Positions 1 to 64,000 of a stretch of DNA of 64,000 nucleotides are shown here, one piece after another. The notes beneath the pieces were generated by a model, which saw only the letters and a list, made by a program, of their open reading frames with translations, was not told where the DNA came from and did no database searches. The stretch lies in the IMG/VR virus record IMGVR_UViG_3300027793_000063, positions 1 through 64,000 of that record; one strand, written 5' to 3'. A program made the translations under genes and the position numbers. Position 1 is the stretch's first letter. Each line of letters opens with the position of its first letter. The stretch is from a virus. Lineage: Duplodnaviria; Caudoviricetes.

Positions 1-1
1 T

Positions 2-697
2 CTCCACGTCCCACAGACGCACGACGACCTGCTTGGGCGGGCCGACCACATCAACTCCATCGGGATTCGGGTCGTCGCCATCGTTCGTCAGATCCCAGTC
101 CACTTCGAGCAGGACGCGCGGACTCTCATCCGGGTCCTGCACCTGGATGACCCAGTCCGGGTTCTCCGCCGGCTTCCCGGTGATGATGTAGTAGAGCCGG
201 TTGACGAAGTGCATACCGTTCACGATGCAGAACTCCCCGTCGTCGTCATCCATCGCCGTCCACACACGGTTCTCTTTGACCGCCTCGTTGAGGGCGCGCA
301 GGTCGTCCGCATCAGTCCAGTCGCGCTGCCGGTAGTAGCCGCCTTCCTCGTTCTCTTCCGGGTGGTAGCGCGCGATGAACTGGTCATCGGTCAGATGCAG
401 CAGCAGCCCGTGCATCGGCTCGGCCGGTCCCAGCCTCATGCGCAGTAGTGCCAGGACGTCGTTGCCGCATGCGTCGATGATCTGGATGTTCACGCCGAAC
501 TCCTCGGCGATGCCGCGGCTCGCCGTCGTGATGTCGATCGCGTCCAGCCGGAGGCTGCTCTTGATGTCGGCTGACAAGTCGATCCGATCGATGTCGTCTT
601 TCCTCCTGATGTTCGCCGCGACGGCGAGGATTTCGCGCAGTTTGTGCGCGCGTGGGTCGGTAGTCATTGTGGTAGTCATTGTGGTTTCAGCGCTCAT
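2..697 (-). CDS. hypothetical protein (runs off window edge) with N-terminal acyl-carrier-protein-like domain
   Basis: Manual translation from ATG 697 (ATGA overlap with the stop at 694): KLREILAV...ADIKSSLRLDAIDITTASRGIAEEFGVNI resembles the ACP pattern LG.DSLD...EEEF..I. Confidence 0.55.
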   Translation of the reverse strand, partial: MSAETTMTTTMTTDPRAHKLREILAVAANIRRKDDIDRIDLSADIKSSLRLDAIDITTASRGIAEEFGVNIQIIDACGNDVLALLRMRLGPAEPMHGLLLHLTDDQFIARYHPEENEEGGYYRQRDWTDADDLRALNEAVKENRVWTAMDDDDGEFCIVNGMHFVNRLYYIITGKPAENPDWVIQVQDPDESPRVLLEVDWDLTNDGDDPNPDGVDVVGPPKQVVVRLWDVE

Positions 698-975
698 GCT
701 CCGTAGGGTGTGATGACCAGAACGCATTCACGCCCGCCGATCAGGACGGTCTCCAGTTTGCTGCCGCACATATTTTCCAGGCTCTCCAACCAGTAGTTCC
801 AGTCGCCGTTGACCGCTTCGTGGACAGCTCCGCGGACGTCTCCTCCTGCAACGACCTCGACAGCCTCCACGTGGAAGCTCTTCCCGGCGATGCTGATTAC
901 GCTCTTCCAGTAATGCGGCACGCACTCCCGCATTTCGAGCTCTTCGTTCCCGATGATGATTGTGGCCGTGTTCAT
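694..975 (-). CDS. hypothetical protein
   Basis: MNTATIIIG..., ATGA-coupled at both ends. Confidence 0.6.
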   Translation of the reverse strand: MNTATIIIGNEELEMRECVPHYWKSVISIAGKSFHVEAVEVVAGGDVRGAVHEAVNGDWNYWLESLENMCGSKLETVLIGGRECVLVITPYGA

Positions 976-1123
976 TCGCCGGCCTCCGACGGCTGCCCAG
1001 TGGACACCGAGGTGATGTTGCGCCACCAGCGGTCAGGCAGCGGCGAGCCCGGGGGCTGCAGCAGCACTCCGGCGCTGCGCGTCGTGATTGACGTGGTCGT
1101 GTTCATTCGCCGGCCTCCGACGG
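967..1123. repeat. 26-bp exact direct repeat (967-992, 1098-1123)
   Basis: cgtgttcattcgccggcctccgacgg twice, 131 bp apart. Confidence 0.9.
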
Positions 1124-1304
1124 TTGCTGCCCAGTCGCAGTAGTTCTGGCACGTCGGGCAGTGCAGAGCTTCAGCAGACGAGCCGTGGTCGTGAGACTCG
1201 TCGCCGTATGGTCCGACGCCGTCTTCGTCGCTGGTTGCGGTCAGGCGCCAGCGTCCGGTGGGTTGTCCGTTTTTTAGGATTTGCAGGGGTTTGATGATAA
1301 ACAT
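972..1304 (-). CDS. hypothetical protein
   Basis: MFIIKPLQ... after an A/C-rich leader; CxxC motif. Confidence 0.55.
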   Translation of the reverse strand: MFIIKPLQILKNGQPTGRWRLTATSDEDGVGPYGDESHDHGSSAEALHCPTCQNYCDWAATVGGRRMNTTTSITTRSAGVLLQPPGSPLPDRWWRNITSVSTGQPSEAGE

Positions 1305-1331
1305 GGTTTTGATTTCTGAGTGTGGTCCCGC

Positions 1332-1463
1332 CGTTGAAGTGTGGAAGTGAGTCGCCCCGCCCCTCCCATGAAATGGGCGACTGCGGCGCACGCCTTTCCA
1401 CCAAGATTTTGTCTTGAGCGTTCGCCGGCGTGAATGCCGGACAACTCACTCCGCACTTCAACG
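1332..1463 (-). ncRNA. candidate structured RNA or inverted-repeat element
   Basis: About 25-bp closing stem (CGTTGAAGTG...CACTTCAACG) enclosing hairpins CAAGA/TCTTG, CCCAT/ATGGG, CCGGC/GCCGG; intergenic. Confidence 0.5.
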
Positions 1464-2078
1464 TCGCACGAAGTCGCAGTCCTTCAACGCGAATTGTTTC
1501 GTCTGACCGTCCTCGGTGTCCACGGCTTCGAGCAGCCACTGGGCCTCCGGGTGCCACTCTGTGCGGCCCCAAAAGATGCGCACCGGACGGATTTCCCGGC
1601 AGCGCTCGACGCCGCGCCAGTTTCGGTAGCGCACCTGCATCTCCGCCCTTGGCGGCGGCGTCGGGCCATTCGCTACAACAGCCCCACTGATGGCGTCCGG
1701 GTATGGCGAGACATCGGCACACACGCAGTCTCCAACAATGCGTTTGTCCTTCTTGTCTGCGGGATCGTCGAGCGCAGCGGCTCCGACGGTTCCCGAATTT
1801 TCAGCGGTGGCGCTTACGACGCACTCCGCGCCGGAAAACAGCGGACTAAAGTGACGCGCTGCTGCGTGTATGACCACATCCCCGAACACCGCGCCGTCGT
1901 TCCCAGAATCGTCCCACAGGGAAAGGTTCCCAAAGTGGACACCACCAAGACGAGAGGTCCCCCTCAAAACAGTCGGCTGTCCGCTGTATTCAGGAAATGT
2001 TCTTTGCAGGTAGTGGACGCAGAAACTAATCAGGCGCGACTGAATCCGCAGTTTAAGGTTGTTCCAGAGTCTTTTCAT
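1458..2078 (-). CDS. protein with C-terminal WYL-like domain
   Basis: VRYRNWRGVERCREIRPVRIFWGRTEWHPEAQWLLEAVDTEDGQTKQFALKD fits the WYL pattern Y...G....R.I.P......W.L.A.D......F. Confidence 0.7.
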   Translation of the reverse strand: MKRLWNNLKLRIQSRLISFCVHYLQRTFPEYSGQPTVLRGTSRLGGVHFGNLSLWDDSGNDGAVFGDVVIHAAARHFSPLFSGAECVVSATAENSGTVGAAALDDPADKKDKRIVGDCVCADVSPYPDAISGAVVANGPTPPPRAEMQVRYRNWRGVERCREIRPVRIFWGRTEWHPEAQWLLEAVDTEDGQTKQFALKDCDFVRR

Positions 2079-2425
2079 TTGGGGCGGTCGACGTTGCGAT
2101 TTAGCGAAGCTGTATCCAGCAGCAAAACATTGCCGGTCGTCGTTGCGTTCCCGCTCATGCTGGAGTTACCCGTTAGTATCAGATCGCCTACCACGGTGCC
2201 AGTCAGGGTAGCGTCACCGCACAGCTTCAAGTTACCAATTAGGACGCCGGACATTTCGCCCCCCATCATAACTGTAGTGGGGCGATGCTTCGGCTTCTTG
2301 CGCAGTTCCGCTAGCACCAGCGCGAGTGTGGACTGTTCCAGGGCCAGGGCAGCTGCACGCCGGCGTTTCCACGCGCGTCGTGCAGCTGTTTGCCTGGGGG
2401 TGGAGACTTTTGATATTCGCTTCAT
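2075..2425 (-). CDS. beta-helix (bactofilin-like) repeat protein
   Basis: Gly-periodic hexapeptides GNLKLC GDATLT GTVVGD LILTGN. Confidence 0.45.
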   Translation of the reverse strand: MKRISKVSTPRQTAARRAWKRRRAAALALEQSTLALVLAELRKKPKHRPTTVMMGGEMSGVLIGNLKLCGDATLTGTVVGDLILTGNSSMSGNATTTGNVLLLDTASLNRNVDRPK

Positions 2426-2440
2426 TGCGTGTTGCTCCTA

Positions 2441-2643
2441 CTACTCGCCATCGGGATACTCCAGCTTGAGCGCGGACAGATTGCTGCGGATGTAGTCGGC
2501 CACAGCATCAGCGCCGACCGGCTCGGCGCGCTTGCCAGCATCCCACCAGAGCCAGTGCGCATACTTCGCGGGATGTCCTGCATGGGCGTGCCGCGATACT
2601 TCCCGAACGGCATCGGGTCCAGATCGCCCAGGGGCTCGCTCAC
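2441..2643 (-). pseudogene. DUF3820-like protein, frameshifted
   Basis: MPFGKYRGTPMQDIP continues in another frame as AKYAHWLWW; apparent 1-bp loss near 2570. Confidence 0.65.
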
Positions 2644-3068
2644 GGCTTGACCTCCGGCGGATCAAACACGTGCGTCCGCGGGTCAAACGCCGGCTCTCCC
2701 TGCGCCAGGGAGTCGCGCAGGACGCCGAGGTTCGTCATTGCGTGCTTCAGCTCAAGCAGGTGCCCCTGCAGTCGGCATTCGAGGTATGGCACCTGGCTCT
2801 GCCATTTGGCCAGGAATCCCCACTGCATCGACTTCGCCAGCTCCAGCGGCAGCAAGCCGTGCAGGTAGAGCAGCATGTCGCTGTGTTCCGTTTCGAGGTG
2901 GAACTGCACGGGCTTCTGCGGCAGATTTATCCAGTCCTCGGTCATGCCGACGCCTTCAATAGCGCAGGGTTTGTGCGGCAGGAACTTGGACACGCGGATT
3001 TGGATCGTGTAACCGGTCATGGTGGCTGCCCCGGTTGAGTTGATTGATCGTTTTTCGATGTCTGACAT
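2640..3068 (-). CDS. hypothetical protein
   Basis: 142-aa ORF in co-directional run. Confidence 0.6.
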   Translation of the reverse strand: MSDIEKRSINSTGAATMTGYTIQIRVSKFLPHKPCAIEGVGMTEDWINLPQKPVQFHLETEHSDMLLYLHGLLPLELAKSMQWGFLAKWQSQVPYLECRLQGHLLELKHAMTNLGVLRDSLAQGEPAFDPRTHVFDPPEVKP

Positions 3069-3083
3069 GATGTTGTGAGTTGG

Positions 3084-3662
3084 TTACTTTTTGTCGTGCA
3101 TGATCAGCAGCTCCCCGTGACGCTCGTATGGCGTCCACTGGTAGTTCTCCGGCAGCTTGCCGCTCAGCTTCGTCAGCGCCCCGTACCACGTCTCGCCGAT
3201 GTCCGTGTGCGCCCGCAGCGCCCGGTAGAACGTCGGCAGGCCGGCGCGGTAGCCACGCCACACCCTGGTCGGATGCCAGAAGCCGGCGCTGCCGCGTCGC
3301 AGGATGGGGCCCAGGCACTCCAGCAGCTCCTCATGCGTCAGGTCGTTGCCCTTGTTGTCGTCGCCCCAGATGAACAGCCGCTCCGGGTAGAACGTGGAGG
3401 ACTCGTTGTCGCGACCGATCAGCGGCCGCCCGTTGCGCATCCCTTCCGAGAGGAACGCGTAGTGATGCTCCTTGGCGTCGTCGTCGACCCGCCACCCGTA
3501 GGGCGTGGCGATGCCGGCCGCGATGCGATCGGGCCTGCCCTTGATGGGGAACACGTGGTCGCCCTGGGATGTCGTCACGCCTTCGGTCGGCATGTCCGGC
3601 GACAGGTTGTACATGGACTGCATGAAGCCCCACATGGCTCCGCTGAGATGAATTGCTTTCAT
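3084..3662 (-). CDS. hypothetical protein
   Basis: 192-aa ORF, ATGA overlap. Confidence 0.65.
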   Translation of the reverse strand: MKAIHLSGAMWGFMQSMYNLSPDMPTEGVTTSQGDHVFPIKGRPDRIAAGIATPYGWRVDDDAKEHHYAFLSEGMRNGRPLIGRDNESSTFYPERLFIWGDDNKGNDLTHEELLECLGPILRRGSAGFWHPTRVWRGYRAGLPTFYRALRAHTDIGETWYGALTKLSGKLPENYQWTPYERHGELLIMHDKK

Positions 3663-4558
3663 TGCTGTGCTGTTGGGTTGTCGAGTTCGCGTTCACGTTT
3701 GCGCAAGATCTTCCGCAACTTGAGAAACGCTTCGTTTTGGATCTGCCTGGTGCGCTCCCGTGTGAGGCCAACCTTTGTCCCAACCTCATCGAGCGAGAAT
3801 CCATCAGCACGCATCCGTATTATGAGACGTGCGCGCGCGTCGAGTTCGGACAGGCTCTCCTCCAGCAATTCCAGCGCTACAGGCTCCCGATACTCCTCCG
3901 CTGCTACGTCTCTGGCGGCGCGCAGCGGGCGGGCGAATGTGAGCGGTTCTTCCGGGAGTTCGCCTGACACGATGCGTGTATGAGTTCTGATGCGTTCCTG
4001 AGCGCGGTCTGGGGTCAGTCGTCCATCGGGACAGCATTCGCGACAGATGAACATACCAACACGCTGGCTCTTTCCGCCGCTCTGGCCCTTGCTGCGGGGT
4101 CCGTGGATGATGACTCCGTTCTTGACCGGCATTCCAGTCGCGCGCACCTCGCAATAAGCGCACTTGCGACCACTATTTGCTGGAGGCCTGCCTTCAGCGA
4201 TGCGCTTTTCGCGGCGTCTTGCGGCTGCAGCCCGGCCGCGCTCGGACTGGTTGTATAGACGCGTGTGCTCGGGGTTTCGTTTACCGTTGATCCTGGAAGG
4301 TACGCCGTATTTCAACTGTTGGCGCATTCCCGCATTTGGATACTTCTTGCAGTAATACCAGCGCTGATATGCGGGATTCCGCCTGCCGTCGACCATGCAG
4401 GGAGGAGCACCTTCGGCGCGTGGCTTGCGAGGTTCGACTCCGAGGACATTACGAGCATACCAGACATGGTAGGCTGGATTACTGCGCCCATCTGGAAGCC
4501 TGCTTTTCGGTTTCTCGTTAGCTGCGTTCGTGCTCATGTCTGACGTTGATGTGATCAT
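3659..4558 (-). CDS. DNA-binding protein with C-terminal sigma70 region-4 HTH, Zn finger and N-terminal repeats
   Basis: LDARARLIIRMR..GFSLDEVGTKVGLTRERTRQIQNEAFLKLR; CAYC/CREC; three (D/N)G..NP repeats. Confidence 0.75.
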   Translation of the reverse strand: MITSTSDMSTNAANEKPKSRLPDGRSNPAYHVWYARNVLGVEPRKPRAEGAPPCMVDGRRNPAYQRWYYCKKYPNAGMRQQLKYGVPSRINGKRNPEHTRLYNQSERGRAAAARRREKRIAEGRPPANSGRKCAYCEVRATGMPVKNGVIIHGPRSKGQSGGKSQRVGMFICRECCPDGRLTPDRAQERIRTHTRIVSGELPEEPLTFARPLRAARDVAAEEYREPVALELLEESLSELDARARLIIRMRADGFSLDEVGTKVGLTRERTRQIQNEAFLKLRKILRKRERELDNPTAQQ

Positions 4559-4596
4559 TTGAGTTCGCGTTCGCGTTTGTTGATTCTCCTCGCTGC

Positions 4597-5109
4597 TTAC
4601 TCCGTGGCCGTGCCGTCAGCGATGCGCTGCAGCCGTCGGCTCATTAGGACGATCAGCTGATCGAACCCTTGGCACACGTCCGTCGCCTTCCGCTTGTGAA
4701 ACGGGTTGCGCGCCTTCGGATCCTCACAGAAGTCCGCCCGGATGATGGTCTCCCTGTCGTAAGCAGGGCCAAAGTCCATGTGCCAGCTCACCACGAACGT
4801 GTCCGGCTGCCAGGACTTCCCGTCGAATTCGAGCGTCGCGGACAAGCCTGTCGGGCCGGTGATACGGATCTCCGCGCATCGGTTCAGCTCACGCTCGATC
4901 GTGTAGGGCACCTTCAGCTCGTCGCACAGCTTGATCATGAGATCGAGCATCCGCTTGCGATCCGCTTTGCGGCGCTCCGACAGCTCCCAGTAGGGCAGCG
5001 GCTCGCCGCGGTGCAGTGGGCCGCAATGTTCGCAGGCAGCGGCACCGTCTGATTTTATGGTCAAGAAGCCCTCGCAGGTCGGGCACGGAATGATGTGGTC
5101 AGTATTCAT
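4597..5109 (-). CDS. hypothetical protein, N-terminal Zn ribbon
   Basis: CPTC...CEHC. Confidence 0.6.
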   Translation of the reverse strand: MNTDHIIPCPTCEGFLTIKSDGAAACEHCGPLHRGEPLPYWELSERRKADRKRMLDLMIKLCDELKVPYTIERELNRCAEIRITGPTGLSATLEFDGKSWQPDTFVVSWHMDFGPAYDRETIIRADFCEDPKARNPFHKRKATDVCQGFDQLIVLMSRRLQRIADGTATE

Positions 5110-5335
5110 GGTTGAGATAGGCGTCCTCGCGGTCGCCGTCGATGTAATCCCGGCACGTCGGGCATGTGACCTCGGTGCGCAGGTTGGTCCAGAGCAGGTT
5201 CCACGTGCGTTTGTTGCACAGCGGTCGCCCGCCTTTCCTCGGGTCGCGTTGATCGACGCCGATGCGCAGATGCACGACCTCCTGCTCTTTCCCGTTGGGG
5301 AACGGTCCGTCTGGGTTTCCGCGACTTGTAATCAT
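5099..5335 (-). CDS. hypothetical protein
   Basis: ATGA-coupled; VHL...C...VTCPTC. Confidence 0.55.
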   Translation of the reverse strand: MITSRGNPDGPFPNGKEQEVVHLRIGVDQRDPRKGGRPLCNKRTWNLLWTNLRTEVTCPTCRDYIDGDREDAYLNHEY

Positions 5336-5580
5336 AGGATTGGTCTGAACGAGATTTCGCCATCTACGAACTCGAACGCTTCCGCGGTCCACGCGAACGA
5401 CACGTAGCCCACCGGATAGAGGGCCGTCGCGCTTTGAATGACGATCCCCTCGATGAAGCGGTTTTCAGGGCGTCCGGCTGGGATGCCCATGATGACGATC
5501 GGATCCCTGGTGCCATGCAGAAAGCTCGCCCACATCGCCCCATCCCTGCCGCGCCAATTCGCGTATTCCTGATCGGTCAT
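5332..5580 (-). CDS. hypothetical protein
   Basis: ATGA-coupled ORF. Confidence 0.55.
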   Translation of the reverse strand: MTDQEYANWRGRDGAMWASFLHGTRDPIVIMGIPAGRPENRFIEGIVIQSATALYPVGYVSFAWTAEAFEFVDGEISFRPIL

Positions 5581-5819
5581 ACCGCCTCCTCCTCTTTCTG
5601 GATGCGCAGCCGCCCGAGGATGTCCTCGGCGGTCCAGCCGTTCGTCAGCAGGTATTCCACCTGCGCCGGCTGGCCGTTGTTGTTGACGGCGGACGCCTGC
5701 TCCGAGGCGCAGTCATGTATCAGCGCGTCCAGCGATTCGCCGGGATGCTGGGCATTGACGACCTCCAGCAGGGCGCTGACCCGCTCGGCAGCGCGCTTCG
5801 CTACGTCAGGGTCCTTCAC
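5577..5819 (-). CDS. hypothetical protein
   Basis: GTGA-coupled ORF. Confidence 0.6.
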   Translation of the reverse strand: MKDPDVAKRAAERVSALLEVVNAQHPGESLDALIHDCASEQASAVNNNGQPAQVEYLLTNGWTAEDILGRLRIQKEEEAV

Positions 5820-6547
5820 GCTTGTGCCTCCCCGTCGGTGGTGGAAGACCGACTGCGCCACCGGTCGATCTGCAGACGCAGATCGGTGCGCTCTCGCAAT
5901 ACCGCGTCCAGCGCGACACTCATCTCCGCGAGTTCCCGCTTCGCCGCGTCGCGCTCGATGCGCAGCGCGTTATCCGCGATCCTGAATTTGTCGCACGCGC
6001 TGCCAAGGACGACGAGTTCGGCGCGGGCTTTGGCGAGGTCGGCTTTGAATGCGTCGCGCTCCTTCCTCAGTTCGTCGACCGCGGCGCTGAGCGTATCCAG
6101 CGCGACATTATTTTTGCGCTGGTTTTCCTCGAGGTCGATACGCCTGGACGTTTCCAACGCGCTCTGCCGTGTGTCTTGCGCTTCCTTGCACGCCGCGACG
6201 AAGGCGTCCAGATACGCCTGGTCTCTCTGTATGCTCTTCGCGGTCTCTTCCTGCACCTCCGGAGTATCGCCGGCGTCGGGCTTCAGGCTCGTATACCTTG
6301 CGAAGATTTCCGAAGCCCACTCGACGAACTCGCGCAGTGCCTGTGGTGTGACGTCGGCGCCGAGGAAGCTGGCACTATGCATCAGCTTCACGGTCGTCAT
6401 CCATGCAGCATGTGCTGCTCCGCCGTCTGCCACCGTCTGGCCATTGTAGTGGAGGCCCTGCTTGTCAACGCGGAGCATTTCCCCGCCTGCAACCATGAAC
6501 CGGATGCTATCTTCTGGTGTGCCCGTGATGGTTGGATTTTCATTCAT
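5816..6547 (-). CDS. coiled-coil protein
   Basis: Heptad-rich C-terminal half. Confidence 0.6.
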   Translation of the reverse strand: MNENPTITGTPEDSIRFMVAGGEMLRVDKQGLHYNGQTVADGGAAHAAWMTTVKLMHSASFLGADVTPQALREFVEWASEIFARYTSLKPDAGDTPEVQEETAKSIQRDQAYLDAFVAACKEAQDTRQSALETSRRIDLEENQRKNNVALDTLSAAVDELRKERDAFKADLAKARAELVVLGSACDKFRIADNALRIERDAAKRELAEMSVALDAVLRERTDLRLQIDRWRSRSSTTDGEAQA

Positions 6548-6567
6548 TGGAGTTTTTATTGTCGTTT

Positions 6568-8517
6568 TTATTGTCGTTTTTCCCACGCGTCCAGGTCGAC
6601 AGCCGACCTGACCACATCCCCGAACCACTGGTCGTCCCCCACGCCGATCCCGTGCTCTTTCGCGAGGTAGGCACGGACACGCTCCAGCGTGACGGGATGT
6701 TCAGAGACCAGCTCTTCGATCCGCCCCGCCTTGCCGTCCTTGTGTATGGACACCATCTTGTGATTCGCATCCTCATCGGCGGACAGCTGGAAGCTGCGCA
6801 GCTCGATGCGGTTGTCGTCGTAGCCGCTGCCTTTGCGCCCGTCGTGGCGCAAAGTCCAGACCACGTCTTCGTTGCGCGCAACCCAATCGATATCGTCGAT
6901 CACAGCGTTCACCCTGTAACGCAGCGCTCGCTTGATCTGCCCGCAGAACTCGAACAGCCAGACCGTCGCATCACGGAGGAATTCGCGCTCCTGGTCCTCT
7001 ATACTGTCCCCGTCGCCTTCGGTGTAGGCTTCGAACAATTCCGCTGTCAGCGTTCTTGCGACGTCGGCGATGCGATCAGGTTCGGTCTTGATGGTCGCGC
7101 GCAGATAGACGCTGTTCTCATCCATAGCAGAACTCCACGAAGAAAACTTCGTGTCGCCCAGCACAATCACGTCCGGATTGATCGTGATTGTGCGCGCGTC
7201 ACTCAGGTGCATGGCCACCTCGATGTTGTCCGCAAACTGATGCTGCGCCTTGCCCAACTGGTCGCTCAAATCCTCCTGCGCAATCTCCTTCCCGTCGATC
7301 TTCACGACCGCCCCCAGCAGCAGCGGAATGCTGTCATACCACGCGTAGCCGCGCATCTCGGCTCTCGTGCGGTAGGCGTTGATGTGCGCGTCTGGGTCTA
7401 CGGTCGCGTTGTGTTCGCCGATGAGATACTTCAAGAAGGCCCACGCGCCCGTCGCCGGGTCGATCAGCACGCGCGTATGCTCCCGACCGGTGTAATCCGC
7501 GTCGCCGTATGCCGCCAGGTTGAAGCCGGCTTCCGCGATGACCAGTCCGAACCGTTCCTTAGCGCGACGGTAGAGCGCGTATGGAAGGTCGTGCGTATCT
7601 CTGGGGTCGACCGTCTGCCGCATGATCAGCCACTGATAGATCGTGCGCTCGATCTCCTCCAGCAGCGCGGCGCGTCCGCTGTTGTGCTTCACCGCGTTGC
7701 GGGCCGGCAGCACCAGCTGAAGCACACGCGTGTGGAGCACGTCAACCTGCACCTCGACGTGACAGTGGCGCAGCCTGGGGATGATCTCGCCGAGATCTGC
7801 ACTGCCCCAGGTGATGGAGACGCCGCGAAAATTCAGCGTAACCCGCGCGTGATCGTCATACTGGTAGGAGACGCGATGCCGCGCCCCTATGCGCACACCA
7901 AGCTCCGGAACTTCCCGGACGGGCATCTGAGTGTCGTGCAGGAAGTCCTTGGGCTCGATCACAGTCGCGAGTCCATCGTCGATCTGCACGCTGACCTCCT
8001 GGATCCCGCAGAACTGTGCGGCTTCCATCAGCGCTGCGCGCAGGTTGACTACCTTCTGCGACTCCCACGCGAACTCCACAGAGAAGCCATCCAGATGCTC
8101 GATTTTCAACTGCTCGACGCCCACCTCGCCGCGGAACGCCGCCGGTGTGAATTCGGCCGTCCAGTCGCAGGAGTTCACCCAGACGCTCGGGATGTTCGAC
8201 AGGCAGAAGAAGCCCATACCAGCCGGGTCTTCCTCGTGCTCGACTTCGTCGCTCCATCCTCGGCCCGCCAGGCGCAGCAACGGCGCAGGACTCTCCAGGC
8301 CCTTGCCGTTGTCCGCGCATACGACGCAGGCGGCGCATCCGTCCTCCCCCTCCGTCAGATGCACGGTGACACGGGTGGCCCCGGCGCGGCGGGCGTTCTG
8401 CAGCAGTTCGACCCATACGGTGGTCGGGGACGCGTCGAATACGCGGTCGACTTTCTGCAAGAACCTCGGATCGACAGAGGCCCAGTGGATATTAGTTGGT
8501 GGTGGTGTAGTTGGCAT
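6568..8517 (-). CDS. GHKL (HATPase_c-like) ATP-binding protein
   Basis: ELLQNARRAGA (N box), DNGKGL (G1), DPAGMGFF (G2). Confidence 0.8.
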   Translation of the reverse strand: MPTTPPPTNIHWASVDPRFLQKVDRVFDASPTTVWVELLQNARRAGATRVTVHLTEGEDGCAACVVCADNGKGLESPAPLLRLAGRGWSDEVEHEEDPAGMGFFCLSNIPSVWVNSCDWTAEFTPAAFRGEVGVEQLKIEHLDGFSVEFAWESQKVVNLRAALMEAAQFCGIQEVSVQIDDGLATVIEPKDFLHDTQMPVREVPELGVRIGARHRVSYQYDDHARVTLNFRGVSITWGSADLGEIIPRLRHCHVEVQVDVLHTRVLQLVLPARNAVKHNSGRAALLEEIERTIYQWLIMRQTVDPRDTHDLPYALYRRAKERFGLVIAEAGFNLAAYGDADYTGREHTRVLIDPATGAWAFLKYLIGEHNATVDPDAHINAYRTRAEMRGYAWYDSIPLLLGAVVKIDGKEIAQEDLSDQLGKAQHQFADNIEVAMHLSDARTITINPDVIVLGDTKFSSWSSAMDENSVYLRATIKTEPDRIADVARTLTAELFEAYTEGDGDSIEDQEREFLRDATVWLFEFCGQIKRALRYRVNAVIDDIDWVARNEDVVWTLRHDGRKGSGYDDNRIELRSFQLSADEDANHKMVSIHKDGKAGRIEELVSEHPVTLERVRAYLAKEHGIGVGDDQWFGDVVRSAVDLDAWEKRQ

Positions 8518-8845
8518 TTGTGAAGTGGTTGAGTAGTCGTTCCGCTTTGAGCCGCCATCGAATGGCGGCTTTGATACAGGCAAGCATCGACGGGAAGTTG
8601 TCCGGGTTGAAGCGCTTCGTGATCTGGTTCCTGCAGCATCCGCGCCGTCCACGACCGCCGATGTAGGCCATCACCACGACGCCGGCGAGTCGCTTCCCGT
8701 GCGCGCTGTTGACCACCAGCGCAACGCCCGTGGGCAGTTCGATGTCCACGACGGTCCTGCCGTCCCAGACTTTCGCACGGCGGATTTTCTTCGTCGGAGA
8801 TTGCTTCGGCTTAGGCCGGTTGCAGTTCGCGTTGTGCCGGGGCAT
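8492..8845 (-). CDS. AP2-like DNA-binding protein
   Basis: LPTGV...KRF.......AAIRWR pattern. Confidence 0.4.
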   Translation of the reverse strand: MPRHNANCNRPKPKQSPTKKIRRAKVWDGRTVVDIELPTGVALVVNSAHGKRLAGVVVMAYIGGRGRRGCCRNQITKRFNPDNFPSMLACIKAAIRWRLKAERLLNHFTNANYTTTN

Positions 8846-9128
8846 ATGCGTCGATTTCTTCTTCCTCCTCCAGCGTCTCCAGCGGCGCGAATCGTTCCTG
8901 CTTGAACGCCAGTTCCTCCCCGCCCTTGTGAGTCGGGTCGACGTCGTTCTTCAGCTCTTCGAGCAGCAACGCGACGGTCGCAGAATCTGAGCCCCGGATC
9001 GTCTCGCGCCGCAGACACACCTCCCGGATGGTGTAGATGTTGCCCTTCTTCGGAAGCTGCCTGAAGACTTTGACGAACATCGGAGTGAAGTCGTCGTTGA
9101 TGCAAACTACCTTGTCGCCTTTGTTCAT
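8811..9128 (-). CDS. hypothetical protein
   Basis: MNKGDKVVCIND...KKGNIYTIREV. Confidence 0.65.
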   Translation of the reverse strand: MNKGDKVVCINDDFTPMFVKVFRQLPKKGNIYTIREVCLRRETIRGSDSATVALLLEELKNDVDPTHKGGEELAFKQERFAPLETLEEEEEIDAYAPAQRELQPA

Positions 9129-17673: not shown

Positions 17674-17955
17674 TCATGCTGCGCTCACCTTGAATGCGAG
17701 GGTCTTCCCGCGTGTCTGGCATCGCCAACCGGACGTAACGCACATCACTCCCTGTCCCAGCGCCGGCATGACGGTGCGAAAGGTGTTGACCTCCGACAGC
17801 GTCAGCTCCACGCAGTCGCCAATCTCCATGTGGCGCGCGAGCCGCACCATGTCCATCACCTTGCGATGCCGGCGCTTCTCCGGTCTGCCGGTCGGCAGCT
17901 CCATACCCTTGTGGATGACGTAGTCCATCTTGTCTCCGCCGATGGTGAAGCTCAT
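17674..17955 (-). CDS. hypothetical protein
   Basis: ATGA-coupled. Confidence 0.5.
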   Translation of the reverse strand: MSFTIGGDKMDYVIHKGMELPTGRPEKRRHRKVMDMVRLARHMEIGDCVELTLSEVNTFRTVMPALGQGVMCVTSGWRCQTRGKTLAFKVSAA

Positions 17956-18139
17956 CCGCGTTCCACCTCCCTGATCTCGCCCGTCTCCGTGTTCTTCCAC
18001 CTCTCGATGAAATAGGGCGTCGTATGGAGCGGCCACAGCCAGTTCGGCCCTTCATATCCCGTGGACTCGATCTCCACCAGCTCCCAACCGTCCTTCCAGG
18101 CCCACTTCCACCAAGCGATCCACCGCATGACGAGACGCT

Positions 18140-18829
18140 TCACGGCTGCGCTCCCTTGTTGGTCGACACGTGCTCCGCGATACCGAGGCAGAGTCGGGTC
18201 AGCTCTTCCCAGTCGTTGACCTCGTTCATGAACTCCCGGCACGGTCCGTCGTAAGGTTTCGCGGTGTGCGGAATTCCCTGCGCGAAGGCATGCCCGGTCG
18301 CGTAGAATACGGTTGCGTCCGTGAACGGGACAGGGCCGACGTGGATCAACATTCCACCTGACCAGTCGCGCGAGTACCAGTCCGTCGATCTGTCGCGGGC
18401 AGCCCAACGGTCCTTTTCGTCGCCGCACACCTCTGACCACCACCACGAGGCCCCGAGACCAAGTCCGTCTCGAAAGCGCTTGACCCGCAGTATGCGCGGA
18501 TCGTTCATCTCCTCGTCCGTCCAGCCAGCGTAAGAGTAAGCGCGTTTGCTTTGAATTGTCTCCTGATACCAGGTGAACGACCTCGGCTTGTAGAAGAACG
18601 AGAGCGGCAGGTTCAGCACCTCGTCTGTCCGCACATACAGGTTCAGGTCGTGGAAGTTGTCGCGCAGCATGAACGTCAGCCCCGGCATGGTGATGGTCGG
18701 GACCGGCAGGATGATGCTCTTGCTCGTGTGCGAGTGGTTGATGTCGACGGCAGCGGCGTTGAGATGCTGCGCGAGCTGGTGTATCTGTCCGATTTGCTGT
18801 AGCGCAGCAGGGTGTGTAAACTGGATCAT
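18140..18829 (-). CDS. hypothetical protein
   Basis: Long ORF. Confidence 0.65.
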   Translation of the reverse strand: MIQFTHPAALQQIGQIHQLAQHLNAAAVDINHSHTSKSIILPVPTITMPGLTFMLRDNFHDLNLYVRTDEVLNLPLSFFYKPRSFTWYQETIQSKRAYSYAGWTDEEMNDPRILRVKRFRDGLGLGASWWWSEVCGDEKDRWAARDRSTDWYSRDWSGGMLIHVGPVPFTDATVFYATGHAFAQGIPHTAKPYDGPCREFMNEVNDWEELTRLCLGIAEHVSTNKGAQP

Positions 18830-19110
18830 TTGTGTGATTTGGGTCTGAGTTTCGGCCACTCCTGCGGCAGCATAAGCTGCACGCCGGTGATGTCGCGCTC
18901 GGTAGGGAGCGGGAGCGCCTCGGGTTCATCGGTAGGGAGCGGGAGCGCCTCGGGTTCATCGGTAGGGAGCGGGAGCGCCTCCGGTTCTGGAGCGGACGCA
19001 GGAGGAGCTACGATCTCCGGTGTATCCTCCGGGAAGGTGGCGATCTGCCAGATGAGCAATACCCAACAGGCGATGATGCCGCCGCATGCGTAAGATGTCT
19101 TGCGGTTCAT
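18826..19110 (-). CDS. membrane-anchored protein with Pro-rich tandem repeat
   Basis: TM helix followed by three EPEALPLPT units. Confidence 0.6.
   Translation of the reverse strand: MNRKTSYACGGIIACWVLLIWQIATFPEDTPEIVAPPASAPEPEALPLPTDEPEALPLPTDEPEALPLPTERDITGVQLMLPQEWPKLRPKSHK
18899..18987. repeat. 30-bp tandem repeat, about 3 copies
   Basis: ggtagggagcgggagcgcctcgggttcatc units. Confidence 0.9.
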
Positions 19111-19493
19111 TTACGTGTTCGCTTTTGCGGTTCCTTGGACGTCGCACCGAAGGCTCTCTCTCGGTTGGCCAGCTTCAGCAGTTCGCCGGGCGTAGTGGCG
19201 TTTCCCACTTCGTCCGGCGCGACGTCTTCCAGCAGCATCGGAATGACGACGTCCAGCCGCCATTCCATCACCGGCGCTACATACAGTTCGCCCTCCCAGT
19301 ATCCGAAGTCCAGGATGTCACCACTCTGCGGCTCGCAGCCCCAGAACATACAGAACTCTTCGATGTCGAATCGGTCAATGGTCTTCAGCTCGTCGGTGCC
19401 GTAGTAGTCGGACCTGACTCTGTTGACGATCCCATCTTCAGGGCTTACGCGCAGCTCGCCGTTTGACGAGTAGATGATGATCTCTTGCATCAT
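19107..19493 (-). CDS. hypothetical protein
   Basis: Coupled ORF. Confidence 0.55.
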   Translation of the reverse strand: MMQEIIIYSSNGELRVSPEDGIVNRVRSDYYGTDELKTIDRFDIEEFCMFWGCEPQSGDILDFGYWEGELYVAPVMEWRLDVVIPMLLEDVAPDEVGNATTPGELLKLANRERAFGATSKEPQKRTRK

Positions 19494-19942
19494 CTGCGCA
19501 TGCTGAGGTCGTCGCACAGTGCCCCGACCGTGGGGAACCCCTGACTGAAGTCCACCGAGTAGTTGAACCCGTGATACGGGTAACGCTGCGACTGGAAGGC
19601 CACATACCATTCGCCTTCTTCGCCGTCCTTCACCGCCAGTGTCCAGTCGCCGGCGCTGCTGCAAGTCTCGACGGATTGGACCTCCGCAAACCCCAGCTCC
19701 TCGAAGAACTGGTAGTAGCTCCCCGCGCCGGCGCCGGGCACCGCGACACCCCGCCCGTCGCGCAGGAGGTCGTAGGCGCCCTCCTTGGTCTCGATCTTCT
19801 CTCCGCCGGGGCGCACAGTCCCGTTGTCGTTCCACGGCGCCGTGTAGAGCGCCCCGAGGCCATGCGGCTGCTCCGCGATTCCGGTTGCGTGTTCTGCGAT
19901 CATCCGCGCGAGGACTTCGCTGTGAGTTTTTGACATCATCAT
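19490..19942 (-). CDS. hypothetical protein
   Basis: 150-aa ORF. Confidence 0.6.
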   Translation of the reverse strand: MMMSKTHSEVLARMIAEHATGIAEQPHGLGALYTAPWNDNGTVRPGGEKIETKEGAYDLLRDGRGVAVPGAGAGSYYQFFEELGFAEVQSVETCSSAGDWTLAVKDGEEGEWYVAFQSQRYPYHGFNYSVDFSQGFPTVGALCDDLSMRR

Positions 19943-19951
19943 GGGTTTGGG

Positions 19952-20197
19952 TTAACCGGCAGCATCGCCGGAGGTGTTACAAGGAACCATCGAATCTGGA
20001 CATCGCCAGATGTACACGGCGCCGTCCGGCGACACGATCTTCCTCGGTGCGATCTGCTCCAGTTCCAATACCCGCGAGATGAATATCTCCCTCTCCTTGC
20101 AGAGCATCACGATAATATCCTCCAGGGAGCGTCCGCGTCGCAGCATGCTGTAGACGACGACGTTTGTGCGCTTGATGCGTTCGAACTCGTCGCTCAT
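19952..20197 (-). CDS. hypothetical protein
   Basis: Coupled ORF. Confidence 0.5.
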   Translation of the reverse strand: MSDEFERIKRTNVVVYSMLRRGRSLEDIIVMLCKEREIFISRVLELEQIAPRKIVSPDGAVYIWRCPDSMVPCNTSGDAAG

Positions 20198-20505
20198 GGT
20201 GTCTTCTCCACCGCTTGCGCCCTCACAAGGATGGCGCGGTATGCCCTCGCAAGGATGGCGCGGTATGCTATGTAGGTCTTGCGTGCGCCCCGCACGCCTT
20301 CGTCGGCGTCGGACTCGCAATTCCGCATACCCTCCTCGAACCCGTTGATCATGTCCCAGACGAGCTGTTTCAGATCGGTCACGCGCTTCTCCATAAGCCG
20401 GGCGTGTTTGCGCATCTCAGCGTAATGATCCCCGTGTCCATGCTCGCACTGGTTGGCGAGCCGAGTGTCGAGACGGTCGGTCAGTGGCGAACGAGAGACG
20501 CTCAT
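20194..20505 (-). CDS. hypothetical protein with 24-bp tandem duplication (20226-20268)
   Basis: AYRAIL twice. Confidence 0.55.
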   Translation of the reverse strand: MSVSRSPLTDRLDTRLANQCEHGHGDHYAEMRKHARLMEKRVTDLKQLVWDMINGFEEGMRNCESDADEGVRGARKTYIAYRAILARAYRAILVRAQAVEKTP

Positions 20506-20960
20506 GGTGCCTCCTCCGCCAAGTGAACGGGAGGCTCGACCCCCAGTCGTCTCAGCACGAGGTCCGCGCCCTCGCGCATACAGGTGACGTCGCCGTTCGT
20601 GAATGCCTCGTTGGTGACGCGAAGCGTCATCTGACAGTCCATCGACACGCTCTTCAGCATGTCAACAGCGGCCTCCTTCTCCGCCTCCAACTCCTTAATG
20701 CGCCGGTTCGCTTCATCGGTCTGCTTGTGCGATTCCTCCAAGGCGAAGCACTTGAGGTGGAAGTCCCTTTTCAGTGTCCCGTGCTGGTATGCGATTTCCT
20801 CAAGGCACTCGATGCGCCGGTGCTGCCCTACAATGATCGCGTAGAGCGACTCTTCGTAAAGAGTGCTCCCGGTGTAGACTCCATCGAGGATGTTCGCCAG
20901 GGTCGATGGACGCAGCCCGTCGAGCCCGCAGTCGTCCGCGATCTCTTTGATGGTTTTCAC
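20502..20960 (-). CDS. hypothetical coiled-coil protein
   Basis: Coupled ORF. Confidence 0.55.
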   Translation of the reverse strand: MKTIKEIADDCGLDGLRPSTLANILDGVYTGSTLYEESLYAIIVGQHRRIECLEEIAYQHGTLKRDFHLKCFALEESHKQTDEANRRIKELEAEKEAAVDMLKSVSMDCQMTLRVTNEAFTNGDVTCMREGADLVLRRLGVEPPVHLAEEAP

Positions 20961-21241
20961 TGAGCTTCCTCCGTGTGGTCGACTTCCTCATCTGTCTCTG
21001 CCACGAGCAACAGCTCGCGCTCCAGCCACAGAGCACCCTCCGAGTCCACGAAGATGCGTTGACCGCAAGCGACCCGCGTCTCCTGCGCATCCCAGTCCAC
21101 GTCGGTCGTGCCTTCGTAGTCGATGTCATACCGTCCGTCGACTTGCGGCGCTTCGATGCCGGCATTGACGATTTGCGCCACGCCCGAGATCCGCTCCTCG
21201 GTGCCGACGATGTCCTTCCCTGTTGGGGATTGTAACTTCAT
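20957..21241 (-). CDS. hypothetical acidic protein
   Basis: Coupled ORF. Confidence 0.6.
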   Translation of the reverse strand: MKLQSPTGKDIVGTEERISGVAQIVNAGIEAPQVDGRYDIDYEGTTDVDWDAQETRVACGQRIFVDSEGALWLERELLLVAETDEEVDHTEEAQ

Positions 21242-21561
21242 GGTTGAGTTTCTTTTTTACGATAGTCCACGTAGGCCACCGGGTAGAGGAACCGGCTGGG
21301 GGCATCCCCGAGCCGGAACCCTGCCTCCTCCACTTTGGAGAGAGGCCAGCTGTTGCTCGGCCCCATCGCCAGCACGCTGAGATGGCCGCAGTGTGAGCTG
21401 TCCATCTGCAGACACTCGAACAAGACGAGGGCCTCCTTGTCCGGATATCTGGCGGCCATCTCCATGATTGAGGCATGGGTTGACGGGGCCATCTTTTCCA
21501 AGAGATCGAAGATGGTGATCTCCTTCACTTCCCCGGAAACTGGGTTGATGAGTTTGTTCAT
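21238..21561 (-). CDS. hypothetical protein
   Basis: Coupled ORF. Confidence 0.6.
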   Translation of the reverse strand: MNKLINPVSGEVKEITIFDLLEKMAPSTHASIMEMAARYPDKEALVLFECLQMDSSHCGHLSVLAMGPSNSWPLSKVEEAGFRLGDAPSRFLYPVAYVDYRKKETQP

Positions 21562-21791
21562 TTTTTGTTCTGCTGTTCTGTGTATTGCTCCAGTGCGCTC
21601 GACGTCGGACCAAACGACTCTCCGAGCAGGAAGCTGATGTGTCCGATGATGCACTTCAGGGACGGCTCGCAGCGAAGTGCCGCCGGTCCGTTCGCATACT
21701 CCTTCACAGCCGCGCCGAGCGCGATGAGAAGTCCAGCGACGTTCTGTGCGCCCGCGTTGCAGTGGTCAGCCAGATCGGTGAGTTTGCTCAT
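21558..21791 (-). CDS. hypothetical protein
   Basis: Coupled ORF. Confidence 0.55.
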   Translation of the reverse strand: MSKLTDLADHCNAGAQNVAGLLIALGAAVKEYANGPAALRCEPSLKCIIGHISFLLGESFGPTSSALEQYTEQQNKK

Positions 21792-22060
21792 TTGCGCACC
21801 CCCACAGGCTGACCAGCCAAACTGATCCGGTGATACTCGTCGCAGCTCCAGACGACCCCATACCACCGGAAGCCGCGGGCGCGACCGTTCATCCCGTGCC
21901 ACTTGGACTTCTTTTCCGGCGCGCACTGCTTGGTCTTTTGCGCCGCCATCTCATCGGCGATGCGCTGCGCCTTGGCACGATCCGCAATCACCTGCTCACC
22001 GCTGTCGCTCAGCAGGAAGCCAAGGCCGAGCTTGATCGGCAGTCTGGTTACGGTGCCCAT
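21788..22060 (-). CDS. hypothetical protein
   Basis: AGGAG upstream; coupled. Confidence 0.55.
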   Translation of the reverse strand: MGTVTRLPIKLGLGFLLSDSGEQVIADRAKAQRIADEMAAQKTKQCAPEKKSKWHGMNGRARGFRWYGVVWSCDEYHRISLAGQPVGVRK

Positions 22061-22228
22061 TGCGGACTCCTTTCGGCGCGTGCGCGGATCTGTCTGAGAT
22101 GCGCGTGCCACTCCCTCCTGTGTATCCAGCCGCCGTAAGGGGCGGCGATGAATCCGCGCCCACGCATTACCGCGTTGTGGCGACGCTCGCGCTCCAACGC
22201 GGCGATGTCTTCTTCGTGTGTGGTCATA

Positions 22229-22606
22229 TTATTTCTTGTCCGGCTTAATGGCCTCGCACTCGGGGCATATCAGATCGAAGTCGGCCTCTGTGATGTCGCG
22301 CAGTTCACCGGGCGGAAATGCCCGGCTGCAGACCGAGCAGATGTCCACACCGGTGCCGTTCTTCTCGGCTGCGACGACCAGCTGACGCCGCGGCACCGTG
22401 ATGAGCCACGGGCGCTCAGGGATGTTCACGACCACCAGGTCCAGCTTCCTCGCCTTTATCATCCGCTCGAACCCGGGGATGAAGGGCTGACCCACCTCGC
22501 ACAGCAGCGAACATTTGAACCCCATGTCCTTCGTAGCCTCGTAGCAGAAGAAGTGGGCGGTGTACCCGGCAATTCTCTTCGTCGCGATTCTCAGGTGGTG
22601 GTTCAT
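22229..22606 (-). CDS. hypothetical protein, C-terminal Zn finger
   Basis: CSVC...CPEC. Confidence 0.55.
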   Translation of the reverse strand: MNHHLRIATKRIAGYTAHFFCYEATKDMGFKCSLLCEVGQPFIPGFERMIKARKLDLVVVNIPERPWLITVPRRQLVVAAEKNGTGVDICSVCSRAFPPGELRDITEADFDLICPECEAIKPDKK

Positions 22607-22851
22607 GCCGACACCTCCGTCGTCGGTATCCCGAGCGCCTTTTGGATTTCGCGCAACTGGGTCGCGCGTCCGAATTGCTCGCCGAGGCGACGACCCGCGT
22701 CGAACCCGTAGGCCGCGGCGCGAACTTCCGCTTCGTCCTTCACAGCCCATCGCAGCTGGCAGACGTGCTCGCCGTCATCGCTGCAGATGTTCGTGTAATT
22801 GCCTTCGATTTCGTAGCTCCACGTCTCGATTCCGATGCGAACTGTTGTCAT
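22603..22851 (-). CDS. hypothetical protein
   Basis: Coupled ORF. Confidence 0.55.
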   Translation of the reverse strand: MTTVRIGIETWSYEIEGNYTNICSDDGEHVCQLRWAVKDEAEVRAAAYGFDAGRRLGEQFGRATQLREIQKALGIPTTEVSA

Positions 22852-22900
22852 GGTTGTTTTGGTATTTTAGATGTGCGTCTGTAGGTCAGTTGGCGACGGC

Positions 22901-23131
22901 TCATTTCACCCTCCTGAAATCGCCGGCGTTTACGCTCCCTTCCACGACTGGGTTCGCCCTCCATGCGCCTTCCGCGGTGCCGTAGCCGAGGCGATGGCAC
23001 AGGCCCCACATGTCGGAAGACGACTCCCATTCGCTGAATGACGTGTAGTTGTTCCGGAGTCGGGTCCTCCAGCCCATGAGTCCTGACTTGCAGCGTACCC
23101 GGTAAACGCGATTGGTGGTGTGCGTCTTCAT
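22901..23131 (-). CDS. hypothetical protein
   Basis: Coupled ORF. Confidence 0.55.
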   Translation of the reverse strand: MKTHTTNRVYRVRCKSGLMGWRTRLRNNYTSFSEWESSSDMWGLCHRLGYGTAEGAWRANPVVEGSVNAGDFRRVK

Positions 23132-23427
23132 ATCGAGAATTCCGCGGTGAAGCGGTGCTTGATCGAATTCCGACGCAGCCACTCCATTACCAGCGTCAGC
23201 TTGGTAATACCGAACTTATGGATGTCCAGGATGTGATACGGTCCGCGGCACCACGACTTCCACCGCCCGAGCACGGGCTCCTGTGGATCACCCAGGATGC
23301 CGGCCAGTTCGTCGAACCGATACTTCGGCAGTCGCTGTCGGATTTCGAGATCGGCCCCGTGTCCGTGCTCGAAACGATTGAGCAGGAACAGGAGGCATCC
23401 GTTGATGGCTGACTGAGATACGCTCAC
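23128..23427 (-). CDS. hypothetical protein
   Basis: AGGAGG upstream of GTG. Confidence 0.55.
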   Translation of the reverse strand: MSVSQSAINGCLLFLLNRFEHGHGADLEIRQRLPKYRFDELAGILGDPQEPVLGRWKSWCRGPYHILDIHKFGITKLTLVMEWLRRNSIKHRFTAEFSI

Positions 23428-23519
23428 TTGGTCCTCCTACGGTTGCGCCAACCGACTAGCAGCAGCGCGCCGACCGCCAACGCGAGGATGACGCACGTCG
23501 TCTTGTTCGTGATTTTCAT
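23424..23519 (-). CDS. 31-aa membrane peptide
   Basis: MKITNKTTCVILALAVGALLLVGWRNRRRTK; GTGA overlap; not in ORF track. Confidence 0.45.
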   Translation of the reverse strand: MKITNKTTCVILALAVGALLLVGWRNRRRTK

Positions 23520-23525
23520 GGTGGA

Positions 23526-23918
23526 TTAGGAATTCGCCGCTTCTTCGGCTTTGCAATATGCCGCGTAGGTCTTGAAGCCCCCCTTGTCATACCACTTCCT
23601 GATCTTCTTCGGATCGTGGAAGTGGCCCTGTCCGGGCTCACGGCGGCTGAAGCCGACGATAGACTTGAACGTGTCTCCCGGCGTGCAGAACTTCTGCAGC
23701 ACCAGCTTCGCTTCCTTGTTTTCCATGGCCGCATGGATGGACTCGATGGTGACTCCGATATCGAGGTTGACCCGGCCGTAGCCGTCGTAAGATCCGGCGA
23801 CGCGATCGCCGTTCTTGAACAGCATCACGACCTCGTATGTCTCGGGCATGTATCCCCAGCTGCTGCTGTTCAGGATGGGGAGGTTGGTTTTCGCACACGT
23901 ATAGGATGAGAATCCCAT
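23526..23918 (-). CDS. hypothetical protein
   Basis: MGFSSYTC...GSYDGYGRV, phage-type family. Confidence 0.65.
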   Translation of the reverse strand: MGFSSYTCAKTNLPILNSSSWGYMPETYEVVMLFKNGDRVAGSYDGYGRVNLDIGVTIESIHAAMENKEAKLVLQKFCTPGDTFKSIVGFSRREPGQGHFHDPKKIRKWYDKGGFKTYAAYCKAEEAANS

Positions 23919-24160
23919 TGGTTTGGTTTGGTTTATGTTGGTTGGTGTTGGTTACAGTCCGTCGATAATCGCAGGCTCCACGTTGAGATTCTGAAGCTGG
24001 GTCAGCGTGGCATTGTATAGCGCGGTGACGGTGACCTGCGCGTCGTGGACCCGCCGGCGGTTCGTCTCGCTATTCGCGTGACTTTGCGCCTTCGCGGCCG
24101 CCGCATAAACGATCAACGCTTCCTGAAAGCGCACCAAGGCAGTGGCATACGGCAGCGCGT

Positions 24161-24745
24161 TCATTCGTCCCCCTTCAGATAGAATCCGCTGGAGGCCCAC
24201 ACGACGACCGAGTCGGGCGGGCGACCGTCGGTGATGATCTTGGCGTAGTAAGCGCCCTCCAGTTTTGGCGTGAGCTTTCCATCCAGTCGGAGTTCACCGT
24301 TGAACTCCTTCTTCGCCCATTTTCGGATCAGCGCTTCCAGGTCCACCTTCTCCCGCTTTCGGACTGGGCGCACCCACTCCTGTCCGCTGCGACACTCTCG
24401 CACAACCATGTAGCAGTCCAGTGGTTTGCCGGCGGCTCTCGCCCGGTTGAACACGCCCATCGCAGTGTCGGCCTCCTTGTCGAGCCGTGTGCCAGCGAAC
24501 GACACCCACACCCACGCCGAGACGTAGGCGCCGTTGTCGTCGCCTTCGCTGACGATCGCATAGTCATCCACCTCCGTCTCACCTTCAGTCGACGCGGCGT
24601 CAGCCAGCGCCACAATTTCAGCAACACGGTCCGGGTCGGTCTGGGTAGCGCTGGCTGCCTTCACGCAGTCTGCGATGGTCAGGTCGCCGCGACGGATGGC
24701 TTCGGTGATCGCCCGCGCTGTCAGTTTGTCGTCGGCGTTCCACAT
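24161..24745 (-). CDS. hypothetical protein
   Basis: Contains DDNGAYVSAWVWV motif. Confidence 0.6.
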   Translation of the reverse strand: MWNADDKLTARAITEAIRRGDLTIADCVKAASATQTDPDRVAEIVALADAASTEGETEVDDYAIVSEGDDNGAYVSAWVWVSFAGTRLDKEADTAMGVFNRARAAGKPLDCYMVVRECRSGQEWVRPVRKREKVDLEALIRKWAKKEFNGELRLDGKLTPKLEGAYYAKIITDGRPPDSVVVWASSGFYLKGDE

Positions 24746-24953
24746 CAGTTACCCTCCATTTCGTTATGCGAAAAGCTATCGACCTCCGGCACTCCGTCCT
24801 TGTTGATGTTGAGTCGCATGATGACGTCCTCATCGTCGAACATTTCGCGCGCAGCGTCGAGCCGCTCGGCGGCGTTCTTGTATGGGCCGTGCACTTCGGG
24901 TTCGACACCCTCCACTACGTTGATGATGTATAGGTTCATTGGTTATGTGTTGG

Positions 24954-25502
24954 TTACAGGTTAATATCGCTTTCGACCTCGTTGCCCCAGCTAGCCCATC
25001 CGTCGTGCTTCTGTCTCGCGAAGAGTTCGACACGCGGCACGTCCCCCATCAGTCGCACCAGCCGGTCGCGGGCCTCGTCCGGCTTACGAGAGTGCTCGCG
25101 CACCTTAGCGTGGATGAGCTGCGGCACTCCGCAGCTCACGCGCTTGGGCTTCCCGCGCACCGCGAATAGGCAGTCCTCTGAGTTGGCCCTGGTCCAATTT
25201 CCCATGCCGAAGTGATCCTTCCCGTGCTTAGTCAGCTTGTGCCAGGTGAACCCCTTCGTCGTCTTCAGTTTGAAGCCCCAGGCCCGCACGAGCTTCAGTG
25301 CCTCCTCTGGCATCGCCCCGACCCACCACATGGCCAGCAGGCAGTCGTCTGCAGCCAAGTCCGCCACTGGCAGCGCGCACATGTCGTCAACGCTCATGAC
25401 CGAGTATTTATGACACGCGCCGCGCTCTCCGGCGCTGGCCTTGTCGTTGAATTGCCAGGCCGGATCGGCGTAGATGATTTTGTATTTTGGTTGGTCGCTC
25501 AT
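24954..25502 (-). CDS. MT-A70 family adenine methyltransferase
   Basis: IIYADPAW, AWGF, GMGNWTRANSE, HSRKPD, ELFAR, WGNE. Confidence 0.9.
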   Translation of the reverse strand: MSDQPKYKIIYADPAWQFNDKASAGERGACHKYSVMSVDDMCALPVADLAADDCLLAMWWVGAMPEEALKLVRAWGFKLKTTKGFTWHKLTKHGKDHFGMGNWTRANSEDCLFAVRGKPKRVSCGVPQLIHAKVREHSRKPDEARDRLVRLMGDVPRVELFARQKHDGWASWGNEVESDINL

Positions 25503-25724
25503 CAGTCGTCGCTTGGTGTGAATGTTGTCTCTTCTCCGCACTTGGTGCACACGGCGTCGTAACCAACGGTGGCTCCGTAGGACCGCGTCGTCTTCCAGTC
25601 GTGGACGCATTCCTCCTCGGCTGCGACCACGTCCGGGAATATCCGGTCCAGCGCTGCCTGCAGCTCCGGTGGTGTGTCCTTCGCTCCTTCCGGAATGATT
25701 CCGCTGAAGAGCCCGGTGTCGTCG

Positions 25725-26018
25725 TTATTTGTTTTGTTCATTGGTGTATTTCTTGTAGTACAGATCGAGCTCCGCGCTGAGAGCCCAAAACTCGGCTTCA
25801 TAGTGTTCGTAGGCTTCCACATCCCCACGCTGCAGCGCAGCGCGGGCATTCGCGGAAGCTCGGTTGAGCGCGTCGACCATCCCGCGCGACCACGCCAGTC
25901 GAGCAGCCCCTACCCTGTGTGCGCGCCGCTGACCTAACACAACGCTCACGGACGCCAGCAGCATGCCGACGACCACACCACCCATGAACCACGTCAGTAA
26001 ATCCGTCGCGATGTTCAT
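25725..26018 (-). CDS. hypothetical membrane protein
   Basis: N-terminal TM helix. Confidence 0.5.
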   Translation of the reverse strand: MNIATDLLTWFMGGVVVGMLLASVSVVLGQRRAHRVGAARLAWSRGMVDALNRASANARAALQRGDVEAYEHYEAEFWALSAELDLYYKKYTNEQNK

Positions 26019-26278
26019 TCTGGTTCGATTTGTTGTGCACCCGGAATCGGGGTCAGTTGATCCCGGGCGAATGCGAGTTGCTCCTCCTTGGTGCTGATGC
26101 TGGATCCCTGCCAGAGATCGCAGAAGCTGAGATACTCCAGCCCGATGTGCGTCACGCCGTCGTTGCGCCGCGTCGGTGTCCACCGATAGAACATTTGCGG
26201 TGTCTGCCCGGTCGGGTCACCCGGCCACGGCAGATACATTTGCGCGCCGCGGGTCGCCGCCGCTTGCTGCGCGGTCAC
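26015..26278 (-). CDS. hypothetical protein
   Basis: GTGA-coupled to the ligase stop. Confidence 0.5.
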   Translation of the reverse strand: MTAQQAAATRGAQMYLPWPGDPTGQTPQMFYRWTPTRRNDGVTHIGLEYLSFCDLWQGSSISTKEEQLAFARDQLTPIPGAQQIEPE

Positions 26279-28812
26279 AGCATCGCCCGCGCTTCGGCCT
26301 CCGTGAGAATCCGCACGCCGGCGTCCTGCGCCTTCTTGAGCTTGCTGCCGCAGTCCTCCCCGGCGATCAGGAAGTCCGTCTTCTTGGACACCGAGCCGCT
26401 GAGCTTGGCGCCGGCCTTCTCCAGCTCCGCCTCCATCACGTGACGGGGCACGCTGATTGTGCCGGTGAGCACGACCGTCTTGCCTTTGAACAGGCTGTCG
26501 CCAGCCGCCGGCTCTGCCTTGACGGGTTCCGGCGCGTAGTTGTCCGACTTCACGGTGTCCGGGATGAGCGACAGGACACGCCTGCCTTCAGTGCCGTTGA
26601 CGAAGTTCACCAGCGCCATCAGCGAGACCGGTCCCAGGTGGTGACTGATCTCGTATTGCTTCTTGATGATATCGAACTCCGGCGTGGAACTGACAGCTGG
26701 GTAGCCCACCATCCGACGGAAGAAGCCGACGGAAGATGTGCACTCCTCGACGAGATGCAGGACGTCTCTGCACAGCCGGCTAATCTCCTTCGACGTGTTC
26801 TTGCCGATGGTGTGGATCCCCAGCGCGGCAATCCAGTTCCGCAACGGCAGTTTCTCCGCCGCCCGCATGGCTTTATGCAGCGTCTCCGCTCTGGATTCGC
26901 CGAAGGTCATCTTGCCGCCAGACTCCGTGGTCCACGACAGATTGGCGAACCATGATGCGGGAACCTTGAACAGGTCGAACGGATGCTGGAAATTGTCGAT
27001 CTCCAGCGGCGCGCGGAACGCGATCTCCGCGCACAGCTCAGTGCCCATCTGGGACAGGTTCAGGCAGTCGCGACTGGCCATGTGCTCGATGCGGGCCGCC
27101 ATCTGGGCCTTGCAGCCGGCGGTGTTGGTGCACATCCAGACCGAGGCTGCTTTGGCGGTCGACTTACCCACCGACTGTGCCGCCCTCATGACTACTGCTT
27201 GCTCGATGCTCGTGCTTCCGCAGCTCGGGCACTTGCCGCCGATATGATCGGGGAGGTTGAACTGCGGACGTCCTAGATCGTCACCGCCGTAAGCCGCAGC
27301 GAAGTTCGCCACGCGCGCGACTCGCATCTGCTCGCGAGTCGGATCGTCTCCAAACATCCTCCGCGCGGTGTCGACTGTGTTTTTGCTTGCGGCGACTCGC
27401 ACGATCTCCGGGATCACAGCACCAGCCTTGCGGACGATGACCCGGTCGCCCACGGCCAGCCCCAAGCGATTCACCTGGTCCTCGTTGTGCAGCGTGGCGC
27501 GCGAGACGACGCTGCCGTCCACCTCGACCGGTTCCAGCTCTGCCACGGGCGTCAGGACGCCGCTGCGGCCCACCTGGACGGTGATGGCCTTCAGCGTGGT
27601 CTCGACCTCATCCTGCTTGAACTTGAAGGCGATGGCCCACCGCGGCGCCCGGGATGTGCTGCCGAGGTGCTCGCGCAGCTTGTAGTCGTTGACCTTGAGC
27701 ACGACGCCGTCAGTCGGATATGGCTGATCGGCGATCTCCTTCAGCCGGAGCCACGAGATCACCTCGCCCGTCGCTCGGTGGCTGCCGTCCGCAAGGAGGT
27801 AGACCGCCGGTGCGAACTTGAGCCCCAGCGATTGCAACCACTCCGCGTCGTCGCCGTAACAGTCGGACAACGTGTCGGAGGCGATGCCGTGTGCGATGAA
27901 CGACAGCCCCTGTCCGGCCACCTCCGCGGGATTCTTGCGCCGCAGGATGCCGGCCGCTGCGTTGCGCGGGTTGGAGTAGACCTCCTCGCCCGCCGCCTTC
28001 TGCCGTTCGTTGAGTGCCTCGAAGTCGGCGAAGGTCATGAAGACCTCCCCGTTGATTTCGACCGGCTCGCACTGCAGCTCCAGCGGCACCAGCTTGGCCA
28101 TCATCACGTTGAGCGTGACGTCATCCCCGGTCTCGCCGTCGCCGCGGGTGACCGCCTTCGTCAGATGTATGTGTTCCGACTGCCCGATGCGCGCGTAGGT
28201 CAGGCGCAGGCTCAGCCCGTCGATCTTCGGCTCGGCGACGAGCGCGCAGCCTTTGCAGGCCTCGTCTCCGTTCAGCTTCGCCAGCCACTTGGTCAGCTCA
28301 TCGATGTTGCCGTCGTCCCCGGCGAAGACGTTGTCCAGCGACTGCATCGGGCAGCTGTGCTTCACCTTGGCGAACCCGGACTGCGGATGCGGGGCCGCTC
28401 CCACTTTGTCCAGGATGGTGTCGCGCCACACCGGGTCGTCCGTCTCGTGGGCATCGTCGGCGCGTGCGTCCTGGTGTTCCCGCCAGAGCGCGTCGTATTC
28501 GGAGTCGCGCATGATGGCGTTGCCGTTCATGTATGCCTCGTTGGCGACGCGAAGCTTCTGCTCGCGCTCTGCGTTGTTCAGTTTTGTGGTCGTTGTCATG
28601 ATTTTGATGATGTGGAGTTTGTCGAGGGCCTCGTCAGACCATGTGCGTCCGAAGGTTCGGACTGCTATCTCAGGGCTCATTTCTGGCCAGAGTGAATACC
28701 CCGTTTCGTTCATGTCCGCGTCGAAGTAGTAGACGATCGTGCCGCTCGACCTCCTTCCTGAGAAGGTGGAGATGCTGCGCAAGTGCTCGTCGGTGCAGGG
28801 ATGGCTGGTCAT
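26275..28812 (-). CDS. ligA: NAD-dependent DNA ligase (alternative start 28599)
   Basis: EPKIDG, NPRNAAAG, DGVVLK, PRWAIAFKF, ATLHN, Zn finger, HhH, C-terminal BRCT (GSVSKKTDFLIAGE). Confidence 0.95.
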   Translation of the reverse strand: MTSHPCTDEHLRSISTFSGRRSSGTIVYYFDADMNETGYSLWPEMSPEIAVRTFGRTWSDEALDKLHIIKIMTTTTKLNNAEREQKLRVANEAYMNGNAIMRDSEYDALWREHQDARADDAHETDDPVWRDTILDKVGAAPHPQSGFAKVKHSCPMQSLDNVFAGDDGNIDELTKWLAKLNGDEACKGCALVAEPKIDGLSLRLTYARIGQSEHIHLTKAVTRGDGETGDDVTLNVMMAKLVPLELQCEPVEINGEVFMTFADFEALNERQKAAGEEVYSNPRNAAAGILRRKNPAEVAGQGLSFIAHGIASDTLSDCYGDDAEWLQSLGLKFAPAVYLLADGSHRATGEVISWLRLKEIADQPYPTDGVVLKVNDYKLREHLGSTSRAPRWAIAFKFKQDEVETTLKAITVQVGRSGVLTPVAELEPVEVDGSVVSRATLHNEDQVNRLGLAVGDRVIVRKAGAVIPEIVRVAASKNTVDTARRMFGDDPTREQMRVARVANFAAAYGGDDLGRPQFNLPDHIGGKCPSCGSTSIEQAVVMRAAQSVGKSTAKAASVWMCTNTAGCKAQMAARIEHMASRDCLNLSQMGTELCAEIAFRAPLEIDNFQHPFDLFKVPASWFANLSWTTESGGKMTFGESRAETLHKAMRAAEKLPLRNWIAALGIHTIGKNTSKEISRLCRDVLHLVEECTSSVGFFRRMVGYPAVSSTPEFDIIKKQYEISHHLGPVSLMALVNFVNGTEGRRVLSLIPDTVKSDNYAPEPVKAEPAAGDSLFKGKTVVLTGTISVPRHVMEAELEKAGAKLSGSVSKKTDFLIAGEDCGSKLKKAQDAGVRILTEAEARAML

Positions 28813-29342
28813 CCTTGGACCTCCAGCTCTTGCACGTAGACGAACATCGGCTGCGGCCCGACGTAGCCTGCGATGTCGAATCCTCCCTGCCGATGCGTGT
28901 GCGGTTCGTATTTCCTGGGGCCGTCGTAGTAGTTCACCGGCTTGGTGAACTCCTTCACGAGCCTGTCGGCCACCTCCTGCGTGGCAGCAACCTGCATCTC
29001 CCAGCATCGACCGAGCCGGTAGCCGTCGTAATCCACCTTCATGACGACGAAGACCTTCGAGGCTCTGCGCATCGCTTTACGGCAAACCTTGTAGACATCC
29101 GAATTCTGCGCTGCGGCTGCGGCCAGTAGAAACTGATCCCACTTCAAGCCGGCGAGACCAAGCGCCACGGCCAGTTTGGCTGCGGCTTTTTGCCCGACCG
29201 GGCGTCGAGCGTTCTCGATGTTCGAGATGAAGCTGTGCGGAATCCCCGATTTCTCAGCCAGCGCCCGAAGACTCAAACCCGCATCACTTCGCCGCGCACG
29301 GAGAATGGAAGCGAGGATCGCTGGGGCAGACTCACGCTTCAT
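28809..29342 (-). CDS. XRE-family HTH regulator
   Basis: RRSDAGLSLRALAEKSGIPHSFISNIENARR. Confidence 0.8.
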   Translation of the reverse strand: MKRESAPAILASILRARRSDAGLSLRALAEKSGIPHSFISNIENARRPVGQKAAAKLAVALGLAGLKWDQFLLAAAAAQNSDVYKVCRKAMRRASKVFVVMKVDYDGYRLGRCWEMQVAATQEVADRLVKEFTKPVNYYDGPRKYEPHTHRQGGFDIAGYVGPQPMFVYVQELEVQG

Positions 29343-29781
29343 CCTTGGTCTCCCTCTCGGCGATCGCGATCCGGTCCATCGCCTTGTAGTGAGCGCCGCG
29401 TATCTCTGCGAGCCGTTCGCGCTTGGCGATGTAGAGCGCGCTCCACGCGTAGCGTTCCTTGAGCTGCGCCGGGGTGCGCAGGTCTGCTGCCTCTGGCTGG
29501 TCGCTGGCGAGCATTTGCTTCTCCATGTGGACCATCTCCGCTGAGATACGATCCCACTCCGGCTTCACCTTCAGCCAGGCGTTTTCCTCCACCAGCTCGT
29601 CGTAGCGGTTCCAGCAGAGGACCAGCCGCTCGGCGTTTCTCAGTCCGTCCACGGCTTCGTGGTCCTCCACCGTTTCCGCCACGAGCGCCGCGCCGTCGAC
29701 CGCGCGTATGGAGAACCTCTGATTGAGGCGTGTGCGCTCCGTGACCACGTGCAGCTTCCCTTGTGTGTGCGCGGTGGTCAT
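29332..29781 (-). CDS. hypothetical protein
   Basis: HTQGKL...NAERLVLCWN, phage-type domain. Confidence 0.6.
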   Translation of the reverse strand: MTTAHTQGKLHVVTERTRLNQRFSIRAVDGAALVAETVEDHEAVDGLRNAERLVLCWNRYDELVEENAWLKVKPEWDRISAEMVHMEKQMLASDQPEAADLRTPAQLKERYAWSALYIAKRERLAEIRGAHYKAMDRIAIAERETKDEA

Positions 29782-30302
29782 GATGACACCTCCACGTCTA
29801 CCGACGTCATGTAGGACGTCAGCCCGGCCCCAGGGACCACGTGACCGTCGATGAACACCTTGACCGCCTCCATGGGAATTTCGAAGGATATGGTCGCCAG
29901 CTCCTCCGGCATGAACTGCTTCGGCAGCGACACGCAAAACGTCACGTCCACTGACACCTTTTGCGGCTCCGGCCCGTCGCCGATCAGGATGAGCCACCCA
30001 GGGTTGCACGCGACGAGCCAGCTCGCGAAGGTGAACTCGATACCCGGATGCTGTGCGGCGTGCCGGTGGGTGAGATCGACGATCTGGTTGGCTTCGCCTT
30101 CGCCCCGTATGCGGCACGTCCAGTCGCCTGCTTCGTCGAGGACGAAAACAGAGACCGCATCGGTCTCTGAGAGCGTGTGCGGCGGTCCGTCGGCGGCGTA
30201 GCTTGGCAAGAGGCGTGCAACTCGAAGGGCGGTGCTAAACCGGCGGGAGTATGTCGGCGTACCGCCGCTTCTCGACGGTAGTGTTGTTTGGATTCTGATC
30301 AT
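29778..30302 (-). CDS. hypothetical protein
   Basis: Coupled ORF. Confidence 0.55.
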   Translation of the reverse strand: MIRIQTTLPSRSGGTPTYSRRFSTALRVARLLPSYAADGPPHTLSETDAVSVFVLDEAGDWTCRIRGEGEANQIVDLTHRHAAQHPGIEFTFASWLVACNPGWLILIGDGPEPQKVSVDVTFCVSLPKQFMPEELATISFEIPMEAVKVFIDGHVVPGAGLTSYMTSVDVEVSS

Positions 30303-30646
30303 GGGATGATTTCGCCGCGTAGTATGCTCTTGTCTGTTTCCAGCTCCGCCATCTGAATCCGAAGGCTGTCCTGGCGTTCCTGCAGTGCCGCGATCTTCTT
30401 GTTCGTTTCTATCAGGGTCGGGTTCTGCGGACATACGACGGACACCAGCGCCGCTTCATAGTTGGGCACCCACTCGACCTCGCAGCCGCACAGGAACCCC
30501 CGCTGTTCCCAGCGTTGCCCGTTGGTATGCTGGCGTATCTCCGGCGCTTTAAGCCCGTATGTCGATACTCCGACGCGCTCGGCGACTACCGTCCGCTCGC
30601 CGCACGTCGGGCACGCGCCGACTTTGAGATGTCTGAATTGGATCAT
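30299..30646 (-). CDS. hypothetical Zn-binding protein
   Basis: CPTCG...CGC. Confidence 0.55.
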   Translation of the reverse strand: MIQFRHLKVGACPTCGERTVVAERVGVSTYGLKAPEIRQHTNGQRWEQRGFLCGCEVEWVPNYEAALVSVVCPQNPTLIETNKKIAALQERQDSLRIQMAELETDKSILRGEIIP

Positions 30647-30648
30647 TG

Positions 30649-31146
30649 TTATTGCTTGAAGAGTTGCAGTTGTTTGACGTTGATGTCCCAGATTTCGACG
30701 TAGTCCCTGATTACCAGCTTCTGGCAGTCCGCCGGCAGAAGCCGGAACGGAATGCGCCGGCTGTTGCCGTCTCCCCATTTGGCCTTGGCGCCGATCTTTG
30801 GCGGCCGGCCGCCAGGCGCGTCGAAGTTCAACTCCGCTTCCCCGTGCATACCGACTCCCTGGGGATGGAACGGGTGACAGCTCATCCCCACGTAGTGCGC
30901 ACGACCGCCGCGTCCTTTGAAGCGCCCAGTGAACACCACGGTGTAGCGGTCGGCGGTGCCTTTGCCGGCAGGCAGCAGACGGTGTCCGCAATCCTTCACC
31001 GGGCAACGCTTGCCGCCTCCGCTGCTGAACTCGAAGCATTTCACGCAGAACGATTCGTAGACACTGCCTCCGTTATCGTAAACGCGGACGTACTTGGGAA
31101 CGCCGTCCGGCATCAGCCGCTGGCGTCTCGTTTCTTGGCTTATCAT
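30649..31146 (-). CDS. hypothetical protein
   Basis: YDNGG...DRYTV...HPQG with CxxC insert. Confidence 0.6.
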   Translation of the reverse strand: MISQETRRQRLMPDGVPKYVRVYDNGGSVYESFCVKCFEFSSGGGKRCPVKDCGHRLLPAGKGTADRYTVVFTGRFKGRGGRAHYVGMSCHPFHPQGVGMHGEAELNFDAPGGRPPKIGAKAKWGDGNSRRIPFRLLPADCQKLVIRDYVEIWDINVKQLQLFKQ

Positions 31147-31207
31147 TTTTATCTGCAACGACTCGCGCCGGGGAGGACGTCTCCCCGGCGCGATATTGCT
31201 GCGGTTG

Positions 31208-33034
31208 TTAGTTTACGCCGTGCGGTGACGCCGACGCTTCCTCGTCCTTGTAGACGTGCTGCTCGTGAGCATACGCCTCCGCCTCCTTGATGATGTTCTC
31301 CTGTATCGGCTTCGGCAGCTTGCCGCCGCGACGCAGCATGATGTTGATGAACACCTGGTATGCCTTCCGGCACGCGTCAGGCAGCGCCTCGGTGAAGTCC
31401 GCGTAGCGTTGCAGGCACTCCACGCTGTCGTCCTTTTCCGCCGTGCTGTCGCTCGTGAAGGCATACATGTCCGCCACGATGAGACCCGCCTTGAACCAGT
31501 CGCGCTCCATGCTGAGATTCAGCGTGGCGACAAAGTTACGGTCGAACGTGATGTGACTGACGCCGTCAGTCCACGCTTTTGTCAGGTCCGTCTGTCCGAT
31601 GCCAGCGGAACGGTTTTCCCTGTCTTGGAATCCGTTTACGGAGTAGTCCAGATGGCTCATGACGTTCTCGATGCAGCGAATGAAGTCCTCCTCCCGCTGC
31701 GTGTACTCATCCGGACTGAGGCGGTGGTAATCGCGGTCGTCCACATCCTCGAGCAGAAGCTTGTAGTCCGCCCAGACCAGCATGCCGCGAAAGCGGTCAA
31801 ACAGTTGTTCGTTGCTCCTCGACGGCGGCACTTCGCAGATCACCTTGATAGCTGCTGCTCCCTGTTCGGCAGGGTCGTCAATATCGTCCGCATGCAGCCA
31901 CTCCAGGACCACTTCGTCCAGGACGACAGCCCGTTTCAGCTGCATCACCTTCTCGGCCTCGTGATCGCCCTTCGGCCCGAAACACAGAGACACGCGACCA
32001 TCAGCGTCGCGCAGGATCTTCGGCGTGTCGGACCGGGTGTGGATGAGGTTGTAGAGCTGGTGCGGAGACCAGAGCTTCCCGGTGACGTCCGGCAGGCAGG
32101 CGGTGTCGTAGAACACACCGTAGGCGACAGAGCCGCCGCCGGCGTATTCCTCCACAAAGTTCCGCGCCTCCTGGCGGTTGAGCTTCTTCTTGTTCGATGC
32201 GCTCCTGATGCCCTCTTCCTTCAGCAGCTGCGCGATCTTTTTCCAGCGCGCACAGCGGCGCAGCACCTGGTTGCGGGCGAAGTTGACGCTGACTTCCTGC
32301 CGAATGACGATCACCCCCTCGAGTCCGAATTCCGACAACGGCAGGGACTCGACAAAGACGCCCTGCTGGTAAACGTCCAGCCCGGTGCCGTTGCGGTAGC
32401 GGTGTTCGACCACTTTCTTCTTGATGTAGGCGAGGTCGTTGACCACGTCCCACTTCAGCGTGGCCGGGTCCGTCGCGACACTCTTGCCGTTGACGACCAG
32501 GTTGCGGTCGGTGTAGCGGCAGAACTTCGTGATCTGGTCCACGGTGTGCTGGATGTCGCGCAGGGACAACGCATCGTAGAGTTCGATCTCGACGATGCAA
32601 CCGGGCTGGTCGGGGTGTCCCTCTTCGTAGTCGTAGTCGAGGCCCCATTTGTCGACGTCGGTGATCATCCTGAAGTTGGCCGAGCGCCAGGTGTTCTTTC
32701 CGAACGCGAACATCTGCCCGCGTCCGATGCGGAACTTGCCGAACACGGTGTCCTTGGCGAAGCCTTCGTCGTCCATGGGGTGCGGGTTGCCGAACTCCTC
32801 GAATACGTCCTTGACGATCTGCCCGGCGAAGCCCCTGCCGTCGTCCGTGATGCGGACCAGCTTGGTCGTGATGGTGACCGCGATGTTCTTCGCGGCCTGG
32901 TCAATGGAGTTCATGACCCCTTCCAGAATGGCTTTGGCGATGGTGCCGGCCTGCGATTTGATGACCTGGAGGACCAGGTTGCTGTGCGCGCGCATGGTGC
33001 GGCGCTCTGTCTTAATAGGAGATGTTGCTGTCAT
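31208..33034 (-). CDS. GHKL (MORC/Hsp90-like) ATP-binding protein
   Basis: LEGVMNSID, DDGRGF, GKFRIGRG. Confidence 0.8.
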   Translation of the reverse strand: MTATSPIKTERRTMRAHSNLVLQVIKSQAGTIAKAILEGVMNSIDQAAKNIAVTITTKLVRITDDGRGFAGQIVKDVFEEFGNPHPMDDEGFAKDTVFGKFRIGRGQMFAFGKNTWRSANFRMITDVDKWGLDYDYEEGHPDQPGCIVEIELYDALSLRDIQHTVDQITKFCRYTDRNLVVNGKSVATDPATLKWDVVNDLAYIKKKVVEHRYRNGTGLDVYQQGVFVESLPLSEFGLEGVIVIRQEVSVNFARNQVLRRCARWKKIAQLLKEEGIRSASNKKKLNRQEARNFVEEYAGGGSVAYGVFYDTACLPDVTGKLWSPHQLYNLIHTRSDTPKILRDADGRVSLCFGPKGDHEAEKVMQLKRAVVLDEVVLEWLHADDIDDPAEQGAAAIKVICEVPPSRSNEQLFDRFRGMLVWADYKLLLEDVDDRDYHRLSPDEYTQREEDFIRCIENVMSHLDYSVNGFQDRENRSAGIGQTDLTKAWTDGVSHITFDRNFVATLNLSMERDWFKAGLIVADMYAFTSDSTAEKDDSVECLQRYADFTEALPDACRKAYQVFINIMLRRGGKLPKPIQENIIKEAEAYAHEQHVYKDEEASASPHGVN

Positions 33035-33085
33035 GTTGTTGTTGTTGTCGTGGTTGCTATTTTCCTCGTTGTAGGCTGTCGGCTG

Positions 33086-33562
33086 TCAGCCTTCGTCTTT
33101 TCGCGCGGCGGTCCTGTCCGCGCAGATCGGGCATTCGCCGTCCCATCCGTCCCCGTTGCCCGCGTAGGGCTCGAAGCAGGTGCGGCAGTAGTCGTCGGGA
33201 CTGTCCTGGTATCGCTGCTCCACCCACTCCAAGTATTCCAGCTTGGTCTCGCCAGCCTGCGTCTCGTGCAACCAGTCGGCCACTGGATGTCCCGGGATCT
33301 CAGCGGGGAGGCTGTAAATGACCGGCGGCCAGACAGCGCGTTCTATATCCAGCGCCTCGATGTCAGCGTCCTCGATGCTGTGCTGGTCGCCCATGAGAAC
33401 CACTTTGCTCCAGTTCTCGCACGTCTGCGCCGGACACAGTAGCGCATAGTCGTACGGCACCTTCGGCGGAGTCCCGTATGCGAGCATTAGCTTGCCGCAC
33501 TTCGGACAAGCGTGGTCAAACCACTCACACCGCTGCTGTTGCTCAATTTCGTTGCGTTTCAT
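33086..33562 (-). CDS. hypothetical Zn-finger protein
   Basis: Two Cys clusters. Confidence 0.55.
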   Translation of the reverse strand: MKRNEIEQQQRCEWFDHACPKCGKLMLAYGTPPKVPYDYALLCPAQTCENWSKVVLMGDQHSIEDADIEALDIERAVWPPVIYSLPAEIPGHPVADWLHETQAGETKLEYLEWVEQRYQDSPDDYCRTCFEPYAGNGDGWDGECPICADRTAARKDEG

Positions 33563-33568
33563 ATCATA

Positions 33569-33982
33569 TCACGGAACGACCGGCGGGCCGTATCTGTCGC
33601 TCGTCAGCATATACTCCACCGTCTGGCGGAGGGCCGGCAACTGTCCGGCCTCTTCCACGGCGTCCAGGTGCGCTCCCTTGCCGTGGCTGGCCGCGACCGC
33701 GTGGAACTCCGTGCGCTTGTGATGCTCGTGGTAGACCATGACCCACATCTTGTGGAAGTCCATCCCGGTCTGGTCACACAGGACGCCGACGAGACGTTTC
33801 ACGGACCTGCGCATCTCTTTCATCTCGTCGTCCACCATGGACTTCGTCTCCGGGTTGCTGCCGTCCATGGCTTTCGCCAGTTCGGCCGTCGCTGTTTCCA
33901 GCTTCGTCATCGCCGTGGTCACCGCATCGCGGGCCTCGGTGAAGTTCATCAGCAGTTGTTTCGGCGCCGTTTTCTTTTTCAT
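33569..33982 (-). CDS. hypothetical protein
   Basis: Coupled helical ORF. Confidence 0.6.
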   Translation of the reverse strand: MKKKTAPKQLLMNFTEARDAVTTAMTKLETATAELAKAMDGSNPETKSMVDDEMKEMRRSVKRLVGVLCDQTGMDFHKMWVMVYHEHHKRTEFHAVAASHGKGAHLDAVEEAGQLPALRQTVEYMLTSDRYGPPVVP

Positions 33983-34194
33983 CGTGGTGTTTTCTTTGTG
34001 GCTGCGTAGCGATCGAAGTTGTAGCCGCTTCCGTCTTTGTATTTCTTGACGCGAAGCAGCTCGCCCAGCGCCTCTCTGTTGGTATTGTGGTTCGAGCCGC
34101 GGCAGCAACCGCAGCCCTCGCTACTCATGTAACGCGCAACCGCTGCCCTTACTTCCGCCAGGTCTACCATCGGTTTCTCGTGGTGTCTTTTCAT
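33979..34194 (-). CDS. hypothetical protein
   Basis: YMSSEGCGCC motif. Confidence 0.55.
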   Translation of the reverse strand: MKRHHEKPMVDLAEVRAAVARYMSSEGCGCCRGSNHNTNREALGELLRVKKYKDGSGYNFDRYAATKKTPR

Positions 34195-35243
34195 TGTGTG
34201 ATCTCGATGGGTTTGACCTCTTCAGGGACGGGCTGTCCGACGCTTGCGCAGATCTCTTTCCCGCTGAAGTTGTTGATGAGCAGGACGGTCAAGTCCCTTT
34301 TGTCGGCCCACACCGGCGATTTCATTTTGCCCGTCTCCCTGTCCGACACCTGCCATAGACCGAAGCACTGCCTGTATCTGCCCGTCATCATGAACCCGTC
34401 CGGCGTTTTGACGTTGATCGTCCAGCCCGTGGCGTCCAACGGATCCTTCAGCCGCGCAAGCAGCGTCTCCAGTTGCTTCAAGACGATGCCGTCCGTCAGC
34501 TTCTTGAACGTCGCCGGTCGCTTGATTTTGTGCTCGCCCCATTCGACGAGCAATACCCATCCCTCTGTGGCGTCGCCGGACAACTTCCACCCGAAGTTGA
34601 TACTGCGTTTTCCGTGGGGTCCCTCGACGAGTGTCCACACCGTTATGCGCCCGTCGAACCCAAACGGCATGTCGACGTCGACCGACCGAGTCTTCGGATG
34701 CTTGCTGATGCACTCCGGGAACTTCGCCTTCAGCCGGCAGGTGATCTCCTGAGCGTCCACCTTGGGTTTGTCCTTCCTGGTGACGGTCTTCACCAGGACG
34801 CTCAGATGCACCCATTCGTCGACGTGCTCGGTGCTGACGAACACGTAGGGCGACAGCGCGCGGATCGCTCTGGCGTGCGCCCGCATGCTGTCGATGATCT
34901 CCGGCGCGGGCTCGTCGTCGCCGGCCCCGCGGCGGTCGGATGCTGTCAGCCGGATGGTGCCGTCGCTTCCGACTTCGTCGTCGTCGATGCCGAGCCGCGG
35001 CTTCAGGTAAGCGCGCACTTGTTCGGCGATTTTCAACTGGGTTGCGTTAGGACTGTGTGATGTTTGGATCTTCATGCTTCTGTCGGTATTTCTCATGGTT
35101 TTTGTGGGTTTGGGTTTCACTGGTCCTCCCGGGTCGTCCGCGAACGGGCTGCAGTTGCACTTCGCGCCGGCGATCTTCACCCAGTAGGCGGCGTGGCCGC
35201 AGCGGGCACACTTGTCGTGCCGCTGCGCCTCGTCCTTCGTCAT
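34191..35243 (-). CDS. hypothetical protein
   Basis: Long ORF. Confidence 0.6.
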   Translation of the reverse strand: MTKDEAQRHDKCARCGHAAYWVKIAGAKCNCSPFADDPGGPVKPKPTKTMRNTDRSMKIQTSHSPNATQLKIAEQVRAYLKPRLGIDDDEVGSDGTIRLTASDRRGAGDDEPAPEIIDSMRAHARAIRALSPYVFVSTEHVDEWVHLSVLVKTVTRKDKPKVDAQEITCRLKAKFPECISKHPKTRSVDVDMPFGFDGRITVWTLVEGPHGKRSINFGWKLSGDATEGWVLLVEWGEHKIKRPATFKKLTDGIVLKQLETLLARLKDPLDATGWTINVKTPDGFMMTGRYRQCFGLWQVSDRETGKMKSPVWADKRDLTVLLINNFSGKEICASVGQPVPEEVKPIEITQ

Positions 35244-35260
35244 CGGTCGTGTCTGGTAGA

Positions 35261-35785
35261 TCACAGCAGTCCGAGCGCCATCATGTCCGTGTCGATGAGC
35301 CCTGCCGTCAGGTCTGCGTAGTTCGCGTCCTCGGGTTTGGCCGCCATAACTTCCTCCCGGCAAGGATCGCACATGGTCAGCGTCCCAGTGACTCGCTTTG
35401 CGTCCCGGTGACCACAGTAGTCGCACTCGTATTCCCCCGGCTTGGGCGTGCGCTTCCCATACATGCGCCTGGCGTGCTCTAAATCGCGGTTCGCTTGCTC
35501 AAAGTCGGGGTCTTGTCCGACTTTACTGTCCCGCATCAGACGCCCTAGTATGCGGTAGTGATCCTTCAGGAAGTGCAACTGCGCCAGACAGTATTCTGCC
35601 CAGAACTCTGAACCCATCGGCATCCCTTCGCGCTCGAACGCGTCCAACAGCGCGTTGAGCTGCTTATCAGCATCCACCATACGCGCCAGCCGGTAATGCG
35701 ACCTCGGGAAGAGCGCCTCGACGGTCATTGCTGCTTGTCGCCGGCAGCGTTCCTTGTCCTCGTCGTTTTTGGATTGTCGCTTCAT
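35261..35785 (-). CDS. hypothetical protein
   Basis: Coupled; CDYC...CDPC. Confidence 0.55.
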   Translation of the reverse strand: MKRQSKNDEDKERCRRQAAMTVEALFPRSHYRLARMVDADKQLNALLDAFEREGMPMGSEFWAEYCLAQLHFLKDHYRILGRLMRDSKVGQDPDFEQANRDLEHARRMYGKRTPKPGEYECDYCGHRDAKRVTGTLTMCDPCREEVMAAKPEDANYADLTAGLIDTDMMALGLL

Positions 35786-36018
35786 GCCACATCCTCCGCA
35801 GGGCGCGGCGATACCAGCGTCCAGTCTCGCAGGATGCTCTTGCACGACTTGACGAAAGCCATCGGCGCAAATCTCGGGTCGTCGGCATACCGATAGTAGC
35901 AAACAGCCAAGCCTTCGTCGATGTAGACGATACGGATTGTCGTGTTAGGATTGTTGTCGTCCGGGTTGCGATATCGCTGTCCGACGACGACTTCGGACGG
36001 CGCTTCCGTTTGTTTCAT
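35782..36018 (-). CDS. hypothetical protein
   Basis: Coupled ORF. Confidence 0.5.
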   Translation of the reverse strand: MKQTEAPSEVVVGQRYRNPDDNNPNTTIRIVYIDEGLAVCYYRYADDPRFAPMAFVKSCKSILRDWTLVSPRPAEDVA

Positions 36019-38129
36019 TTGTAGATGTGTTCAACTTTTGGCCACACGTTGGAGTTCTGCGAATACCACGCCAAGCCGAGGGCTCGAGACACGCCGCGGC
36101 TGACACTGTTTCCGATGGCCCTAATGATCTCAGTCTTTGTGCAATGGCTCCATTTCATATCGTCTGGAAAGCCCATCGCGCGCTGCAGCTCCAGTGGCGT
36201 CAGCATGCGATAGAACAGGTCGATCTTGATCAGCTTCCCGTCCAGTTCGATCACCGGGTAGACCAGGGCGTGCCCGGCCTTGGTGCGCACGGTCGGCAGC
36301 GGCTCGTCGATCGACTTCCCCTCCGAGCCGTTGCTGTAGTAGACGTAGATCCACGGCTTGGCGTCGACCTTGCCCCGGCGCTTCAGCTCCGCCACCAGAT
36401 GGTTGAGGAACGTGGTGGCGCGCGAGGTGTCCACGCCCTTCTCGCTGCACGCGTGAAGGAACCGGTCTGACACCACCTCGAGCTCGACCTCGATGCAGGT
36501 CTGGCTCGCCTTGGTCACGATTGTGCGGACCGGGGCGTCGACCGGGTAGGTCCCGTCGTTGCCCCTGGCGCCGCCTGTCTGGTCGATGGCGAACATGAAC
36601 GCCTCGGCGATGGCCTGGTGGCTGCCGCCGGCCGTGGAGGTGCGCAATGGATCGTCCACGCTCTTGCAGACGCCGGTGCCGCGCTGGTTGTCCGGCATGG
36701 CGATCTCGGGCTGCATCACGTAGTGCCCTTGGGACGTCGTAAGCGACGTCAGGGGGCTGTCGATGCTCTGAGCGGTGCTCTGACCCTTCAGCTGGACGAT
36801 CGACGGCTCCACGAGGCCCTCACCGGTCATGGTGGTGGTCACCGTGCTAACCGGTGTGTCGACGCCCTTCACCCAGTCCTTTTTGCTGCCGGCATGGTGC
36901 GGGATGATGTAGGCCTCTGACCTCACGACGCCGCCGGCGCCGTGGCTCGTAACCGTGGGTACCGGGTCGTCCACGCTGTGCGTCCTGGGCTCTTGGCCTG
37001 GGGCTTCGCCGAAGTTCGGCGTGATGAATTCCCCTTCAGCCTTCACCAGTCCGCGCTCACCCTTTGCGGTGAACGTCTGGAGCGGCTGGTCCACGTCGTG
37101 CACACGACGATCACAGTCCGACGCCTTCGGGCTGCCATGAGCCGAGCTGATCAGGAACTCGCGCAGTCCGTATTTCACCAACCCGATGGCCAGGCGGCGG
37201 AACGTATTGTCAGCGAGGTTTTTGTTCCTCGTAAACACGCTCAGGCCCTTCAACTCCCACTGAATGACGCTGGTCCGAGCGGTACGCCAGTCCATCGGAC
37301 GCCCGTGCCCGGTGCCGCGCTCCCCGGCGTAGGGGTCCGGCCAGACGATCTTCTTACCTGAATCCTTGCGGACGAAGTAGACGAACAGCCTCTGGCGGAT
37401 GGTGGGGTCACCGTAGTCAGCGGACTTGAGGACGCGGTAGTCGGACTCGTATCCCAGCGCCTGCATCTCGGCGATCCATGCCTGGAAGTATTCGCCGCGG
37501 CGCTCCTTGTCCGGCACCTCGTAGGGTTGGTAGCCGGCAGCCTTCATGCGCTTGCCCCAGTCTGTCTCGGTCTCTTTCGCCCGTCGGCGCTCCTTTTTCC
37601 GCAACTTTACTGGTCGGCCCTTCCGAGCCCACATGAGTTCGTCCACGATTGGTGGACCCGCCTTCTCCGGCCAACGCTTCTGGATCACAGGGCCATAGGT
37701 CAGAAATTCTCTCACGTTCTCACATATCACAGCTTCAGGACGCAAGTGGCGCACCCAATCGACTACGCTGAAGGCGTGACTTCTGCCTTGCTCAGTCACG
37801 CAGGTTGCTCCCCTGGCCACGCTGAAATGAACGCAGCTCGGACTAGCCCAAAGCAGGCTGCAATTTGTACCGTGCGGAAACACAGCGACCGGATCTAACA
37901 AAAACAGATCCTCCATGATATGCCGGTGCTCAGGGTGGTTAGCTTGGTGAATCTCAATAGCCTTGTCCCAGTGATTGACGAATGTTCCGCGCACGTCGCG
38001 TTGCAGTATGACGTTGGCATCGAGCAGGCCACCACCTGAACCACCACAGCCGCAGTAGAGGTCAACTAGGTTATCACGCCGATCGTCAACTTGCCTCTCT
38101 GACAGCACTATCAGATTGTTTTCTCGCAC
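36015..38129 (-). CDS. C5-cytosine DNA methyltransferase
   Basis: DLYCGCGG (I), ASPSC (IV), ENV (VI), RQR (VIII), RAMGFP (IX), IGNSV (X). Confidence 0.92.
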   Translation of the reverse strand: MRENNLIVLSERQVDDRRDNLVDLYCGCGGSGGGLLDANVILQRDVRGTFVNHWDKAIEIHQANHPEHRHIMEDLFLLDPVAVFPHGTNCSLLWASPSCVHFSVARGATCVTEQGRSHAFSVVDWVRHLRPEAVICENVREFLTYGPVIQKRWPEKAGPPIVDELMWARKGRPVKLRKKERRRAKETETDWGKRMKAAGYQPYEVPDKERRGEYFQAWIAEMQALGYESDYRVLKSADYGDPTIRQRLFVYFVRKDSGKKIVWPDPYAGERGTGHGRPMDWRTARTSVIQWELKGLSVFTRNKNLADNTFRRLAIGLVKYGLREFLISSAHGSPKASDCDRRVHDVDQPLQTFTAKGERGLVKAEGEFITPNFGEAPGQEPRTHSVDDPVPTVTSHGAGGVVRSEAYIIPHHAGSKKDWVKGVDTPVSTVTTTMTGEGLVEPSIVQLKGQSTAQSIDSPLTSLTTSQGHYVMQPEIAMPDNQRGTGVCKSVDDPLRTSTAGGSHQAIAEAFMFAIDQTGGARGNDGTYPVDAPVRTIVTKASQTCIEVELEVVSDRFLHACSEKGVDTSRATTFLNHLVAELKRRGKVDAKPWIYVYYSNGSEGKSIDEPLPTVRTKAGHALVYPVIELDGKLIKIDLFYRMLTPLELQRAMGFPDDMKWSHCTKTEIIRAIGNSVSRGVSRALGLAWYSQNSNVWPKVEHIYK

Positions 38130-38790
38130 TTTGTAATTTCTTATGAGTTAGATACCAGCTATACGCCTCCTCCGGTGTCGCGAACTGTTGCGACTCCAGT
38201 CTCTTTCCGCTTACTAATATGCGCGCCTTATAGGCAGATCGTCTCTTTTTGACGCCTGGGTAGCCTGTTTTGTTAGACTGCGGTTTAGGCTTGAATCCGC
38301 AGCCTTTTTTAGCTTTGGGTCGCGTCGGCGTATGCAACGCTTTTTCTAGTGACCAGTTTAACGGCGCGCTCAAGCGCTTCTGCACTGCGGCGTAACTGAT
38401 TCCTGCCAATTCGCACGCTTCGGCTAAGCACATAGTCAACCCGCGGAATACTATCATGCGAGATGAGCGCCTATTGCGGGAGTTCACCTTACGACTCACC
38501 CATCTGCAGTTATGTCTGTCGTATCCTAGCTCGTTATCCCGCCTGTCGATTTCGTGTCCTGCGCTCGGCTTCCTGCCCATATCGGACAGAAAAGCGTCGA
38601 AGTCTGTCAACCATTCGGCGCACACTTTGATTCCTCGCCCTCCATAATTGTCCCACGCGGGGTCAGTGGGACGCGTGCACCGATTTACCAGCCCTCGCCA
38701 AATGCGATACTCCTGCGTGTAAGATTGTCCATGTTTGCATGCTCTTGGTGGTTGAGCTTCTGGAGGTGTGATCTCTATCATGGTCCCCAT
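38086..38790 (-). CDS. HNH-type homing endonuclease with AP2-like C-terminus
   Basis: YRIW...RC...YGGRGIKVC.EW...IDRRDNELGY...NCRW; NKTGYPGV... Confidence 0.85.
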   Translation of the reverse strand: MGTMIEITPPEAQPPRACKHGQSYTQEYRIWRGLVNRCTRPTDPAWDNYGGRGIKVCAEWLTDFDAFLSDMGRKPSAGHEIDRRDNELGYDRHNCRWVSRKVNSRNRRSSRMIVFRGLTMCLAEACELAGISYAAVQKRLSAPLNWSLEKALHTPTRPKAKKGCGFKPKPQSNKTGYPGVKKRRSAYKARILVSGKRLESQQFATPEEAYSWYLTHKKLQSARKQSDSAVREAS

Positions 38791-38843
38791 TACGCATCTC
38801 GTAGCGTTAAATGCAAGAGTTATTTAATTGGGGCTCTAGTCGA

Positions 38844-39104
38844 TCATTTCGACTTCCTCCTCGCCTGACGCAGGGCCGGTAGGATTTTTCCGTTCGCGCA
38901 CATCCAGCGTCTGCCCGTGTAATTCATCGCGCGCGACATCAGCGTTCCCATGTCTACGGCACCAGCGCAAGGGTATCCTCCATCGTGGGACTTGTAGCTG
39001 AACGCGGTCGCCGGTTTACCGTTGTAAGGCTTCCAGCTGCGCCCAGTCCACATGTGGATATCCGTCGCGCCCTTCGGCGGGCGGCAGAGTTTCGACTTTT
39101 TCAC
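38844..39104 (-). CDS. hypothetical basic protein
   Basis: GTGA-coupled. Confidence 0.5.
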   Translation of the reverse strand: MKKSKLCRPPKGATDIHMWTGRSWKPYNGKPATAFSYKSHDGGYPCAGAVDMGTLMSRAMNYTGRRWMCANGKILPALRQARRKSK

Positions 39105-39373
39105 GGCTTCACCCCCATCCGCCGCAGGTGCATCTCCGCGTCCATCTTGGCACGCTCCCAGTCTGCCCACGCGTCTGGGTAGCCGGTCTTGTCGAAGCAC
39201 TCGTTCGCGTAGTTGACCTCCTCGATGAGGGCTTTCGACACGGTGATGAGGGCGTCGTGCGAGTCGTTCATGCGTCCGCCGCGGGCCGACCGCAGGGCAG
39301 CCTCGAACTTGTTCTTCTTGGTGGTCAGCCGGGTCTTGAGGCGGCGATACTGCGACTGGTCGAAGTCGCTCAT
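39101..39373 (-). CDS. hypothetical protein (paralog of next gene)
   Basis: F..TGYP...WE. Confidence 0.6.
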   Translation of the reverse strand: MSDFDQSQYRRLKTRLTTKKNKFEAALRSARGGRMNDSHDALITVSKALIEEVNYANECFDKTGYPDAWADWERAKMDAEMHLRRMGVKP

Positions 39374-39633
39374 ACGGTTGCCCCCAGACTGCGCATTTGC
39401 TGCTCCGCCGTCGCCCGGCCCGTCTCCCAGCGTTCCAACTTCTCGGACGTCGGGTAGCCGGTCTCGGCGAAGGCCTCCACTGCCCGCCAGAACGCGCGAA
39501 TGAACTCTCGGGCGGCCCGTATGACGGCACGCACGGTCGCCGCGCTCCGGCTGACTGTAGTCTGATGCACAGCTTGGAGGAGCTGCGCGTGCGATGCGTT
39601 GAGACGGGATTCGATTTGTTTGTGCTTTTTCAT
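39370..39633 (-). CDS. hypothetical protein (paralog of previous gene)
   Basis: F..TGYP...WE. Confidence 0.6.
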   Translation of the reverse strand: MKKHKQIESRLNASHAQLLQAVHQTTVSRSAATVRAVIRAAREFIRAFWRAVEAFAETGYPTSEKLERWETGRATAEQQMRSLGATV

Positions 39634-39687
39634 GGTTGGTTGGTTAGTTGGCTTGGTTGGTTGGTTCCTCTTTGGTATTCATACCGG

Positions 39688-39918
39688 TCACGCGACCTCT
39701 TTCACGTAGACATTGGCGTACTCGGCCGGGCATCGCACCACGAAGGTCGACGGCACCGCCTGTCTGAACTTCTCGGGCCACACGGACGGCATCCTTACCC
39801 ACTCGTCCCGCTTCTTCGGCGAGTTAAAGTGGACTACCTCCGTCCGCATTCCGCCGCTGGTGTAGTAGCAGTCGCTCCCGAAGGGCGACTCGTAGCACCT
39901 GATGGCTTAGTATTTCAT
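39688..39918 (-). pseudogene. disrupted small gene
   Basis: MKY*AIRCYESPFG..., then a frameshift into ...VVHFNSPKKRDEWV...KEVA*. Confidence 0.4.
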
Positions 39919-39922
39919 AAGC

Positions 39923-40507
39923 CTAGTTTGCTGGGTCCTCTTTGTCCGGATACAGTCCGCGCTTCTCGTCGCGCCGCTGCTCCTCGATCACTGCCGCTCT
40001 GCGGTCCGCCACGTCGCGCTCGGCCTCAGCGCGGTCCGTATAGACGATCCCTCGGCAGTCGCCCTGCGTGGTCATGTAGGCCAGTTCGTTCTGCGCCTCG
40101 TCCACGCTTGTGAACGTCTCGATCACGCCGGTGCCGGCCCACACAACGTAGGCGCTCGGCTCCTCCGGATCTTCGGACAGCACGGTGTCGTAGTATTCGG
40201 TGGCATCCCACGCCAGGCCCTCCATGGATACGAGCTTCACACCGTGCCTGCGCAAGATGGTCACAAACTCCTCGTCGTTCTGCGGCTGTGCGAGGAGCAA
40301 GTCGCCGATGTTGAGATCCTCTCTGGACGTCCCCCAGACCTCCCGCCCGGCTTGGGTGTCGTCGACCCACTCGGTAATCCCGCGCTTGAACATCTCCATC
40401 GCGTCCGTGCTGGAGGCAGTCTCGTCGTCGGTCTCCAGGATAAGCACGGCGGCGTTCGTCATGCCTGCCATCCCCTGCCTGGTGAACAGAATCGTGTGCT
40501 TCTTCAT
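39923..40507 (-). CDS. hypothetical acidic protein
   Basis: Coupled ORF. Confidence 0.6.
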   Translation of the reverse strand: MKKHTILFTRQGMAGMTNAAVLILETDDETASSTDAMEMFKRGITEWVDDTQAGREVWGTSREDLNIGDLLLAQPQNDEEFVTILRRHGVKLVSMEGLAWDATEYYDTVLSEDPEEPSAYVVWAGTGVIETFTSVDEAQNELAYMTTQGDCRGIVYTDRAEAERDVADRRAAVIEEQRRDEKRGLYPDKEDPAN

Positions 40508-40827
40508 GATTTGTTCGGTTTCGGCAGCTTCTGCAGCAGCACATCGGACGCCGCCGCGAGCCTTGCCATCTGGCCCATAGTCCTCGCATTGGCGAAGCCC
40601 CGGAGAAGTCGCAGCATCTTCGGGATCGCCAGGATCAGCTTGATGTTCGCGCGGTCCTCGTTCGTCATGACGCGCTCGTCCATGTTTCCATCCGCCCGCC
40701 CGGACGCCACATGGGCAGCGCACACGTCCAGCTTGACGTTTCCGATGTCCACGCCGGCCAGGTTGCCGTCGTCGTCGCGCACCTCGACAGCCTTCCATGG
40801 GAACGGAGTGTGTCCGGAGCGGCTCAT
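40504..40827 (-). CDS. hypothetical protein
   Basis: HTPFPW...ANIKLILAIPKML, phage domain. Confidence 0.6.
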   Translation of the reverse strand: MSRSGHTPFPWKAVEVRDDDGNLAGVDIGNVKLDVCAAHVASGRADGNMDERVMTNEDRANIKLILAIPKMLRLLRGFANARTMGQMARLAAASDVLLQKLPKPNKS

Positions 40828-40996
40828 TTCGAGTCCTCCACGTTCCAGTCGGTTACTTGGAAGTCCTCGACGCTGGCTTTATCCCCGCAGTTCAGTTCCA
40901 GGTGCAGCTCCGCTGAATCCATGACCTCAGACACTTCGACACCTTCGTCGACGCGCAGCTTCAGGGTGGTCGACACCGTGAGAAAGACGTCGCGCG

Positions 40997-42100
40997 TCAT
41001 TTCGAGTCCTCCTCGGCCGGGTGCAGATCCACGGTGATGTGGCCCTGGTCGTCGCACACGTATGCCGTGCGTCCGTCGTCGTGCCGATACCAGTGTTCGG
41101 TGCCCACGCCGGTCGAGGGGCCGTCAGTCGGCGTCCACTCATCCGAGTTGGTGCCCGTTTCCGTGCACAACTTCCGCATGTGCGCAGGCAGACTCTCGTA
41201 GTCGCCCTGCGCGTCGTCGGCCTCCTCGTCGCCGATGAACACGACGCGCAGCTCGGCGACGCGGCGGCCCCAATCTTTGTCTCCCACATACCTTGCGGTC
41301 ACTGGATAGACCCCATCCCCGAATCCAGTGCGGGTGACCACGCCCGCTCCCGCATGCCCCTTCGTGTAGTTCAACTGCCCTCCATGGAGCTTGTGATCGT
41401 CGGTCGCAGCGCAAGCTCCAGAGTAGGAGAACTCGCCCGGGTTTTTGCGGATTGCTGGTATCGCGTAAACGACGCGTTCCTCGGCCATCTGGTTCATCGT
41501 CTTGCCGTATTTCTCAACCACGGCAGCGTATGAATCGAACCCGATTGCGTCCTTCTGCGGAGCGGCCCCGTGCAACGTGCAATACAGGATGGTGCCGTCC
41601 TTGTGCCGGTAAGCCGGCGCTACCATTCTCGTTTCCGCATCTGCTTTCTTCCACTCGTCCTCGATGTAGCACGGGTCACATAGCATGAGCTGCCCGGAGT
41701 CCACGCCGACCACGCCGACCTCCATCCACTCATCGTCCTTGGGTGGCGTGTCGATGATCATCTCGTTGTCGCACTCCTCGCTGTTGACGAACTCGATGAA
41801 GCTCAGCGGCGTCCAGCCTTCGCTCTCGATTCGTTCCAGGTTGTCGTTGACATACTTGGTGTATGCCTGGGTGGCCGTCATGCGCGCCGGCACGACACGC
41901 ACGGACAGATTGTCCGTGACCCACTCCAGCGTCTGGCTTACGCCATTCGCGTCCAGGTAATGTCCCTGACCGCAGTGACGATGTAGGAACCTTGCAGCCG
42001 CGCAGACCAGTTCGTCCAGCGTGGGATACGGATACGGGAATAGCGGACGGTTGTCAGGTCCGATGAGTAGGTAGCCCTCCGGCTTAGGTTGTTTGCTCAT
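40997..42100 (-). CDS. protein with DUF4241-like domain
   Basis: VGVDSGQLMLCDP...TGFGDGVYPV. Confidence 0.6.
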   Translation of the reverse strand: MSKQPKPEGYLLIGPDNRPLFPYPYPTLDELVCAAARFLHRHCGQGHYLDANGVSQTLEWVTDNLSVRVVPARMTATQAYTKYVNDNLERIESEGWTPLSFIEFVNSEECDNEMIIDTPPKDDEWMEVGVVGVDSGQLMLCDPCYIEDEWKKADAETRMVAPAYRHKDGTILYCTLHGAAPQKDAIGFDSYAAVVEKYGKTMNQMAEERVVYAIPAIRKNPGEFSYSGACAATDDHKLHGGQLNYTKGHAGAGVVTRTGFGDGVYPVTARYVGDKDWGRRVAELRVVFIGDEEADDAQGDYESLPAHMRKLCTETGTNSDEWTPTDGPSTGVGTEHWYRHDDGRTAYVCDDQGHITVDLHPAEEDSK

Positions 42101-42101
42101 G

Positions 42102-42644
42102 CTATTTGTGGTGTTTTGTGAATTGTTCCAGCGCGAAGCGCGGATGGAAGATGCCTTCCAGTTTTCCTGTGTTGCGGTTGATGGCGCGACGGATGCCGTT
42201 CACGTCGTGGACGAACTCCTCGTCGGATGCATCCCGCAGTTCCGCCAGCTTTAGCTGGCAGCCGTTGGCGTGGCAGGCGGTGATGTCCATATCCCACTGC
42301 AAGACGCTGGCGACCGGCAGCAGTCCCATGTCACCAAGTGTTTGCGCACGCTTCGCGATGCTGTTGATGAGGCTGTCCTCGTAGCGACTGACCGTCAGGT
42401 TCAGCTTTTCGTCTGTCACTTCTGTATGCTCGCGGACTTCCTGGCGTCTCACTACTTCGGGTTCGTATCGCACCCCCTCCTCGCTGTATTGCGTGTAATC
42501 AGTGTTGGCCGCCTCGGTAAGGGCTGACTCTATTGCAACTTCCTCTGCGCGCTCTGGGTCCGTGTAATAACTTGCGATTTCAAGAGGAAACGTCGCACGA
42601 CGATAGGAGTGTCTGGTGACTTCAATATCAAACTGTATGCTCAT
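42102..42644 (-). CDS. protein with C-terminal DUF6874-like domain
   Basis: MDITACH...FVHDVNGIRRAINRNTGKL...PRFA. Confidence 0.55.
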   Translation of the reverse strand: MSIQFDIEVTRHSYRRATFPLEIASYYTDPERAEEVAIESALTEAANTDYTQYSEEGVRYEPEVVRRQEVREHTEVTDEKLNLTVSRYEDSLINSIAKRAQTLGDMGLLPVASVLQWDMDITACHANGCQLKLAELRDASDEEFVHDVNGIRRAINRNTGKLEGIFHPRFALEQFTKHHK

Positions 42645-42646
42645 GA

Positions 42647-43687
42647 TTATGTTTCGGCGAGTAGTGTCCCCAGGGCTGGATACGACACGAAGAACCGCGG
42701 CACCGGTGTGTGCTCGTCCTTCAGCTTGTGCTCGCGTATCAGCTCCGCGGCGCGCTGACCTCCCAGCTTCCCCCACTCGAGCGCACCATCCCCGTTCAGG
42801 ACGACCCCCGCCGTGTGGGGATAATACCGGTGCCCGCTTTTGACCATGTAGACGCCACTCACATAAGGCCCGTGCGGCGCGGCCAGTTGCAGGAGCTTTG
42901 AGCCGAAGACGATCTCCGCAGGCAGGCAGCCATACACGCCGATCATGATGGAGTCCGGGTGCGTCCTCAGCCCGATGTTGCGGGCCCGAGCCAGGTAGTC
43001 CCGGACGTCGTCGAAGCCATTCTTGATCCCTGGTGCACCCAGTGTCATCAGCGGTAGCGACAGGAACCCGCGACCTTTGGCGTCGCGCAGCAGGTCGAAC
43101 TTCTTGTCCTCGTCACGCTCACGCTTGGCGGTGATGTCCCACTTCCCTTTTCGGTCGTAGGACACACTAACCCACGTCGGGTGATCGGCGGCCTCGATGG
43201 CCATGAACAGCAGATTCGCGCGGGCATGTCCCCAGGTGGCTACGGTCATCGGATGTCCGCCGCCTTCGTATTCTTTGCCTGCCGCCTTCATCGCCTTCTT
43301 CCTGGCACGAGTCCACACAGCCTCCTCCGCGGCCTCTGCCGCCCAGATCTTCTCGTGCGCGGGAAGGTCGATGAGTTTAGCCAGCCGCTCAGCGTCGATG
43401 TAGTCGCCCACGTTGGACGGTATGTCGAAGCACTCGACCTTCCACTTCTTGCGGGCCTCGATCAGGATGTCGACGTAGCGGTTGCATTCGTCATCCTCCA
43501 GCGCGCTCAGTTTGATCTGCCCTGTGCCCAGCGGCATGAAGTCGGGGGAGCCACGCTCCCCTTTCTCACGCTCGATTTTCTGGTCCGCTTCGTCCCATAA
43601 CCCGAGGGCTTTGGACTGTTTCTTTAACCAGGCGTCTGCCCGATGCCGCTTGTCGTCAGGCGCGCGGAATTTCAGGTATGTTCCCAT
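42647..43687 (-). CDS. hypothetical protein
   Basis: 346-aa ORF. Confidence 0.65.
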   Translation of the reverse strand: MGTYLKFRAPDDKRHRADAWLKKQSKALGLWDEADQKIEREKGERGSPDFMPLGTGQIKLSALEDDECNRYVDILIEARKKWKVECFDIPSNVGDYIDAERLAKLIDLPAHEKIWAAEAAEEAVWTRARKKAMKAAGKEYEGGGHPMTVATWGHARANLLFMAIEAADHPTWVSVSYDRKGKWDITAKRERDEDKKFDLLRDAKGRGFLSLPLMTLGAPGIKNGFDDVRDYLARARNIGLRTHPDSIMIGVYGCLPAEIVFGSKLLQLAAPHGPYVSGVYMVKSGHRYYPHTAGVVLNGDGALEWGKLGGQRAAELIREHKLKDEHTPVPRFFVSYPALGTLLAET

Positions 43688-43705
43688 GTGTTTACGGTTT
43701 CAGTT

Positions 43706-44557
43706 TCACGCCATCAGCGACATCTTCCCGAGCGCCTCCTCCATGTTGAAGTCGCGCCCGTCGAAGTGCAGGTCGCGCTCGGCCGGCATCTTAAACCGGG
43801 GGCCGCGGATGGTCTCCAGTTCCTTGAGGCTCACCGTGCCATACTCGACGCATCCGAGGCCGAGGTCGCAGACAGCCCACAACGTGTCTCCGTCGTCCTC
43901 GATGCTGCACAGCAGCCACGTCGCCGAGCCCTCCGGCAGGAAGATCTTGTAGATCGGCTGCGGCTCCTTGCCGACGGCCGCACGCAGCTTCGCCTTCATC
44001 GCATCGGTCAGCAGCGACTTGCGCTCCGGTTCTTTCGGCGCCGCGCGCTCCATCTCCACGGGCTGCCCCAGTGCCGTCAGCAGCTTCTTCTTGAAGTCGT
44101 GGTCGGCAATCGCCCGTGTGTTCCTGACGCTGTCCTTCTTCTCGACGAGCAGCGTCAGGGTGTGACTCCACCCCAGCGTATGCAGCACCAAGTGCTTCTT
44201 GAGGTAGTCGATCAGCGCATCGGTGCCCTCCTCGTTGTAGTCGATGAAGCGTCCGCCCTTGCCGTCCATGACGAGCGACCGGAATCCGCCTTCGGCGCGC
44301 GCGTGGGACTCGAAGATGGGGCGCGACTCCTCGTGACCGCGCAGCACGATGGCGCCGGCCCTCAGGACTCCCTCCAGTCCGTAGATCTTGCGACCGCGCG
44401 GCTCGGAGTAGCACAGCTTCTCGCCTTGCGACGTCTCAAGCCAGCCTTTGGACACGATGGGTTTGCGGACGTCGCAGCCAAACATCCCACCGCCGACAAC
44501 CAGCAGGGTGAATTTGGACTTTGGCTTGGATAGGATTTCGAGTGCAGGATTTCTCAT
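43706..44557 (-). CDS. protein with C-terminal DUF2958 domain
   Basis: KIFLPEGSATWLL...CDLGLGCVEYGTVSLKEL...ERDLHF. Confidence 0.75.
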   Translation of the reverse strand: MRNPALEILSKPKSKFTLLVVGGGMFGCDVRKPIVSKGWLETSQGEKLCYSEPRGRKIYGLEGVLRAGAIVLRGHEESRPIFESHARAEGGFRSLVMDGKGGRFIDYNEEGTDALIDYLKKHLVLHTLGWSHTLTLLVEKKDSVRNTRAIADHDFKKKLLTALGQPVEMERAAPKEPERKSLLTDAMKAKLRAAVGKEPQPIYKIFLPEGSATWLLCSIEDDGDTLWAVCDLGLGCVEYGTVSLKELETIRGPRFKMPAERDLHFDGRDFNMEEALGKMSLMA

Positions 44558-44832
44558 GGGATTTTGATGAATAGTGTTTTCTGGTATTCCTCGGTGCGTC
44601 GGAACGGGTCCGACAGGTCTCCTTCGTCTGACTGCACCAGGCACCGTTTGCCTTTGTAGGTGCAGAACACCGGATTGAAGTTGCCGATCTGCTCAGCGCG
44701 CAGCACGCACTTGATCGTCTCCACCTTCTCGTGGTGTCCGTAGTTGCCGGTGATGGCGCCCATGGATTCACTGCCGTAATCCGTCTGGCCGGGCAGGTAG
44801 CGTCGGACCTCGACGGTGTGTTTCTTCTTCAT
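44554..44832 (-). CDS. hypothetical protein
   Basis: Coupled ORF. Confidence 0.55.
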   Translation of the reverse strand: MKKKHTVEVRRYLPGQTDYGSESMGAITGNYGHHEKVETIKCVLRAEQIGNFNPVFCTYKGKRCLVQSDEGDLSDPFRRTEEYQKTLFIKIP

Positions 44833-45440
44833 GTCAGATTGCTGACCCACACCAGCACCTCCTCGTTCCAGCCGTATTTTTCAGCCACCAGGATCTCCAG
44901 ATACCTCCAGATTTCTTCCGGGATACCGGGGCGGTCGGGAATCGACGGGTAGTCCGAACCTTCGCCTTGGCAGAAGGTGAAGAACACGTCCGAAAACGCG
45001 TTCGGCTCCTCGCCCTGGTGCCACGTCGCCGTGCCCTTGTGCGTGAGCCATCGGAAGAAGTCCGGATTCTCGAACCAGGCCGGCGCGTTGATGCGCAGCA
45101 GTTTCATGGAGCCGCTGTAGGAGTCGACCTTGAGCGCCTCGTCGTCGCACGACTTGTAGCGAGCCAGTCTGCGCGCGAGCGCCAGTAGAACCTGCGCGTC
45201 GCTTTCGAGGCCCGCAGAATCCGGTATCGTGTCAAACATCTGCAGACCAAACGCCGGCAGTAGATCGAATATATCCGTGAATGCCTGCGTCACGCACAGG
45301 TAGCGCGCGGCTCGCGCCTTGCCATCCATGGGCGACGCCAACGGCGACCTCTGTATGGCGTCCTCGATGATCGTCGACACCTCGGGCGACACCTGCGCCC
45401 ATATCTCGTCGAACTCCTGCGGAGTGAGTAGTGCGCTCAT
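44829..45440 (-). CDS. hypothetical protein
   Basis: Coupled ORF. Confidence 0.6.
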   Translation of the reverse strand: MSALLTPQEFDEIWAQVSPEVSTIIEDAIQRSPLASPMDGKARAARYLCVTQAFTDIFDLLPAFGLQMFDTIPDSAGLESDAQVLLALARRLARYKSCDDEALKVDSYSGSMKLLRINAPAWFENPDFFRWLTHKGTATWHQGEEPNAFSDVFFTFCQGEGSDYPSIPDRPGIPEEIWRYLEILVAEKYGWNEEVLVWVSNLT

Positions 45441-46201
45441 ACGAGTTCAAGCCATCCCGGCTCGGGTATCTGACCGCCCCACAGCCCGCCGATGACGGGA
45501 GAGAAGAGCGCGTCATTGCATATCCAATTGCCGTCCGCGTCCAGCCACTTGACCGCCGGTACGCCGTCGCCGTGGGTCATCGAACTGCCCGCGCATGTCA
45601 GGATACGTCCGACATCGAGGTGCTCGAAGTGTCCCTGGCTTGCGTATGGCGCTATCGGCTTCATGCCGCTGATGTAAGCGCCTTTCTTGATCACTCGGAA
45701 CTTCGCACCCTTGATGAACAGATCGCGGTAAGCTTGCAACTCCATTGGTTCAGCTTTTCGGTTGGTCTCGTCCTTCATCGCGCCGCACGCGAGGCGGGCG
45801 ATCAGTTCGCGGCTTACCGAGCTTCCAGGCCAGTCGGTGTCGTAGCGCTTCTGTACCGCCTGCAGGAAATCCTCCGGCCCGCTGAACTCAGGCGCGAAGT
45901 CGATGGCGTCCACGTAGCGCAGGTCGACCCGCGCTCCAGTGGTCCGCGGGTCGCGATCCGGCGGCGGAACAAACCCGGGCGGATCTCCGATGTTGAACTG
46001 GCTGCCAAACAGATGGTCGGTCTCCACCTCCACCCATTTGCCGGCGGCGAAGTCCATGACGGCGAACCAGCCCTGCATCGTCGGCTGCTGCCGGCTATGC
46101 GCGGCGAAGGACTTGTAGTCCGCGCCAGTCTTCAGCCCTTGCCCTTTCGCCATGCTTGCCGCGTAGCTGCCGTCAATGTCCTTGGTGATCTTAATTCGCA
46201 T
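45437..46201 (-). CDS. hypothetical protein
   Basis: Coupled ORF. Confidence 0.6.
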   Translation of the reverse strand: MRIKITKDIDGSYAASMAKGQGLKTGADYKSFAAHSRQQPTMQGWFAVMDFAAGKWVEVETDHLFGSQFNIGDPPGFVPPPDRDPRTTGARVDLRYVDAIDFAPEFSGPEDFLQAVQKRYDTDWPGSSVSRELIARLACGAMKDETNRKAEPMELQAYRDLFIKGAKFRVIKKGAYISGMKPIAPYASQGHFEHLDVGRILTCAGSSMTHGDGVPAVKWLDADGNWICNDALFSPVIGGLWGGQIPEPGWLELV

Positions 46202-46484
46202 TTGCAGCCTCGTGGATGTTACGACGCGCAGCCTCGGACAGTTTGGGCCAGGCGGCCGCAAGGTCCGAGTCGTATTCCCCGGACGTGACGACGGGCTCCT
46301 CGATAGTGCCGTCGCTGCCGTCACCGCCTAGCGGCTTGGCGTTTCCGGCCTTGTGTGCCTCCTCCAGGATAGCCCACAGTTCGCTGTAGGTGGCGTCCGT
46401 GAGTCCGGAGACGCACTCGGCGACTTCGTCGACGGAGAGATGTCGGAGTTTCCCGGGCGGTTGCGTGATGTCGATGTTGTTCAT
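46191..46484 (-). CDS. hypothetical protein
   Basis: 97-aa ORF. Confidence 0.55.
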   Translation of the reverse strand: MNNIDITQPPGKLRHLSVDEVAECVSGLTDATYSELWAILEEAHKAGNAKPLGGDGSDGTIEEPVVTSGEYDSDLAAAWPKLSEAARRNIHEAANAN

Positions 46485-46678
46485 GCTTGTTGGTTAGTTG
46501 TGCGTAATGATGATGTTGCTCCCGTAGTGTTCGTAAGCTTTCGCTTTCGCCCTCTCCAGGTCGGTGTCCTGCAGGTTTGTCCAGATGACGCGGTTGCCGA
46601 CAAGCTCACCAATGAGGTAAGCGTTGCGGCGCGGATGATACTCGATATGGATATCCTTACGGGGTTTAGTTGTTGCGC

Positions 46679-47104
46679 TCATCCGCCGACCCCCTGAGCC
46701 TGCAGCCATTGCGAGGTGTTGAATGTCCGCACCTCCGTCGCCGTGATGTATGCCGCGCCGCCGCCGTAGGCATCCACGCGCGGGTTGGAGCAGTCGTATG
46801 ACCACTCGAACGAGACCGGCTCGGTCATGTCGAACTTCTGCATGAGATGCTGGATGAGCTTTATGATCTCGTCGATGCCCCCGCTGTCGCTGTGAATCCA
46901 GATATCGCTGCCTTCATCCTTCTCGACGTCGAAGTTCCAGTTTTCGTCCTCGGCGTCCTTCTCCCAGCCTTTGGGTATGTCCGTTTCCGGCTTGTCGCCG
47001 TTCGCGCAATCAGCCATCGCCTGCGCTAGTTCGACGGCATACTGGACAGCTTCCGCAGACGGAAGCGCCAGTTCCATGCTCACCTTTGTGTAATAATCAG
47101 CCAT
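46679..47104 (-). CDS. hypothetical acidic protein
   Basis: MADYYT...YGGGA, phage family pattern. Confidence 0.65.
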   Translation of the reverse strand: MADYYTKVSMELALPSAEAVQYAVELAQAMADCANGDKPETDIPKGWEKDAEDENWNFDVEKDEGSDIWIHSDSGGIDEIIKLIQHLMQKFDMTEPVSFEWSYDCSNPRVDAYGGGAAYITATEVRTFNTSQWLQAQGVGG

Positions 47105-47105
47105 T

Positions 47106-47852
47106 TTATGTTTCGCGCAAAAGCACGATTTGAAGTTGGGGTTGAACCTGGTACGACAATCCGGTGGACGAGTAGTAAACGCTGGCCATCAGCGGTCGCA
47201 TATCGACATCGAAATAATCCTTCGCGTAGTTCTGCACCCAGTGAGGAATGCCGCGCACCTTCAGATTGCTGGTATACTTGTCCTCGCCCCTGGCGTCGTA
47301 AAACGCCAACGGAAGGTCGTAGGACAGATCCGTCAATTCGTCCATGGTCTCCGGCCGTCCGCGACGCAATGAGACGGTCAGCAGCAGCATGCCGCCGACT
47401 GCCAGAAGTTCGTTGCGAAACATGGCGGCGAGGTCTTCCTTCTTCTCCTTGGACCAGGTTCCCATCCAGTCCAGGTAGATAACGTCATAAGGCCGGCGCC
47501 TGGTCGTCAGGTCCGCGAAGCTGCGGAAGTCAACCGGACCAGCGGTCATCTTGAAGTGTTGCGGCAGAGCCTCGCCGAACTTGGCGGTATTCTTGTAAAT
47601 CCTCGGATCCCGCTCGAGCCCGAGGAATTCCATCTTAACGTCCGGGAAGTCACTTGCCAGCGCCTGCTCCCACACCCATGTCTGCGCAGGGAAGGACAGT
47701 ATCCGCAGTCGCTTCTTCATTCGGCGATACTGTCGCATCAAATCAAACGCCATGGCCCGATACAGCATGGCGTCTGCCAATCGCTTGGAGGTGTTCAGTC
47801 CCCATGCTATACGGTTGGGGTCGACGGTCTCTTTCTGTAGCTTCGGCTTCAT
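47106..47852 (-). CDS. putative class I SAM-dependent methyltransferase-like protein
   Basis: ILSFPA, FLGLERD, YDVIYLDWMG, LAVGGMLLLT Rossmann pattern. Confidence 0.5.
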   Translation of the reverse strand: MKPKLQKETVDPNRIAWGLNTSKRLADAMLYRAMAFDLMRQYRRMKKRLRILSFPAQTWVWEQALASDFPDVKMEFLGLERDPRIYKNTAKFGEALPQHFKMTAGPVDFRSFADLTTRRRPYDVIYLDWMGTWSKEKKEDLAAMFRNELLAVGGMLLLTVSLRRGRPETMDELTDLSYDLPLAFYDARGEDKYTSNLKVRGIPHWVQNYAKDYFDVDMRPLMASVYYSSTGLSYQVQPQLQIVLLRET

Positions 47853-48826
47853 GCGTTGGTTGGGTCGAGCAGATACACCTCGTAGTCGCCCTCGCGGATG
47901 CAGTCGTGCTGCTGCAGAGTCTCCCGCAAGGATGCCTCGGCCGTCGCCCGGTCCTCTGGCTCCGTCAGGATTGGTCCATACGTGTTCTCGATGGCGCACT
48001 GCACAGCGTGCTCCAGCGCCGCCTCTGCGGTCGGATGAACGCTGACCCATGGTCTCTGGCAGATGACCTCGCAGACGATGTGCTGCCCTGCGCCCTCGAA
48101 CCAGCCCTCCAGCAGCATGCGCCAGGCGGTCCGATCGGCGCGAATGAACGGCTTCAGCTGGCAGCCCAGTTTCTCGGTGAAGTATTCCAGCATGAACTTA
48201 GGCACAGACACTGCGCAGTCGGCGTGATGCTGATCCACTTTCCGCGGGTCAACGCCGGCTTTGTATGCCTCGCCCAGCATCTTGACATACTCCGTCATCA
48301 CGCCGCACCACTCGATCACGGAATGGATGCCGCACTGGGCGCCCAGTGCGTAATAGGAAGATGCCAGATCCCTCGCGCGCTGAAGCGCCTCCTCCGCTGA
48401 GGTAGGCGACACCCCGGAGTTGCTCCAGGCCGGCGCGCGAAACACGAACGGTTCCATCAGTCCGGTCGCCGCGCGCGGCGTGGCTGGCTCGGCGTGGTCC
48501 AAGTAGTTCCGCAGGCGCTCCTGCAGCCTGGCGAGATATTCCTCGCGCAGATCCAGCACGTTGGACAGACGTCCGCGCATGCCCAGATCCCGCAGCGCCA
48601 CGCTGGCAATCTCCATCAGCTCGTTCAGCTCCGTGTCCGTGAACGGCGGAATCTCCGGCAGTTTCTCCTGCGCGCAGTTCAGCCGCTCACACAGGTCTCC
48701 GATTTCGTCCTCCGTGGGCAGCGGCAGTCTGCCGCTGTCGGTGGCGATGTCGTCGACATCACGATGGTTGCCGACAGTCGACTGGTAGCTGCGCAAGGCT
48801 GCCAGGATGGTGTGGATGTGGTTCAC
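47849..48826 (-). CDS. hypothetical multidomain protein
   Basis: TILAALRSYQ...EIGDLCERLN N-terminal domain. Confidence 0.6.
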   Translation of the reverse strand: MNHIHTILAALRSYQSTVGNHRDVDDIATDSGRLPLPTEDEIGDLCERLNCAQEKLPEIPPFTDTELNELMEIASVALRDLGMRGRLSNVLDLREEYLARLQERLRNYLDHAEPATPRAATGLMEPFVFRAPAWSNSGVSPTSAEEALQRARDLASSYYALGAQCGIHSVIEWCGVMTEYVKMLGEAYKAGVDPRKVDQHHADCAVSVPKFMLEYFTEKLGCQLKPFIRADRTAWRMLLEGWFEGAGQHIVCEVICQRPWVSVHPTAEAALEHAVQCAIENTYGPILTEPEDRATAEASLRETLQQHDCIREGDYEVYLLDPTNA

Positions 48827-49040
48827 TTGAACGAGATGGTGGTGCGGTTGCCGATTGTGCACATGTTGAACTCGCCCTTGGCTGCCCGTCTGCCAATGGT
48901 GTCGATCTGCTCCTGTGACCAGACGGTGTCCTCGGTGCCAATGAGTTTGCACACTTCCTGCACCTGCCGCAGATCCCTGGCCACGTAGGCCGGGTGGTGC
49001 GGCAGGTCGACTGACGATATTCTGATGATTTCGATGTTGC

Positions 49041-50198
49041 TCATGAGTTGGTGAATGTTGTGTCGTCCTCGGCCGTGTAGATTTCCGCCCCGGTGTTGCC
49101 CAACGGCATCGCCTTCCAGTCCTTGTCCGACTCCTTCGGTGTCCGCCATTGGGACGGCATCTTGGGAATCGTCTGGATGATGGCGCCATCGAACTTCGGA
49201 TCGGGCTGCCAGTCGTTCCTGATGGCTTTCTCGGCCAGGGCCTTGATGCGCTTGGGCGGCTCACCCTCCTCCCACTGGATGTCGCCCCAGACGTTGGCGA
49301 CCACCCATTCATCATCGTCCGTGCGGACGCGATACCAGGAGGCATTATCTCGTTTCCAGTAGTAGGCGGTCTCCGCCTTCATGTGCTCGATGTCGCGGTC
49401 GAAGTCGGCCGTCCAGAACGGGAACAGGTGGGTGAACGGGCCGGAGCAGACCTCCGAGCCTTCGACGATCGAGCCGAACTTGATGCCGCAGCATTTCGCC
49501 GGGTCCAGTGTGGCGGTACCGCGCCCGAGGTCCTCGTAGTAGACCTCCCGGTAGTCGGCGCCTACATGCTCCGTGCTGGCCGGCTGCCGCAGATGAAGCG
49601 CGGTCCTCGTCTTCCGGACCAGCTCCAGCGTGCGTCCAGTGCGCTTCTGCTTGGCCTCGTCCGCCATGTAGGCGCGGACGAGCTCGCAGTAGTGCGCCCA
49701 GGTGCGCTCCTTGCGGTCCAGCCCGTCCTTGTCGAGCCCGAGGAACTGGACGAACTTCGGGTCCAGCTCGCCGGCGTTGACGAGCCTGGCGCGGTTCCGG
49801 ACGCAGCGCACGACCGCCACCTTGGAAGGATGCTCGATGTCCTGCGCCGGCGTCACCAGCTCCAGGAACTGAGCCCAGGGCCCGCAGTCGGTGTACTTGT
49901 AAAAAGCACGCGCCCACTGATACGGGCTGTCGCCGCAGCCGCGCCATTCCAGGAACTCAGCGAGGTTACGGATCAGTCGACCTTTCGTGCATGGCGGTTT
50001 GTTGAACCAGTCGAACTTGACGCACACGTTGTATGCGGCTCGCTCGACGGATTCTCCTTTCTCCGGCACGTAGATCTCCGACACATAATCCTCGCCTCGT
50101 TCCGCTCCGAATCGGAGCTGGAAGGCGCGGTCTCTTTTCGTTTCGCCGACGCGCTCGATGGAGCAGCCGGCAGGTAGTTTCAGTTGTTTCTTACTCAT
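49041..50198 (-). CDS. hypothetical protein
   Basis: YKYTDCGPW...GSIVEGSE. Confidence 0.65.
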   Translation of the reverse strand: MSKKQLKLPAGCSIERVGETKRDRAFQLRFGAERGEDYVSEIYVPEKGESVERAAYNVCVKFDWFNKPPCTKGRLIRNLAEFLEWRGCGDSPYQWARAFYKYTDCGPWAQFLELVTPAQDIEHPSKVAVVRCVRNRARLVNAGELDPKFVQFLGLDKDGLDRKERTWAHYCELVRAYMADEAKQKRTGRTLELVRKTRTALHLRQPASTEHVGADYREVYYEDLGRGTATLDPAKCCGIKFGSIVEGSEVCSGPFTHLFPFWTADFDRDIEHMKAETAYYWKRDNASWYRVRTDDDEWVVANVWGDIQWEEGEPPKRIKALAEKAIRNDWQPDPKFDGAIIQTIPKMPSQWRTPKESDKDWKAMPLGNTGAEIYTAEDDTTFTNS

Positions 50199-50204
50199 GT
50201 TTGG

Positions 50205-50345
50205 TTTGGGGTTGTGCCCCCGCCAAACGGTGAGTCCCCGGCATCTCGCCCGGGATGGACGTGCATAGCCCAAAGGCCGAATGTCCCTGATGTGCGGCAG
50301 GCCCAGGCCTGCGTGGTGTCAGCGCCCCGTCGCTGGGGCGAAAGA
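50205..50345 (-). ncRNA. candidate structured leader RNA
   Basis: Intergenic; hairpins CGCCCC/GGGGCG, GCAGGCC/GGCCTGC, GGAC/GTCC, CCCGG/CCGGG. Confidence 0.35.
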
Positions 50346-50346
50346 A

Positions 50347-50805
50347 TCAGCTACCGCATGGCGCATCCATGACCCAGAGGATTTCCTCCAGGCGAACGTC
50401 CACGCCGCGGTCGGCGGGATAGGGCAGACCAGGCACTTCGCGCAATTTGCGGTCGTCGTCGTCGCTGCCGTCAATGATGCCGCCCAACGTGAGCCACCCG
50501 TTACCGTGCCACGTCGCCTCTTGAAACCGGATTACCTCGCCCGATTTCAGCTTCAGCGCGTAATCGAAAGAGTCCGTGCACGCTTTGGCCAAGGCATGCG
50601 ACCCGAGATCCTTCTCAAGTTTGCGCAGCTCTTCTTCGTCACGCTTTCGCCTGGCTGCGTCATACGCGACCAGACGTGCCTCTTCTTCCCGCTTTGCTTC
50701 TTCTCCGTGTTCGCCGCGGAGCGCCTCCTCCGAGCGCTCTATAGCGCGGTCAATTTCGTCATCTTCGATTTCCTGGTCGGTGGGACCATTGTTGCTAACA
50801 CTCAT
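50347..50805 (-). CDS. hypothetical protein
   Basis: 152-aa ORF. Confidence 0.6.
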   Translation of the reverse strand: MSVSNNGPTDQEIEDDEIDRAIERSEEALRGEHGEEAKREEEARLVAYDAARRKRDEEELRKLEKDLGSHALAKACTDSFDYALKLKSGEVIRFQEATWHGNGWLTLGGIIDGSDDDDRKLREVPGLPYPADRGVDVRLEEILWVMDAPCGS

Positions 50806-50885
50806 TTTTGGTTGTTGGGGTTGTTGTTGCGGTTATTCGGTGGTCCTCAGATTGGTGCATTAGATGGTGAGCCATCTACTCGATC

Positions 50886-51152
50886 TCATAGCTTCTCCGG
50901 GTCCGGCACGTAGCCGCATCCTTCCATGGCGCCGTCGATGCCCTTGGCGCGCAGTGCCTTCTTGATGCCGCCCTCCTTCGCTGAGCACTCCAGGCAGATG
51001 GTGTCATTGTTGAACCACGACATGATGCGTGCGATCAGTTCGTTTGGACACCGAGCGCACTTGTTCGCGGCGAAGAACGGGTCCGGCGTCGTGCTGCTGG
51101 GCAGTCGCGGCGCGCGGTCAGATCTGAATTGTTGACCTGCTGTTAAGCGCAT
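50886..51152 (-). CDS. small Zn-finger protein
   Basis: FF..CARC...RIMSWFN.DTICLEC. Confidence 0.6.
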   Translation of the reverse strand: MRLTAGQQFRSDRAPRLPSSTTPDPFFAANKCARCPNELIARIMSWFNNDTICLECSAKEGGIKKALRAKGIDGAMEGCGYVPDPEKL

Positions 51153-51985
51153 TGGGTTGATGTGTGTTTGCTAAATTCCTCCAGGATCTGCAGCGCCGGA
51201 AGATGCCGGTATTTCTCGAAGCCTTTCGCCTCCAGCTGCTCTACGCCGGGTCGATGGTCCATGGAAGACTGCAAGTCAGCAGCATCGCCGCCGGCGGCAA
51301 TCACGGCAGAACGCAGCCCGGCGCCGAAGCCTGCGATCATCAGATCCCACTCGGCTATCTCGCCCACCAGCGCCTGCAGGTCACGATCATCCCAGTAGCC
51401 AGACTCGTCGCTGACGCGTGCCAGAATTCCAAGTTCCTTGGCCTTGTCCAGAATGGCGATGACGCACAGATGGCACTCGAGGAAGTGCTTCAGCCCGCCG
51501 CAGCGGGGGTCGTTGGCATACTGCGTCTTGCAGAATGAATTCCACCGCCAGGTCGCACCTTCCGCCTTCAGCTTCTTTCCGTTGAAAATCCTCGATCTGG
51601 GAAACCGCACCAGACCGAAGTTGGCAGCCTCGCAGCCTTCGCCCGGCCACGTGCTGAACCCATGGAACTCCTGCGCGTGGATGTCGACCGATCGCCTGTA
51701 GCCCGACGCCTTCTCGCGCGGCGTGGTCACATCCACCGAGTCGCGCAAGCCCTGAATTGCCCGCCAGCGAAAGGACTCTGCGTCCATGTCGTCAGGCAGT
51801 GCCGGATACGTCTCTGCCTTGTTGTAGTCCACGTCGGCGCCTCCGCTGAACACGCCGGAGACGGTTTCGAACGGAAGGTCCATCGCGAACGATCTCAGCG
51901 CCGTAATTGCTTCGAGCGCTTTCTTGCTCCCTGCTTTTGTTGCCGGCGCTTCGAGCGCCAGGTCGTAGTGTATGGTAAGTCCCAT
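51143..51985 (-). CDS. hypothetical protein
   Basis: MGLTIHY...FCKTQYA...VSDESGYW. Confidence 0.65.
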   Translation of the reverse strand: MGLTIHYDLALEAPATKAGSKKALEAITALRSFAMDLPFETVSGVFSGGADVDYNKAETYPALPDDMDAESFRWRAIQGLRDSVDVTTPREKASGYRRSVDIHAQEFHGFSTWPGEGCEAANFGLVRFPRSRIFNGKKLKAEGATWRWNSFCKTQYANDPRCGGLKHFLECHLCVIAILDKAKELGILARVSDESGYWDDRDLQALVGEIAEWDLMIAGFGAGLRSAVIAAGGDAADLQSSMDHRPGVEQLEAKGFEKYRHLPALQILEEFSKHTSTQCA

Positions 51986-51986
51986 G

Positions 51987-53048
51987 TCAGTATAGTTGTT
52001 GGTGTTTGATATCCCACAGTTCTTGGTATCGCTGCCGCACAGTGCTCTCGTCGAGGTAAGGACTCTCCCACTCGTAGAACGCGCAGATCGACCGGCGCAT
52101 CTCTGCGAGCTTCCTACTCTCCTCCGCGGTCGGCACGCAGTGCGGCCAGCCCTTGGTGAACTGCAGATGCTTGGGCACCCAGCCCTGCGCTTTGTTCCGA
52201 TGTGCTGCCAGACTCTGCGCGGTGCCCAATCGTTCGAGCCCATTCGGGACCAGGTCCGGCGCCAGCGACGTGAGCCAGCGGCTGCCCTGGAACGCGAAGC
52301 CGCTCGCCAGTTCGAGGTCGCACATCCGGACGTAGATCGCCGCGGCGGCCGGGTCCTTCAGGCTGGCGCGCAGGTCCGCCTCGTTGGCGAGGATGCAGAA
52401 CCGACACGACACGCGGGATGACCCGAACAGCGAGTATGCCTCATGGGGTTTGATGCCTGACGCGGCAATCTCCGCCCACACGTCTTCCTCCGTCCAGTGA
52501 TGAATAGGGCGCCATGCTAGGCTGCCGGGCGGAAGCTTGGCAACAGGCGCGCAGACGGGCTGCTTGGAGCGTGCAGCGCTCTCCTCCCCGCGCACGCCGG
52601 TGACGTTGAGCACCGGAACCTTGCCGAAGCGTCGCTTGATCAGGGAGGTGATGGGAGCGACCTTCAGCTCTGACTGACAAAAGCGCATGGCCGGCGTGCT
52701 CCACGGCAGCACGACAGTCACAGTCTCCATCGCGCAGTAGCGACGCTTGGAAGACGCCCACCTAGACTCCCAGCGCTCCATCATGCCCCCGGCTGGGCGC
52801 GTGCAGGATGCCAGTTCCCACCCCGTGCGCTCAGCGATGCGCTGGCAGCTAGGCCAAGAGTCGAGCCACTCGGTGGATCCCAAATCTGCATGCAGAAGCA
52901 GCTTCGGGCCGGCGTAGTCGAGAAGAGCCTGAGACACTGCCCAGGCGACGGCCGTGGAATCCTTTCCGCCGGAAAGGCCGATCACCACAGGAGCCTGCGC
53001 GTTCAGCAGGCGTTGCACTTCGGGAGGTATCAGGATGTTTCTGCTCAT
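51987..53048 (-). CDS. PAPS reductase-like (PP-loop) protein
   Basis: SGGKDS, GVRGEESAAR, RPIHHW, RVSCRFC. Confidence 0.88.
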   Translation of the reverse strand: MSRNILIPPEVQRLLNAQAPVVIGLSGGKDSTAVAWAVSQALLDYAGPKLLLHADLGSTEWLDSWPSCQRIAERTGWELASCTRPAGGMMERWESRWASSKRRYCAMETVTVVLPWSTPAMRFCQSELKVAPITSLIKRRFGKVPVLNVTGVRGEESAARSKQPVCAPVAKLPPGSLAWRPIHHWTEEDVWAEIAASGIKPHEAYSLFGSSRVSCRFCILANEADLRASLKDPAAAAIYVRMCDLELASGFAFQGSRWLTSLAPDLVPNGLERLGTAQSLAAHRNKAQGWVPKHLQFTKGWPHCVPTAEESRKLAEMRRSICAFYEWESPYLDESTVRQRYQELWDIKHQQLY

Positions 53049-53055
53049 GGCGTGG

Positions 53056-53343
53056 TCACCAGCATTCGATGAGCGGTTGAATGTCCTCGCGGTAGATACG
53101 GTCGCAGATGTCCTCGTATTTCAGCGATGTGTCCGGTCTGCCTCGTCGGCGACATAGCACAGCCGCGCGCTTGTCGCAGGCGTAGTTCATGAGGCCGTTG
53201 GCCGCCCGCTTGCACTGCGACCCTCGGAACCCCAGCCGGCGGGCCAGGGAGACGCCGCGCCACGGCTCATACTCCCGCAGAAACTCATCGAGTTCGGCCT
53301 CGTCGTCCAGGTTGATGTCCAGTGCGAAAGGTTTGTCGCTCAT
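53056..53343 (-). CDS. hypothetical protein
   Basis: Coupled ORF. Confidence 0.55.
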   Translation of the reverse strand: MSDKPFALDINLDDEAELDEFLREYEPWRGVSLARRLGFRGSQCKRAANGLMNYACDKRAAVLCRRRGRPDTSLKYEDICDRIYREDIQPLIECW

Positions 53344-54047
53344 GACCTCACCGCCTTGCATGTCGCCATAGCCTCGTCGCGCAGCTTGTGCAGCTCGCGG
53401 ACGGTCGCCTGGTAGCGAGCCTCGGCGGCCTGGCTCGGCTTCCATTTCAGCAGCGTTTCCACCTGCTTCGCGACGCCCTCGCCGTATTTCTCCACGAGCC
53501 ATTCCCTGGGAGACTGATCCACCTCGGCAGTCCACTTGTCGAAGTTCACCCCGTGCTGGCGCATCAGGGACTTCAGCAGGCCCATCATGTCCAGACTCCA
53601 CGGGCCGCCCATCATGTAGGACAACGCTTCGCCGCAGCTGAGTGGATCGACGCCGAGCACGTGCTTCAGCCCGACCGTCAGCTCGTCCGGTGGATACCGA
53701 TCGTGCTGCGTGTAATACGTCAGCGCTACCTGCTGTAGCGAGTAGTCGCAGCACATCAGCCCGCACGCCGCCAGCGGCAGGCCGTATTCTTTCGCGTAGG
53801 CCATCCACTCAGCATACCAAGCGTCCCACGCTTTCAACTCGCAGAAGCGATTGTCCGGTTCTTTCGGCGGCTCCGGGACCTCCAGCTTCGTCCACGCCTG
53901 CTTCCCTGTGAGCTTGTAGCTGAACGAGCCGCGTCCGATCCAGAATATCCGCTTTTTCCCTTTTCCTTCGTCGTAGCTGCTCACGCTGATCGGCCAGCGC
54001 GAGTAGGGGATCGTGTAGCCGTTGAAGGCTCTGAGTGCGTTCATCAT
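53340..54047 (-). CDS. hypothetical protein
   Basis: Coupled ORF. Confidence 0.6.
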   Translation of the reverse strand: MMNALRAFNGYTIPYSRWPISVSSYDEGKGKKRIFWIGRGSFSYKLTGKQAWTKLEVPEPPKEPDNRFCELKAWDAWYAEWMAYAKEYGLPLAACGLMCCDYSLQQVALTYYTQHDRYPPDELTVGLKHVLGVDPLSCGEALSYMMGGPWSLDMMGLLKSLMRQHGVNFDKWTAEVDQSPREWLVEKYGEGVAKQVETLLKWKPSQAAEARYQATVRELHKLRDEAMATCKAVRS

Positions 54048-54250
54048 GGTCGTGTTATTACGGCGCTCAACTCACGCGTCCTCTTCACCACCGTGGCGAT
54101 ATCAACGCCGGCCGCGAACATTGGCGGATTGTCCTGCAGCGCGTGTACTATCGGATTGTTCGCACTACGGACGGTTCCTCCGCCGAAGCTGGGGAATTCG
54201 TGCGCGAGAATGGCGACGATGTCGTCTTCGTTTTCAGGTATAATTTTCAT
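54044..54250 (-). CDS. hypothetical protein
   Basis: Coupled ORF. Confidence 0.55.
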   Translation of the reverse strand: MKIIPENEDDIVAILAHEFPSFGGGTVRSANNPIVHALQDNPPMFAAGVDIATVVKRTRELSAVITRP

Positions 54251-54274
54251 GGTCGAATTTGATTTTCAGTTTAG

Positions 54275-55174
54275 CTACTCGGTCGGACCGTCCTCATCCA
54301 GCGCCAGGCGCAGCCCGGACAGATCAGTCTCTCCGGCCGCGATCCGCTTCACGCCGAGCAGGATTTGCTCCAGGAGCGGCTCACCGCCGGCCGCCTGCAG
54401 ACGCATGGCGGTAGCGGACATGTCGAGTTCCTTGATCATCTGCGGCAGCTCCTCGAGGTCATGCTCCGCTTTTGCGAGCTTCTGCTCGGCTGCGAGCATC
54501 TGCTTCATCGGCTCAACGAAAGTCATCCGCGCGTCCTGCAACTCGCTCGTGCACGTGACGGTCAGTGTGCGGGTGAACTCCAGCGAATCTTCGTTCTCAG
54601 CGTCGCCTTTGCTGATCACGATCTCAACTCCAATCTCGAGGTCGTAACTGAGATCCGGGTCGTCCAGCGGCTCGTCGTAGTCGAGTAGCGTGATGTTGAG
54701 TGCCAACTCGCGACCGCCGCTGCCGCCGAGATGGCAGCGGCCTCCGTCGATCTCAATGATCCCCATCTGGCGTCCCAGTGCTTCGTTCGCTTTCGGGCTG
54801 CACACGAAGAAATCGTGACGGAGGCCGAGCGTCACGGTGACCGAAGAATACTCGACTTCGTGTTCGTCGTCCGTCTCCTTTTCATCAGTGGTCGGAAACA
54901 GGCGGTTCATGACTTGGAACGAGTGACGCAAGTCGCTGATCAGCGCGCCTGCGACGGGCTTGACACATTCGACCACTGCCTTGTTGTAGGCGTCGCGCAA
55001 CGGTAGGGTGGAGTCCCACGCTGCTGCGACCTCCAGTTTGGATTCCTTGATGCGAGCTTTGAAGGTTTTCTCCAGCTCGTGTTTTCCGAGCTTGAGCGCG
55101 TCGCCGGTCAGTGCGCGCTGATCTTCGAGGCTCTGCCTTATGATGGGTTCGGTGATGGTTGGTTTGATTTTCAT
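54275..55174 (-). CDS. hypothetical protein
   Basis: 299-aa ORF. Confidence 0.6.
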   Translation of the reverse strand: MKIKPTITEPIIRQSLEDQRALTGDALKLGKHELEKTFKARIKESKLEVAAAWDSTLPLRDAYNKAVVECVKPVAGALISDLRHSFQVMNRLFPTTDEKETDDEHEVEYSSVTVTLGLRHDFFVCSPKANEALGRQMGIIEIDGGRCHLGGSGGRELALNITLLDYDEPLDDPDLSYDLEIGVEIVISKGDAENEDSLEFTRTLTVTCTSELQDARMTFVEPMKQMLAAEQKLAKAEHDLEELPQMIKELDMSATAMRLQAAGGEPLLEQILLGVKRIAAGETDLSGLRLALDEDGPTE

Positions 55175-55187
55175 GATGGCGTTGGTG

Positions 55188-55673
55188 TTAAACCGGCTTG
55201 CCGGACTGTAATAGAGTGATGCCCCGCAGATGATCGTGCTCGTGCTGAAACACACGGGCCGGCAGACCTGTCAGCTTCTTGTCCGTGATCTTGTGCCCCT
55301 GCTCGTTGGTCCAGGACGCCAGGATGACGTATTCGCGTTCGACGTTGAACTGCCGTCCGGGTAGGGACAAGCAGCCTTCGACGTCGGTGACCTTGACCGA
55401 CTTGGGCCCGGGGCGCCAACTCGGGTTGACGCACAGATGCGCGACGCTCGAATTGACGTTACCAGCGGACGTGACCCTGGCACTCGCCGCGAGGAAGAAG
55501 AAATTCTCCCGCAGGCCGACCTGGTTCGCGGCGATGCCGCATGCGGACTTCTCACGGGCGAGCCGCATCAGGTCCGGGCGGTAAGCGCGTATTGCCGCTG
55601 GGTCCGACTGGATGCCTGTGAGATCCTCGTTGAGAATGTTATCGCGCGTGTTGATCAGTTTTATGGTTAGCAT
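55188..55673 (-). CDS. def: peptide deformylase
   Basis: CGIAANQVG, EGCLSLP, QHEHDHLRG. Confidence 0.93.
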   Translation of the reverse strand: MLTIKLINTRDNILNEDLTGIQSDPAAIRAYRPDLMRLAREKSACGIAANQVGLRENFFFLAASARVTSAGNVNSSVAHLCVNPSWRPGPKSVKVTDVEGCLSLPGRQFNVEREYVILASWTNEQGHKITDKKLTGLPARVFQHEHDHLRGITLLQSGKPV

Positions 55674-55682
55674 GGGTACAGC

Positions 55683-55714
55683 AAAAGGCGTCCACGTGTA
55701 CACGTGGACGCCTT
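55683..55714 (-). terminator. intrinsic terminator / 30-bp perfect palindrome
   Basis: aaggcgtccacgtgtacacgtggacgcctt followed by a T run on the minus strand. Confidence 0.7.
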
Positions 55715-55740
55715 CTGAAAGAGGGTGAGTTGTGGTCCGA

Positions 55741-55962
55741 CTAGACGGCCTGAGCGATGCTCGCTTCGGCTTCCTCGATCATCAGACCGGTGCCGAGCAT
55801 GCGAGCGAGGGTCGCAACCTTCGTCAGCTGCTCGTCTTCGCGCGGCCAGCCGGCGGCGAGGAGCTCTTGCTGCTGCGGCGAGGCCGAGGCAGATTTTTCC
55901 ATGGTGGAGAATCCGGAACGAACAACAGCCCCGGTGATTTGGAGAAGCGCGAGATTAGTCAT
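55741..55962 (-). CDS. hypothetical protein
   Basis: 73-aa ORF; contains EKSA motif. Confidence 0.5.
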   Translation of the reverse strand: MTNLALLQITGAVVRSGFSTMEKSASASPQQQELLAAGWPREDEQLTKVATLARMLGTGLMIEEAEASIAQAV

Positions 55963-56040
55963 GGCGGAATCCTACGCCAGCCGGTCTCGCAGCTCAAGCT
56001 ATTTCTTCGTGCCGGTCGGCGCAGGATTCCGCCGTCGGCG

Positions 56041-56220
56041 CTACGGCTTCGTCCAGTATGGCATGGTCGTGCCGACGCCCTGCTTTTGGACGAGACCTGC
56101 CTTGATCGCCTCGCGTTCGAGTTCGATGCTGTAAACCTCGTGGCACCCGCCGAGCGCGGCCGCCATCACGATTGCGATTGCAACGATTATCGTGAGGCAA
56201 GTTTTTGTGTCTTCGTTCAT
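56041..56220 (-). CDS. small membrane protein
   Basis: MNEDTKTCLTIIVAIAIVMAAALGGC...; not in ORF track. Confidence 0.5.
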   Translation of the reverse strand: MNEDTKTCLTIIVAIAIVMAAALGGCHEVYSIELEREAIKAGLVQKQGVGTTMPYWTKP

Positions 56221-56274
56221 CTTTTCTTTTTTGGTTGCGCCCGATGTTCGAGCGTGTGTTTGAGTTCCGCCGAT

Positions 56275-58188
56275 CTATTTCTGCATGACGTCCGCCAGCG
56301 GCACACGCCCAGCGAGGACGTCCTCGAGCTGCTGCTTCGTCAGTCCCAGCATCGTGCGTGCGGCGTCCTCCATCGCTGGATTGAGGATGGGCCGCGGCAG
56401 ACGAATGCGGCCCCACCGCTCCCCATTCAGCAGCCGGTTGTCGAAAAGGCCACCGGGGATCGGTGTCAGGTCGCGAAGATTCACCATCTCGCCGTTTTCG
56501 ACGTCGATCGGATCGCGCTCGTCCAGGTCGCCGTCCGTGAATGGCGCGAGGCGATACTTGCCCTTGCCGGAGTTGCGCGTGTTGATGCCGGCGCCCGCCA
56601 GCAGCGCGCGGAACTTGTGCCAGACAAACGGCTCGCCGATCTTTGGCAGCGTCTTGTCCGTGCGCAGTGCCATCCAGAAGTCGTGATTCTTCTGCCCGCG
56701 GATTGTGGCATTCTCCCGCATCAGCGAGTAGGCCCCGCTGGACAGTGTTGCAAAATTCTCGAGACCCGAGAAGCGCTTGGCCTGCGCGAATTCGCCGCCG
56801 CCGCGCGTCGGCTGCTGATTTTGGTCATAACTGCCTGTGCCACGGGCACTTACCTTCCCTTCACTTGTATGGTGCAGCTTGTGCACGAAGCCGTAACCCA
56901 CCGTCACCGGCGCGTCCAGCATCCGGCCTTCCTCCGGATCGTAGACCATCTCCTGTGACTGCACGCCGTTCTCGCGTTCCAGCTGGTCAATGTAGTCGTT
57001 CCAGTTCTGCCCTTTCGGCAGGTAGCTGGGCAGCTTCAGCGCGCGCCCCAGCTTCTTGGCAACCTTGCCGAGCCGCAGTTCGTGCTGTGACGCCGGGTTC
57101 GCCCGGGAGACTAGGGACAGCGGATTGAGCAGCGCATCCAGCGGCTGTCCGTCCTCCGTCCGCGGCATCTGGTCGTCGGGAATGATCTTCGAGACGGTCG
57201 CCTTGGCGCCCTGCCGCAGCACGATCTTGTCTCCGACTTCCGTCGGCTTTAGAAATTTCAGGACTACCTTGTAGCCGTTCTTGGTCGCGCGCGCGGCGAT
57301 GACCTGGGCCGGCTGCTGTCCGTGCCACACCTGAGCGGCGTCGCGGCGCTGCTGCCTCAGCGCCTTGCTGAGGCGCCCGATGTTTGCGCCGTCTGACGAC
57401 AGCGTGCGAGGCATCGTCGCGAGCATGACGGGGTCACCAGGCTCCAGCACGGTGCCAGGTCGCACCAGCCCGTGTTCGTCAAAATTTTCCAGCTTCTCCT
57501 TGGTGAAGCGGTTCGGGAAGAGGGCGCGGTAGTGGCTGAGACCTGTCTTCAGATTGTCCGAGCGGTCCTGGTGCATCACCTTGTATTGGACGGCGGACAG
57601 GCGCTTGGCGAACGACTCGCTGACAGGCATGGCGTCGTCCATTCCGAAGCCCTTGAATGGCACCAGAGCGATGCGGGCGTTCAGCCCCATGTTTTGCACG
57701 CCGTTGTCGTCCGTGTAGGACGATGCTGCCATCATCTGCCCGGGTTTGAAGGTGTCACCTTTCTTGAGCAGTGCACGAGAGGAAATTCCCGATTTCTGAT
57801 TGAAATACTGCTCGTTGTATAGGTCGACGTCCGCCGTCTCGCCGTCATCGTAGGAGACGCGGATGTAATCCGGCGTGACGCTGATGACGCGCCCGGCGCG
57901 CTTGGCGCGGACGGCGCCCATGTTCTCGCCGACGATTTCGTCAAAGCTGCGCCCTTCGGGGTCGGACGTGTCCAAGTTCTGGATCAGCGGAGCTTCGCCC
58001 TTGTCGATCGCCAGCGCCTGGTTCGCGAACCGCGCGCCGTAGAACAGCCGCGGCGCTTGCACTGCGCCGGCCAGCGGAATCATGTTGGTGTGCGACCCAA
58101 ACTGCTGCGAGGGCGAGGACAGCTCGTAATCGACATCCGGATCGTCATCCGGCACCTCTTCGAGGCGGTTGTTGCGTACGACGTGCAT
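56275..58188 (-). CDS. phage multisubunit RNA polymerase subunit: beta C-terminal half fused to beta' N-terminus
   Basis: IPL...R...GA...QA; GDK...GAK; LNPLSLVSRAN; KLHH...SARGTGSY; then GGLFD...WGRIRLPRP (beta' start). Confidence 0.9.
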   Translation of the reverse strand: MHVVRNNRLEEVPDDDPDVDYELSSPSQQFGSHTNMIPLAGAVQAPRLFYGARFANQALAIDKGEAPLIQNLDTSDPEGRSFDEIVGENMGAVRAKRAGRVISVTPDYIRVSYDDGETADVDLYNEQYFNQKSGISSRALLKKGDTFKPGQMMAASSYTDDNGVQNMGLNARIALVPFKGFGMDDAMPVSESFAKRLSAVQYKVMHQDRSDNLKTGLSHYRALFPNRFTKEKLENFDEHGLVRPGTVLEPGDPVMLATMPRTLSSDGANIGRLSKALRQQRRDAAQVWHGQQPAQVIAARATKNGYKVVLKFLKPTEVGDKIVLRQGAKATVSKIIPDDQMPRTEDGQPLDALLNPLSLVSRANPASQHELRLGKVAKKLGRALKLPSYLPKGQNWNDYIDQLERENGVQSQEMVYDPEEGRMLDAPVTVGYGFVHKLHHTSEGKVSARGTGSYDQNQQPTRGGGEFAQAKRFSGLENFATLSSGAYSLMRENATIRGQKNHDFWMALRTDKTLPKIGEPFVWHKFRALLAGAGINTRNSGKGKYRLAPFTDGDLDERDPIDVENGEMVNLRDLTPIPGGLFDNRLLNGERWGRIRLPRPILNPAMEDAARTMLGLTKQQLEDVLAGRVPLADVMQK

Positions 58189-58191
58189 GCG

Positions 58192-60294
58192 CTAGGACTG
58201 AGCCGCGGCGAGTCGCGGATCGGTTGTGATCTGGTTGCCGTAGATCTGACTGATGATCCCCATCCGATCGGGTGAGTTTACCATGTCGGACTCGCGCATG
58301 TAGCGCGGTGGCTGAGGCGTAGTGAGACGCTTCTTCAGCATCCAATCGAACATCGTGTCTCCAAGCGCTCCGTAGGATGCGCGATAGAGTCCAAGCCGCG
58401 GAAACAGCGCGTTGGCGCCGGCGTGATTGTTGAGCATCTGCCCTGATTCGGGCGCGAGATGCCGGAAAGGCTTCGGCGCGGTCCGTCCGGTCTCCGGGTC
58501 GATCGAGCCGGGCACACCGGCGGTGCCAGTGATGTAACTATCGTTGCCGTTGACCTGCAGACGCCCAGGCGCGGGCGGTCCTGTCATTGGCGGCGGCGGA
58601 CTTGCGACTTCGGGCGGCTCAGGCGGCATGCCGGTGGTGTAGCTCTGCCCGTTGACCTGCAGGCGCCCAGGCGCGGCCGTCTTGATTTGACCGACACGCT
58701 TCTGCAGCCGATCGATGCGGTTGCCGATCAGCCGTCCGGCGATCGTGTTCTCGCTGGCGCTCGCGGACGCCGCGCCGTCCGCCTGGGCCTTGCCCATCGC
58801 GGCCGTCATTTTCGCCTGCTCCTTCTGCACTGCGGACGTGGCCTTTGCCTGCTCCTTCTGCAGTGCAGCCGTGGCCTTTGCCGTCTCGAGCTGCAGTTTC
58901 AGCACTTCTTTTTCCTGCTGCTGCTTGCCCAGCTCCTGCTGAAAGCGCTGCTCCTGCTCCATCTGCGCCTGCATGGCTGCCTGCTCCGTCTGGCCCTGCT
59001 GCTGTGCAGCGGCCTGCTCGGCCTGCATGGCTTTTTGTTCGGCCTGCATCACCGCAGGGTTTGCGGCAGGCGGTGGCGTGATGGAGTTGGCAGTCGCCTG
59101 CTGCTGATTCTGCATCCGCAGCGCCGGGTTCTGTCCGAGCTGCGGCGGCACTGGGACGGCGCCAGCCGGCGCAGGCGCTGGTCCTAGCGCATACTTGGTG
59201 AGTTCGGCGACGAGACCCACCAGCGACGCAGCGGACTTCTCCACAGGCTGCGGCTGCTTCTCGTTGCGATGCTTCGTGCGCGCGCGAGTTTCCGTACGCA
59301 GGCGGCGGCGTGTATCGCGCCCCAGGTTCTGGATGAGCCGGTTCGAAAGTTGCAGGTCACCGATGGGCAGCTTGATCTGCGTCTCGATGTCGCCGGGATG
59401 AGCGGTCGGCAGCGTGACGCTGGCGGTTCCTGCTGCCTCCAGTGCAAGGCGCTTCTGCTCCAGGTCGCTTTTCTGTTTCGCCTTGTAGAGCAGAATGCCC
59501 AACGCGCCCAGGCCGAGCCCGCCGGCCCCCAACCAGACTTCCTTCGGGATGGATTTGATCGGGTTCTCGGCTGGCGGTTTCGCGCGGTCGTGTGCAAAGG
59601 ATTTCGCCGCCTCGGTCGCCGCGTTGTCGACGTTGTAGAGAGTGCCGACTCCTTTCATCGCGAGATCTTTGGTCGGCGCGAGCGCGATAGCACCGAGCCC
59701 GGTGAGGACGTTCTTGCTAGCGATCTGATGTCCGCCGACGGCCCCGAGCAGGGCGTTCAGCCCGCCCATCAGCGTGCGCTCCTTGTCCCACTTCCACGGT
59801 TGGAAGGTGCTGCCGATCGGACGCTTCGTGTCGGCCGCCTGGTCGAAGAACGCGGTCGTGCCGAGTGCTCCGAGAACGCTGCCCAGCGCCTGGATTTTGG
59901 CGTTCGCACACTTCTCGACGACCTCGATGTTCAGACTGCGCGCCAGGGCCCTGGACGGCGAGTTGTGCCGCATGATCATGGCCTTCACGTCATCGCAATG
60001 ATCGCGGACTTCCCGGATGACCTGTGCGACGGCCGACTTCGCGAAGCCGCGCTCGCGGTATGCCGGCAGAATGCCGACCGCGTAGTATCCGACTTTTTTT
60101 TCGCCCTCGTCGAACTTCTGCCAGCCGACAAAACCCACCGGGTCCGCGGTGGCAGATTCTTTCACGAGATACAGCCCGCCGTTGAACTGATTGGTCTTCA
60201 GTCCGTGCGGCCAGTAGGACGGATCCTCGTGCAGGATTCGACTCATGATGCCTTCGACGATGGGCAGCTCGGAGGCCGCGGCAACTTTGATCAT
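58192..60294 (-). CDS. GNAT-domain, Q/A-rich putative virion protein
   Basis: VGILPAYRERGFA...HNSPSRALARSL (GNAT), Gly-rich hydrophobic segments, coiled coil, KxA motifs. Confidence 0.65.
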   Translation of the reverse strand: MIKVAAASELPIVEGIMSRILHEDPSYWPHGLKTNQFNGGLYLVKESATADPVGFVGWQKFDEGEKKVGYYAVGILPAYRERGFAKSAVAQVIREVRDHCDDVKAMIMRHNSPSRALARSLNIEVVEKCANAKIQALGSVLGALGTTAFFDQAADTKRPIGSTFQPWKWDKERTLMGGLNALLGAVGGHQIASKNVLTGLGAIALAPTKDLAMKGVGTLYNVDNAATEAAKSFAHDRAKPPAENPIKSIPKEVWLGAGGLGLGALGILLYKAKQKSDLEQKRLALEAAGTASVTLPTAHPGDIETQIKLPIGDLQLSNRLIQNLGRDTRRRLRTETRARTKHRNEKQPQPVEKSAASLVGLVAELTKYALGPAPAPAGAVPVPPQLGQNPALRMQNQQQATANSITPPPAANPAVMQAEQKAMQAEQAAAQQQGQTEQAAMQAQMEQEQRFQQELGKQQQEKEVLKLQLETAKATAALQKEQAKATSAVQKEQAKMTAAMGKAQADGAASASASENTIAGRLIGNRIDRLQKRVGQIKTAAPGRLQVNGQSYTTGMPPEPPEVASPPPPMTGPPAPGRLQVNGNDSYITGTAGVPGSIDPETGRTAPKPFRHLAPESGQMLNNHAGANALFPRLGLYRASYGALGDTMFDWMLKKRLTTPQPPRYMRESDMVNSPDRMGIISQIYGNQITTDPRLAAAQS

Positions 60295-60325
60295 GCGGAA
60301 TGCTACCGCACTTTCCGTCGCAGGT

Positions 60326-60370
60326 AAAGAGGAAGCAGCCGCCGCCACCGGTGAGGGTGGCGGCGGCTGC
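60326..60370 (-). terminator. intrinsic terminator
   Basis: 15-bp stem GCAGCCGCCGCCACC/GGTGGCGGCGGCTGC followed by TTCCTCTTT. Confidence 0.7.
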
Positions 60371-60402
60371 GACGATTTTTCCTTGTAGTGGTTGCGCGCG
60401 GC

Positions 60403-61365
60403 TTACGCCGCGCCGTCCTGGTTCATTGCGGCAATTTGCGCAGGCGTCAGTTCCAGCCGCTTGTGCGCGACATCGAACGCCGCAGATACGCTGCCGCTGC
60501 TGCAGTAGTCCGCGAACAGATCCGGGTCGCTTGATCCTCCGGCGTAGCGCGCAGCCCGAGCCGCCGCGATGCTCGCCTTCTTCGCGTTGCGCTGCTTTGT
60601 TTCACTGTCGTTTTGCTGCTTCAGTATGTTGCAGCTCCCGAGCTTGCCAAACTTGGGGAGCTTGCTGAAGCCGCCGAACATGTGGCACATGACAATCGTG
60701 ACGTCCCACGCCGAGACGAGGGTCTCGGCGTAGGCTTCCGCCTCCGGCGCAAGACGCGCCAGGAGATCGTTACTGCCGCTGCCTGGGACGGCTCCGGCAT
60801 CCCGCATGTCCTGCCAACTGCGCGGATCGACATAGATCTCGGAATTAGTTCCATTGGGGAGGTGTCCGATGAAGTGCTTGTCCGATCCCGGCGCGACGCG
60901 CAATATGCCCCACCCGGCTGCGGTGGGCATCAGATGTCCGAGTCTTGCCGACAGCCACGGTATCTCCGTCATGTTCACGGTGTAATCACCGCGGGCGGCG
61001 TCTCCAGTCAGCGTGATCAGTTCAGGCTCCGGCTGCTTGCCTGCCTGCATCCCGGCGAGGATCATTTCCGGGGTGATGAGTATCACCGCGTCCGTGTTCT
61101 CCGCCTCCTTGCGCCGGAATGCGGCGCCCCCAAAATACAGGATTTTACCGACGCCGTCGTAGGCAGCGAGGGCAAATCCGCACATGCGCCGCACGAATCC
61201 GCGGCGGAAGCGTCGCCCTGGTCTGGTGGTTATTCTGTTTGGGTTCGCCTGTGCCGGCTCTTTGGCCGCTTCGAACTCTTCGGGCGTGGCGCGCAGCCCG
61301 CAGAGTTCGGTTACTAATCCTTGCATGTCCTCGAGAGGGCTGAATGGGAGTTTGCTGATGTGCAT
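60403..61365 (-). CDS. hypothetical protein
   Basis: 320-aa ORF after a long A/C-rich leader. Confidence 0.6.
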   Translation of the reverse strand: MHISKLPFSPLEDMQGLVTELCGLRATPEEFEAAKEPAQANPNRITTRPGRRFRRGFVRRMCGFALAAYDGVGKILYFGGAAFRRKEAENTDAVILITPEMILAGMQAGKQPEPELITLTGDAARGDYTVNMTEIPWLSARLGHLMPTAAGWGILRVAPGSDKHFIGHLPNGTNSEIYVDPRSWQDMRDAGAVPGSGSNDLLARLAPEAEAYAETLVSAWDVTIVMCHMFGGFSKLPKFGKLGSCNILKQQNDSETKQRNAKKASIAAARAARYAGGSSDPDLFADYCSSGSVSAAFDVAHKRLELTPAQIAAMNQDGAA

Positions 61366-61442
61366 GTTTGTTGGTGTTTGTTGTTTTTGTTGGTTGGTTG
61401 GTGTTCGTTATGCGAACGGCATGAATTGCCGCTAGCAATGTA

Positions 61443-61868
61443 TTATGACGCAATCCGCGTCATTTTTGCATGGAGCGCCGCGTGCTCCTGAACACTCACC
61501 TGCACCGTCATCGGCGGTTTTCCGCGCAGCTTCGAGCTATACAACCCCAGAATCCGCCGTGCCTTACCCTCCAGGCGACCGTTGATGTCCCGCGGACGCA
61601 ACGTCCAGCCGATTACCGGCAGTCCTTTGAGATTCCATTTGAGCACCCGGATGAAATAAATGCGGGCCGGCTGTCCGGGTAGTCGCAGCTGATCCAGCGC
61701 TCCTATCAGTTTTCCGTAACGGTCGATGCGGTAGATCACCGACGGGTAGCATGGGATCTCGGCCAGGCTGTAAATCAAGCTGATGGCCCGCTTCGTGTCG
61801 CGTATCCCATACACGACCACTGAGTCCAGCGGTTTGCTTACGGCGTCCGGTGTCGGAGCATCAGCCAC
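61443..61868 (-). CDS. hypothetical basic protein
   Basis: ORF overlapping the upstream stop. Confidence 0.5.
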   Translation of the reverse strand: MADAPTPDAVSKPLDSVVVYGIRDTKRAISLIYSLAEIPCYPSVIYRIDRYGKLIGALDQLRLPGQPARIYFIRVLKWNLKGLPVIGWTLRPRDINGRLEGKARRILGLYSSKLRGKPPMTVQVSVQEHAALHAKMTRIAS

Positions 61869-62454
61869 GTGGGTAGAGCACCTGCACCGCCAGCCGGCGC
61901 GTGAGGTTGACAGACACCCCGTCGCGTCCTGGCGGAATGTCGGCGGAGCAGTCGGCTGCGTCGAACGGCACATCGAACACCTGCACGTCGTAGCGTCGGT
62001 TCCCTTTCCCGGCGACGATACAGACCTGCTTGCCGCTTTCGATGGCGTGGATGACGCCTTCGATTTCCGCCTTCGCCTCTTCGGTCCCCATCAGCGAGCC
62101 GATGCTCTTGAACAGCGACGCACGAGCCGGCGTGGACAACCGCAGCGCCGGGACTGCCGGAACTTCCGGAACTTCCGATCGTAGATGCTCAACGGTGGCG
62201 CTCGTCACCGCGGCGAGATCAGCGTCAGTCACCGCGGATGGGGTAACGACAACGGACAGGTCGCTCGCGGCGGTTGGCTGAGTCGGAATGGCGATGTCGA
62301 TATGCGCATCCAAGCAGTCCACGATCCGCCTGGAAATCTCGGCTCGCGTGCCTTCCGTATCGAGTCCCATGGATTCCGCGATGGCAATCACATCCGTTTT
62401 GCGGGGCAGTTCGGCAAGTGATTCGATGGTGTGAGGCGTAGCGGATTCGTTCAT
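61861..62454 (-). CDS. protein with N-terminal HEH/SAP-like motif
   Basis: LAELPRKTDVIAIAESMGLDTEGTRAEISRRI. Confidence 0.5.
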   Translation of the reverse strand: MNESATPHTIESLAELPRKTDVIAIAESMGLDTEGTRAEISRRIVDCLDAHIDIAIPTQPTAASDLSVVVTPSAVTDADLAAVTSATVEHLRSEVPEVPAVPALRLSTPARASLFKSIGSLMGTEEAKAEIEGVIHAIESGKQVCIVAGKGNRRYDVQVFDVPFDAADCSADIPPGRDGVSVNLTRRLAVQVLYPRG

Positions 62455-62467
62455 GGTGTCGGGTTGG

Positions 62468-63244
62468 TTATCGGATTTTGACGTTGAGACCATCTTGGAA
62501 GTCGGTCACTTTCTGGAGCATGACATCCTGGTCCATGCAGGTAAAGGCGAAAGGATACTCCGGGTCGCCTGCGCACCTGTTCTTCCGCTTGCGCACGTCC
62601 CTCCAGTGCGCGTCGAACGTCGAGTCGGAGATCGGCTCCGCTACCACGCCGTCGTCCACCTTCGGATAAACCTCCCGCAGGTCCTCGAACACGAACTCAG
62701 GACGCGGTGGGCGCTCCCATCGTTGCCACAAGCGCAGGGCCAGTTCCGCGGCTTTCTGCACCTCCATGGGCGCGTAGACGAAATACTCACGATGCGTCGG
62801 CGCGATATCGAACTTGCTGTGGTAGACCAGCAGTGTCACGATGTAAGGCACCTGCGCGCGCACAAGCGACTCGCGGATCGGATCTCCGGACTGTCCGCGA
62901 TCGTCGAACTTGCCGACGCGAGCCATCCCCTGGATGTAGTAGGTCCGCATCTGCTTGGCGGACAGCACCGCGCCGTGCTTCGGATTATCCACGGGACGCC
63001 CGAGATGATCCCGCAACTGCACATTCTTGAAAATCTGCGCGTGTCTGGCTGTGTTTTCCATACCCCAGTAATGCGTCGCCGCCCGGATTCCGTCAACCCG
63101 TTTCTCTCTAAGCAAAATACGTTTCGCGCCGGGTATCATGGGTCGGTGCAGTGTATTTGACAATCCGTGATACCCTGGTCTCGTGCGCGGCGCCCCCGAA
63201 CGCGTTGAGCTGCCGCGTCTTACAGATTTCACTTCGAGTATCAT
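62468..63244 (-). CDS. hypothetical protein (start uncertain)
   Basis: 258-aa ORF. Confidence 0.55.
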   Translation of the reverse strand: MILEVKSVRRGSSTRSGAPRTRPGYHGLSNTLHRPMIPGAKRILLREKRVDGIRAATHYWGMENTARHAQIFKNVQLRDHLGRPVDNPKHGAVLSAKQMRTYYIQGMARVGKFDDRGQSGDPIRESLVRAQVPYIVTLLVYHSKFDIAPTHREYFVYAPMEVQKAAELALRLWQRWERPPRPEFVFEDLREVYPKVDDGVVAEPISDSTFDAHWRDVRKRKNRCAGDPEYPFAFTCMDQDVMLQKVTDFQDGLNVKIR

Positions 63245-63311
63245 TTTGCCTCTTTTGAACTTCCCGCTCGAGTATCATTTAGCCGTTTGCATGATACCTT
63301 TCTTCTGGGTC

Positions 63312-63887
63312 CTATAATGCTGGCGGCAAAACCACCTCGCGCGTGATGCGCAGAGTCTCGAACTTTCCAGACTCCAATTTCAGCGTGTGGATGTAGTATC
63401 GGGTCGGCAGATTCAGCCATCGCGTCAGTTCCTGTTTCGCCCGTGGAACACTGCCCTTGGCCGGCTTCGGCATGCCTGGCTCTTGCAGGGATTTCAACCG
63501 CATCAGGTAGAGTGCGGTGTCTGACGTCGGCAGCGTGGCGAGGTTCGGCGTCAGCATGTGATACTCTGCGCCCCTGGAGCCGCCGCTGCCCTCTTCGCGC
63601 GTCTGCGTGGACTTCTCGCGAGACTCGATCAGCTGCGCTCGTGCCGCGATCAGATCGACCGTCTGCAGGTCGCCGCGATCGGACGCCGGCCAGTCCTGCA
63701 CGCTCACTTTCCCTTCCCGCAGCCGCTTCAGATCTTCGGCTTGCATCGCGGCGTATGCTTCCAAGGACAGAAGCTCCACCTGGATGTCTTTTGCGACGCC
63801 TTCGGAATCGCGGTAGTTGAGGATCTCGATCGTGGTGCCTGGCGCTGCGCTCAGTAGCGCGGCTTTGATTTGTGTGATGTCGTTCAT
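63312..63887 (-). CDS. hypothetical protein
   Basis: MNDITQIK... after an A/C-rich leader. Confidence 0.6.
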   Translation of the reverse strand: MNDITQIKAALLSAAPGTTIEILNYRDSEGVAKDIQVELLSLEAYAAMQAEDLKRLREGKVSVQDWPASDRGDLQTVDLIAARAQLIESREKSTQTREEGSGGSRGAEYHMLTPNLATLPTSDTALYLMRLKSLQEPGMPKPAKGSVPRAKQELTRWLNLPTRYYIHTLKLESGKFETLRITREVVLPPAL

Positions 63888-63911
63888 GATGTGATGGTTG
63901 TTGATGTACGC

Positions 63912-63947
63912 AAAAAGCCCGGTCACCGCACTGGGCGATGACCGGGC
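63912..63947 (-). terminator. intrinsic terminator
   Basis: GCCCGGTCA/TGACCGGGC stem followed by TTTTT. Confidence 0.7.
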
Positions 63948-64000
63948 AGATGAACCGCAAAGAAATTCTACATTTTGTCCGGCGCGCTGGCCACGGCGTC

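Follow-up and report, generated by a model that had tools for sequence, protein, structure and literature searches.

The window analysed here, which comprises positions 1 to 64,000 of the IMG/VR virus record IMGVR_UViG_3300027793_000063 (Duplodnaviria; Caudoviricetes), contains on its minus strand an open reading frame of 637 codons (translation table 11), whose features, along with a sigma-like gene, are collected in Table 1. An earlier note, made from the sequence alone, had described the frame as the C-terminal half of an RNA polymerase (RNAP) beta subunit, running without a stop into a beta-prime N-terminus. The frame does begin near the beta motif to which it had been anchored, MIPLAGAVQAPRLFYGARFANQA, found at residues 36–58; both active-site lysines, K321 and K329, as well as the KLHH..SAR motif, are present where they had been placed. 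D320, K321, R325, G327 and K329 show no variation among 43 aligned members of the family. Of the Pfam families anticipated for the frame, Rpb2_6 (PF00562) is found over residues 125–463 (E 3.9e-45; 155 bits, with a cut-off of 23.4), and residues 6 to about 530 match beta chains in the PDB, when searched by phmmer (best E 2.9e-45). The AF2 model of the full-length protein (mean pLDDT 77.2) also matches beta chains by Foldseek (best E 3e-38): these are the only chains recovered by the search, in which the tail is not covered. Beta is not contained whole in this polypeptide, its N-half being encoded by a separate gene of 945 aa.

Table 1. Position of the polymerase features within the window; residue numbers refer to the 637-aa protein.
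Feature	Position	Strand	Basis
Whole ORF, 637 aa plus stop: putative RNAP subunit, beta C-half with beta-prime N-terminal segment	56275..58188	-	
Beta C-terminal half, residues 1-545, Rpb2_6 domain to natural beta C-terminus	56554..58188	-	Pfam, PDB, Foldseek
GDKIVLRQGAK with active-site lysines K321 and K329, residues 319-329	57202..57234	-	
KLHHTSEGKVSAR, KLHH..SAR motif of the beta C-terminal region, residues 437-449	56842..56880	-	alignment with bacterial KLHH..ARSTG
Fusion junction: FRALLAGAGINTRNSGKGK (526-544, beta end) to YRLAPFTD (545-552, beta-prime start)	56533..56613	-	
Predicted beta-prime N-terminal segment, residues 546-637; Rpb1_1 profile ~5-95 by transitive mapping	56278..56553	-	
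Site of the zinc-binding domain, residues 584-590 (NRLLNGE)	56419..56439	-	gap between colinear alignments
Sigma-70 region 4 ORF, 299 aa	3659..4558	-	Pfam Sigma70_r4, E 8.1e-11

From the end of beta, the frame stays open through YRLAPFTD and into a tail that includes NLRDLTPIPGGLFDNRLLNGERWGRIRLPRP (residues 570–600, 56389–56481), so that the uninterrupted run into a beta-prime-like sequence is found as described. Taken alone, the tail is only weakly recognisable as beta-prime, and stronger evidence comes from its relatives. The C-terminal 121 aa match no Pfam family at E <= 10, Rpb1_1, also anticipated, included; the 111-aa tail, searched by phmmer against the PDB, gives just three unrelated weak matches, none of them to beta-prime. 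Mean AF2 confidence of its ten-residue blocks is 62–79 in the full-length model, and mean pLDDT is 67.5 when the tail is modelled by itself: this moderate-confidence model finds nothing in the PDB by Foldseek at E <= 0.001 (best E 1.3), a few beta-prime/A' chains appearing at E 3.5–6. The structure prediction proposed in the earlier note, in other words, bears out the beta portion, and gives no significant match for the isolated tail.

Such results are in line with the last 90 residues or so being a lineage-specific extension of beta, similar to the beta-prime N-terminus by chance. A profile built from 16 tail sequences, and searched against 177,635 distinct PDB sequences, argues against such an extension: of the 39 matches at E <= 10, beta-prime or cyanobacterial gamma chains make up 36, and each of these is aligned at its extreme N-terminus (chain residues ~10–63; best E 0.0087), and a second colinear piece, past the zinc-binding segment, pairs profile positions 59–100 with residues 83–128 of Thermus beta-prime. 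By hhalign of the same profile, residues 551–588 are aligned to residues 26–63 of Salmonella beta-prime, represented by its first 250 residues (P 2.7e-4, probability 42%). The scores, including the E-values of the profile, are marginal yet position-specific, and the likeness is judged to exceed chance. In fused relatives, moreover, the segment continues into Rpb1_1/Rpb1_2. For one of them, the fully fused P0181 (2064 aa), the Rpb1_1 match is above threshold (45.6 bits, cut-off 39.7), extending over residues 988–1195 and profile positions 5–252; homology to the tail, at residues 988–1079, starts at the same residue 988, so that here Rpb1_1 covers the tail region. A chance resemblance is largely refuted by these data, and is held to be very improbable: the alignment of the C-terminal residues to beta-prime, as claimed from the sequence, stands on the profile matches and on the colinearity with P0181 and with gp206 of phage Arash, described below.

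The tail profile identifies 977 representative clusters (50% identity), of which the best 150 were used for a census of architectures. The absence of a Cys4 zinc-binding domain, pointed out in the earlier note, is evident in the protein and in these relatives. Seven residues, none of them Cys, occupy the site where cellular beta-prime features a domain of about 30–40 residues, and Thermus residues 51–82 are skipped between the two colinear pieces; cysteines are absent from the tail and, indeed, from the entire 637-aa protein. Spacing from GLFD to W is 8–12 residues in 133 of the 150 best representatives, tails are free of Cys in 147 of them, and no Cys is found in the aligned segment of Arash gp206. 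The domain, located between GLF and RMGHI-like motifs, is missing clade-wide.

The 637-aa protein is colinear with residues 483–1112 of gp206 (1525 aa) of Salmonella phage Arash, with 30% identity over 97% of the query (E 1e-87); tail residues 532–636 align to 1006–1112. Rpb2_2, Rpb2_3, Rpb2_6, Rpb1_1 and Rpb1_2 are all detected by Pfam in gp206, where Rpb1_1 extends over residues 1022–1260 (profile 11–261) with 29.4 bits, under the cut-off of 39.7. The best PDB matches of its beta-prime part are cyanobacterial gamma chains, ending near the end of gp206. Arash, by its gp206 and gp216 (OQ632216.1), shares the in-frame beta/beta-prime junction and belongs to the same polymerase clade: as in the window lineage, the zinc-binding domain is missing, the C-half of beta-prime is a separate gene, and sigma-like genes are present. 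An equivalent protein of 1527 aa, annotated as hypothetical, is found in Vibrio phage D69 (OZ195729.1), which has the same layout as Arash. In both phages, however, beta, junction and catalytic half of beta-prime form one chain of about 1525 aa, while in the window lineage they are distributed over three distant genes; a chain of about 1500 aa, combining beta with catalytic beta-prime, is absent from the window lineage, as from its complete relatives, G001 and G002.

The remaining polymerase pieces had been expected outside the window, and this is where they are placed. The N-half of beta, which includes an intein, is encoded at 71090–73927 of the same record, and ends at a position corresponding to residue 469 of gp206; among the 20 large ORFs of the record, analyzed by Pfam and PHROG, it is the sole additional polymerase piece. 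The DxDGD-bearing beta-prime gene, which had been thought locatable on the same contig, lies instead beyond the record: neither Rpb1_1 nor Rpb1_2 has a match in it, and a search for DxDGD-type motifs in six frames reveals no catalytic beta-prime gene, its one DGDGD, in a frame of 267 codons, being spurious. This absence reflects the incompleteness of the record (68% complete); by synteny with a complete relative, the gene is expected about 1.1 kb past the left end. As both other beta-prime genes are missing from the record, the four-piece set is documented in relatives only.

Two such relatives are complete: G001 (184,016 b, with terminal repeats) encodes a version of the 637-aa protein 99% identical to that of the window, G002 (200,158 b) a version 84% identical. 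In both, beta-prime has its middle and its C-terminal piece in separate genes; in G001, where distances were determined, they are tens of kb off. The middle gene starts right where the tail stops, with its own start codon. In G002 it encodes a 383-aa NADFDGD protein, homologous to residues 1148–1524 of gp206 (E 3e-49), whose Pfam match to Rpb1_1 starts from profile position 182. The three pieces tile gp206: beta-N up to residue 469, the 637-aa protein from 483 to 1112, the middle piece from 1148 to 1524. The usual two large subunits are, as far as homology indicates, replaced in this architecture by four scattered genes.

A broken gene, namely a remnant of an Arash-like fusion produced by pseudogenization, recent insertion or faulty assembly, might look similar, the more so as the record is incomplete and devoid of the other beta-prime genes, and as mobile elements are common in these genes: within the family, the beta C-half has five or more sites of intein insertion, the beta-prime middle piece two. 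Yet the same end is found in 64 clusters (clustered at 90% identity), whose tails are 46–99% identical, and the exact window architecture in 32 of the 150 representatives of the census; the stop context, VMQK*, is identical in three genomes. Both parts of the protein are under purifying selection, as dN/dS, computed against G002, is 0.10 for the tail and 0.12 for the beta part. Together with the separate middle gene of the complete relatives, initiated by its own start codon, these observations leave a very small probability to a broken remnant.

The abundance of inteins also suggests another possibility, that a split intein rejoins tail and beta-prime middle after translation, restoring the Arash architecture. 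The conserved tail segment, however, ends about 10 residues upstream of the stop, and the middle piece has about 7 residues before its homology starts. Usual intein halves are larger than these termini, which consequently have no room for them; in addition, neither the 637-aa nor the 383-aa protein has an intein match in Pfam. Trans-splicing was rejected because of the shortness of the termini, and hardly any likelihood is attributed to it.

Architectures found in the census span from four genes to a single beta/beta-prime chain of about 2000–3000 aa. The C-end of beta is directly upstream of the tail in 138 of the 150 best representatives: within these best 150 of the 977, breaks at the beta/beta-prime junction are practically absent, while other sites are cut repeatedly. 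The phylogeny, proposed in the earlier note, was obtained by FastTree with midpoint rooting, from stitched hmmsearch domain alignments; hmmalign was dropped, because coverage was low in 41 of 110 sequences and inteins were not spanned. Given the rooting and the weak support of the key node (0.37), the tree does not firmly establish the order of events. Derivation of the window arrangement from an Arash-like fused gene may be proposed on this basis, but is not firmly established; the gene seems to have been split behind the tail, or rejoined there, more than once.

The frame, on the whole, very probably encodes one of the four chains that make up a multisubunit RNAP core of bacterial type, encoded by the phage. 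In the clamp of cellular enzymes, the N-terminal 90 residues or so of beta-prime pack on the C-terminus of beta. The 637-aa chain would contribute the catalytic double-psi barrel, the flap-homologous region and the C-terminal clamp part of beta, with the first 90 or so residues of beta-prime covalently attached to the C-end of beta and the zinc-binding domain deleted. The ancestor may have been an Arash-like gene, in which beta reads in frame into the catalytic, N-terminal half of beta-prime. A first cut would then have occurred inside beta, about 20 residues upstream of the IPF/L..ANR motif, and a second one in beta-prime past the tail, at a position corresponding to about 140–180 of the E. 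coli chain. The latter coincides with a lineage-specific insertion of about 300 residues in Thermus beta-prime, a sign of a permissive site on the surface; a cut at this position has no counterpart in the available portions of the review literature examined.

The active enzyme would include beta-N (945 aa, intein comprised), the 637-aa chain, the NADFDGD middle piece of about 383 aa and a beta-prime C piece of about 630 aa; assembly and activity of the four proteins are predicted from their homologies. An alpha subunit would not be part of it, and alpha homologues (PF01000, PF01193) are found in none of the three records searched (G001, G002, Arash). Initiation would probably be directed by phage sigma-like factors: the 299-aa sigma-like protein of Table 1 may be the one serving the four-piece polymerase, and Sigma70_r2 is found in Arash gp196. 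By analogy with Arash, where gp206, gp216 and one sigma-like protein are reported in virions by mass spectrometry, in the accessible text of PMC10585845, the enzyme may be packaged as well; the same text labels gp206 simply as beta subunit.

The claim of an architecture distinct from that of phiKZ/AR9 enzymes is upheld by the beta/beta-prime fusion, the single polymerase set and the sigma-like genes. Enzymes of the phiKZ/AR9 type, according to the portions of the literature available, are likewise beta/beta-prime-type polymerases, encoded by jumbo phages and devoid of alpha and omega, with beta in N and C pieces and beta-prime cut after the catalytic barrel; neither a beta/beta-prime fusion nor a cut near the beta-prime N-terminus, however, is described there. 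They come in two paralogous sets, virion and non-virion, and lack sigma homologues. The window lineage, in contrast, features one set, with a single Rpb2_6 copy in each of G001, G002, Arash and the window's record, and its sequence is far closer to bacterial enzymes.

Natural rpoBC fusions in Helicobacter and Wolbachia, as well as an engineered one in E. coli, also join the beta C-terminus to the beta-prime N-terminus, which indicates that these ends lie next to each other and tolerate a tether. Those fusions are full-length, retain the zinc-binding domain, depend on alpha and are not known to be re-cut downstream. The gamma/beta-prime split of cyanobacteria and the B''/B' and A'/A'' splits of archaea provide precedents for large-subunit fission, but in none of these does the beta chain retain the N-terminus of beta-prime.

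More tentatively, the covalent join may be the one obligatory link of a very large clade of alpha-less, zinc-finger-less phage polymerases. The clamp module, formed by the C-end of beta and residues ~15–145 of beta-prime, would in this case be a single folding and assembly nucleus, replacing assembly assisted by the alpha dimer. The same doubtful reading would see the clade as cut, fused and intein-invaded almost at will elsewhere, the window enzyme being the extreme, with the module detached from the rest of beta-prime. Bolder still would be the suggestion that the lost zinc-binding domain is provided in trans; the CxxC...CxxCC segment of the sigma-like protein would be one candidate source.

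Sites where the large RNAP subunits may be cut or joined reveal which parts fold and assemble alone. In the window lineage the tether is kept and beta-prime is cut about 90 residues on, at a site unused in cellular or phiKZ-type enzymes: this provides a natural experiment addressing how the clamp assembles, how the enzyme forms independently of alpha and what the zinc-binding domain does at the RNA exit channel. Pipelines and published screens demanding long beta and beta-prime proteins will overlook or mislabel such enzymes; the annotation of gp206 is beta only, that of the D69 protein hypothetical. Published descriptions of the window architecture were not found in the available portions of the papers, whose supplements may mention it. 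In PMC7481178, as far as its available text goes, each subunit had to reach 800 aa or more and the beta-prime match had to contain NADxDGD, conditions by which split forms would be excluded; its main text mentions fusion for crAss-like phages only. The metagenomic Caudovirales of that study, termed mReC, with a deep-branching RNAP, possibly belong to the same broad phage clade as the window lineage, and would share with it a beta and beta-prime similar enough to those of cells for COG HMMs to detect them.

The 637 amino acid (aa) ORF is present on the minus strand, and the motifs quoted for it in the earlier note are all found at the places claimed for them. The positions of the features discussed here are collected in the table below. 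Most of the protein is of beta type: the Pfam domain RNA_pol_Rpb2_6 covers residues 125-463 (E 3.9e-45), as was anticipated for an HMM scan, and the PHROGs family phrog_24349, of unassigned function, matches over profile positions 608-1099 of 1191 (E 1.3e-49). Against PDB, phmmer finds beta/Rpb2-type chains only, among the best 60 of 80 matches: a 1266-residue beta chain is matched from 646 to 1171 by residues 6-528 (E 2.9e-45), and E. coli beta from 1208 to 1295 by residues 411-498. These alignments place the end of beta homology near residue 545. D320, K321, R325, G327 and K329 are invariant in a 43-member family alignment; K321 and K329 are the active-site lysines already recognized in GDKIVLRQGAK. 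In a Foldseek search, an AF2 model derived from these 43 sequences (mean pLDDT 77.2) retrieves beta chains, with a best E of 3e-38.

Location of the polymerase motifs and of neighboring or related genes (positions refer to the window unless indicated; L002 and L003 are stretches of the window's full record, L015 of the complete relative genome G001)
Feature	Location	Strand	Remarks
637-aa polymerase ORF	56275-58188	-	
Motif MIPLAGAVQAPRLFYGARFANQA	residues 36-58 of 637-aa protein	-	
Motif GDKIVLRQGAK	residues 319-329	-	
Motif KLHHTSEGKVSAR	residues 437-449	-	
Motif NLRDLTPIPGGLFDNRLLNGERWGRIRLPRP	residues 570-600; 56389-56481	-	
718-aa ORF	58192-60348	-	Acetyltransf_1, E 1.6e-7
Peptide deformylase	55188-55703	-	Pfam E 3.5e-27
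353-aa protein, PAPS-reductase-type domain	51987-53048	-	E 5e-9
299-aa sigma-like protein	3659-4558	-	sigma-70 region 4, E 8e-11
910-aa NAD-dependent DNA ligase	26275-29007	-	
704-aa C-5 cytosine DNA methyltransferase	36015-38129	-	
945-aa beta N-half	record 71090-73927 (L002:9090-11927)	-	
1243-aa family A DNA polymerase	record 83825-87556 (L003:3825-7556)	-	
Beta-prime middle gene of G001	L015:4250-7384	+	1044 aa

The last 90 residues or so, here called the tail, were also analyzed separately. As a single sequence, the tail has no beta-prime match among PDB chains, nor does Pfam assign it to a family at E<=10; modeled alone by AF2, it scores low (67.5), and a fold search with that model yields nothing at E<=0.001. 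When a profile of 16 tails was compared to 177,635 distinct PDB sequences (cut-off E<=10), 36 of the 39 matches were beta-prime or cyanobacterial gamma chains, each at the extreme N-terminus, so that the C-terminal 90 residues, as a profile, do align to beta-prime. The best match pairs profile positions 24-61 with Thermus beta-prime 13-50 (E 0.0087), and a second, colinear piece pairs 59-100 with 83-128. Thermus residues 51-82, where the zinc-binding segment is located, have no counterpart in the tail. The whole 637-aa protein, tail included, contains no cysteine, and the Cys4 zinc-binding domain is indeed missing; in cellular enzymes this domain lies near upstream DNA and the channel through which RNA exits. 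By hhalign, the same profile, compared to Salmonella beta-prime (residues 1-250), pairs residues 551-588 of the protein with 26-63 (P 2.7e-4, probability 42%).

The question is settled by relatives carrying a fused chain. The 637-aa protein matches, by tblastn, 22 of 50,697 phage records. Four of these matches cover at least 80% of the query, tail included, at about 30% identity: those in Salmonella phage Arash and in the Vibrio phages D69, D181 and D148. The match sits in a 1527-aa hypothetical protein in D69, and in gp206, 1525 aa long and annotated as beta subunit, in Arash. Pfam domains on gp206 are, in order, Rpb2_2, Rpb2_3, Rpb2_6, Rpb1_1 (1022-1260, profile 11-261; 29.4 bits, under the 39.7 cut-off) and Rpb1_2 (1363-1456); gp216 features Rpb1_4 and Rpb1_5. 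The 637-aa protein is colinear with gp206 483-1112 (E 1e-87), where the tail occupies 1006-1112. Beyond residue 1144 or so, gp206 corresponds to E. coli beta-prime 177-521 (E 2e-46), and a weak colinear piece pairs 1028-1061 with beta-prime 30-63. In P0181, a fully fused metagenomic protein (2064 aa), Rpb1_1 is above threshold (45.6 bits) over a single stretch, 988-1195 (profile 5-252), and tail homology maps to 988-1079. The tail being colinear, in both relatives, with the segment covered by Rpb1_1, sequence comparison identifies it as the first part of that domain, and the proposed fusion of a beta C-half to a beta-prime N-terminus holds.

One-chain cores are found in four metagenomic relatives (P0181, P0213, P0173 and P0169; 2064-2876 aa), each carrying beta, the junction, and the catalytic and C-terminal halves of beta-prime.

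The earlier note had placed the remaining pieces outside the window. The beta N-half is located there, on the same record (126,971 bases, rated 68% complete, the window being its first 64 kb); on this record Rpb1_1, Rpb1_2 and the DxDGD motif are all absent, and the DxDGD gene is found in the relatives G001 (184,016 bases, with terminal repeats) and G002 (200,158 bases), both complete, whose proteins are 99% and 84% identical to the 637-aa protein. Each contains one Rpb1_2-bearing and one Rpb1_5-bearing gene. The former encodes, in G002, a 383-aa protein with NADFDGD, aligned to gp206 1148-1524 (E 3e-49), whose Rpb1_1 match starts at profile position 182. The G001 middle gene is longer because of a LAGLIDADG/intein element inserted at this motif; the element directly follows NADFDGD, and its first residue is apparently Glu, not Cys, Ser or Ala. 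Mapped onto G001, the window's record stops, at its left end, about 1.1 kb before reaching this gene.

The beta N-half, weakly matched by Rpb2_3 and phrog_24349, aligns to gp206 270-422 and 416-469, which flank an insertion of about 340 residues, homologous to inteins elsewhere in the polymerase family. This intein-like insertion (about residues 554-896) falls within a conserved DP..PE/S motif; homologous elements occupy, in relatives, at least five sites in the beta C-half and two in the beta-prime middle piece, and these polymerase genes are therefore an intein hotspot. The beta N-half, the 637-aa and the 383-aa proteins follow one another along gp206, about 13 residues being left uncovered at the first cut and about 35 at the second. 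At the second cut, numbering jumps from about 128-139 to about 453-455 in Thermus beta-prime, and from about 140 to about 177-180 in E. coli: the site tolerates an insertion that is large and specific to one lineage, in keeping with a permissive surface loop.

A word-based search shows that 64 clusters, among 1026 candidates, share the tail at 46-99% identity; their proteins mostly have 637-646 aa, and some, of about 1000 aa, contain intein domains. Exhaustive search with the tail profile finds 977 representative clusters at E<=0.001 (537 at E<=1e-10), the best 150 of which were mapped with five reference pieces. The Arash type (beta-N, beta-C, tail and middle piece) accounts for 43, including one with a partial beta-C match only; 32 end after beta-C and tail, as in the window, and 28 join beta-C, tail and middle piece. 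Partial beta-C precedes tail and middle piece in 19, and tail and protein end in 9; any of these architectures is followed by the beta-prime C piece in 6. Tail-only fragments (6), tail and middle piece with beta-C match absent (3) and other architectures (4) complete the set; P0184, one of the three, starts with the last residues of beta. The beta C-end lies directly ahead of the tail in 138 of the 150, and the protein starts within 40 residues of the tail in nine; in two of the last three as well, beta precedes it. Cysteine is absent from 147 tails, and in 133 only 8-12 residues separate the motifs between which the zinc-binding domain would sit. In P0141 (1634 aa), an insertion of about 440 residues (about 247-687), with 14 cysteines, lies exactly at the site from which other members of the clade lack this domain, and may represent either an intein or a domain acquired anew.

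A FastTree phylogeny (638 profile columns, midpoint rooting) combines the window, G002, Arash and D69 with the 106 representatives whose beta C-half is full, 110 sequences in all; the 44 partial representatives are omitted. A single 39-leaf clade contains 32 of the 34 window-type sequences, together with seven having the tail continuous with the middle piece; support is 0.37 at its node and 0.986 for an inner 29-leaf clade. The Arash type is scattered across deeper branches and parsimony requires six changes of tail/middle-piece continuity, from which the tree may be read as fusion first, fission later, fission after the tail, or its reversal, having happened more than once. The order is provisional, because of midpoint rooting and weak nodes.

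The tail and the catalytic part experience the same purifying selection: against G002, dN/dS is 0.10 (tail) and 0.12 (beta part); against G001, it is 0.107 and 0.051, respectively. Alpha homologues (PF01000, PF01193) are absent from G001, G002 and Arash, each of which has a single copy of Rpb2_6, and a sigma-like gene is present in the window. In Arash virions, gp206, gp216 and a sigma-like protein are detected by mass spectrometry (PMC10585845). Together, these data suggest a core of four polypeptides, alpha-free and dependent on a sigma-like factor, possibly packaged in virions. The 637-aa subunit would supply the beta catalytic barrel and also part of the clamp, where the beta C-end and the beta-prime N-end would form one covalent unit. 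Upstream of region 4, the sigma-like protein features CxxC ... CxxCC, possibly a zinc ribbon; its gene is conserved in G001, next to the record end.

The beta-C/beta-prime-N subunit is real and well conserved, and belongs to a known kind, that of split or fused large RNAP subunits. It differs from phiKZ/AR9-type enzymes as outlined in reviews: there, beta-prime is cut only after the catalytic barrel and beta at other sites, two enzyme sets are present instead of a single Rpb2_6 copy, sigma homologues are absent, and a beta-prime segment on beta is not described in the reviews. The mReC study required subunits of at least 800 aa and NADxDGD; in its main text, crAss-like phages are the only ones for which fusion is brought up (PMC7481178). 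In the paper on Arash, gp206 is taken as beta and gp216 as beta-prime (PMC10585845). Neither such a subunit nor variable partitioning was found described in the literature searched, supplements aside. Interest would be higher if the invariant tether were the assembly principle of these alpha-less enzymes.

Small ORFs and the peptide deformylase gene lie downstream of the polymerase gene, and the gene for the PAPS-reductase-type protein is nearby. The 718-aa ORF ends 3 bases upstream of the polymerase gene start; its N-terminal GNAT acetyltransferase domain is followed by a long Q/A/P-rich region, for which no family match was found. Elsewhere on the record, the DNA polymerase carries an N-terminal uracil-DNA-glycosylase-superfamily domain and a 3'-5' exonuclease domain in the same chain; a cytosine methyltransferase is encoded in the window, as is the DNA ligase, which has about 200 additional N-terminal residues.
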